Shown here: piece after piece, positions 1-64,000 of the stretch
How the letters are laid out: every line of letters begins with the position of its first letter
How positions within the stretch are numbered: position 1 is the first letter of the stretch
From: Saccostrea cucullata
Lineage: Eukaryota
Length of the DNA: 64,000 bases
Reading direction: 5' to 3'
NCBI RefSeq assembly: GCF_032062105.1
Contig: NW_026938675.1
Coordinates: 1-64,000 of the forward strand
The notes under the pieces: generated by a model
What the model saw: only the letters and a program-made list of their open reading frames with translations
What the model was told of the DNA's origin: nothing
Databases searched by the model: none
Made by a program: the position numbers and the translations under genes

Positions 1-583
1 TAGAGTGAGTACGAATAGGGGTGCCAGTATCTCATTTATTCGTAAAAAAAACTTAGTCAATACCATGTTTTTTTTCTGGAAAATGTAATTATTCAGGCTG
101 GGGGAAATGATATCTCAAATCAGCGAGATATGGAAGCAGTGGAAAACGACTTTTCCGAAATAATAACGGATCTACGAAAGAGAAATTCAAACATTCGTGT
201 TTTCGTGTCTGAAGTCATGCCAAGAAAAGATACAGTGGTCATCGGTGTGAATAATATTATCCGCTTTATAGTTTTGTGAGGAATACGGTGCAACAGTTAT
301 TAAATCAAGTCGGATTTTTAATGACTGGAAATCCTCATTATACTGGCAGAACGGCATACATTTGTCAAACAAAGGAACCGCCTCTCTGCTGAAACTTTAC
401 AATGAACATGTCTTAATTCTAAAGAAGAATCAGATGCAACCTCCGCCCGTGTCCATGAAGTCTACATTCTGTTACTACTGTGGAGAACAAGGCCACTCAT
501 CCCGGGACTGTAGACATGGTAGCAAAGTAGACTGTTGGTATTGTGGGGAACCTGGACATAAACAAAAGTTTTGTCCATACTAG
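1..583 (+). pseudogene. LINE (CR1/L2 group) ORF1 3' part: SGNH esterase-like domain followed by two CCHC zinc knuckles; disrupted
   Basis: Reading ...VIIQAGGNDI... near 85-115 and ...NGIHLSNKG... near 350-375 (SGNH-type blocks), then CYYCGEQGHSSRDC and CWYCGEPGHKQKFC; lies directly upstream of an APE endonuclease ORF. Confidence 0.75.
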
Positions 584-784
584 AATAGGGCAACGAATGT
601 CAGGCCGAATATACAGAAAGTAATTCCTTAAGTCTTCAAAATAATTTTTAACCTCTCCAAATGTATGTTCAGAATGTAACAAAATATTATGTATATGCAC
701 TGTGAAAAATTCCCCCACCGTTAAAATTCCCCAGGTAAAATATGCACCCCCCCCCAAAAAAAAAAAAGAAATTGCCTTAAAGCT

Positions 785-2356
785 ATGAAAATATCTATGT
801 CTGAAAATGAGATTAACAAAAGTCTTACATGTGAAAGTCTTGATTCAAACAAAACTATAAGCATAACAAATAAATGTATTCCGGTGAACACCGAATTTGG
901 TCTTGTTAAAAAGGGTTTGCGTTTTGGAAATTTTAATATTTGTCATCTTGTACCAAAATTGGATGAACTGAAATTAATTCTACATAATGAACGATCTATG
1001 GATGTGCTGGGGCTTTGTGAGACTTTTTTACAGGACCATATTAGTGATTCAGATTTGAGTATAGATGCGCAGGTAGGTTAAGGTTACAACCAAATATTCT
1101 ACTTGCCTATATGCTATGACGTCATAATAAGCTATATGACGTGTAATTTAGAGATACCAATTTCTTAAAATCGATATCTAAGATTGATTTGAGGTCGTAA
1201 AAATGAACCAATATATGCAGAGGAGTAATATCAACGGAATTTTGTCGTTCCTGGGCCTCTGTAGTTATCACAGGGGTTACTTACCAAACCCGTGACGTCA
1301 TAACTGTTGATCATGCAGTAGCCGAGTGAAAGTGAAAAGTAACGAAAATTGATGTAAACAAACACAAGACATCGGAGTTTAAAAGCATTTAGAATGAATA
1401 TCATATGTGATTCATGTGGGAATAAAGCCTATGAATAAGGTATGGGAATATTATTCTACAATTTCTTCGTAAATTTATAGCAGGGAGGGTGTTTACTTGC
1501 CGATCAGCCTTTCCTCTGTCGTTCGTAACAAAAAAGATGCAAAAGTTCAACACTACGCCGCATACCTTGAAACTTAATTTTTGTTTCTATCTAAAGTTCT
1601 TATTCTTTGTTTTTGGAAAGTGCTGCTAGAATCGTATGGTTTACGGGAAATGGTGCTTTTTTTCGATGTTATGAACAAAATGTAAAAATTTTCGGAAGGT
1701 TTCGTCCGAAATTGTTGAATAATTATTTCTATAAGAGGACAGTAGGATTCTAGCAGCATTTTTCATGGTACAGAGATGTTTTAACATAACTATTAATATA
1801 AATTGGAACTAATTATCTCCGGGGTAGTGTTAAACTTTTCACTTTGTCATTAAGGCATATTTTCTAATTATAGACGTCAAGTGGTGACGTCGTGAAGAAG
1901 TGCCTCCTGTAGTATAAGTTCCATTGAAGTCTATAAACCACATAATTATAATAAAAGTTATATCCTTGACTTTTCCAATTTATTAGTGTTGCACAGTTAT
2001 AAAAAAGTCTTAATTCGCCGAATTCTGGTCCATGTGCTGCCTTAACAAACCCGCGTGGCTATGCACTTGAAAGAAAAGATAGACAAAATAAGGCAGGTGG
2101 TGGAATAGTAATTTATATCTCAAATGAATTATCCTATAAACGTCGAAAAGATTTAGAAATCAGTAACATTGAGACAATATGGTTAGAAATTAATTTAAAG
2201 AACACGAAACCTATACTTTATTGTTCTGCATACCGCCCACCATCTGCCCCTCCTGCTGGATGGAAGACCTAGCGAGAGAGATGAATTGTGCCCCCTGCTG
2301 TGATGACCAAGAAATCATACTTACAGGTGATTTTAATGTAGATTTGCTTAAAGACC
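785..2356 (+). pseudogene. LINE ORF2 APE endonuclease N-terminus, split by an insertion at 1068-2055 and truncated after ~2356
   Basis: GLRFGNFNI...DVLGLCETFL...SID rejoins in frame as GYALERKDRQNKAGGGIVIYI...YRPP, later ILTGDFNVDL, once the insertion and one TG are removed. Confidence 0.85.
1068..2055. mobile_element. Non-autonomous DNA transposon, 988 bp, imperfect 16-bp TIR, 2-bp TSD (TG)
   Basis: Left end CGCAGGTAGGTTAAGG; right end reverse complement CGCGGGTTTGTTAAGG (13/16). TG at 1066-1067 and 2056-2057. Removal restores the LINE frame. Confidence 0.75.
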
Positions 2357-2839
2357 CCCCATTTTTTTTCAACGTAGGATGTGCTTTTCCAAATATTGTT
2401 TCTCTTCGTTACATCGAGGGCGATGTTAAAATGCAGTATCATATCATCTGCCGATAGGATGTTCCTATGGAACCAGAAGGTGGCTGGTGTAATGAAAACC
2501 GTTTATATTTGGCTGTTTGTAGAAGCGATGCTTTAGCTAGGGTTATGTAAATGACATTTAGATAACGGACTTAAAATAAGATCTCAAATTGAAGTTGAAG
2601 ATGTACGAAATCACAAAATACCATTGATATGAAATTACGTCCACACGATATTCTTCTGACACTGCGTATGGATCCTAACCCTACTTAGCCGCCCAGTCAA
2701 ATTACATCTATTTTCTGTAGCTGCACTGTCATTTTACAGTCAAGTACATGCAAATACTTGACAGCAATGTAACTTATGAAAAATGTAATTTGTTGAATTG
2801 TAATTAAATTTTTAAAATTTTACATATTTTTTGAAAAGA

Positions 2840-5090
2840 GGAGCTGACGTCCAGGTTCGGGCTGTTTCAGTCCTACAGGCGGCAATTGGCTTCAAATACC
2901 AAGAGGTAAAGACAAGGTTATAGTTACTCCTACGGTTGAAGAGAAACCTGTCATGGTAAGCTTAAATTGTTCATAATGGTAACATAAAAGAATTTAGGAT
3001 CAATGATTGATGGTCATTACACGGGTTTATGTGCAAATATTTTGTTTCAGTTTAAGACTGGTCACGGTCACTTTAAGTCTGGAAAGTTTAGCAGAATCTC
3101 AGTTAACAGTTTATCCATGCAAGGTGGCTTTGTTGTAGTCGGTCCCTTTCAAAAAGAAGGAAATACATCTAAGGAAATAAAAGCTGCTGCATTTGAAAAG
3201 TTTTGCCAACAAAATAGATTGTTCAACCAGAAATATAATCACCACAATCAATTTGTTTTGGTGTATCCTGATGGGAAAAAGGTCTATTATCTTCCTGACG
3301 GTTAAGAAGAATTTTCAATTCTTGGATACAGGAATTTCCTAGATCCAAAGACGAGATTCGATCTTGTTTTGTATTTTTATAAATGGCAATGAGCATTTTA
3401 CATCACATTCAAATATTGTTTACTTCTATTAAAATAAAAAATGTATGTATTACAGAAAGGTTACAGTATCAATCGTTTAATTTCAGAGAACTATGACTGC
3501 AATGAAGAAGTAGAAGTCTCCTCCTGTTCATCAACAGAAGATCTGCCGAGTCTTGAGGGCGAAGGATTGCCAAGAAGTAGAATAGAATCAAGTCTGGATC
3601 AATCGGATACCCTTCCTCTTACAGTGGAAGTCACATTCACTTTTAAGGAAGGGAGTTTCACGGAGACATTCGCCAACAACACCAAAGTTTCGGTTTGTCG
3701 CGCCAAGGTTTCCTCTGTACCTGTAGATTCAATTAAGAAAGTAAAAGGTTATGTGACAATGCAATAAGCAATGCGGGCTACACAATTATCAAAATGTCTA
3801 CATGAATTTATATTCTTCTTGACAGACGCTGAAACAATATGCAGCATCAAAGTTGAACACAAATGACTGCATTGTGATGCTATTATCTGGCCATACAATG
3901 AGTAACGACGATCGCCTCATGAATCTGTCGTCGAGTCCGGGAATAGAGACCCAAATGTAAGACGAAGGGTCACCAATGTCAATTACAATACAAATTGAAA
4001 TGTTGAAAAACGTAGTACAAATATACAAATTTTGAATCCATTCACCATAATCCCTGCAATCCTCACGATGGGTGTTGTGTTCTCCATAATAGATATCTTT
4101 TTTCAGTTAGTAATATTTATATACTATATCATATTCATATGTGATACGTTAATTTATTATAGATGTCTTGGTAAAATACACCATCAAAGAAGTGGAAAAG
4201 TAAGTTATTCTGTCATTGGATGTTTTATAAATTTATAAACTACTTATACAAACAAAAGTGATGACCCTGTTTTTTGTACAGACGTAAAACCACAGATCCC
4301 AGTGAGGTGCTGCGGCTATATCAGAAAGTCTTCCTCAAGGGGAGGTCCTTGGACGTCACGGAGGAGGACCATCTTATGGAGGGAAATAGTGCCAACATAT
4401 TTATAAGTAGAGCAAATGCATGGGATCATGCGTTAGAGGTATAGCACCTAGAAAATATCCGGTGGCCTTTGGAAGTCTCCTTTTGCGGAGAGGCTGCAAT
4501 CGACATGGGAGGGGGGGGGGACAAGGCGGGAGTTTTTTGGAATTTTTCTGGCTTACTTCAAGGAAAACATGTTGACAGTCAACGGAGATTCCGTAGACTT
4601 GACAGATATAGAGTTGTACTTGGCAAGAAATACATACTTCTCCACCGGGTTGATCATTGGTATGTAAACTGTTATTCTATTTTTCCAGACGTAGTAAAAA
4701 ATCCTCTTCGTTTTATATTTTTAAAATATATATATATTTCATTTTTTAGGACTATCCATAATAGAGGGAGGTCCAATCCCAAGAATCTTTGAAGGCATCC
4801 TTGGGGAAAAGGAGGAGGAGGAGAGGCACCTTCCATTTCAGGCCGGTTTGAGAAGAACGGGAATCTTACAAGTAAGTTTTCTTAGTTCATAGTGTAGAAT
4901 GGTTTAAATACTAACTTTTTTAATATTCCAGAATGTAAAGTTCACCTTTTCACTCATATATACAATTCCTTTTCAGCTCTATCAACAGACCTGTTTTAAG
5001 TTCCTTATGTCAGAAAAATCCAAAACTGACCTAACAGTCTCAAAGTTCCACCGCCTTTTTACAGTTGAATTTTCTGCAGTCGGATCAGCA
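2840..5090 (+). pseudogene. Decayed multi-exon HECT-domain (G2E3-like) E3 ligase gene
   Basis: 4282-4540 reads DPSEVLRLYQKVFLKGRSLDV...IFISR...*...RWPLEVSFCGEAAIDMGG/TRREFF, the HECT N-lobe V.F.GE.A.D.GG..REFF motif, with a TAG stop and a G-run frameshift. Upstream exon-like pieces (LVYPDGKKVYYLPDG) have GT-AG borders; outer limits approximate. Confidence 0.65.
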
Positions 5091-6250
5091 ACTCTTAGTT
5101 AGGAATGACGATACTTGTGAGGGAGTTTTGCTTTCTAACATCTCTACTCGGAATAAAACTATTTTTCTGGATAGAAGTTTCAATATTTCTCATTAATACA
5201 CCACAAGATTGCCACTTTTCCTAAGGATTAAGAATAAGGTTAAAATTTGTGAAAGTGCAGGGGTGTGTCAATCAAACCCGCCAAAATCTAAAGTTTTAAT
5301 AACTTTCAAAAGAAAAAAAAAGATTTTTAATTAATTTTTGTGTGAAATGCTATTAAAATATATATGTCGTAATATTATAGAAATCAAAGGCCTGACGGCC
5401 TGAGAGGCGCATCGCATTGAGGGTATAAAACTTTTTTTTTTCTTGGAGATATTCAACATCTGTTAAGGGAATGAAAAAATCCAGGAATAAGAATTTTAAA
5501 AATAACTAACGTTTTTTGAGGTTAAAAAAATTTAGCCATGGCTCTGAATTTTAGCCAATCGATCAGGAGAGGAAAAACATTTTTTTAAAAAAAGATATAT
5601 TGGTTATAATTCATTGATATTTAAATTGAATCATAATTGAAATTGTGACTTCTTTTTTAATTTTTATTCTTTGACTATTAGGAAGATGAAATAATGGTAG
5701 TAATCTGAATTATTTCAGTTTCTTTCATTATGTGCACTTTTATAAATATCACTTCCTTGTTTTTAACTTTTTCCCAATATAAATGGCACAATGTATAACA
5801 AATGTTATATATACTAAAATTTTAATAACTTTCAAGTACGAAAAAAAAAGATTTTTAATTAATTTTTGTGTGAATTTTGTGTTATTAGCAGTTTAAAATA
5901 TAACAATGATATCGCTAACTTGTCAATGTACATTAGCAATTTTTTATAACGTGTTAAGAATCAATATTGTTGAGTCCTTTGTCGCCGCGCATAAACAGAG
6001 AGAGTATTGCTGGGCGATGGCAATGAGGCTGCATCGAAAACGATGCGCCTCAAAAATATTGACTTCAAATCTTTGTCCAAGTACCTTTAAAAAAGCATTC
6101 GTTTAATAAATACCAAAAGAGCAGCTAAAGAGCGTCATGCATCCGCCTGATTGCTTTGTCGTGATAATGATTACTAATGCTCTGCAAAACATTAAAATTT
6201 TAATTATTTTTTTGTCATTTAAACTCATTTTACTTTAAATTCAAAACTAA

Positions 6251-6602
6251 GGCCTAGAAAAAAAATATGTTTGTTTCCGCTTTCAGGCTGAAAAAATGTA
6301 GGGTAGGTAGGTAGGCAATTTTTTTTTTTGAAAATTTTTTTTTGCTTCTATAATCAAAACATGTATAGAATTAACATTAATGATAAAAGAAATGGTGTTT
6401 TCAAGCATTTCTGTGACTTAGACTTTTAACAGAAAGGTGACCAAAACTTCTTTCTGTCTTGAAAAGCTTGCAAAGTTGGAAACCTAATTCCATGGGTGAA
6501 ACCTTGCACATCATGGGACAAAAGCATTAAAAAAATATTTAGGGTCGGCACTATAAATTAGGGTCGGTCGGGAAAGCGGACACGTATTTTTTTTCCTAGG
6601 CC
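6251..6602. mobile_element. PIF/Harbinger-type MITE
   Basis: GGCCTAG...CTAGGCC termini with ~35-bp imperfect TIR; TAA TSD at 6248-6250 and 6603-6605. Confidence 0.8.
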
Positions 6603-7344
6603 TAAGTACCGGAGATACTTAAATAAAGCCATAAAATGTCAAAAGTAGGTCACCGTGACTTACTTTTTGGTCGTCACTCTCCGAAAACTAAATATGCATC
6701 CACTCACAAAGTTTGATGAATCTAAGCCAATAAATATCTAAGATATTTAAATATAGCCATAAAATGTCGAAAGTAGGTCATCGTGATCTACATTTTGGTC
6801 GACATTTTTCGAAGCAATCGAACCAAGTTTGATGATCATAGTTCTGAAGGCAATCAAAATATGCATTTTAAACCAAAATTCGGCAAAATTCAAAAAGTAG
6901 GTCACAGTGACCTACTTTCTTATGAATATGTTTTAAGGTCCCTAGATGCATCAAAGTACAAGATTTGATGATTCTAAACCTACCAGTGTCTGAAATAATG
7001 GGATTTAATGTTTTTAAAAGGATGAGTCATAAAGTTCAAAAAGTAGGTCACGGTAATTCCCCGTGCAAATTTTAATCTTCGACATATCCTGATCCTTGTA
7101 TGTAAGTTTGGTGAAAATCTGCCTGGTGGTTATGGAGAAGAAGATTTTTTAGCAACCAGTACTTTTGGTTTTGTTTTCCTGATTATCTCCCCTTGTTTAA
7201 GGTTCCCAACCCTTATTTTAGTGTAAATGGTAGCCCTTGGGAGTAGTATAAGGCGCCTAGATAGGACCGCATTCTGATTGGCTGAGAGAATCACGTGATC
7301 AGTTCAGATTGGTTGAGGGGATAGGGAGGTCAACTGAGTGCAGT

Positions 7345-7484
7345 CCTAATCCCCTTAACCCTAACCCTAGCCCCCTATCCCCTAACCCTAATCCCCCTTA
7401 ACCCTATCCCTAACTCTAACTAACCCTATCCCCCTTAGCCCTCTAACCCTAACCCCCCTATCCCTAACCCTAACCTATCCCCTA
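7345..7484 (+). repeat. Degenerate (TAACCC)n telomere-like tract in left TIR
   Basis: Many CCCTAA/CCCTAT/CCCTAG units. Confidence 0.85.
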
Positions 7485-7716
7485 AATACGGGGCGCTTAC
7501 ACTGTGTTTACATTATACTATACGTTGGTACTACGATTTTGGCAGCGACTCAAAAGAATGTGATTATGACGTCACGCTTTCATTCACAGTCTACACAGCC
7601 TAACCGGTTCAAACTGGTTTTACTGAAAACAAATAACACACAATACAGATTAGAACACAGATTTTATTTAGAATGAAAAATACATCCAATTACATTTTCT
7701 TTTTCTTCTGTGCCTT

Positions 7717-8271
7717 TTATGTGGTCAAGGGAAGTTTCCTCTTGGTTTCCTGAGGGTTTTTTCCTTCAGTTTTTTGTATGTCTTTTACGAATACATAGCA
7801 TGGATCCATCTGTTTAATTTTCTTACTCTCTCCTGATCCCCCTGATCCTTCTTTTTTCTGGTAAGTGCTTCCTCCTCCTCCTTCTCTCATTTTATCTTGG
7901 CTGATAGTGACTTCTAATTTGAATAATTTGCCACGAATCACAGCAAATTCACTGCTGTTATAAGTTTTCAGTTTATTAAGCTTGTTATCAATATCACTCA
8001 CCTTGGTGTTCAGTTTATTCGCCTTTTTATCAAGATCATTCATCTTGGTGTTCATATCATTCAGTTTTTTATCAAGACCAGACAGCATGTTAACAATCCC
8101 ATCCAGAGTTGTATTTAAGATGCCCATATCTTCTTTATCCACATATTCAGGAAAATTATACATGCCCAAATTCAAATCCAAATCCACTGCATCCTGTAAC
8201 TCTGGCATGGGGCCTCCTACATATCCTTCAGGTGTCACATAATACTGGGGATTTTCTGAGGTATTCATCAT
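7717..8271 (-). CDS. 184-aa coiled-coil protein of unknown function (element cargo)
   Basis: Open frame with heptad run LDKKLNDMNTKMNDLDKKANKLNTKVSDIDNKLNKLK; minus-strand TATATAAA at ~8348-8355, TCAGT at ~8322-8326, AATAAA at ~7663-7668. Confidence 0.65.
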   Translation of the reverse strand: MMNTSENPQYYVTPEGYVGGPMPELQDAVDLDLNLGMYNFPEYVDKEDMGILNTTLDGIVNMLSGLDKKLNDMNTKMNDLDKKANKLNTKVSDIDNKLNKLKTYNSSEFAVIRGKLFKLEVTISQDKMREGGGGSTYQKKEGSGGSGESKKIKQMDPCYVFVKDIQKTEGKNPQETKRKLPLTT

Positions 8272-8419
8272 TGCTTCTATTTTTTCACTTCTGTCAAGTT
8301 TTGAAAAAATATCAACTAAGACTGATCTTTAAATTTTACAGTTTTGCTTTATATACCTGCTGTGGGCCGTGTGCACCTTTTACCTGCTTTTTTATACCTG
8401 TTACATCATCTGTAAGGAC

Positions 8420-8530
8420 TATGTGCAAAAAATTAGGGTCATGTGCAAAAAATACGATAGACGTACGTTTTTTTATGCTGACTATACAGGTAATACTAGG
8501 GGGACCGTGTGCAAAAGAAATATACGTTTT
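8420..8530. repeat. ~62-bp repeat cluster 1 (GTGTGCAAAA...TACGATAGAC.TACGTTTTT...CAGGTAATACT)
   Basis: About 1.5 units homologous to 11268-11450; TAGTATTAC on the minus strand at 8490-8498. Confidence 0.8.
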
Positions 8531-9124
8531 ACCTGCGTTTTCTAACAGGGGTATAAAATGACAAGAAAAAGTAAAAATTGATTTTACTGTGGGAGAACAT
8601 AGATGCGATGGAGAAAGTATGTATTCAATACGGAATGAAATGACTGGAAATTTCACACAGGTTAGGAAAATCAGTGACTTTTAATACCAAACCTCAAAAT
8701 CAAAAATCTATGAATTACTAGCCCCTGAAAGACCGGAGAAGTCCTTGGATGCAATGAATAGCGGATCGAATACGATTTCAGAGGAAAATTTTACAGTTAA
8801 GAAAGCTTTTTGTTAGTTTTTTAAGAAAATAAAAATCATGTAAATATCACGTTAGTGTTGTTATTATATGACGTCATCTTTTATACACTCGGGTTCGGGG
8901 TTTCCCCTCAATTTCGCTTTGTCACTGTGGTGGCGCTGTTTTCCAAAAGCGATTTTTTTTTAGCCAATCACATTTGATCACATGATGGATTGTTGATGTT
9001 TTGCCGCGATATTGGAGTATCGTCTGCTATTGTGTTTAAATACAAACCCTCCGAGCGCTCACTGTCATTCTGCATTTTATTCTGCTTGACTGACTACTGT
9101 ATAGAAAGAAGAAGAAAGAAGAAG

Positions 9125-9638
9125 ATGGAATTTCAAGAGGAATTATGGATGCTTCCCGGGATTGCCATCGAGCACCACATTATAGTGAGGCGCCTGGATA
9201 CAGGAGCGGAGATTTCACGCTACAGTGGCCACCAGGAGGGCGCACCCTTATACAAGTACTAGAAGACGACCAAGACCACCTTCAAGATCGCCTCCACCCC
9301 CGCCCAGACCCGCTGCTCCCACCCTCCAGGTACAGGCCCGGAATCAAGGGCGAATTCCCCGCTGGGGCTTCCGTGTCCCTACTCAGGACATTTTTTGTTC
9401 GCTGTGTATGTCTGAAGGAGAGCCCAGCAATTATTGTTGCTTGCGGTGCGTGCAGAGGCCCTCCTGCGTCTTATGCGCCGCCAGGGTGATAGAACAAGAA
9501 ATGCCCTGTCCCCTGTGTAGGAACCAGCAGCGGCTGCTCGTCCCTCTATCCAGGAGGACAGAATTTAGGCGTGAGGATGATTCATCGGATGATGAGCCTT
9601 CCATAGGCCGGATGGTGGAGGAACTATTAAACGCCTAG
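9125..9638 (+). pseudogene. Pro/Arg-rich RING-finger-like protein gene, probably one frameshift near 9190-9225
   Basis: ATG at 9125 (MEFQEELW...); the 9225-9638 frame contains CSLC...CCLRC...CVLC...CPLC and an acidic tail; TTTAAATA ~9036 and TCATT ~9065 upstream. Confidence 0.6.
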
Positions 9639-10591
9639 GGACCCCATCTGGAGCCACCTTGATCACAAAATGAAAAAAACCAAAAAAAAATTTTAAAAAC
9701 CAACAAAAATACCAAAAAAGGCCCTTTTAAGGGCCGCCCAATTGTTTAGAAAAGATGCCTACTTAAACAGTCGGTAACTAAGAAACGTGTTGTGTCTTAA
9801 AAAGATTTTCTTTTTTTTTCAAAAATACAATCAAAGTAACGATTGTATCTTAGAAAAAAGATGATGATCTTTTTTATAATACAGTCAACGAAAATGAAAC
9901 GATTTGTGTGTGTTCAAATAAAAAAAAGAAAAGATTACCTTATACAGTGGGTAAACAAAGAAAGAGTACCTTATACAGAGGGTAAACAAGAAACGTGTGT
10001 CTCTCAAGTTATAACACCAGGTCACATTTTTTTTTTTAAAAACTTAGAATTTTATTTAATAATAACTTTAACTTTTTTCACTTTTAAATTTTTTAACTTT
10101 TAAATTTTTTAATAATAATAATAATAATAATAAACCCTTTTTTAAAATAAATTCACATCAAACACAGACATATATTTTTTTATTTTTTCATCAAAACAAT
10201 AACACATACATACATACATACAAATACACTTAATGTAGATGAAGAATGTACACCTATTTTTGTCTTAAGTGTGTACAAATTGTTCAATATAATGTCTTTA
10301 ATGAGTCCAGTTTCCTTTTTCACCAAAAACAAACAATATCACGTACACTTCATGTGAATGAAGAATGTACACCTGTTTGTCATAAGTGTGGGGTATGTTC
10401 AATAGTACCTTGTATCTCCTGAAGACTCATGATGTTAAAAAATGAATCTATTTTTTAAAAACACCCTTGTTTTTATATAAAATACAACAACAACAATAAA
10501 AAACAGTTCAATCTTTTTTATTCAACATCTTGTGTTATCTACATACTGAAAGAACTTTTTTTTCTTCATAGCTTCTCTACCTGCAATGGCT

Positions 10592-11143
10592 TCAGGTTTT
10601 CTTCCAGGTTCCTATCTCCCATTGTATCCAATCTCTGGGGTCCAATTCTTTGTTTCTCTCCTCAGGTTTCGGAACACCAGATTCTTCATAGTCACCTCCT
10701 TGCTTGTAAAACATACTTTCCAATTCTGGGGTACTGCAAGACATAGCAAATCTGGCAGTACAATGAAGTTTTTAGATATCCAGTCCTCCTACTGGTCTTT
10801 TCATTTAAATGAATCCCCTGATTTGATGCAGTTCTCCTGTCCAGGGATGTCTTTCCTTTTGAATAATCAAATACTGGAAATCATCTTCCTTGCTCAGAAA
10901 CATATCTATATCTTCTTCTTCTTTGGGGTCTGAAATGATGAAAGTCCAATTAATGGCTATCCTGTAACATCTGTCTGGACATTTAGGATCCTTCACTTTC
11001 TCATGCAGGGGTAAATATTCATTCCTGGGTTCAGGATCCAGGGTTTTCAACTCTATTCTTCTTTTTGTTTGAGGAGCTTCGTGATCCACCTCCAGAGGTT
11101 CTATCATTCTCTTTTCTAATAAGGTAAATTTATCCATCTCCAT
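10592..11143 (-). pseudogene. CRESS-DNA-virus Rep-like HUH endonuclease domain, two in-frame TAA stops, no helicase domain
   Basis: Single frame: WTFIISDP (motif I-like), FQYLIIQKERHPWTGELHQIRGFI* (motif II-like), MKRPVGGLDI*KLHCTARFAMSCSTPELESMFYKQGGDYEESGVP (motif III region). Stops at 10805-10807 and 10772-10774; frame ends at TGA 10592. Confidence 0.7.
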
Positions 11144-11267
11144 GTCTTTTTTCTTCTAATATTCTTGGAATTTGTTTGGCCAAACTGTCGTTTACTCAAC
11201 TGCCCAACTGATGACGATTTTCTTTAACACCTTGTTTTTATACCCCAACCTTGAAAAGATAAGGAGC

Positions 11268-11450
11268 GTGTGCAAAATGTACGATAGACCTACGTTTTTT
11301 ATGCTGACTACACAGGTAATACTTGGGCTCGTGTGCAAAGAAATATACGATAGGCCTACGTTTTTATGCTAACTGCACAGGTAATACTTGCGCCGTGTGC
11401 AAAACATACGATAGACCTACGTTTTTTTTATGTACACAGGTAAATACTTG
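11268..11450. repeat. ~62-bp repeat cluster 2, three tandem units
   Basis: Three GTGTGCAAA...TACGATAG.CCTACGTTTTT...CAGGTAATACTTG units; AAGTATTAC on the minus strand at 11316-11324 and 11381-11389. Confidence 0.85.
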
Positions 11451-11853
11451 GCAGCGATTCAAGAATGAGATTATGACGTCACACTTTTTCATTCATAGTC
11501 TAGACAGTCTAACCAGTTTGAACTGGATTTTTTTACTGAAAACAAAAGACAAAGAACACAGAATTTTTGATTTTTCATTTTTATTTGTAACAACAAACAA
11601 CAACAAATAACAAACAACTTATTTACAATACATTTTGATAAAAACATTGACACTTTTGTCCAATATCCGTACGTAATTTATGATAAGTGTTTTGAAAATA
11701 AGTTGTTTGTTGTTTGTTGTTACAAATAAAAATAAAAAATTCTGTGTTTTTTGTCTTTTGTTTTCAGTAAAAAAATCCAATTCAAATTGGTTAGACTGTC
11801 TAGACTATGAATGAATGCGTGACGTCATAATGACATTTTTGAAACGCTGCCAA
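11449..11853. repeat. Large inverted repeat (arms ~190 bp, loop ~35 bp) made from inner-TIR sequence
   Basis: TTGGCAGCG...TGACGTCAC...AGTCTAGACAGTCTAACCA...CAACTTATTT mirrored at 11677-11853. Confidence 0.85.
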
Positions 11854-11906
11854 AATCGTAGTAGCAGCGTATAGTATAATGTAAACACAGTGTAACCGCC
11901 CCGTAT

Positions 11907-12042
11907 TTAGGGGATAGGTTAGGGTTAGGGCTAAGGGGGGGGGGGGTAGGGCAAGGGGGTTAGGGTTAAGGGTTTAGGGCTAGGGGTTAGGGTTAGAGGG
12001 CTAAAGGGGTAGGGATAGGGGTTAAGGTTAGGGGGTTAGGAC
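11907..12042 (+). repeat. Degenerate (TTAGGG)n telomere-like tract in right TIR
   Basis: GGGTTAGGGTTAGGG-type units mirroring 7345-7484. Confidence 0.85.
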
Positions 12043-13209
12043 TGGGTTGACCTCCCTATCCCCTCAACCAATCAGAACTGATCACGTGATTCTCTAAGCC
12101 AATCAGAATCCTCCCCTATCTAGGTGCCTTATACTACTCTTGGGCCAAGGATACCCTGTGACAAATTTGGTACCTATTGGCCAAGGGGTTCCTGAGTTAT
12201 ATGGCCCTTTTTCTAAAAAGTTTATGCACACCGCACAAATGTCCGTAGCATTAGCTCTTTGAGCCTTTGAGCCTCAGAAGAGCTAAAAATAAAGAGATAT
12301 ATATGTTACACATAAATATACGTATTTATTCCTTACGGCGCAATTCATCAAAATAGTCTGCTTGTTGTGAATCGAATTCTTCTATGACTGCAGGAATACT
12401 GTAACAGGACAGAAAACGGGAAATAATGCGGGAACTTGGTGCTAGAACTTTTAAATGGTTAAAAAGTATTACATACTGCTGAATGAGCCGCAATGCATTG
12501 TGGGCTACTACAAGTTCCCAGCTGTGTTGAAAATAAGGGGCAACTTGAATTGTCCCTTGGAAACTTATTTTTAATTCTTTTTTGAGATTTGTGAAAGAAA
12601 TATTTAAAATGATGTATAATCTTTCATTTCTATGCTCACATTTACAAAACTTGCTTTATGAAGCATAATATATCAACTCATAATATATCGGCCTAAATCA
12701 TTGTTCAAAGAGACGTAGATGCTATCGTTTCGATAAAACATTGATTTTTTTTTCACGTGATATTCGTGTACATAGTTTTAGCAGGTAGTATGTACGTCTT
12801 TGGTTTTAGACTACAGGAGAGGGTGTGCAATTATTATTTAACCCCTCAATATCATCAGAAAGTTTTTTTATGTACATGTACATGCAACCGTCAAAGCGTT
12901 TGTACGATATTCGAAGCAATTATTAATCATCTAAAACAAATACAATATTAAATGTGAGCATGGAGCAATGTCTTTAGAATATAATCTTTCAATTTCGGTC
13001 TTATAAAGTGATAAAGAAACTCTACAGTTTTTCCGGTAGCGAGTTAAATTTTGTGAAGTAAACCGACTAAAACCACGTGTCGCCATTGAATCGTAAACAC
13101 GTAGTAGACTGCCATGCTTTGGAACTCATTCACTTGATTGGAGAACAGGTGTGACGAGGACATCGTCACGTGTTGAAAATTGCCTTCCATATAAGGTAGT
13201 GGTCTCGAC

Positions 13210-14612
13210 CTGTTAAACCATGGCATTTTCTTATGTGTTGATTGTGACTGCCATCTGTTGATGTGACCATTTTCACATGTTGACACTGTAGAGATCATGG
13301 CGCCTTTGCTGTATTCTACAAGTGGGACACTTTTTCCATTACAAATATTACAGACAGATAAAAGTTGAGAAAGTGCACTTTCTGACACAACATAATATTT
13401 CTCCTCTGATGGATTATCTGTTTCATCTAATCTGTAGTTACATGTCTCCTCTTCATCTGATTCCTCGTCCAATTCTGAATCCTCAAAATCGCTTGCATTG
13501 AAATCAGAGTCAATATCTCTGTTATCATAATTTTCATCAGAACGTCATTCCTCATGTTCATTAATTGCCATATATGCATCCGTGTTGATACTGTCTGCTT
13601 GACTATTTAATATATTCTCTGTAGATTGTCCGCACTTAAAACAGTACTGTAATTCACTGCACTGAATTTCAGCATCAACTGTCTTGAAACCTATTTTTGA
13701 TTTACCTATTTGGATTCTTCTTGTCTTTGTTTTGACTTTGGGGTCTGGGATAAATGCCTGGATGGCTTTGTCAGCCAATAATGTCTCACATTCCGCAGAA
13801 GATGAAGGAGTTTCTTGTTCAGTTTCAGGAACTTCATCTACTTTTTCATTTTCATTACTATCTTCACTGTCATCACTCTCTATCATTGCCTCTTTTAATA
13901 CCTGTTTTTAATGTACAATTTCATTGAAAAATAAAAAAAAAACTTTTTGAAATAATCAATGTAAGATATACATAAAATGTTATATAAACTTAAACTATGA
14001 CATCAGCATTTGTAAATTGAGGTTGTGATCCCCCCTTTTTTCCTTGCTCTGCTTACTAATGTATAACAATTATTAACAACTATTTAGATGATCAATACAA
14101 AGAAACAACAAAATTCTATACATGTAAAATGAATTAACATCATAGCATTTTAAACCATTTTTTAAAAATGTAATTGTAATGTCACAAATATAATTAATAA
14201 AGAACAACATGTAAGTTTTTAACCATATTTTAAAGAATAACTAGGTTTTTTTTACCTCAAGTCTTTGTCGCTTTCTAAATGCACCAAATCCTGGTGATTT
14301 TTTCTCAGTGTTTGATGAAGTTGAACATTCGTCTTGGATAGGCCACTCAGCATCGGGTACAGCATCAATCTTTAATTGCGCACGAGCATTAGGATAACCT
14401 AATTCAGCTAACCGGGGTGGATAACGTGAATATTGAACTGCCGTAAAGTGTTTCTCACATATTTTACTGTACTTTGTAAATTTAAGGTCTCTTCTACGGC
14501 AGTAATGTACCCATGATTTTTGAAGACCTGCATCTTTTGGGAAGCGAAAAAATGACACATTTTTGTCCACTTTTGAGGAGCTTGAACAATTATAAACAGC
14601 ACAATAAGGCAT
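13210..14612 (-). pseudogene. THAP-domain transposase 5' part (Kolobok-like), two exons, truncated; copy 1
   Basis: Exon 1 MPYCAVYNC...FFRFP...W...C...ICEKHF...AVP (THAP), GT donor ~14255. Exon 2 from ~13901 is acidic, then YYVVSESALSQLLSVCNIC...CENGHINRWQSQ; internal TGA at 13545. Confidence 0.7.
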
Positions 14613-14779
14613 CCTTACAAACTATAAATAACTCTGAACACAAAGAAATGTAATTGTGCAAGTTCTTTATTTATGACTTAAAATATAACCCATTACTGGC
14701 AATTAAGGAAACTATTTGTCTTTGATCAATGATAAGAAAGATTTATAGTATCTCTGGCTGAAACATTTAATAGCATCTC

Positions 14780-16237
14780 TGTGCTGTAACTGATCTCTGA
14801 CGTCACTCCCGACTCTTTCCGATCTCTGGGCTTTAATGTCCAAGTGATGAAGTCCCTGAAGAGAACATTGAAGATCAATTTAACAACAATGGAAATTCTG
14901 AAGTCGAAAACACCTTGCCTGTTAAAGACAAGACCCATGATAAACCGTTAGAGAGGAGCAGGGAGGAGAATAATGGACACTTGTCAACCCCAATCCAGAT
15001 GGAACCTACGAAATCAAGACTGGGCAGGCTTATAAAAACTCCAACAAGATTTAGAAAATAAACACTTAAAACTTGCTTCTATGTAAAAATGTTCCAATGT
15101 TTTGACTGCAATATTACGTACAAACATAAAAGGAATTTACAGAGACATTTAGAAGAACACCATTATTCCAGGAAGAAAGTTTATCAATGTGACATTTGTC
15201 AAAAGATAATTACAAGGAATTTTAACTTTAAAAACATTATTTTTCGCAACACAGTTTAATGGAAGTTTTAAATGACCTTTCGCCAGAAGATATTTTAAAC
15301 ATTTCTTGTGACCAGAATATGGATTATACTGTGAAAAGCGATTTGTATGAGGACATTTCATCTGATGAAGAAGAGTCCGAGCTATCACAAGATTCCGAGG
15401 ATTGTAACAAAACAGAAGAGAACTTGAGTGCCGAGGACATTAATGAGGAAGAAAAAGACAGTGTTTCTGAGGAGAAGAAATCGATTACAATCCAGTTAAT
15501 TCATAGAAGAATCAAACACCGTGATGGACATTCGGAAATCGTAAAAGCAATAAACTTTTCTTATTCCGAAGAAATGAAAGAGGTGCCAGTGGTAGATTTG
15601 ATGACCGATTTCATGGACGATTTCTTGGACAATTCCAATGAGAGAAAGGAATGAACTGTGACCGTGTATAAACTAGTAAATAGATGACATTTTAATGTTT
15701 TTTTTAATTCATCATTTATGAGTATTTTTGTTTAAAACTGCTATCATTGCATATATGATGATGTATATCGTTGATTTTGTTTTATTAAAATGACTTTGTG
15801 TTTTATTACAAAGAGGAATTATTATCAGGAGCTACCAAAATATGAATGTGAAAAGGATTTACTCGGAAACGCTACACAAGTAGTGAGGAAAGTAGTGATC
15901 ATAATAATACAGCGCGTGACAATTCTACCGTGAAAAAATCAACTGTGTGTTGGATACTAAACAAAACAATCAGGAATTACCCTGATGGTACTATGGAGGT
16001 GAGCCGGGACACTCGTGTGGTCTATTCCGAGGATTTAACACCTAGTGACATTGACTATGAAAGTGTAGCTTCGGAGGTTTTATCCGAAATTCCGAAACAT
16101 TTCGAGGAGGGAAATGTTAGATTCGCGTGTGGCGACTTTACCCATTTGTGAAAAAACGAACATATTTGACTGTAAATATTGTCTCAAGTGATGTTTAAAT
16201 GTACATACAGCTTATAACTTATTATGTTTTATTGTAG
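14780..16237 (+). mobile_element. Gypsy-like LTR element 3' fragment with pol tail and C2H2/acidic extra ORF(s); copy 1
   Basis: Pol tail SRLGRLIKTPTRFRK* ending ~15061. ATG 15089 CFDC...H...H / CDIC zinc fingers join ORF 15259-15654 by a 1-nt A-run frameshift. 15930-16151 carries NYPDGTMEV. Homologous to 26058-26789. Confidence 0.7.
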
Positions 16238-17089
16238 CTGCAGATCTGTAGCTCTCCGAAATATATATATATTGATAGACCGGAGAGCTACAGAGCCACC
16301 CATTGAAAAAACTGTATATTTATTGCGCACAAAAAATTACCTATCTGTTTACTTTACATACTGCTGAATGAGCCGCAATGCATTGTGGGCTACTACATGT
16401 TCCCAGCTGTGTTGAAAATAAGGGGCGACTTGAATTGTCCCTTGGAAACTTATTTTTAATTCTTTTTTGAGATTTGTGAAAGAAATATTTAAAATGATGT
16501 ATAATCTTTCATTTCTATGCTCACATTTACAAAACTTGCTTTATGAAGCATAATATATCAACTCATAATATATCGGCCTAAATCATTGTTCAAAGAGACG
16601 TAGATGCTATCGTTTCGATAAAACATTGATTTTTTTTTTCACGTGATATTCGTGTACATAGTTTTAGCAGGTAGTATGTAGGTCTTTGGTTTTAGACTAC
16701 AGGAGAGGGTGTGCAATTATTATTTAACCCCTCAACATCATCAGAAAGTTTTTTATGTACATGCAACCGTCAAAGCGTTTGTACGATATTCGAAGCAATT
16801 ATTAATCATCTAAAACAAATACAATATTAAATGTGAGCATGGACCAATGTCTTTAGAATATAATCTTTCAATTTCGGTCTTATAAAGCGATAAAGAAACT
16901 CTACAGTTTTTCCGGTAGCGAGTTAAATTTTGTGAAGTAAACCGACTAAAACCACGTGTCACCATTGAATCGTAAACACGTAGTAGACTGCCATGCTTTG
17001 GAACTCATTCACTTGATTGGAGAACGGGTGTGACAAGGACATCGTCACGTGTTGAAAATTGCCTTCCATATAAGGTAGTGGTCTCGACC

Positions 17090-19495
17090 TGTTAAACCAT
17101 GGCATTTTCTTATGTGTTGATTGTGACTGCAATCTGTTGATGTGACCATTTTCACATGTTGACACTGTAGAGATCATGGCGGCTTTGCTGTATTCTACAA
17201 GTGGGACACTTTTTCCATTAAAAATATTACAGGCAGATAAAAGTTGAGAAAGTGCACTTTCTGACACAACATAATATTTCTCCTCTGATGGATTATCTGT
17301 TTCTTCTAATCTGTAGTTACATGTCTCCTCTTCATCTGATTCCTCGTCCAATTCTGAATCCTCAAAATCGCTTGCATTGAAATCAGAGTCAATATCTCTG
17401 TTATCATAATCTTCATCAGAACAATTCCTCATGTTCATTAGTTGCCATATATGCATCCGTGTTGATACTGTCTGCTTGACTATTTAATATATTCTCTGTA
17501 GATTGTCCGCACTTAATACAGTACTGTAATTCACTGCACTGAATTTCAGCATCAACTGTCTTGAAACCTACAGCTCAACAAACTTTTTAAGCTCACATGG
17601 TTTTTCGCACAAATTAAGGTCACATTGATATGATATAATATTGTGTATAGAGACAACAAAATACATTTTAAAAGTATTTTGTCTACATAATTTGAGTTCT
17701 ATTTTATTTACTGAAACATAATTCACACAAATCAATTGGTCGAACTTTGATATATTCATGGCTGCAAAATAACAACTATTCTCATTTGAATTTTTGTAGT
17801 TTCTTGCCAATTGTAACTGTCTTTTTATCCGTTCTTTTGAAAGCAATAGCTCTTGGCAGAAACGTAGACATCGGTACAGTACAGCTACTGTAACTTGTAT
17901 TTTCTGTTCATATTGACTCTTTAACTCGGGGTGGTAATAGTATTTTTATCTGTTTGACTGCTATCTATGTTAATAAGGTGGGATTTTTAAGAGTCAACTT
18001 CTAAAATCTAGAATCATGAAAGATTCATCTCAGTGCAAAATTTTAACGTTTCAAACCGTAAATGCAGAAGAATTTTCCTTTTCATAGAAGGAATTTACTG
18101 TTCAAAATAATAAACAATACTTCATTATCCTACCCTTTAGTGTGGTTTCCTGTTGCAATATTATCCCTTTCCGGTGCTTTATTTCGACGAAACAAAGAGG
18201 AGTATGGTAAATGAGCAAAGATTTTTTAAAAATACTCACCTTTAAGAAGAAAATTTAAAAAATTCAACAACATGGGATCAAGGAGAGCTCGTTTAATACA
18301 ATGTGTAAAAACCTATGGTAGAATCGTACAGTCGAAACATCCTACCATTTATTATAAATTTTCCTTTAAAACATCCACTTTGGAAACTTAAATAAATGTG
18401 TTTTTGTGAAGTATTTTCATAATGATTTTAAAAGACATTTATGCTTGACATTATATATGTAATATAACGCAGGGTTATGCCATTGTACTGCAGTTCCAAA
18501 ATTGTTATTTTTATTTCAACAATGTGACCTTAATTTGTGCGAAAAACCATGTGAGCTTAAAAAGTTTGTTGAGCTGTATTTTTGATTTACCTATTTGGAT
18601 TCTTCTTGTCTTTGTTTTGACTTTGGGGTCTGGGATAAATGCCTGGATGGCTTTGTCAGCCAATAATGTCCCACATTCCGCAGAAGTTTCCGCAGGAGTT
18701 TCTTGTTCAGTTTCAGGAACTTCATCTACTTTTTCATTTTCATTACTATCTTCACTGTCATCACTCTCTATCATTGCCTCTTTTAAAACCTGTTTTTGAT
18801 GTACAATTTCATTGAAAAATAAAAAAAAATACTTTATGAAATAATCAATGTAAGAAATACATAAAATGTTATATAAACTTAAACTATGACTTTGTAAATT
18901 GAGGTTGTGATCCCCCCTTTTTTCCTTGCTCTGCTTACTAATGTATAACAATTATTAACAACTATTTAGATGATCAATACAAAGAAACAACAACATTCTA
19001 TACATGTAAAATGAATTAACATCATAGCATTTTAAACCATTTTTTTAAAAATGTAATTGTAATGTCGCAAATATAATTAATAAAGAACAACATACAAGTT
19101 TTTAACCATATTTTAAAGAATAACTAGGTTTTTTTTTACCTCAAGTCTTTGTCGCTTTCTAAATGCACCAAATCCTGGTGATCTTTCTCAGTGTTTGATG
19201 AAGTTGAACATTCGTCTTGGATAGGCCACTCAGCATCGGGTACAGCATCAACCTTTAATTGCGCACGAGCATTAGGATAACCTAATTCAGCTAACCGGGA
19301 TGGATAACGGGAATATTGAACTGCCGTAAAGTGTTTCTCACATATTTTACTGTACTTTGTAAATTTAAGGTCTCTTCTACGGCAGTAATGTACCCATGAT
19401 TTTTGAAGACCTGCGTCTTTTGGGAAGCGAAAAAATGACACATTTTTGTCCACTTTTGAGGAGCTTGAACAATTATAAACAGCACAATAAGGCTT
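17090..19495 (-). pseudogene. THAP/Kolobok-like transposase 5' part; copy 2
   Basis: Paralogue of 13210-14612; start ATG changed to AAG, frameshifts, MITE inserted in exon 2. Confidence 0.7.
17571..18576. mobile_element. Tc1/mariner-type non-autonomous element, 1006 bp
   Basis: ~57-bp TIR CAGCTCAACAAACTTTTTAAGCTCACATGG...; TA TSD; empty site with a single TA in copy 1 at ~13692. Confidence 0.92.
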
Positions 19496-21117
19496 CCTTA
19501 CAAACTATGAATAACTCTGAACACAAAGAAATGTAATTGTGCAAGTTCTTTATTTATGACTTAGAAATATAACCCATTACTGGCAATTAAGGAAACTATT
19601 TGTCTTTGATCAATGATAAGAAATATTTATAGTATCTCTTTGGCTGAAACATTTAATAGCATCTCTGTGCTGTAACTGATCTCTGACGTCACTCCCGACT
19701 CTTTCCGATCTCTGGGCTTTAATGTCCAAGTGATGAAGTCCCTGAAGAGAACAATGAAGATCAATTTAACAACAATGGAAATTCTGAAGTCGAAAACACC
19801 TTGCCTGTTAAAGACAAGACCCATGATAAACCGTTAGAGAGGAGCAGGGAGGAGAATAATGGACACATGTCAACCCCATTCCAGATGGAACCTACGAAAT
19901 CAAGACTGGGCAGGCTTATAAAAACTCCAACAAGATTTAGAAAATAAACACTTAAAACTTGCTTCTATGTAAAAATGTTCCAATGTTTTGACTGCAATAT
20001 TACGTACAAACATAAAAGGAATTTACAGAGACATTTAGAAGAACACCATTATTCCAGGAAGAAAGTTTATCAATGTGACATTTGTCAAAAGATATTTACA
20101 AGGAATTTTAACTTTAAAAACATTATTTTTCGCAACACGGTTTAATGGAAGTTTTAAATGACCTTTCGCCAGAAGATATTTTAAACATTTCTTGTGACCA
20201 GAATATGGATTATACTGTGAAAAGCGATTTGTATGAGGACATTTCATCTGATGAAGAAGAGTCCGAGCCATCACAAGATTCCGAGGATTGTAACAAAACA
20301 GAAGAGAACTTGAGTGCCGAGGACATTAATGAGGAAGAAAAAGACAGTGTTTCTGAGGAGAAGAAATCGATTACAATCCAGTTAATTCAGAGAAGGATCA
20401 AACACCGTGATGGACATTCGGAAATCGTAAAAGCAATAAACTTTTCTTATTCCGAAGAAATGAAAGAGGTGCAAGTGATAGACTTGATGACCGATTTCAT
20501 GGACAATTTCTTGGACAATTCCAATGAGAGAAAGAAATGAACTGTGACCGTGTATAAACTAGTAAATAGATGACATTTTAATGTTTTTTTAAATTCATCA
20601 TTTATGAGTATTTTTGTTTAAAACTGCTATCATTGCATATATGATGATGTATATCGTTGATTTTGTTTTATTAAAATGACTTTGTGTTTTATTACAAAGA
20701 GGAATTATTATCAGGAGCTACCAAAATATGAATGTGAAAAGAATTTACTCGGAAACGCTACACAAGTAGTGAGGAAAGTAGTGATCATAATACAGCGCGT
20801 GACAATTCTACCGTGAAAAAATCAACTGTGTGTTGGATACTAAACAAAACAATCAGGAATTACCCTGATGGTACTATGGAGGTGAGCCGGGACACTCCTG
20901 TGGTCTTTTCCGAGGATTTAACACCTAGTGACATTGACTATGAAAGTGTAGCTTCGGAGGTTTTATCCGAAATTCCGAAACATTTCGAGGAGGGAAATGT
21001 TAGATTCGCGTGTGGCGACTTTACCCATTTGTGAAAAAACGAACATATTTGACTGTAAATATTGTCTCAAGTGATGTTTAAATGTACATACAGCTTATAA
21101 CTTATTATGTTTTATTG

Positions 21118-22234
<1,117 letters not shown>

Positions 22235-22302
22235 GTTTTATTGATGTTTAAGTGTATTATTTTTATCTGTTGAACGAAATCAAAAGTTAAGCGTGGGGGA
22301 GT

Positions 22303-24387
22303 TGTTGCCTGACGTCACGGCGTCAGACAGTACTAGATTTAACCAGGGCTTTTTTATGCAGTCGTTCCATGAAATTGTTTAGATAGTTCGATGGTGGAAA
22401 TTTCGATACATGCATAATCTCCATCTCAGGAGGAAATGAGCTTTTATTAACATTACTGAATGATCTTGTCTTTAGTATAATCCGTGCTTTCATCATTGAA
22501 CATGTCCGCTTCAGTTCTCTATAAAATTGCCTTATTATATAAATCTCACTGTTTTGTTGTGTATCAAAGATTAAGTCATTTTACATGTTTCGTTTAAATA
22601 ACTGAATGCTTATTTTCAGTAATATTATACATTGACATTGAATTAAGTAGTACCTAAACATCAGGCACGTGGTCAAATATTTTCCTTAGTTGCCCTGCTC
22701 CAAGTATTGTAAAAACTGATAATACAGTGCCTGAGAAAAATGCAGTGAAAACAGAAAAAAAGTCTTATTCAAGTTCGCTTTAATTCTTTATTGTGTAAAT
22801 AGATTTGTATGTTGCTGAAGTGTTATACTTCACTCCTTTCCATCGATGATATTTTGGACGATATTACATTGTAAATTAGTTTGCATCTTCTTTTTTCTTT
22901 TCCCAGATCCCTCAGTTCAGAATTTCATCAATCAATTACGTAGCAGTGTTAAGTAGAGAATCACTGTACATCAAATGGTTTGAGAAGCAATGAAAGCTTT
23001 CAAGAACAGCAGGGGAATGGTCAGCATGTGTAACGCTCTGTCAAGATTGTTATCGCCAGGGTTAGGGTTAGGCTTATACGCGCCCATTAAGTGATCAAAG
23101 ATCTTCCCATTGATTTCATCATTTACAACCTTCATTTTATTCTGTTTGTTGAATAAAAACTCAGTTAGGTCATTTAACATATAAAACATTATTTGAAAAA
23201 TGCTGACCCGGGATCTTGAAACATCTTATGCCTAAGTCGATCAAAATCTTTATTATACCCCCCCCCCCCCCCCCCGCTTGAAAAGTGGGAGGGTACACTG
23301 TATATAGTAATCGGTATTCGGTATGTCCGTCCGTTCGTCTGTTACGCTTTGGGGTACCCATCTCTTATCCGCAACTCCTCTCATACCACTGAAGGAAAGT
23401 TAATGAAACTTTCACAGAATCTTTATTACGTTTCCATTGTGCACATTCTATTTTACTTTTTGATCTGACATATATTTTGGATTTTCCAGAGCAAAACATG
23501 GATACTACCATTATATTCATATGGGAGGCCGCGGTATTATATTAGTAAGCTCATCGCTCAGAGTACGTCTAGGTTTATAATAAAATGCTGTAAAAGTCAA
23601 GCAGACCAGAAGGGTTAGAGTTAGGGTTATTTTTAACATTGTTTCACAGAGATGTTGTTATGTGCAAATGAAGAAATAAATTCCATAATTAATAAATATT
23701 TTATCCGCGATTAAAAATATCACTTAAGTCTTAGTTTCTTTCATGATGAGCTTCAATTTAAAGTTCTTTGTACATTATTATATACAATATTGAAAACGCA
23801 TGGTCTTGAAGATATATTATCGAACGAAAGAAATTATATAACATAATTTATTATTTCTTTCCGCTTTATGAATTTAAGCAGACAACGTCAGACAAGCTTT
23901 TTAGGAAAGCTAATACTTGTAGTAATTTAGTTTAACTGAAAAAAATTGTTTTGTTTACGTAATTATTTAACGGTCACTCATTGTTTATATAACTGTTTTT
24001 AGACATAGCTTCTCGATGCTCCTCGCGAGGATCTGTTAGTTTGACCATTACGTAACTCTTGTTTTGAAGGCGATGCTCCATCTGAGCAACGGCCAGCGGG
24101 TATATATATATGGGGGGAATTTTGGGTCAGATAGCCACAGTTTTCTTGGGGATTTATCAGTATAGTCACTTTCGTTGGGAATTTATTAGTTAAGTCAATT
24201 TTACTTGGGATTTACATGTACACAAACCGTTCAGAAGATGTTGGATTATTGTCTAAATATTAATATTTTGATTTGTTTTACGGGGCCTAAAGAAATTGTA
24301 TATAAAACTTACTCATCGTTTTATTTCAACAAGAATTTGTTTTGTTTGTTTATTCAGGAAATGGCACATGTCATTATATGTGTAGCA
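22303..24387 (+). mobile_element. Possible 3' LTR of the Gypsy fragment, interrupted by 22330-23885
   Basis: TG start right after the PPT; CGTCAGACA repeated at 22321 and 23886 (possible TSD); TATA-like at ~24101; ends in GTAGCA. No second LTR available to confirm. Confidence 0.35.
23251..23576 (+). mobile_element. Helentron/DINE-like short element
   Basis: TTATACCC head, GTCCGTCC microsatellite, CTAGGTT end. Confidence 0.5.
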
Positions 24388-25291
24388 TAAGAGAGACACA
24401 TAAGAACATAATTGGCTCATGGAATCCAAAAAAAATCATAAGATTTCGTAAAAAATACAATTGTGTAATAAAACACTAGTATTATATCATTAAAAACAAG
24501 TACTTAAGAAAAACATTTAATTCAGTATATCTAAAAGAGAATGGCGGGTAACTATATAATTTTTGTACTAAGTATAGCCATTTACCCGAGGATGACCCGT
24601 GAAAGCAATAATGTGCTTATTTCCAATTGGGTCCTCATACATTGTAATAGTAATTAACCTACTTAGCACTAAATGCTATGATATAAATAAGAATAAATAA
24701 ATAAGGCAATATATATGTTTTAAGAAGCTAATAGAATAAAAAGGAGGAGATATTAAGACAGAGGAATATTTTTCCTGTTTCACATTTATTGAATAATGTC
24801 TAAATTTAGCCGTTTACCGCTCGACGGCGCTACACTTTGTGTGTCCGTGAGTATTGAAACTTTCTTTCCTCTACTTTTATAACTGTTGACCAGATGTGTA
24901 ATCAATAGTTTAGGATAAGCAGTAACGAAAGATCAAAAAATCGACTCCACTTCATGCACAAGCTAACATCGTTTTCGAAGCTCAAACAAAGATAACTCGT
25001 ACGTGTTTTCTTCATTTAATGCGACAGTTGTCTAAACGTTTAACGGAAAGGATTTCGAAGTTAATTTACAGAGATAATGGTTGAAACATTTTTGTTTTAC
25101 ATTATGTTTACTTTTTTGTGCAAGTGGGAAGTGAATTTAAATCTAGGACGTCGCTGTCAGATAAGCATGGTAAGTCCATTCCCTGTGGGCGCCTCTCGAT
25201 ATCACCATTTAACATGACAACATGGTTTGACTAACGGTAATCAGGTAATGGCAGAGGGAGGATTAAAATTTATCATTGCATGGTAAATGTA

Positions 25292-36478: not shown

Positions 36479-38458
36479 TTTAGCTCTTCTGTGCCAAAGG
36501 CTCAAAGAGCTAATGCTATGGCCATTTGTGCGGTGTGCGTAAACTTTATAGAATATGGGCCATAACTCAGGAACCCCTTGGCCAATAGGTACCAGATTTG
36601 TCACAGGGTATCCTTGGTCCAAGGGCTACCATTTATACTAAAATAAGGGTTCGGACCCTTAAACAAGGGGAGATAATCAGGAAAACAAAAAAACAAAACC
36701 AAAAGTACTGGTTGCTAAAAAATCTTCTTCTCCATAACCACCAGGCAGATTTTCACCAAACTGACATACAAGGATCAGGATATGTCGATTTAAATTTGCA
36801 CGGGGAATTACCCTGGGGCAAAGGGCGTGGTCTCAAGGTCTCTTCAAAGTTGACCTAAATTTACAATTGATAAAACGTGTATATTTTGCTTACTATAAAG
36901 ACTAAGATCATCAAATCTTGTAAGTTTATGCACCTTACGACTTCACAATATGTTAGTGCAAAAGTAGGTCACGGTGACCTACTTTTTAAATGTTGCGGGG
37001 ATTTGTTTTCAAAAATATTTGAAGGCATATTTTGGACACTGTAAGGCCTATGATCATCAAACTTTGTCAGTTGATGCATCTTGGGTCCTCGAACAATGTC
37101 AACTTAAAAGTCGGTCACCGTGACCTACTTTTTGAACTTAATGACTTATCCTTTTAAAAACATAAATCCTATTATTTCAGACTCTGGGAGGTTTAGAATC
37201 ATCAAATCTTGTACTTTGATGCATCTAGGGACCTTAAAACATATTCATATAAAAGTAGGTCACTGTGATCTACTTTTTGAATTTGGCGACATTTGTTATC
37301 AAATGGTTTAAAATGCATATTTTGATTACCTTCAGACCTATGATCATCAAACTTGGTCGGTAGATGCATCTTGGGTCTTCGGAAAATTGTCAACCAAAAT
37401 GTAGGTCACGATGACCTACTTTCGACATTTTATGGCTATATTTAAGTATCTTAGGTATTTATTGGCTTAGATTCATAAAACTTTGTGAGTGGAAGCATAT
37501 TTAGTTTTCGGAGAGTGACGACCAAAAAGTAGGTCATGGTGACCTACTTTTGACATTTTGTGGCTATAATCAAGTATCTACTTATTGACATAAAATCATC
37601 AAACTTTGTCAGTTGATGCATCTTGGGTTTTCGGAGATTGTCGACCAAAAAGTAGTTCACAGTGACCTACTTTTGACATATGGCTATATTTAAGTATCTC
37701 AGGCACTTATTGGCTAAGAATCATCAAACTTTGTCAGTTGAGGCATCTTGGGTTTTCGGAGAATGTCGACCAAAAAGTAGGTCACCGTGACCTACTTTTG
37801 AATATCTCAGGTACGTATTAGCTTAGAATCATCAAACTTTGTCAGTTTAGGCACCTTGGGTTTTCGGAGAACGTCGACCAAAAAGTAGGTCACTGTGACC
37901 TACTTTTGACATTTTATGGCTATTTTTAATTATATCTGGTACTTATTGGCTCGGAATCATCAAACTTTGTCAGTTGAGGCATCTTACGGTTTCATTGAAT
38001 GTCCAACAAGAAGTAGGTCACGGTGACCTACTTTTGAATATCTCAGGTACTTATTGGCTTAAAGTCAGCAAATTTTGTCAGTTCAGGCATCTTGGGTTTT
38101 TGCATAACGTCGACCAAAAAGTAGGTCACCGTGACCTACTTTGCCATTTGATGGGTATATTTAATTATCTCTGGTACTAATTGGCTTAGAATCGTCAAAC
38201 TTTGTCAGATGATGCATCTTGGGTTTTTAGAGAATGTTGACCAAAGAGTAAGTCATGGTGACCTACTTTTGATTCACTGTGACCTACTTATGGTATTTTA
38301 TAATTATATCTTCAGTCTTAACTGGCTAAATATTATCAAACTTTGTAAGTTGATGCATTTTGGGTCTTATGATACTATTAGAGTTCGAGGCTTCTAATAG
38401 AAGTGATAGATTGTACAATTTATCAGAAGAGCGATTCAAGGCCCATGGGCCTCTTGTT
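36479..38458 (+). mobile_element. Helentron-type element with internal ~80-100-bp tandem repeats
   Basis: TTTAGCTCTTCTG head; many GGTCAC.GTGACCTACTTTT / ATCATCAAACTTTGTCAGTTG units; AAGAGCGATTCAAGGCCCATGGGCCTCTTGTT tail. Confidence 0.9.
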
Positions 38459-39004
38459 CCAAATCGTACAATTGAATTTGTTATTAAAAGCAGTTGCAAT
38501 TTTAGAAATGTACTCTAAATTTTCTTTAATACCAGCAGCTAAGTTGTCCATTCTGTGATTGGTTACAGAAATGAAAGATGACAAATAAGATCCATGCTGT
38601 TGCAGTGCTTTTGCAATATTTTCTGTTTTCCTATTTAATGCATTGAGGTGTCCAGCTAAAATGTTGACATCATCAATTGTTGCAGTACCAATAAATGGAA
38701 GTCAAGTTCGGAGTTGTCTACCTTGATTTAACATATTGGTTTTAGGAACTAAGGTTTTGATTTGTCACATGGTTTCATTGAAATCAATTAAAGTTTTCTT
38801 ATTTAATCCTTGAACAAAATTTGCAAGATTGTATAACAAAACACCCCCTTGGCGAAAAAATGAACATTGCAAAAAAGTATTCTAGATACATGAACTCGTT
38901 TTGGAAGTATTACATGAAAAGTACGGGGCCAATACTCTTGAGATAATATAATTTTGACTATTGCAGAGTTTATTTGATAAAAAATTATGTCAGAGAAGAC
39001 AATA

Positions 39005-39096
39005 GGTCTAAATTTGAAGCCCTTCACCGGCATATGATGACGTCTCCATATGAATGATAAATTCTCGAGAGGGACGTTAAACAATATTCAATCAAT
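39005..39096 (+). mobile_element. SINE 3' fragment
   Basis: Homologous to 35770-35860 (CACCGGCA...GAGAGGGACGTTAAACA...CAATCAAT). Confidence 0.65.
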
Positions 39097-39520
39097 ATCC
39101 TGTAACAGAGTAATTTCTCTGGCCATTACGGAGGTTTCAATAAGTTTTAAGTTCCAATAGTTTTTTTTAAATATGTACATTGATATGGAAGTCTTTTGTC
39201 ATATGACATTTGAGTGTATGAATTTAATGAAGGATACATGTATGGAGATGACAAACGGTATTCAATACCAAAGTCCATAAAACATTACAAAATACGAGCA
39301 GAACAAACATGGACCTCCGAATCATCAGAGGTGGGATCAGTTGCCATGGAGGAGTGAGCATTCCCTGCTGATCGGTCTTAACCCGCCATGTGATCTTTGT
39401 CATGATCTGGACTTGAAAACGGACTACATATCGATTAGTAGCCATTTTAATGATTAAATCAAAGTACATGTATTAAAGATGTAACAATTTTTCTCGTATC
39501 TTGATGAAAGTTATGTGTTG

Positions 39521-39625
39521 AAGATCCTCATAGATTGTAATAAAGATACTCATAGATTGTGATAAAGATCCTCATAGATTGTGATAAAGATCCTCATAGA
39601 TTGTGATACAGATCCTCATAGATTG
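39521..39625 (+). repeat. 22-bp minisatellite, 5 copies
   Basis: GATCCTCATAGATTGTGATAAA units. Confidence 0.9.
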
Positions 39626-41239
39626 CGAATGCAAACACTGCCCATGTTCGCTGAAACGACGACTTTACTCATGATATATACATAGGTTATGCTACTTTTC
39701 AATGTAATGAAGTATTGTCACGTTAACTTGTTTGATCCTTTGTATATAAGGGGAATAACTGGCTGGGGTTACGTCGACTTTAATTCATTTCTGGATCGCT
39801 TTACGCGTGGGACAGCTTCCTAGTTTGGATTGCCCTCTACGGTGGCTGTTAATGTCCAGAAAATTAAGAAATAAAATATTTTTAACAACTGATGGTTATT
39901 ATATGAAATCATCGATGAAAGTGTAAAGTGAGTATTAATAATTTTTATAAACAAACAGTCACCAGTTACAAATATAATTCAAAATATTATAAAAATATAC
40001 GTTTTAAAGTTAATTCTGGTGACTGTACAGAGGGTTTAACAATTTAGGAAAAGCACCTTTGTGAAATGATGAAAATCTAAAACAACATAAATACTAAATG
40101 AATCTAAACTACAAACCTTACTACGGACAGTCTCATAATAAAAGCAGTAATTCCTAAGCAGAGAAAATGCGGAAACAAAACGTCCATCAACACTTTTCTT
40201 TTAACTTAAGTGGCAACTAGTCAGAACTAAAATTATATTAAATACAAACATGATCACAACAAGAATTTTTTTTATTTTAATAAAAGTTTATGGAAAGATA
40301 GTATTCATCAATAGAATTATCATAATCTCTATGTCGGGTCTATATTTGTCAGCGTTTGCCTTCATGGTTGTGTAAAGATAAACCACCCTGTAGAAATGTA
40401 ATAAGCCTGTAAATGTTTGCCCTCTTAGATAACGAATGCAAACACTGCCCATGTTCGCTGAAACGCTGTAATGTGACAGAAGGAAAAAGAGGACTTCCAG
40501 AACTGAAGCGTAATGGTTTTATTTACTTTTAGAGGGTGGAATGCATGGTAGATTTTGTAAATAGATAATCTGTCATCGAATGGACAAAGAAAACAAGATC
40601 TGTCCCTGACAAATGCTTTTAAAAAAGTCGTTCATCCTACGTATGCAAGAATGAACAGTGCATACAACCATTAAGTCTGCCATTTATACTTGTCAAAGTC
40701 ACATTTACAAAACCGGCCGATCTAAAAGTAACAGTTTTAGATGTAAAATTCGTCTTAAAGAAAAGTACTATCTTCCTTCGTTGAAATGAAATGGATGAGA
40801 TTCCAAATTTTTAAAATATCTCGTGTAAATCTGGTTGGTAAGAGTCATATGAATCAACTTTGGAGTCTTGGATATCAAGTAAATATATGTAGTTGCTATA
40901 TTGACTTCTTTTTGTCAAATGCCCAAACATATCCACGTTCAAGGCCATCAGCATAGCCATCCCTAATTGCATTCTGTAAAAAAAAAATAAACGAGATAAA
41001 TAAAATTACTAGTATTTCCTTCAATCTGTCTTGAAGTTGTAGGTCTTAATTTAAATCAATTATTGGGCAGAATAATATATTTATTTACCCGTATACTTGG
41101 TGGTACGTAGATCTTCTCTTCACGGGTTTCTTCCTTTTCTTATTTCTCTAATACCTTAATACGTTTAAGGATTTCATCTTATTGGAGAAGGATTTTCTCC
41201 AAAAAATTTCTTGTAGCTAATTTAATTAATAATAATTGA

Positions 41240-43890
41240 AGTTTAAAAGTTAGAAGCATTCCTTTAAAACGAGGACTCGGATATCCTCTCTGACTTGATT
41301 TTAGTCGACCTCACGTGGCGTGGGGCAGAAATTCAGCCCCTTGGAAAGAAGTGGGGTCTCCGATTCGGTGAGAGGAGTACTAGATTTATTGAGCACTGGG
41401 CAGGAGTTTGCAAGAAGAGATTGTCTTTATGCGTTTGAAGCATCTCGACCTCTGACCCGTTGTTCCGTGGAACACTTGTCTCAAAGACATTTCTTTGAGC
41501 ATTGTCAAGTTTATTTGTTAGGGCCATGTAATAGGTGTCAGTTATCTTATGCGCTTCATCAAGATCGGTCTGGGACATATTGAGGGATGATTTTAAGGAC
41601 GTAATCTCTTTCAGATTGTCCTAACTTGAGGATATCCCCCAAAAGACAGAGTAACATCAATGTTTGCAGAACCTCTTTATAATAACTCCTACGCGTTCTT
41701 GAAAGCGTTTTGAGATTGACCCTATGTTAGGAGTAACATTTATCTTGAAACCTTTCGGTTTTATGTTACATTCCCAAGTAGGTCTGTAAATTCGAGACCT
41801 CTTGTTCAGTTTTTATTGATTTTTGGTGTTCTTTCTTCAGAAGTTTGAATGTTGGGTTATCTATCATAATCATATTTTAAACGAAATAAACCAATTATTG
41901 CCTAAACAATTCGACTACTTTTTTTTATACTTTAGCCATGTGAAGTTTAAAAGATTCAACAAATTAATTACTCTAATTTCTAGCCATGTACCATGAACCA
42001 TGTAAGAATATAAAAATAAATAGTACTTAAATAATACTCTAAAGAGAAAAGTGGAAAGAACTAATTTGCAAGAGTACGATACAAGTAAATAGCAAAAACA
42101 AATTTTTGTCAATTTTGATATGTTTTTTCAAGAAATTAAATTTTCCCTGAAGTGTAACATATCTACACATATATCTATAATATCATCCATAACGAATTCT
42201 ATTGTACATATCCTTGAAATTGTGATTTTTCTAAATTCATAAAAATAACAACGAATATTAACGAAACAATTGTAGACACAAAATGGAAAAGAAAAATCTA
42301 TTAAACATTAATGTCTATAATAATAATCATAAGTTTAACACAGTTCACAACACAATCACTCCTCGGAATCACTAACTGTCGACTACTTGCAGCAAAGGAA
42401 CCTGAGGATCCGCTGACCAGGAAGGCCGCGGCGCTCCTCCGCCGGCTGCTTCCTCAAATGGCACTACCGCAAGTGCAGGCGGCGGCGGACTCTCCGCTAC
42501 CACCGTGGTAGTCACCGAACTCTCCTCTAAACTCGGGAGACTATCCTTTGCGAGTCTCCGAAAGAATGCTTGGGTGTCCTCTCAGACTTGTTTTTTAACC
42601 TCATGTAGCCTGGGGCAGAAATTCAGCCCCTTGGAAAGAGATGAGGTCTCCGATTCGGAGAGAGGAGCACTAGATTTATTGAGCACTGGGCAGACGTCAA
42701 GAGTTGTAAGTGTCAATAATCTTATGGGCTTCATCGGCATAGGACATATGATTGAAGGATGATTCCAAGGACGTGATCTCTCTCAGATTGTCCTTACTTG
42801 AGGATATCCCCCAAAAGACAGAGTAACATCAATGTTTGCAGCAACTCTTTGTAAAAACTCCCAAACGTTCTTGAAAGCAATTGGAGATTGGCCGTATGTT
42901 AGGCGTAACATTTATCTTGAAAACTTTCGGTATAATGTCACAATCTAAGTAGGTCTGTAAATTCGAGACCTCTTGTTCAGTTTTCATTGATTTTTGGTGT
43001 TAATTCTTTCTTCAGAAGTTTGAATGTTAGGTTATCTTTCATAATCATACTAGAAACGAAATAATCTAATAATTACCTTAACAATTCGACTACTTTTTTG
43101 TACTTGAGCCATGTGAAGTTTAAAAGATTCAACAAATTACTCTAATTTATAGCGTAATTTCCGAAAATGAATCATGTAAGAATATAAAAACAAATAGTAC
43201 ATAAATAATACTCTTAAGAGAAAAGTGGAAAGAACTAATTTGCAAGAGTGTGATACAAATAAATAGCAAAAACAAATTTTCGTCCGTTTTGATATGTTTA
43301 TCCACGAAATTAAATTTTCTCTGAAGTGTAACATATCTAAACATGTATCTATAATATCGTTCATCACGAATACTACCGTAAATCTGGAAATTTTTGCTGT
43401 AGATAAATTTTTAAGAAATTTGCGAGTTCATTACATTCTCAAAAATATTTTTCTTAAAAATAAATTACCAATAAGAAAATGTAAGCAAAGCAGTGGTCAT
43501 TCGCAAAATTTTAAAACGTAAAAAATTATCAACAGCATTTTGACCCGAATTTGCAAAATAAAATCACCGTAAAAATTTCCAGATTTACGGTATTATACCT
43601 ATCCTTGAAATTGTGATTTTTCTAAATCCATAAAAATGACAACGAATACTAACGAAACAATTCTAGATATGAAATGAAAACAAAAAATGAATCTATTAAA
43701 CATGAATGTCCATAATAATAATCATAAGTTTAACACTTTTCTTAACACAATCACTCCTGGGAATGGCTAACTGTCGACAACTTGCAGCAAAGGAACCTGA
43801 GGATCCGCTGACCAGGAAGGCCGCGGCGCTCCTTCGCTGGCTCCTTCCTCCGATGGCACTACCGCCACTACAGACGGCAGTGGACTACGC
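41240..43890 (-). mobile_element. Two diverged ~1.2-1.3-kb tandem units with Penelope-like ORF N-terminal sequence
   Basis: 41240-42490 aligns with 42540-43890; minus frame [25 protein letters not shown]...EDTQAFFRRL resembles the pre-RT region of Penelope-like elements. Confidence 0.55.
43376..43590. mobile_element. Tc1/mariner-type MITE
   Basis: CCGTAAATCTGGAAATTTTT TIR; TA TSD; absent from the paralogous unit at ~42200. Confidence 0.88.
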
Positions 43891-44563
43891 AGTTTGGTTC
43901 CAGAACTCTTCAAATTTTTCGTTTTATTCATTTCTTAGGTTCAAAGTGCATGAGATTTTAGCCGAGAACCATGGAGGGTAGCGACCTGTACCGAGGCCAT
44001 GGTTGATGCTTTCTCTTCTTGAGAGGGTCAAGCGTTTTTCCAGGGTATCTTGTATTTTTTTCAGTTCTGTAGATGAGTTCCAATTAATTACGTTTTTAGG
44101 CTCTTCCGTCAAGATTATAGATATGTCCAGGTCCGGGATGCTCGCTGCAGCCTCTTGATTTCCTTGGATATCATCAAGGTCCAAGTCTGACGTTTGTTTA
44201 TCCTTTTTTTCAAAGATTGTTAAAGCGTTTAATCATATTCTAGGTTCAGATGAATTATGGTGAGAAGTGAGTAATGTACAGAGCTTCTTTTGGTAGAATT
44301 TATTGTGCCGTCCGGCATTGGTTGAATTGAATTCTTTGAAGTGACAAATACGTTGGGAAAAAGCGGATGAGATTTGGTAAAAAGAGGTGTTAGGTGATGT
44401 GCCAACATGCAAAGATTTATTCAAATCGGAATATATCATTGCATATAGTTAGCATAAAAACATAGATCTATTGATGAAATCAAGTTGACAATACACATGG
44501 AAAATCGTAATTGGGGCCCCTGATGAGGCATTATTTGTCGCCGAAACACTCTACTACTATCAT

Positions 44564-44886
44564 CAGGGCCGTAGCAACAGGGGGGGGGGGCCCTTTTTTT
44601 CCCAACCTTACTTATACTATAGGAAATGTTAATTGAAAGCCTGGTTCCCCCCCCACTTTTAGACTTTGAGTGATGTACCGAATGTAGTATCAGAATGGGT
44701 ACTAAAATTAGTTGACACCGAGAAAAAGTAAATCTTAACACCCCCCCCCCCCTTGCCCCCACGAAATAGGATTTTTTTACTTTGGGCAACTTTTTCCTTT
44801 TTTTTTTCTTGTCAACTTTTTTAAGTAAGTCAAAACAATTTTTCTCTGGTTGGCCCCCCACTTTCAAAAACGATGCAACGCCACTG
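44564..44886. mobile_element. Short non-autonomous DNA element (CAG..CGT.GC termini), related to ~33810-34015
   Basis: CAGGGCCGTAGCA...TGCAACGCCACTG; shared CCCCCACTTTCAAAAACGATGCAAC block; no clean TSD. Confidence 0.6.
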
Positions 44887-45599
44887 CATTATGACTATCA
44901 TTTTAATCATAACAATATCATCTTAATTCATTCAATGTGGTTTAGAGTGTCCCAATAACTCATTATCAAGTTTGGTTGATTGCATTCGTTTACTGGCGCC
45001 CTCAGGAGACACCCTGAGCAACCTGGCCAACTCGACGAGAAACTCCAAAAATACATTTGGGTCATCCACCCCAATATTGTCTGGTCTTCGTTCCCTTGGT
45101 GGCTGTAGGTCGTTTGGGTGACTTGGGCTTTACTGACCCCTCTAATCTTTCACCCATTTACGTGTTCCTACATAAGGACCTACTGATGCCACTGGCTTGG
45201 GGCTAACTTTCGACTGACCCCCACCTCCGGGCTCTCTGGACTTATTCGTGAGTCCACGGTCCCCAACGGCGTAACCACATCGCGTACAAGGAAACTTTTC
45301 CAATCTCGGTCTATTTCCTCGACTTTTACCACCGATCGACATAAAATATGATATAAATAGTAGATGATTTTGATGTTAACTTGTTAACAAATGTCTCAGC
45401 TTCCTTGGCCAAAGAAGACGGTGGCACGTTCCCCGCACAAGCATTTCCTCTTTTTCTGCAGCTGACGGGGGGTCCGAAACCATCTTATTCATCTCCTCGG
45501 ACAGTCTGCTGTATGGTGCGGGTAAGTTTTCCTCCTCTTAACTTTTCACCCCCTTATTATGTGGCACATTTTGGGGATTGTAACCATGATTATAACCCT

Positions 45600-46020
45600 T
45601 TTTGAATTTGAATGTTAACTTGTACACATTATTGCCAATTCTTAAGCATTTTAATTATCTATCTCTCGCTTAAAAGTTGTATTTATTTGACTATTTTGAT
45701 AAATATATATCATGAACATTAAAACCTTTATCTGCCATGATGGAATCACCAGAATTACAGATGTCTAAAAGACATCTGGCGATCACCTGTTGATCCCTCA
45801 AATGCCGTAGAAATACATGAAGTAAATCCTCCAGGAGTTGCTTCAACCAAAACCTTCACAGTTTTACGATTTTTGTATGTTGAAAAGGTACCCTGATGTG
45901 ATTTTGGTCTTTTAATACAGTTGTAGGACATTTAGTACTATTCATGAATTCTCTTGTGTTTGGAAATTTAGCCCGGAAGTCTGATGGACTCTAAATATTT
46001 AACAAGGTGTTTCCAAGGCC
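45600..46020 (-). pseudogene. Harbinger/ISL2EU-type DDE transposase fragment
   Basis: PSDFRAKFPNTR...TFSTYKNRKTVKVLV..TPGG...GSTGDRQ...GDSIMADKGFNV. Confidence 0.75.
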
Positions 46021-46771
46021 CTATATCAATTTCTTGCCATTGCTTACTCATAAAAAGAATTATAGGAAAGAAAGGATTTGAAACTTTTTTTTTTCGAAAA
46101 CATTAAAAACTTTGCGAGTTCAAAATTGGTAGTATGACGCCTCAACTTACAAAGAACTATAAAAAATCTGGTCTGGGAAACAAAGATTTGACACTTTGTG
46201 GTACACATAATTTAAACAATATGCAGCAGGTCCAAGGGTTCTCAAAACACGATAAACGAGAACCAATGTGTTTATCCAGACAGTCTTCTCGTATAAGAGC
46301 TCCCCATTGTTTGGTAGACAACTGGCCTTTGTCTTTAAATACTTCATAAATAAATCGTTTTTTTTAAATTGATAAATGATTTACAGGACACTGCCCGTTA
46401 GAGTATACACAGGTCGATTACAATACCGGCATAATCTGTCTCCGATACATGGAGGCATAAATGAAGTATTTAAAAGCAAAGGACACATGTACCAAACAAT
46501 GGGGAGATCTTATTTGACTAGACTATCTGGACAAACACAATATTCTACGATCATTCGTAGGTAAGTCAAAAGGATGGGAACAAATTCTATATCACTTACT
46601 CTCTCGGTGAATTTAATTTTAATAGTAGTCCTCCCAACAACAACTACTAATGTGTTCAAAATCTTTAATTTTTTAACACTGTTTAAGCAATTAAAATTTT
46701 AGCGGACTAATATCAAAACGCCAAAATTAACAGCCCGTTTAAACCAGCCATACGGTACATGTATGCTTGCA

Positions 46772-47000
46772 GAAGGTAAACGTCACAGTGATGAAGTCGA
46801 TAGCTGGGTCCAGGGGGTAGATCACAACGGTACCTGGCGTTACCATGACAACCAGGAGTTCACCTACACTTGCCTCGGAGGAGACAGTCCCCACCAACAG
46901 GAGATTAATCTACGCGCGCGAAGTGAGACAAATTATGGCTGCAACGATTCGGGACCATGTTCTTGCAACGTATCTCTGTGAAATCTCCATTCCCAAACAA
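46772..47000 (+). pseudogene. Possible C-type lectin-like exon remnant
   Basis: After a CAG acceptor: SWVQGVD..GTWRYHDNQEFTY...CND...; shifted frame gives YLCEI. Confidence 0.35.
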
Positions 47001-47499
47001 TTGCTACAAAAAGTTTGTCAGTACGTGTACAGATATAAATTTTTATCGGTCTAACATCTCAACCTGTGACGCGTACATTATTCTTATCGAAGATGTTATC
47101 ATCGGTGATGTAAAGAAAGTTTTGTAATATTGTACACCACATCTTATCTCCATTGCCTATATCTAATCTTCGGAATATGAAAGCTTATTAAAGCTCAAAT
47201 CATTGTACTTTAAGCAAGTCCTTCTTATCGATTTGAGTACATTGCCTTATCGATTTGAGTACATTGCTAAGACTGTCCCCGTAAGTATTTTACTTGATTT
47301 AACTTTTCTCTTGCCTTGGATAGTATTTATTATGTATTACAAATCCAAAAATAACGCACTGCTATCTTACGTAAGGTTAAGATAACGGACTCAAACATTT
47401 TAAAAAGCGTTTTCGTCGGTCTGTTTTCTTTTCTGTCGTAATCTTATCCAAAATACATTTCTTTAAACATTGAAACTTATGGTCTGTAACTTAGGATCA

Positions 47500-47873
47500 T
47501 GAACAACTAAAAATCTGGATTACAAACCGGATGCCAGTGCGTCTTGTTGCAATTCTGCATTTAACTGATCCTATTGGATTTTGTTTGGAGATATCCCTCT
47601 CCATTGACAAATTATGGTATTGTACTGAATCCTTGCTAACGCTGTAATCTGATCAGCAAGCCTTTGAAAAGTCGCTGAAAAGTTTTGACACCATTTGTAT
47701 GTCTCTCGCAGAAAATACCATTAAAAATATAGAAAGCTTTCATCCATTGAGAAATGTTTTAAATTTAATAGGGTTGGATTTTTCTTTAACAGATGTTAAC
47801 CCGTCATCACCTCCGATTAAAAATTTTACTTCTTTTTCGGTTGGCTTCAGTAAGTTGCGAAAGTCGACGTATT
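47500..47873 (-). pseudogene. Possible DIRS/Ngaro gag-like remnant
   Basis: EYVDFRNLL...PIKFKTF..., then W.KAFYIF-like and QITALA-like pieces in shifted frames. Confidence 0.3.
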
Positions 47874-48160
47874 CCCCAGATAGCATGACTACGTTGGGAC
47901 AATGTTGGTCCAATGTAACACACTTTGTTGGGCCTACGTTTGCAGCCAACGTTGGCGCAGTGTCTAAATGCACTGTAGCCCTTTGTTGGCCCAACATGTT
48001 GGTGCGATGTTGGGCCAACGTTCTAATGTATTTTTGTAATCGTAGGGCAAACATTAGACCAACATAGTACATGGCATGTTATAGAATGGCCAATGTTGGG
48101 CCAATACCGGTAATGTCAAGTTAATATATTACCGCAATACCAGCATTATGCCAACATACT
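47874..48160 (+). mobile_element. EnSpm/CACTA-like terminal fragment
   Basis: CCCAG start followed by many CCAAC/ATGTTGG subterminal palindromic repeats. Confidence 0.5.
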
Positions 48161-48836
48161 ATATTGCTTTCTTTCCTTGTTTTCAGTCCCCCTTCCCGGT
48201 CACTGGCAAAGCGAAACCAATCTTTAACAATGGCGCAAATTTCGCTGTCTATCGCTGCCGCTGTTAGTCTTGGTCAAACCATGTACTTCATTGATTTTTT
48301 CACTTTAAGATGAACCAAGTTTATCCTTGGTAGGACAGTCCTTTGCCAAATGTCCACGAAGAGAACAGGAATAACACTTGGCGTTTCTCACCCAATCATC
48401 CGGTTTCATTTTGTCCTTTTGATCTTTAAGTCTTTTGTGACATATGTTCAATTTTGTGATAAAAATTACATCTCACATGAAAGACGGATGCAGTTTGTAT
48501 TGTAGGACCTTGAGTATCAGCATCAACGAAGCGTCGATCTACATCGATCAGATTGTCAAACTTCGGCATCTTTGGTTTCTGACATATTACAAGTTTTAAC
48601 TAGTCTTTCAATTTAGGGTTATACTGTACATGTCCTCTACAAATCAATGTTCAGAAAGTTCAGACCTATTTGCATTTGTGAAATTTGGAAAGATTCCTCA
48701 CATTTACGATATATTCTATGTCATCAGTCATCAATAGACTCACCAGGTTTCTGTGTAATTTTATGAAAATCCGATGCGGCCGATCGATTTCCTTGGTTAG
48801 AGCTGCCTTCAACAAGTCGCCTGTTCTTCAGTTTTA

Positions 48837-50257
48837 CGAGGGCTGTTCAATAAATAATGTCTTGAACTGTATGACATACAATACAGATATCATATGACAT
48901 TAAAATTGACTTTCTCTGATTATTGAATCTTTACTGAATTTATAACAGTTGAAAAAAATTATATAATAGGCATCAAAAATGGGTACCCTCCTTGCCAACA
49001 AAAATTATAACAACTTATGTTCTGTTTGCCAAATTTCAACAAATAATATTTGATGATGTATGATTGACTTCTAGACACATAGCAAATTTGATAGACATCA
49101 TATCGGGAGTAATTAACACTGTTTTTAAGAAACGTTTGAAAGTAAAAAGGCTTGGTACTCAAAGGTCACCCTATATTTTGAAAAAATGAGTGAAAACGAC
49201 AGCGTGTACGAAAGTCTTAACAATTATTTTAAAATAAAAGTAATTGTAGTTATCCACGTTTGTTTTATATTCAAACAGATATTGGAACATGAATCTATTG
49301 CTTAAAATCATCAAAACAAAATTTACCATCATAAGATGTACTTGATAAAAACGACGAAGGTCCGACAAAAGCAAAGGTATACACGAACACAAAGACCGAT
49401 TAATATGCAATTTCTTTAATATTAAAGGTACTGTTGTTCAAATTCGTATTTAGGGAGACAGTTTAATATCTGGAAGAGTCTAGAAAGCATTTTTTTTTTT
49501 GCAAAAAAAAAAAAAAAAAAAATCGAAAGGTTTTTAGAGGAAGGACTCAGAATCAGCAATCCACTACATTGAATTTCTTCATGACAGCGTCAAAACTTGC
49601 ATGCCCTGAAGAGTAAAGGGGTTTTCGGTAAGAATTACAGGAAAAAACTTTGAGCAATTCCTGGCCCAGATAACTCAGTTACATATTAAACCACCCTAAA
49701 ATATTGATACATGCTCCTATCTGAAAAATATTTCAATATTTTAATTTTGGAGAATTGTAATTTTCTATTTTTGACCCAATACCGTTATTTTGAAAAATAG
49801 GAGCAAAATGTTTGATGCTGGGACATGATATAGAAAGCACCAATACATTAACCATACCCTCTTTTTTGGTGTATTTCATGTTGTAAAAAAAATTAGGGAA
49901 AAAATGCCCCGGGCAGATGGAATATAGCCTGAGGGGTAAACAGAAAGTTAATGTTTTTTTCACATTAACAATATTTGCCAGATCTTTGACCTTTTGACTT
50001 GTATCTATTTCCATTCTTGGAAAAACACCTTTCAGAAGGAAAAAGCCAGTCCAGGAAATCATTGGATCTGCCATTTTCCAGTATACAAATGCCCAAAAAT
50101 GAGTTCTAAATACAATCAAAAATTGGATAAAAAAATGTTACAGACATGTTTTTGAATTAAAAGAGAATAATAAGTAAAATCATGAAGACTAAATCGTTGA
50201 AAAGCGTTGTTTGCTTCTTTCTGAGCACCGAGGACATTATTTATTGAACAGCCCTCG
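48837..50257. mobile_element. Mariner-type non-autonomous element, 1421 bp
   Basis: CGAGGGCTGTTCAATAAATAATGTC TIR at both ends; TA TSD; no transposase ORF. Confidence 0.9.
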
Positions 50258-50639
50258 TAATTATGAATCTAAGGAACCTGTTCTCTGTTACACCAGCCAG
50301 ATTGTCAAACTTCGGTATCTTTGGTTTCTGAAGTGTTGAGAATAAAATTAAAATTTGTGAAAGTGCAAGAATGTGTCAATCAAATCCGTCTTAAAATTTT
50401 AATAACTTTTAGACGAAATAACATTTTTAATTTATTTTTAATATAAATCCTGTTCCACGGAATTCTTGAAAGTATTGGGGCGGAACGTTTTTCGTTGGGG
50501 AGGAAATCCTTGGAATTCTAGGATGTTTGTAAAATCAAAGGAAGTCTATGGAAATCCGTGGAATTCCAGGATTCCAAATACAATGAAAACTGAAATAATT
50601 AGTGCCAAATAATTACAAAAAAATGATAACATCACAATT

Positions 50640-64000: not shown

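What the first reader, a model, noticed from the sequence alone, without database searches (positions are those of the whole stretch)
7242..12138. 4.9-kb mini-Polinton carrying only virus-like accessory genes and origin-like signals
Seen: AGTAGT...ACTACT ends, exact 6-bp TSD CTTGGG, ~430-bp TIRs, and a clean insertion splitting a Helentron. Established: (AGT)n ends with 6-bp TSDs are Polinton/Maverick hallmarks, and autonomous Polintons are 15-25 kb with pPolB, RVE integrase, ATPase and capsid genes. None of those is visible here. The interior instead holds a Rep-like HUH gene, a RING gene, a coiled-coil gene, nonamer repeats and telomere-like tracts. Inference: a non-autonomous satellite-like element moved in trans by a Polinton integrase, or a deletion derivative of an unusual Polinton lineage that acquired CRESS-virus parts. 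I do not know this combination as a described system.
Basis: partly seen in the sequence, partly recalled or inferred. Interest (0 to 1): 0.9.

Follow-up and report, generated by a model that had tools for sequence, protein, structure and literature searches.

The report
Deleted oyster Maverick keeping accessory genes
This 4.9-kb insertion is a decayed, internally deleted copy of an oyster Maverick/Polinton virus-like element: it keeps the element's ends and a block of host-manipulating accessory genes but has lost the integrase and candidate capsid genes, so it is an ordinary kind of derivative with an unusual gene cargo.

Summary
The element spans window 7242-12138. It has (AGT)2/(ACT)2 ends, arms of about 410 bp, and a perfect 6-bp duplication (CTTGGG). 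Two uninterrupted paralogous sites in the same window prove the duplication.

The element is not a free-standing new system. Saccostrea cucullata loci carry the same invariant 11-nt terminus and the same genes in longer elements. One of these (L023) also has an rve+chromodomain integrase, candidate capsid ORFs and a protease-like ORF. The window copy still holds a remnant of the last ~52 codons of that protease-like gene beside its right arm, so it is an internal-deletion derivative.

The retained module contains:
- a coiled-coil gene (relatives end in bZIP_Maf or CCHC knuckles);
- a GADD34-like PP1-binding gene;
- a RING gene followed by a histone-type 3' stem-loop (6 of 6 copies);
- remnants of a macro-like ORF;
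- a small gene only weakly similar to CRESS Rep.

Three of the four main genes are broken here. Copies differ with dN/dS of 0.3-0.7.

Telomere-like tracts lie inside the arms of only some lineages. The nonamer words sit in promoter repeats that form no stable hairpin.

No pPolB was seen, and satellite behaviour is untested.

The parts
7236..7241 (.). Left copy of the 6-bp target-site duplication (CTTGGG)
   Evidence: The paralogous empty sites carry this hexamer once.
7242..12138 (.). Whole element, 4897 bp: an internally deleted Maverick/Polinton derivative
7242..7650 (+). Left terminal inverted repeat. The first 11 nt are invariant in all nine family ends compared. It holds CCAAT-type words, a CACGTG palindrome and a CRE-type word (7567).
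7345..7478 (+). Degenerate telomere-like tract inside the left arm, with the C-rich strand reading inward from the end
7717..8271 (-). Coiled-coil gene. The 184-aa ORF is intact but lacks the C-terminal bZIP_Maf or CCHC part that relatives have.
   Evidence: dN/dS among copies is 0.28-0.73.
8427..8545 (.). Two ~60-65-bp repeat units between the divergent coiled-coil and PP1-binding genes
8580..8814 (+). Remnant of a GADD34/PPP1R15-like PP1c-binding gene. It is broken (at least one frameshift plus in-frame stops) and the N-terminal half is not recognisable.
   Evidence: Intact relatives are L004 7956-8471 (PF10488, E=2.7e-5) and P0011 (27.4 bits against a cut-off of 26.1).
9125..9638 (+). RING-type zinc-finger gene, broken by at least one frameshift. 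CCAAT and TATA words and a CRE-type word (8869) lie upstream.
   Evidence: Intact relatives: L001 8600-9172, L004 7027-7797, L022 1542-2075 and 15073-15603.
9715..9760 (+). Histone-type 3' stem-loop, about 80 nt after the RING stop codon
   Evidence: RF00032, 31 bits, E=7e-6. The same feature follows the RING ORF in L001 twice (40.1 and 35.9 bits, above the gathering score), in L004 and in L022 twice.
10211..10524 (-). Remnants of the start and end regions of a 167-aa macro-like ORF that is intact in relatives. Most of the gene is deleted here.
   Evidence: Relatives.
10528..11146 (-). Small 'Rep-like A' gene, broken by at least one frameshift and two to three in-frame stops
   Evidence: The intact relative P0008 is 88% identical.
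11254..11451 (.). Three tandem ~65-bp units directly upstream of the TATA box of the Rep-like gene. They contain the nonamer-like words.
11626..11760 (-). Remnant of the last ~52 codons of the protease-like gene of longer relatives, at the inner edge of the right arm. It marks the internal deletion.
   Evidence: tblastn E=1e-8 to 4e-9, 46% identity.
11728..12138 (-). Right terminal inverted repeat
11917..12040 (+). Degenerate telomere-like tract inside the right arm, with the G-rich strand reading outward
12139..12144 (.). Right copy of the 6-bp target-site duplication (CTTGGG)
6603..7235 (.). Left part of the interrupted host repeat, with a ~128-bp tandem array (Helentron/HINE-like; not confirmed)
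36618..36623 (-). Empty paralogous site 1 (single CTTGGA)
50793..50798 (-). Empty paralogous site 2 (single CTTGGG)

Best explanation
The element is a non-autonomous, internally deleted copy of an oyster Maverick/Polinton (adintovirus-like) lineage.

Shown:
- It has the Maverick end motif, inverted arms and a 6-bp duplication, and it sits cleanly inside another repeat.
- It shares its invariant terminus and its genes with longer Saccostrea elements. L023 carries a retrovirus-type integrase with a chromodomain; L022 and L023 both carry a protease-like ORF and large unassigned ORFs.
- It keeps a stub of that protease-like gene at the point where the core genes are missing.

Inferred:
- The parent element lost everything between one arm and the end of the protease-like gene.
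- The product was inserted here by an integrase supplied by a complete relative.
- It has since decayed. The arms differ by 8-30% depending on the segment, and three of the four main genes are broken.

The retained block is the parent's end-proximal accessory module. Its likely roles, all inferred, are:
- transcription control (coiled-coil protein with bZIP_Maf or zinc-knuckle tails; CRE-type words in the arms and promoters);
- keeping translation going under stress (a PP1-recruiting GADD34-like protein);
- ubiquitin ligation, with expression tied to S phase through a histone-type mRNA 3' end (RING gene);
- ADP-ribose handling (macro-like ORF);
- DNA binding by small proteins that may descend from a Rep nuclease domain.
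For: Ends, arms and duplication. The definition of the (AGT)2//(ACT)2 motif with a perfect 6-bp duplication comes from PMC8097293.

Empty sites.

A second complete insertion with a different perfect duplication (GAGGTT): L003 2375-11028.

The first 11 nt are invariant in nine ends from seven loci.

Longer relatives: L022 and L023 share 91-94% identity over about 6.6 kb. That stretch covers a 473-aa ORF, the protease-like ORF, Rep-like A and B, and ORF167, and both loci end in the family terminus.

Integrase in L023: rve 41 bits and Chromo 37.6 bits, both above the cut-offs.

Protease-like remnant in the window.

No other core-gene remnant in the 64-kb window.

Gene identities: PP1c_bdg, bZIP_Maf, zf-CCHC; histone stem-loop in 6 of 6 copies.

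Constraint on the genes: dN/dS 0.28-0.73 for the coiled-coil gene, 0.31 for the Rep-like gene, and pN 0.36 against pS 0.84 for the RING gene.

Break counts.
Against: - No protein-primed polymerase or packaging ATPase was seen. The 10 kb held upstream in L023 stops before where they would lie, so the parent's full Maverick status is incomplete.
- The candidate capsid ORFs have no recognisable similarity.
- The protease-like ORF has only a weak match to a clan-CE viral cysteine protease (E=0.065), although the His and Cys motifs align. Its predicted structure was unusable (pLDDT 35).
- All longer relatives come from another oyster genus. No complete partner was available from the window's own genome.
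- The left ends of L001 and L004 are not inverted repeats, so the family is structurally messy.
Confidence: 0.8

Rival explanations
1. The mini-elements are a self-sustaining satellite lineage. They keep only the ends and the host-manipulating module, and they depend on complete Mavericks for replication, packaging and integration, much as transpovirons depend on their helpers. On this reading the telomere-like tracts are an adaptation of that lineage.
For: - Several structurally different short or rearranged copies keep the accessory module and the terminus: the window copy, L002, L003, L004 and L006.
- The genes show dN/dS below 1.
- Telomere-like tracts, always in the orientation of true chromosome ends, occur in the window copy, L001, L002 and L006. 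They are absent from L022 and L023, the two copies with core-gene ORFs (integrase in L023 only), and from L003-L005.
- Transpovirons set a precedent for capsid-less linear elements with inverted repeats (PMC5499653).
Against: - The constraint could all date from time spent inside complete elements.
- The window copy is itself decayed.
- The derivatives differ in structure, as expected from repeated independent deletions rather than one propagating lineage.
- No free linear or circular form, no expression data and no copy-number census are in hand.
Confidence: 0.15
2. A chimera of a Polinton and a CRESS-DNA virus: the Rep-like genes and nonamer repeats form a working rolling-circle origin and initiator acquired from a circular ssDNA virus.
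For: - Three family members hit Pfam Viral_Rep in the same region (E=0.016, 1.7e-3, 2.5e-4).
- A family profile weakly hits two solved Rep nuclease domains (E=0.11).
- A word resembling, from memory, the circovirus-type origin nonamer occurs three times exactly in the window. All three are in the repeats next to the element's genes, against 0.5 expected.
Against: - Every hit is below the curated cut-off (best 21.7 bits against 26).
- An exhaustive search of 1.84 billion representatives found only three family members and no Rep.
- A broader profile weakened the Rep match to E=0.5. It also showed that the supposed tyrosine-motif region resembles a single TPR-type helix pair.
- The proteins are 150-200 aa with no helicase.
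- The metal-binding motif is not canonical in any member (alignment A6, judged against general knowledge of the motif).
- The nonamer words do not sit in stable hairpins: z-scores run from -0.7 to +0.9.
- The three words are copies of one repeat unit, not independent events.
Confidence: 0.04
3. A transposon of another superfamily that picked up host gene fragments at random, as Pack-MULEs and Helitrons do.
For: Several parts have host-like counterparts: the bZIP_Maf domain, the PP1-binding motif, the histone 3' stem-loop and the CCHC knuckles.
Against: - The end motif and the duplication length are those of Mavericks.
- The same genes in the same order lie next to integrase and virus-like ORFs in L023.
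- The ORFs are complete genes with their own promoters and are under constraint.
Confidence: 0.01

Closest known systems
Mavericks/Polintons (adintovirus-like elements) of animals
   Same: - (AGT)2//(ACT)2 end motif, a perfect 6-bp duplication and inverted arms (PMC8097293).
- A relative carries an rve integrase with a chromodomain, and relatives carry a protease-like ORF.
- The accessory genes sit next to one end, as in the vertebrate gene map of that paper.
   Different: - The window copy has no integrase, polymerase, ATPase or capsid gene.
- The accessory set was not found described in the papers searched: a PP1-binding gene, a RING gene with a histone-type 3' end, a macro-like ORF, Rep-like paralogues and a bZIP/CCHC coiled-coil gene.
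- Some lineages carry telomere-like subterminal tracts.
Internally deleted non-autonomous DNA transposons in general
   Same: It keeps both ends and loses the mobility genes. It is presumably moved by a complete relative.
   Different: It keeps a block of four to five accessory genes rather than shrinking to the ends alone.
Transpovirons (PMC5499653)
   Same: Small elements with inverted terminal repeats and no capsid genes, derived by gene loss from a Polinton-related ancestor.
   Different: Transpovirons keep a helicase-polymerase fusion gene and are known as free linear DNA tied to giant viruses. No free form or helper link is shown here.
GADD34/PPP1R15 and its viral look-alikes (Pfam PF10488)
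   Same: The C-terminal PP1c-binding region is recognised in family members at or near the curated cut-off.
   Different: The proteins are much shorter (134-171 aa), sit in a mobile element, and are broken in the window copy. Activity is untested.
CRESS-DNA virus Rep nuclease domain (Pfam PF02407)
   Same: There is weak, colinear similarity over the region of the first two motifs.
   Different: The match is below threshold, the motifs are not canonical, and there is no helicase and no hairpin origin.

Membership tests
Maverick/Polinton | 5'-(AGT)2 ... (ACT)2-3' end motif | tested here: met
   The motif is defined in PMC8097293.
Maverick/Polinton | Perfect 6-bp target-site duplication | tested here: met
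   CTTGGG, with two empty paralogous sites. A second insertion, L003, has GAGGTT.
Maverick/Polinton | Terminal inverted repeats | tested here: met
   About 412 aligned columns at 81% identity.
Maverick/Polinton | Retrovirus-like integrase encoded by the element | tested here: not met
   Absent from the window element. Present in the longer relative L023: rve 41 bits and Chromo 37.6 bits.
Maverick/Polinton | [quoted passage not shown] | tested here: not met
   Absent from the window element. Not visible in the stretches held for the relatives. The region where it would lie in L023 is outside the 10-kb flank, so the parent's polymerase could not be tested.
Maverick/Polinton | Capsid proteins and packaging ATPase | tested here: not met
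   None in the window element. The relatives' 473-aa and 332-aa ORFs have no recognisable similarity in Pfam or PDB sequence searches.
Maverick/Polinton | Adenain-like (clan CE) cysteine protease | tested here: inconclusive
   The relatives' 167-aa ORF has as its best PDB match a viral clan-CE protease, E=0.065, with the His and Cys motifs aligned. There is no Pfam hit and the model's pLDDT is 35. The window keeps only a 52-codon remnant.
CRESS-DNA virus Rep (HUH nuclease plus SF3 helicase) | Match to the Rep nuclease family at the curated threshold | tested here: not met
   Best score 21.7 bits against a cut-off of 26. PDB profile E=0.11-0.5. No Rep among the hits of the exhaustive search.
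CRESS-DNA virus Rep (HUH nuclease plus SF3 helicase) | SF3 helicase domain | tested here: not met
   Intact family members are 154-199 aa with no further domain.
CRESS-DNA virus Rep (HUH nuclease plus SF3 helicase) | Origin nonamer at the top of a stable hairpin | tested here: not met
   Nonamer-like words are present, but the units fold no better than shuffles.
Replication-dependent histone mRNA 3' end (Rfam RF00032) | Stem-loop match at the gathering score, downstream of a coding region | tested here: met
   40.1 and 35.9 bits in L001, against a gathering score of 34. The window scores 31, L004 32.7 and L022 32.4 twice. In every case it lies 75-90 nt after the RING stop codon.
PPP1R15/GADD34-type PP1c-binding proteins (PF10488) | PP1c-binding region at the curated threshold | tested here: met
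   P0011 scores 27.4 bits against 26.1. The L004 ORF scores 24.4 bits. The window copy is broken.
bZIP_Maf transcription factors (PF03131) | bZIP_Maf domain | tested here: not met
   Present in relatives P0001 (69 bits) and P0002 (79 bits). The window ORF ends before it.
Satellite or transpoviron-like dependent replicon | Free linear or circular form, and association with a helper | not testable with these tools
   No read data or source-genome census are available.
Helentron-associated element (host repeat) | Central tandem array with flanks carrying subterminal repeats and a 3' palindrome (PMC7492417) | tested here: inconclusive
   A tandem ~128-bp array and three copies were seen in the window. 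The flank substructures were not compared with a reference.

The most novel reading that the evidence does not exclude
The short copies are not dead deletion products. They are a propagating satellite lineage of oyster Mavericks that keeps only the cis-acting ends and a host-manipulating early-gene module. The correctly oriented telomere-like tracts in the arms would then be a lineage-specific device, for example recruiting telomere-binding proteins to a linear form.
Probability: 0.12. Interest if true: 0.8.

Novelty: new member of a known kind. Interest (0 to 1): 0.42.

Why it matters
As a mobile element it is ordinary: a deletion derivative of a Maverick.

Its value is as a pointer to an oyster Maverick lineage whose end-proximal accessory module is unusually legible. 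That module holds a GADD34-like PP1 recruiter, a RING gene that borrows the histone mRNA 3'-end signal, a macro-like ORF, bZIP/zinc-knuckle coiled-coil proteins and small possibly Rep-derived proteins. These look like the early, host-controlling genes of a DNA virus. They give concrete candidates for how Mavericks deal with host translation shut-off, ubiquitin pathways and cell-cycle timing in an aquaculture species.

The histone-type 3' end on a mobile-element gene was found in six of six copies. The telomere-like subterminal tracts occur in some lineages only. These are the two least expected details.

Tried and rejected
- Exact look-up of the window's coiled-coil protein found nothing.
- A homologue search with an intact RING protein gave no hits.
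- The search with the PP1-binding ORF gave one hit only.
- Scans for the terminal word in viral contigs gave nothing.
- The one metagenome scan gave 13 matches with no homology to the element, so they are chance.
- AlphaFold models of the Rep-like protein (pLDDT 36) and the protease-like protein (pLDDT 35) were too poor to use, so no fold search was run.
- I guessed a macro domain for ORF167. Pfam did not confirm it. It rests only on six weak, colinear PDB matches, all of them macro-type proteins (E=0.13-0.65).
- I guessed an adenain family for the 167-aa ORF. Pfam did not confirm that either.
- Hairpin origins around the nonamer words are rejected.
- The apparent third Rep motif is rejected, because that region matches a TPR-type unit.
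- Literature searches found no description of telomere-like tracts in Maverick arms, or of this accessory set. This is absence in the library searched, not proof of novelty.

Full report
**1. Observation**

The window has no N runs. The element runs from 7242 to 12138. It begins with two AGT triplets and ends with two ACT triplets. CTTGGG lies immediately outside each end. The 24-nt terminal word is found only at these two places in 64 kb, against 0 expected.

The arms align over about 412 columns. Identity is 91.5% in the outer 94 nt, 70% in a degenerate telomere-like tract and 84% in the inner part.

The left and right flanks were compared separately with the rest of the window. Two other copies of the interrupted repeat run straight across the insertion point. 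Both copies of the duplicated hexamer map onto one hexamer there, at 36618-36623 and at 50793-50798. The insertion and its 6-bp duplication are therefore real and not chance.

**2. Genes in the window copy**

- **Coiled-coil gene** (7717-8271, minus). The 184-aa ORF is intact.
- **PP1-binding gene remnant** (8580-8814, plus). This is what is left of a gene that is intact in relatives and matches the PP1c-binding family PF10488. The L004 ORF gives E=2.7e-5, and P0011 scores 27.4 bits against a cut-off of 26.1.
- **RING-type gene** (9125-9638, plus) with CCAAT and TATA words upstream.
- **Histone-type 3' stem-loop** (9715-9760, plus), about 80 nt after the RING stop codon.
- **Remnants of a 167-aa ORF** (10211-10524, minus).
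- **Small 'Rep-like' gene** (10528-11146, minus).
- **Three ~65-bp tandem units** (11254-11451), directly upstream of that gene's TATA box. Two related units lie at 8427-8545, between the divergent coiled-coil and PP1-binding genes.
- **Remnant of about 52 codons of a protease-like gene** (11626-11760, minus).

Break counts against intact relatives:

| Gene | State in the window copy |
|---|---|
| Rep-like | at least one frameshift and two to three in-frame stops |
| RING | at least one frameshift |
| PP1-binding | at least one frameshift plus stops; N-terminal half not recognisable |
| Coiled-coil | unbroken, but ends before the C-terminal domain of its relatives |

**3. The family**

The coiled-coil protein has six relatives annotated in Saccostrea cucullata (GCA_032062105.1) and one in an ENA assembly. 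Their loci, L001-L006, carry the same genes in the same order.

- The first 11 nt of the element are invariant in nine ends from seven loci.
- L003 2375-11028 is a second complete insertion with a different perfect 6-bp duplication, GAGGTT.
- Relatives of the coiled-coil gene end either in a bZIP_Maf domain (P0001 and P0002, 69 and 79 bits) or in two CCHC knuckles.
- The RING gene is followed by the histone stem-loop in all six copies examined, twice above Rfam's gathering score.
- Copies differ with dN/dS of 0.28-0.73 (coiled-coil gene, 15 pairs) and 0.31 (Rep-like gene). The RING gene has pN 0.36 against pS 0.84. These were working genes while the family diversified.

**4. The turn: longer relatives**

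An ENA contig, L021, showed a second Rep-like paralogue followed by a 167-aa ORF. That ORF belongs to a cluster of 21 sequences at 90% identity or more, with at least 13 annotated S. cucullata loci.

Two of those loci, L022 and L023, share 91-94% identity over about 6.6 kb. In order, that stretch holds:

1. a 473-aa ORF;
2. a 167-aa protease-like ORF;
3. Rep-like A;
4. Rep-like B;
5. ORF167.

Both loci end in the family terminus. In L022 the RING, PP1-binding and coiled-coil genes follow before the terminus.

L023 also carries an integrase upstream: rve at 41 bits and Chromo at 37.6 bits, both above the cut-offs. Several further ORFs there could not be assigned. The annotated integrase model spans two overlapping reading frames. 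I searched the two ORFs apart and left the joined step out.

The protease-like ORF has as its best solved relative a viral clan-CE cysteine protease (E=0.065). The His and Cys motifs align. The 473-aa and 332-aa ORFs have no recognisable similarity.

The window's homology to these elements runs inward from the Rep-like side up to the last ~52 codons of the protease-like gene, and then meets the right arm. No other core-gene remnant is present anywhere in the window. The only integrase cross-match is the Gypsy element at about 27.4-27.8 kb.

**5. Reading**

The (AGT)2//(ACT)2 motif with a perfect 6-bp duplication is the published Maverick signature (PMC8097293). Polintons by definition encode a protein-primed polymerase and an integrase (PMC5499653). 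The window copy has neither.

The best reading is an internal-deletion derivative of a Maverick lineage that keeps the end-proximal accessory module, was inserted with help in trans, and is now decayed. That the integrase acted in trans is inference. So are the functions proposed for the accessory genes.

**6. What the 'origin-like signals' are**

*Nonamer-like words.* The word occurs exactly three times in the window, always inside the ~65-bp repeats, against 0.5 expected. These are copies of one unit. They lie just upstream of TATA boxes, and the units fold no better than shuffled sequence. I read them as promoter repeats. CRE-type palindromes are about eight-fold denser in the element than in the rest of the window. 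They are conserved in the arms and in the RING promoter of the relatives. This would suit an element that encodes bZIP proteins, but that link is inference.

*Telomere-like tracts.*
- They lie inside the arms.
- The C-rich strand always reads inward from the 5' end. This matches, from general knowledge, the orientation of a real chromosome end.
- They hold 7-8 perfect units per arm here and 14-28 in L001, L002 and L006.
- They are absent from L003-L005, L022 and L023. There, 36-40-bp subterminal repeats take their place.
- Their role is unknown.

**7. The Rep likeness is weak**

- Pfam Viral_Rep matches three members below threshold.
- A family profile touches two solved Rep nuclease domains at E=0.11. 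A broader profile weakens this to 0.5.
- The exhaustive search found family members only.
- The region I first took for the tyrosine motif matches a TPR-type unit.
- The structure model was unusable.

**8. Comparison and novelty**

It works like any deletion derivative of a DNA transposon. As a family member it meets the end, arm and duplication criteria of Mavericks, and it fails the gene criteria as a non-autonomous copy should.

I did not find the accessory set, the histone-type 3' end or the telomere-like tracts described in the papers searched. Accessory genes next to the ends are known in principle for these elements.

Noticed in passing
window 26810-32014 (minus strand): A Gypsy-type LTR retrotransposon with reverse transcriptase, RNase H and integrase ORFs. 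A C2H2 zinc-finger ORF lies beside it at 26058-26789.
   Followed up: partly
window 59751-61163 (plus strand): A 470-aa ORF with a reverse-transcriptase domain, probably a non-LTR retroelement.
   Followed up: no
window 6600-7240, 36480-38360, 50640-52720: Three copies of an interspersed repeat with an internal ~128-bp tandem array whose units contain a palindrome. It resembles the Helentron-associated elements described for Crassostrea gigas.
   Followed up: partly
window 12469-13100 and 16354-16979: A 630-bp stretch repeated at 97.6% identity about 4 kb away. This is either another repeat family or a local duplication.
   Followed up: no
L022 1-4900 and 11640-18160: A large inverted duplication whose two arms both include the RING and PP1-binding genes and the same nested LINE insertion. 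Either the arms of this element were copied from one end to the other after the LINE landed, or it is an assembly artefact.
   Followed up: partly
L003 11028 and 18697; L005 18, 7676 and 10908: The same element end with the same flank recurs at spacings of about 7.66 kb and 3.2 kb. That points to tandem segmental duplication or collapsed haplotypes in the Saccostrea assembly.
   Followed up: no
P0010, L022 9313-9912, L004 5542-5958: Rep-like B and a neighbouring ORF begin with a Met-Gly-Asn-Thr-Ser-Ser type N-terminus. This resembles, from memory, an N-myristoylation signal.
   Followed up: no
alignment A6, C-terminal 30 residues of the Rep-like proteins: This segment closely matches a single unit of designed consensus TPR proteins. 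That inflates the PDB E-values through eight-fold repetition in the targets.
   Followed up: partly
L001 3113-4339: A second, divergent RING gene (264 aa) with its own histone-type stem-loop lies about 4.5 kb from the element copy. It may be a fragment of another element.
   Followed up: no
L001 5072 and L004 3297: Two Saccostrea copies share homology for about 3 kb beyond the Rep-like side and stop at the same base, with unrelated flanks and no inverted repeat. The nature of that boundary is unexplained.
   Followed up: partly
L007 and L021 (ENA assembly ERZ27264474): Short contigs from one assembly filed as a metagenome carry intact family genes 88-94% identical to the oyster copies. The sample probably contains oyster DNA or RNA.
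   Followed up: no

Follow-up and report, generated by a model that had tools for sequence, protein, structure and literature searches.

A predicted CRESS Rep endonuclease domain with an altered active site, carried as an optional accessory gene by Polintons of Saccostrea cucullata

In a 64,000-nucleotide stretch of the Saccostrea cucullata genome (contig NW_026938675.1, positions 1 to 64,000; hereafter the window), a frame broken by stop codons and resembling the Rep endonuclease of CRESS single-stranded DNA (ssDNA) viruses lies between ends of Polinton type. The locus raises the question of whether this frame is a one-off insertion of viral sequence or the remnant of a gene that belongs to the element, and of what such a domain could do there. 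The frame, here called Rep1, runs on the minus strand, which the original prediction had left unstated, from 11143 to 10592 and comprises 183 codons and a closing TGA. As that prediction described it, reading through two in-frame TAA codons (113 and 124, read as X) gives one continuous frame, of which the plain open reading frame (ORF) covers the first 112 codons; the three peptides quoted as motifs I to III are all found in the order claimed, and no SF3 helicase follows. Intact copies have ORFs that end at about 186-227 aa, and the window copy stops short of intact copies of 210-212 aa. On its own, the window protein matches Pfam Viral_Rep with E=0.0033 and 18.1 bits, under the 26-bit cut-off, and no Rep appears among its matches to solved structures; with a single-protein match so weak, stronger tests of Rep likeness were required. 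An SH3/RUN-TBC1 match that covers 40 residues when the protein is searched singly (E 0.009) was rejected, as it falls to E 0.29 with a profile and gains no support from the fold, and a plus-strand 127-aa ORF (10550-10933) was set aside as a shadow frame whose length varies among other copies.

A homology profile was built from 16 natural copies of the domain. Searched against 1.84 billion representatives at E<=0.001, it retrieved 31 proteins, two of them family members and 29 others, the best of these more distant proteins at E 3.9e-8; 26 of the 29 pass the Viral_Rep (PF02407) cut-off, and 11 match the helicase family as well. Against the PDB, the Rep of the nanovirus faba bean necrotic yellows virus (FBNYV) ranks first (E 0.0036). 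Viral_Rep is matched by 8 of 9 intact copies, with single copies scoring 12.5-22.9 bits, below the cut-off. An AlphaFold model of the domain (pLDDT 65), computed without templates from an alignment of Polinton copies only, with no active Rep, retrieves circovirus Rep domains first in Foldseek, and the named viral models it matches are CRESS Reps; in a wide search its matches include 7KII and 8H56 (both Z 10.9) and 6H8O (Z 10.0), the best unrelated chain reaching 7.6. The full-length model, also template-free and computed with no active Rep in its alignment, drew three proteins of a sister family (see below) into that alignment and has pLDDT 52, with 60-83 in the domain blocks and low confidence over the N-terminal 60 residues; it agrees with the domain model (Z 11.5, 104 residues, rmsd 3.4; best unrelated chain Z 8.0). 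Judged by profile and predicted fold, the likeness to Rep exceeds chance, and the window frame and its natural copies are classified here as CRESS Rep endonuclease domains, as the original prediction had it. Its label "circovirus-like" is too narrow: by sequence a nanovirus comes out best, in structural comparison circovirus and nanovirus Reps draw level, and the tree, with its unnamed matches, singles out no donor.

Disarmed Rep-derived proteins appear to extend beyond this species. A sister family of 92-131-aa proteins (P0030, P0062, P0063 and P0064), on contigs of 0.7-1.8 kb from JGI/ENA metagenomes, aligns to the Polinton Rep genes at 97.7% probability and groups with them on a long branch with support of 93/86. 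Its members are without the His and the Tyr-x-x-Lys, three of the four have the Arg described below, and no sequence in this genome exceeds 43% identity to P0030. In viral contigs, JGI metagenome contigs and GenBank phages, scans that need close peptide matches brought up no relatives of the Rep-like genes, and PHROGs gave zero matches for the proteins. In the genome itself, two endogenous CRESS Reps score above the cut-off. They lie in near-identical degenerate elements, L051 (G000:C1763:118979-122224) and L052 (G000:C21072:974-4219), with Viral_Rep at 60.2 bits and with helicase-like fragments and an Arg-rich capsid-like ORF on one strand, apparently partly in tandem. A role for them as direct donors is not supported, their Reps not being close to the Polinton genes (25-27 bits). 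A separate cluster in Logan, P0034, consists of a 113-aa protein with the Rep endonuclease domain only and intact motifs; it has 30 members, one of them on 132 contigs that reach 8.8 kb. In the tree its grouping with the endogenous CRESS elements of this genome is loose, and it may be either a spliced Rep or a further captured gene.

The Polinton-type ends named in the original prediction are real. Terminal inverted repeats starting with AG and a 6-bp target duplication are characteristic of Polintons, and the 4,897-bp unit that contains Rep1 (7242-12138; Table 1) has inverted ends beginning AG and a 6-bp duplication, CTTGGG, on either side. Its inverted repeats of about 400 bp are identical at 345 of 386 aligned bases end to end, and both carry degenerate telomere-like CCCTAA/TTAGGG arrays (7345-7475 and 11917-12040). 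An empty site was recovered, with the flanks joined in reads or contigs of all four runs, skipping 4,903 bases, and with six letters at the joint that fit either side in three of the four; the element ends and the 6-bp duplication are therefore fixed. Other copies of the host repeat hit by the insertion may be the source of this empty form. The window element, from which pPolB and integrase are absent, corresponds to the accessory end of a longer Polinton, and it would be mobilised in trans by full-length copies.

Table 1. Features of the deleted Polinton element in the window
Feature	Position	Strand	Basis
Left target-site duplication, CTTGGG	7236..7241	.	Empty-site joint 7235->12139, 6 shared letters
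Terminal inverted repeat, starts AGTAGT, with telomere-like CCCTAA-type repeats	7242..7649	+	345 of 386 aligned bases identical to the other end
Coiled-coil ORF, homologue of last gene in full-length Polintons	7717..8328	-	66% identity
Promoter-type repeat unit with TAGTATTAC at 8490-8498 (minus); TATA-like box on plus strand	8430..8560	-	
Frameshifted remnant of Polinton gene with PP1c-binding-like region	8580..8814	+	Intact homologue match
Broken RING-finger gene	9131..9635	+	Weak RING match
Rep1, predicted CRESS-Rep-derived endonuclease-fold gene, catalytically altered, helicase-less, broken	10592..11143	-	Frame, profile and fold
Rep1 upstream region: three ~65-bp units, two with AAGTATTAC and one with AAGTATTTAC, and a TATA-like box	11236..11460	-	
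Internal fold-back (11448-11635 / 11685-11853), marks deletion junction	11448..11853	.	
Weak match to 3' end of protease-like gene, inside fold-back	11626-11760		
Second terminal inverted repeat, ends ACTACT	11741..12138	-	345 of 386 aligned bases identical to the other end
Right target-site duplication, CTTGGG	12139..12144	.	Empty site

Several other repeats share the window. Nested duplications of 98-99% identity, spaced 3.9 and 4.9 kb, occupy ~12400-21100 and include ORFs at 14241 and 19136 that are presumably THAP-like. At ~25292-33043 there is an LTR retrotransposon whose direct repeats are 99% identical and whose long gag/pol-like ORFs read on the minus strand. Two arrays in which units of 108-146 bp have a palindromic core (36861-38368 and 51033-52766), a 21-bp self-complementary tandem array (58024-58561) and a reverse-transcriptase ORF (59649-61163; RVT_1 E 5e-38) complete the list.

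The intact paralogues that the original prediction wished to see exist in the 1.17-Gb genome of the same species. Searching it with Rep1 yielded 431 candidates, of which 150 were scored to give 152 matches; 51 of the 55 best are stop-free in a ranking that favours intact copies. A second paralogue, Rep2, is about 55% identical to Rep1 over the domain and often stands in tandem with it; its own search lists at least 150 matches, the lowest-ranked of which are cross-hits to Rep1. On five contigs, the flanking DNA shows Rep1 within longer Polintons. Four of these share a gene order of pPolB, IAP, A32 ATPase, small ORFs and integrase with chromodomain, followed by putative minor and major capsid, protease-like, Rep1, Rep2 and macrodomain-like genes, with RING, PP1c-binding-like and coiled-coil genes toward the Polinton end (not every copy shows each of them); the fifth is truncated upstream inside the capsid gene. 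Pfam cut-offs are passed for pPolB, BIR, A32, rve and chromo, with DNA_pol_B_2 at E 7.9e-58, rve at E 3.5e-11 beside the chromodomain and the A32 packaging ATPase at E 1e-5 in full-length copies. The macrodomain-like and PP1c-binding-like assignments are weaker than these, and the protease-like gene has a weak match only (ASFV S273R, E 0.077). The genes that we take to be minor and major capsid are named by position and size; they have zero library matches, and a scan of viral contigs that needs a close peptide match gave no relatives. At one locus (L040:8356-8856), the PP1c-binding-like gene matches PF10488 PP1c_bdg at E 2.5e-5, just under the cut-off; we assume that it resembles GADD34/ICP34.5. 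It adjoins the RING and macrodomain-like genes, and the IAP (BIR+RING) comes after pPolB. Rather than being a one-off insertion, the window Rep1 is the pseudogene form of an accessory gene of Polintons.

The slot between the protease-like and macrodomain-like genes holds 0, 1 or 2 Rep-like genes. Within 3.5 kb downstream at the best 100 protease-gene loci, and counting the matches listed, both genes occur at least at 51 loci, Rep1 only at 21, Rep2 only at 6 and neither at 22, the presence of either gene being a lower bound. Among 20 loci fetched for lacking a listed match, 12 pass directly from the protease to the macrodomain gene, 5 hold remnants and 3 are truncated. On the tree of the protease gene the state of the slot is scattered, with at least 6 changes, 2 of them forced by strong branches; the tree is unrooted, and therefore no order of gain and loss is claimed. 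At two loci, L059 and L080, Rep1 is cut off soon past motif I at an identical junction, a shared deletion lineage. The slot is dispensable. Being both optional and scattered, it marks the Rep gene as an optional accessory rather than a replicase or transposase.

The active site gives further insight into what the encoded proteins could do. The alterations noticed in motifs II and III of the window copy are borne out across both paralogues. Motif III aligns without gaps to active Reps, with Phe at the position of the catalytic Tyr and Gln at that of the Lys; motif II has one extra residue, with Arg on the Gln of HUQ and the Glu retained. HQIRG and FYKQ are found in 30 of 30 Rep1 copies; in Rep2, Arg precedes the motif-II Gly in 45 of 45, and motif III reads FYRQ in 42 and FCRQ in 1, with 2 not scorable (Phe in 43/43 scorable). 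Phe thus replaces the catalytic Tyr in every scorable copy of either gene. The Glu metal ligand is kept in 30/30 Rep1 and 43/45 Rep2 copies, and a His is retained at -4 and/or -3 in motif II. By contrast, the distant matches have HuQG in 26 of 29 and the motif-III Tyr in 27. A Tyr stands one residue past the Phe in nearly all copies, without a partner Lys, and no register of Rep1 or Rep2 yields Tyr-x-x-Lys. Conserved positions cluster on the active-site strands, where one Arg is invariant in 18 rows covering Rep1, Rep2 and the sister family. Intact ORFs are also without SF3 helicase, the next gene being Rep2 or the macrodomain-like gene, and the search for a longer, helicase-fused form found none, which is weak evidence. 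On these residues, Rep1 and Rep2 very probably lack nicking activity. Since the altered residues are common to both paralogues, inactivation is likely to predate the duplication, an order that we hold with considerable confidence.

Selection was estimated as pooled pairwise dN/dS over the domain, after dropping copies with stops or less than 85% coverage. Between Rep1 and Rep2, dN is 0.33 and dS 2.16, the latter near saturation, for a ratio of 0.15 (95% 0.08-0.34); this between-paralogue value is free of the bias that lowers within-group values, for which top-scoring matches were chosen. Such within-group ratios are 0.30 for Rep1 (0.16-0.62, 30 copies), 0.15 for the main Rep2 group (0.07-0.35) and 0.38 for a divergent Rep2 group, and the comparison of main with divergent Rep2 gives 0.67 (0.35-1.37), not separable from neutral. 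The control genes give 0.17 (protease-like) and 0.39 (macrodomain-like). Purifying selection, as read from these ratios, appears to have kept Rep1 and Rep2. In three oligo-dT runs (~45% of each read), no peak falls on Rep1 or Rep2 of a 10-kb natural copy; coverage is 0-4 reads per mate direction, no more than for the neighbours. Two RNA runs gave essentially zero reads on the window Rep1 copy.

How, then, could a disarmed Rep domain have entered a Polinton, and what would keep it there? Capture from an ssDNA virus, as first proposed for the window copy, is supported, and so are the altered motifs and the loss of the helicase. That it took place during co-infection is the step of which we are most confident: a Polinton ancestor would have taken up the 5' end of a CRESS Rep, which would then have lost catalysis and duplicated with its fold kept. 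Alternatively, a Rep domain already disarmed might have been received from another virus. With a replicative role excluded, a non-cutting binder remains, a role that the original prediction had put forward as possible. In PCV2 Rep the metal ligands are Glu48, His57 and Gln59, and the Tyr96Phe form has been crystallised together with origin ssDNA (PMC7826260); a change of the Tyr-to-Phe type is therefore compatible with binding without cutting. We consider it reasonably probable that Rep1 and Rep2 retain DNA binding; losing the metal ligand may weaken ssDNA binding too.

Under the reading that we prefer, and to which we give about an even chance, the Rep genes encode a captured, catalytically dead accessory DNA binder, likely occupying CRESS-type origins and hindering co-infecting ssDNA viruses. 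Intact Rep1 and Rep2 proteins would sit on such origins in the nucleus and would not cut them. That CRESS origins or Reps are the target is a somewhat less secure part of this reading. It is the leading guess because of the conflict-type neighbours (the accessory genes around the slot are IAP, RING, PP1c-binding-like and macrodomain-like), the turnover of the slot, a presumed shared nucleus and the endogenous CRESS Reps of the genome. Poisoning of Rep hexamers is less plausible, since most of the oligomerisation domain is missing. A bolder version, in which the Polinton Rep is a dedicated anti-CRESS origin-trapping weapon (Phe for Tyr, Arg for a metal ligand), duplicated for wider targets and spread beyond this species, with hundreds of germline copies forming a heritable defence of element and host and with the element's nonamer repeats co-opted as sites, is tentative and can be given only a minor chance. 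It is as a guess that we rank interference with CRESS viruses ahead of self-regulation and host-directed exaptation.

It could also be speculated that the dead Reps bind the Polinton's own ~65-bp repeats and so tune its transcription, latency or replication, much as the origin-binding domains of papillomavirus E1 and polyomavirus T, which have a related fold, regulate their own element. E1 and T-antigen domains are among the fold matches of both models, and the nonamers AAGTATTAC (twice, in ~65-bp repeats upstream of Rep1) and TAGTATTAC (8490-8498) lie on the Rep coding strand and equal the origin nonamers of PCV2 and FBNYV (PMC7826260). WAGTATTAC occurs 6 times in the window where 1.56 are expected (0/100 shuffles), 3 of the 6 being the repeat copies; the chance of the nonamer in one 65-nt unit is ~0.0014 for a motif noticed after the fact. 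The unit recurs at four intergenic sites of a full element, near TATA-like and TGACGTCA boxes. However, the looser NANTATTAC is not enriched in the window (21 vs 15.4, 7/100 shuffles), there is no stable hairpin around the nonamer (-1.1 to -5.3 kcal/mol), and in Rep1 loci an extra-T variant is commonest (22/29 units), with the exact nonamer in 5/29. The unit is moreover present in 8 of 12 Rep-less elements and missing from 8 of 31 Rep1 loci. It reads best as a Polinton promoter repeat, its nonamer as a captured-origin relic or putative binding site being a weak lead, and self-regulation is in our view unlikely. Upstream in L005-L008, L017, L019, L028 and L086, ~21-bp AAAAGATGATGCAA-type repeat arrays replace the ~65-bp promoter unit.

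Still less probable is exaptation for interaction with the host, where the fold would serve as a scaffold for a host protein or nucleic-acid sensor unrelated to CRESS origins. The neighbouring host-manipulation genes, the new low-confidence N-terminal extensions of both paralogues and the even more reduced active site of the sister family would suit it, but conservation on the former active-site strands and the invariant Arg fit phosphate binding better than a host scaffold. The conserved Glu, metal-site His and adjacent Tyr might instead suggest an active atypical nickase, using that Tyr and an Arg for the metal ligand in Polinton replication, recombination or Replitron-like self-mobility, and helicase-less Rep transposases do exist (PMC10288648). 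We regard this as very unlikely: Tyr-x-x-Lys is absent in any register, the 6-bp duplication and inverted ends are typical of the integrase route, Rep-less elements are common, and among the loci examined the gene occurs only in a Polinton context. Membership of the Replitrons was likewise rejected, with the Y1/HUQ Rep disarmed and the terminal repeats inverted, not direct. Finally, a dead CRESS fragment might simply be amplified with the transposon as a neutral passenger, in keeping with the dispensable slot, the near-neutral comparison of main with divergent Rep2 and the lack of specific RNA. Against this stand paralogues that have diverged to ~55% identity and a dS of ~2 with both frames open and the low ratio between them, together with the scarcity of stops among the best Rep1 matches; the dN/dS estimates appear to have largely refuted it, and we give it hardly any weight.

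When placed beside known systems, the Polinton gene shows several partial parallels. The origin-binding domains of papillomavirus E1 and polyomavirus LT are non-nicking binders. HHV-6 U94 is Rep-derived with an inactive nuclease (PMC10193959). The gene described here resembles U94, E1 and T in having a Rep-derived domain with inactive nuclease, but those retain the SF3 helicase, and U94 is parvovirus-derived. With the Rep domains of CRESS viruses (PCV2 8H56/2HW0, Muscovy duck circovirus 7KII, FBNYV 6H8O/2HWT), it shares the fold (Z 10.0-11.5, rmsd 2.7-3.4 A over 88-104 residues), the order and spacing of motifs I-III and the Glu ligand; unlike them, it has Arg for the HUQ Gln, Phe for Tyr and Gln for Lys, is without SF3 helicase and CRESS capsid, shows no clear stem-loop origin, and has an added N-terminal extension.

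The closest known case is that of avipoxvirus apvRep-1/-3/-4, described as endonuclease-only captured CRESS Reps of unknown function (Kinsella and van der Hoek 2023, PMC10193959). There too, by that account, a dsDNA virus captured the endonuclease domain only, HUH/HUQ is inactivated, the catalytic Tyr is missing, several paralogues exist and selection is purifying (0.23 for apvRep-1). Here, in contrast, the recipient is an integrating Polinton with many germline copies, the genes form a tandem pair in a variable slot, and the capture was presumably independent. Dominant-negative defence was proposed for the apvReps (PMC10193959); as the Polinton is presumed nuclear, the objection those authors raise from cytoplasm and nucleus falls away. 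Replitrons (Craig 2023, PMC10288648) are eukaryotic mobile elements with a helicase-less CRESS-related Rep domain as well, but their Rep keeps HUQ and the catalytic Tyr and is the transposase, and their ends are short direct terminal repeats, whereas the Polinton ends are inverted and its Rep is a predicted inactive accessory. Other small dsDNA genomes, those of Polinton relatives among them, carry CRESS-type Reps: "Circovirus Rep-like nickases" occur in Gulliviroviridae virophages (bioRxiv 10.64898/2026.10.13.758929), and there are CressRep adomaviruses and parvoviruses (PMC11071296); according to these sources, Rep is a replicase or initiator there (auxiliary in Parvo3071), whereas the Polinton described here has pPolB as replicase and a Rep that is disarmed and optional. 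In pPolB, rve integrase with chromodomain, A32 ATPase, accessory genes, inverted ends and 6-bp duplication it resembles the Polintons and adintoviruses of PMC8502044 and PMC11071296, the available portions of which mention no Rep-derived accessory gene. The same holds for a disarmed Rep in a Polinton in the accessible parts of PMC11071296, PMC11296320, PMC11521997, PMC10175614, PMC8502044, PMC10288648 and bioRxiv 10.1101/2025.04.19.649669, although the genome maps of PMC11071296 and of the preprints could hold one. A Rep of a CRESS virus that appears disarmed is thus already known from a dsDNA virus, the avipoxvirus; for a Polinton, we found no report in literature searches or in these sources.

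In conclusion, the Polintons of S. cucullata would add a second example, apparently independent of the first, in which a dsDNA virus retains under selection a CRESS Rep that is disarmed and helicase-less, the recipient here being nuclear and integrating, whereas the poxvirus is cytoplasmic. That the outcome has recurred suggests some general advantage of keeping a disarmed Rep, and the replacement found in nature for the catalytic Tyr matches the laboratory change used to trap origin DNA. The role of a captured Rep should also be easier to test in this system, with its small proteins and with elements of 0, 1 and 2 genes coexisting in one genome. That genome records CRESS infection, and the Polinton Rep genes imply that this animal was once co-infected by Polintons and CRESS viruses.

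Follow-up and report, generated by a model that had tools for sequence, protein, structure and literature searches.

A Candidate Accessory Gene of Bivalve Gypsy Retrotransposons, Encoding Two Zinc Fingers and an Unnamed Hairpin-Helix Domain, Probably Left as a Decayed Chimera in Saccostrea cucullata

An accessory gene family of bivalve Gypsy retrotransposons, together with the protein domain that marks it, is real and apparently undescribed. Its intact members encode, as a third open reading frame (ORF3), a protein of 200–340 amino acids with two C2H2 zinc fingers, a YxDISSDE motif, an acidic linker, and one C-terminal domain predicted to be a hairpin plus helix. That the flagged DNA at positions 15089–16151 derives from this gene, and that the stretch itself is a dead chimera of two families (here X and Y), we hold with good confidence. 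By analogy with other systems, ORF3 could be a nuclear, sequence-specific DNA-binding regulator of its own element's LTR, raising transcription or opposing silencing, a proposal to which we give slightly less than an even chance. The explanation as a whole, comprising identity, chimera, and regulatory mechanism, we consider evenly poised. All coordinates refer to the window, that is, the entire stretch of 64,000 nucleotides analyzed (Saccostrea cucullata contig NW_026938675.1, positions 1–64,000).

Results

A Gypsy-Derived Remnant with Two Broken Copies of ORF3

Read along the forward strand, the locus opens with the remnant of an integrase C-terminal tail of family X (14837–15061, 74 codons, without a Pfam hit). 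Its pol-type end, SRLGRLIKTPTRFRK*, carries the motif RxGRxxKxPxRF and stops at 15061, leaving a gap of 27 nt to the ATG at 15089. The preliminary description had likened this arrangement to that of another Gypsy element in the window, our reference, and the comparison stands: 8 of 15 residues are identical to the end of the reference integrase (score 44), where 20 nt separate the integrase stop from ORF3, and when the ends of the 655 ORFs in the window were compared, scores above 12 were limited to the reference itself and both copies of the family X tail.

The family X ORF3 follows in two overlapping parts. The 5′ part (15089–15244, forward) encodes two C2H2 fingers (Pfam zf-C2H2, E = 2.5e-7), the second of them cut by a frameshift at 15232–15244, and matches residues 1–52 of the database protein P0067 at 67%; the 3′ part (15232–15654, forward) encodes YEDISSDEEE (15346–15375), the acidic linker, and domain copy 1 (15472–15651; 50.6 bits with the domain HMM), ends in a stop codon at 15652–15654, and matches residues 49–201 of P0067 at 39%, with the same end point. 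Fingers and acidic motif are present, as had been described. The single ORF proposed for 15089–16151 is not: the frame breaks within finger 2, the stop at 15654 and a spacer intervene, and domain copy 2 lies in another frame.

The spacer (15655–15850, forward) is A+T rich (GC 0.21 at 15700–15799), has no ORF3-family match among the matches listed, and is probably the family X 3′ UTR; it has ATCATTTATG in common with the 3′ UTR of the reference element. The junction between X and Y probably lies towards its right end. Beyond it stand the last 93 codons of a family Y ORF3 (15870–16151, forward; 99.7 bits), which include domain copy 2 (15936–16139) and have neither fingers nor acidic motif of their own. 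They match the Saccostrea protein P0002 in residues 174–266 alone, at 86%, with nothing upstream. The start of the family Y 3′ UTR (16152–16234, forward) contains a 14-mer (16162–16175) also found in the 3′ UTR of the reference element, a length that 0 of 2000 mononucleotide shuffles reach. At the place expected for a polypurine tract and 3′ LTR there is instead a MITE-like short repeat of very high copy number (16235–16336), where contig depth reaches 83,399 in the last bin and loose ends occur at both 16235 and 16336, with an inverted partner near 21550–21630; neither an LTR pair nor a polypurine tract was seen where expected downstream. Upstream, tblastn with pol, integrase, and gag against the 64-kb window found no RT, RNase H, or integrase core for this locus, and no second element. 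The second Gypsy family that had been proposed is borne out in its tail and in its ORF3 homology, and lacks RT, RNase H, integrase core, and LTR. We file the locus as a remnant derived from Ty3/Gypsy elements, not as an element, the assignment being made from a 15-residue tail and ORF3 homology, not from an RT.

The whole block 13692–16336 recurs on the forward strand at 18577–21225 with identical breaks, as the ORF list also shows (97.6% over 2660 nt); the pair may be a tandem duplication or two haplotypes. Of the codon differences that separate the duplicates, 2 are synonymous and 10 non-synonymous, small numbers with no sign of constraint. Poly(A) runs X21 and X22 have a depth of 0 over 14853–15126 and nowhere reach 6 in the bins as far as 16222, and no splice joint into ORF3 appears among the 15 joints listed out of 28. 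Contigs of RNA run X1 do cover the region, and they may include DNA, because the intron of the neighboring THAP gene is covered as well as the flagged region. The flagged copy is non-functional, decayed debris.

That neighbor is a Kolobok-like THAP DNA transposon, which lies outside the Gypsy remnant but truncates it on the left. The 5′ end and first exon occupy 14241–14832 on the reverse strand (Pfam THAP, E = 7.6e-17; AG end, TTAA flank), and the gene is spliced, a joint at 13898–14253 being present in RNA runs X1 and X21. It is also interrupted and appears truncated, its exons giving weak Pfam hits only. Over 12300–14832 the THAP domain, the RR/AG end, and the TTAA target are all present, with one end only; the RR/AG end and TTAA target are Kolobok hallmarks in the available text of PMC6004289. 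The junction letters are CT|TTAA, the TTAA itself (14833–14836) being the border between element and remnant in contigs of DNA run X5. One such contig aligns up to 14833 and continues with 508 unlike letters, and another aligns from 14836 with 66 unlike letters upstream, their orientation being taken from other table rows. Oddly, the TAA within the junction TTAA reads in the frame of the pol tail, an outcome not expected of a clean insertion into a pol that was still open.

The Reference Element

The reference (25292–33153, reverse) is a Ty3/Gypsy retrotransposon of family Z, and a young one. Its 511-nt LTRs have TG..CA ends and 2 differences, there is a TACA target-site duplication, and primer site and polypurine tract adjoin the LTRs. 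Gag is followed by PR-RT-RH-IN, in which Pfam finds, in order, gag-asp_proteas (weakly), RVT_1, RT_RNaseH, Integrase_H2C2, and rve, with no chromodomain in the integrase and a shift of frame near 27850. Its ORF3 (25988–26789, reverse) encodes two C2H2 fingers, YSDISSDE, an acidic linker, and one domain, which a frameshift near 26090 splits into HMM halves at 26186–26091 and 26086–25988; tblastx also finds the other-frame continuation. The ORF3s of family X and of the reference are both frameshifted, and P0005–P0007 are intact close relatives of the latter. In U3 of the LTR (32974–33136, and likewise 25623–25785 in the other LTR) are six GAGTGA hexamers, candidate ORF3 sites, four of which form two TCACTC-N5-GAGTGA palindromes unique to the LTRs within the window.

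The motif of about 35 residues reported earlier, twice at the flagged locus and once in the reference, turned out to be the front half of a domain of 65–70 residues (about 68). The three copies are indeed alike, each of the three pairs beating 5000 of 5000 shuffles, and DNA similarity is near nil, as had been stated (best blastn match 32 nt at 81%, E = 0.003).

Two Domain Copies from Two Families

The motif does not occur twice in one ORF; the locus holds two genes of two families. Its domain copies are only 18.6% identical to each other, copy 2 being 90% identical to P0002 and copy 1 50% identical to P0067, an intact protein of 201 residues that aligns over its full length to 15089–15636 and ends after one domain. 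A domain tree of 69 rows was built, leaving out 23 near-duplicate, frameshifted, or odd-composition entries as well as every row (P0067 is one) that scored under 45 bits or was only partly covered. Copy 2 clusters with P0002/P0003 (support 100/99), the family X domain sits on a long branch, and the AU test rejects copies 1 and 2 as a clade (p = 0.012, on 70 columns and with many forks open). Since the copies come from different families, what stands here is a 3′ end of family X to which a 3′ end of family Y has been joined. The spacer is spanned in run X1 by contigs 15564–15753 and 15731–16123, and the join is therefore not peculiar to this assembly.

Three other readings were set aside. A join made only by the assembly across the spacer is ruled out by the coverage in X1; one protein with two motifs is contradicted by its relatives, 0 of 85 of which have two copies, and by the different families of the window copies; and the spacer is unlikely to be an intron joining both copies, the stop preceding it and no such joint appearing among the 15 listed out of 28. 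The dead chimera consists of the family X integrase tail, frameshifted ORF3, and 3′ UTR, followed by the 3′ third of a family Y ORF3 and its UTR. The two may have been joined by a template switch, or by nested insertion plus deletion, and the product is cut on the left by the Kolobok-like element and on the right by the MITE-like repeat; it is present twice.

Distribution of the Family

A profile of the module, made from seven sequences, was searched against 1.84 billion representatives and gave 86 clusters (at 50% identity) at E ≤ 0.001, 31 of them at 1e-10. A refined HMM confirmed 85; the one dropped, P0084, is a repeat protein with 20-residue matches. The domain is C-terminal in 79 of the 85 clusters and single copy in all 85. 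Where at least 90 residues precede the domain, a Y-x-D-I-S acidic motif is present in 26 of 37 members, against 0.4% in shuffles. By a strict finger pattern two fingers are present in 13 of 86 and one in 3 of 86, many entries being short and seemingly N-terminally incomplete; Pfam zf-C2H2 is found in 17 of 57 aligned members, and among the 25 Pfam families listed for those 57, out of 29, no non-finger family occurs in more than one member. The gene is accordingly widespread and conserved at the protein level only, much as the preliminary description had it. Purifying selection, also proposed there, is suggested for the family by its patterned protein conservation and does not extend to the flagged copy, which has decayed.

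The named carriers (n = 18, from 13 of 30 clusters checked and five Saccostrea proteins) all belong to Saccostrea, Magallana, Mytilus, or Pinctada, which we take to be pteriomorphian bivalves without exception. The range may extend beyond the named bivalves, because the other 17 of the 30 checked clusters are nameless ENA or Logan records. Near-identical proteins are annotated in Saccostrea, and the assemblies of oysters and mussels list many carriers among their host genes; RefSeq labels such as EVI1-like, PRDM16-like, and Cp190-like probably rest on the fingers alone. Viral contigs scanned with P0001, copy 2, and P0067 yielded no ORF3 loci, and scanned with integrase and with RT-RH no loci; metagenome contigs scanned with alignment A1 yielded 396 pattern matches, 0 of them confirmed.

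The proposed linkage to Gypsy pol holds where genomic context is visible, which is the case for only about 5 of the 85 clusters. Three cases are direct. In addition to the LTR-bounded reference element, the Magallana gigas gene model P0110 has an RT-RNase H with 75% identity to the pol of the window, then an integrase-type tail, the acidic motif, and, at its end, the domain, and in P0092 a piece of integrase is joined directly to the domain's back half. The family X tail is a fourth, weaker link. A sense ORF between the pol stop and the 3′ LTR, the arrangement termed aORF-3S, is what the reference, P0110, P0092, and the position of the family X tail all present. Three models join the domain to non-Gypsy sequence, namely P0093 (a C-type lectin), P0055, and P0064, and these may be prediction chimeras or exonisation. 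To judge from the domains of P0005 and P0110, which are 42% identical as against the 75% in RT-RH between P0110 and the window's pol, ORF3 evolves faster than pol. RT-RH scans also found 13 distant, unclassified Gypsy loci (30–55% identity), from which the domain is absent (best −1.1 bits), a weak control in that only 4 of the 13 reach more than 1.5 kb past the integrase match.

Structure of the Protein

An AlphaFold2 model of the domain (48 sequences; mean pLDDT 89.9, pTM 0.61) has strands at 5–15 and 21–31 and a helix at 42–59, that is, a long beta-hairpin plus a helix. The hairpin had been anticipated; the helix also belongs to the module. The module was further said to lie outside known families, and searches of Pfam, PDB, and folds agree with this, with the qualification that a small open fold makes each a weak search: the best E is 0.05 against Pfam (7 domain sequences) and 0.077 against PDB sequences, nothing reaches E ≤ 0.001 with Foldseek in PDB or BFVD, and the best VIA match has Z 2.5 and rmsd 7.3 over 46 aligned residues. 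Nothing credible was found in Atlas, where the top structural row, Bet v 1 (TM 0.53), is below the naming bar. The absence of a fold match does not prove a new fold. Prediction of a domain homodimer scored 0.00, with the alignment not used, and is counted neither for nor against.

In the full-length model of P0002, residues 1–90 (fingers, two helices, and a strand) and about 191–260 are confident, and the acidic linker is of low confidence, consistent with disorder. Residues 1–57 match CTCF (8sss; Z 5.9, rmsd 1.7, 57 aligned) and tramtrack (2drp; Z 5.7, rmsd 1.5, 57 aligned). Among the 24 two-finger entries, near-duplicates included, the finger 2 helix has Arg at −1 in 24 and Arg or Lys at 6 in 19; the finger 1 helix is variable, and 8–10 residues link the fingers, as against the canonical TGEKP. 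A conserved KPVYV..YxDISSDE segment is present in ORF3 proteins of 200–340 residues, which are strongly acidic overall. The maximum 19-residue hydropathy is 1.27, and the absence of a transmembrane segment from 17 of 17 full-length members excludes an env or env-like ORF3.

Discussion

The chimera has to be weighed against another history, in which family X naturally bears two tandem ORF3-type genes, the second here without its 5′ part, or in which the gene is a passenger of the adjacent THAP transposon. The same X-spacer-Y order recurs in contigs of run X1, the depth of X5 contigs is about twofold higher over 15264–16085 than over 14853–15263, and the pol core is absent from the locus, all of which such a history would accommodate. 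It would not lead one to expect that in P0110 a Y-type ORF3 directly follows pol, or that copy 2 shows 90% identity to P0002, an ORF3 that is complete and stands alone, and the parting of X5 contigs at the TTAA indicates that THAP element and remnant are separable. We think this history improbable and prefer the joining of two families.

A soluble protein with a finger pair, an acidic middle, and a conserved terminal module has the layout of a sequence-specific transcription regulator. We propose that the finger pair would bind short repeated sites in the LTR of its own element, that the C-terminal domain would dimerize or dock on a host partner, and that the acidic linker and YxDISSDE would recruit host transcription or chromatin factors, the result being increased LTR transcription or opposed silencing, family by family. 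YxDISSDE could be a phosphorylated docking motif, and we presume a resemblance to the YETLSDSE end of SMRT. By the zinc-finger code as we understand it, a finger helix with R−1/N3/R6 would read GAG, which lies in the palindromes of the reference LTR. The palindrome is a lead only, because the pattern was picked with the LTR already in view, which flatters its chance figure, because a single family supplies it, and because a host factor might be what binds there.

Other roles can be imagined for a protein of this design. C2H2 fingers can bind RNA, and ORF3 might act after transcription, its fingers binding element RNA for export, packaging, or translation of pol. Short words common to the 3′ UTRs of families X, Y, and Z hint at RNA-level signals, and in the available text of PMC10309623 the CERV protein of Cer1 provides a precedent for a Gypsy element with an accessory protein in the nucleus; the conserved Arg at DNA-reading helix positions, best structural matches that are DNA-bound pairs, and the strong acidity of the protein nevertheless make such a role unlikely. 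ORF3 might instead be an adaptor for integration targeting, with fingers that read host DNA or chromatin and a C-terminal domain that binds integrase, so that it would serve in trans as a chromodomain serves in cis. The short distance of 20–27 nt from integrase stop to ORF3 in both families of the window, the lack of a Pfam chromodomain in the reference integrase, and a small domain that looks like an interaction module would all suit an adaptor, but ORF3 is a separate reading frame that starts at an ATG of its own, and a long acidic linker is more in keeping with activation; we regard the adaptor as very unlikely. A DNA-binding architecture cannot separate activation from repression, and the frequent annotation of carriers as host genes in oyster and mussel would agree with a repressor, a self-limiting copy-number factor, or a restriction gene kept by the host. 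These seem quite unlikely to us, given that a young element (LTRs differing at 2 of 511 positions, target-site duplication intact) carries ORF3 in place and that diversification into 85 clusters fits transposon families over a single host gene.

If the regulator reading is correct, a bolder form of it can be stated, though we consider it doubtful: an old bivalve Gypsy lineage would encode its own C2H2 factor with a new hairpin-helix fold, which binds cognate LTR palindromes and activates or unsilences family by family, fingers and LTR sites co-evolving across dozens of families, and which would be a source of zinc-finger genes annotated in the host. Such a factor would be the counterpart, in an animal retrotransposon, of VANC and Tas. 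Tandem zinc-finger proteins are usually seen as host weapons against retroelements. The TE-encoded anti-silencing mechanisms listed in the available text of Cosby et al. (2019, PMC6719617) are only three, and each of them belongs to plants. A finger protein carried by the elements throughout a lineage, in dozens of diverged variants, would make element-encoded sequence-specific regulators testable in animals, by setting finger helices against LTR motifs. In addition, a domain of about 68 residues is newly defined, and many oyster and mussel gene models called EVI1-like, PRDM16-like, or uncharacterized are probably transposon derived.

In the literature searched there is no description of a C2H2 zinc-finger gene behind pol in an animal Gypsy element, though Repbase, Dfam, supplements, and subscription journals might annotate one. 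The words "zinc" and "ORF" are absent from the main text of a survey of mollusc LTR elements (PMC6238403) and "zinc" from the available text of PMC10294476, and the available portions of PMC13524379, PMC11952523, PMC6431247, and PMC10309623 mention no such mollusc ORF. Sense additional ORFs between pol and LTR are described in PMC7264820. As presented in the available text, they resemble the bivalve gene in position, orientation, presence across related families, and unknown origin; they differ in being env-like, with transmembrane segments, and in coming from plants and insects, whereas the bivalve ORF3 is soluble and has C2H2 fingers and an unnamed domain. Nearer in one respect are the LTR retrotransposons of bdelloid rotifers, likewise Gypsy-like elements of animals with a non-env third ORF behind pol, these ORF3s being of GDSL esterase, DEDDy exonuclease, coiled-coil, and TM types (Rodriguez et al. 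2017, PMC5408684). They are enzymes or membrane proteins, unlike the bivalve ORF3, and neither "zinc" nor "finger" occurs in the main text of that paper.

The C. elegans Gypsy element Cer1 likewise encodes a nuclear accessory protein, CERV; in the available text of PMC10309623 it is a Rev-like RNA exporter that has a cysteine loop and domains predicted to form rings, and no architectural similarity to ORF3 was seen. Tramtrack (2drp) and CTCF (8sss) match the generic finger pair only, the rest of ORF3 being without counterpart in them. The Tas/Bel1 protein of foamy viruses is a DNA-binding transactivator encoded at the 3′ end, with an acidic activation region, that acts on the virus's own promoters. 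To our knowledge it has no C2H2 fingers, and the likeness to ORF3 that we propose is one of working, homology with a retroviral protein not being expected. VANC21 and VANC6 of the Arabidopsis VANDAL elements belong to a plant DNA transposon, and for them demethylation has been shown, whereas the bivalve ORF3 is known here from sequence and models alone (Cosby et al. 2019, PMC6719617, available text). The principle that we suggest the two may share is that of a family-specific accessory protein acting on short repeated motifs of its own element.

Other Features of the Gypsy Elements

The 3′ UTRs of different families, otherwise unalignable, have two exact words in common: a 14-mer (16162-16175 and about 25887-25900), matched in 0 of 2,000 shuffles, and a 10-mer (15711-15720 and about 25861-25870). 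As judged from sequence, the two words are candidate conserved RNA signals.

At the other end of the reference element, the young Ty3/Gypsy retrotransposon of family Z, an 87-codon ORF (32550-32287, minus strand) lies between the primer site and gag. It carries a CxxC...CxxxxCxxH cysteine pattern, a Pfam search with it returned no match, and it is possibly a second accessory gene, this one upstream of gag. The U3 part of each LTR (32974-33136 and 25623-25785) holds six GAGTGA hexamers, among which are two TCACTC-N5-GAGTGA palindromes.

Outside the window, the unnamed C-terminal domain of ORF3, the accessory gene behind pol, occurs in Mytilus and Pinctada gene models (protein clusters P0093, P0055, and P0064), where its fusion partner is a C-type lectin in P0093 and unidentified sequence in the other two; these fusions may be either prediction chimeras or products of exonisation. 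Some prokaryotic genome records contain distant Gypsy RT-RNase H loci (L008-L013), which are probably eukaryotic contamination of assembled bins.

Neighboring Genes and Repeats

A spliced, Kolobok-like THAP-domain gene occupies 12300-14832 on the minus strand, and parts of it lie under poly(A) reads at a low level. It is interrupted by a 739-nt insertion (12474-13212), from which one contig of the DNA run X5 is free, and is partially repeated at 16354-17570 and 18577-19718. A near-tandem duplication spans 12469-21225, pairing 12469-13693 with 16354-17570 and 13692-16336 with 18577-21225, both at about 97.6% identity, and unrelated sequence of about 1 kb lies in between; it represents either a real duplication or uncollapsed haplotypes.

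A short element, bounded by terminal inverted repeats and present in very high copy number, is found at 16235-16336, 21120-21240, and 21550-21630, one copy (about 21150-21630) being apparently complete. Arrays of degenerate 105-146-nt repeats, each with an internal palindrome, lie at 36860-38360, 51030-52760, and 6596-7240, and a tandem array of a 21-nt palindromic unit at 57960-58630. Finally, a 504-codon plus-strand ORF (59649-61163) contains an RVT_1 domain (E = 5e-38) and had no tblastn match to the pol of the reference Gypsy element; its sequence suggests that it is probably a LINE.
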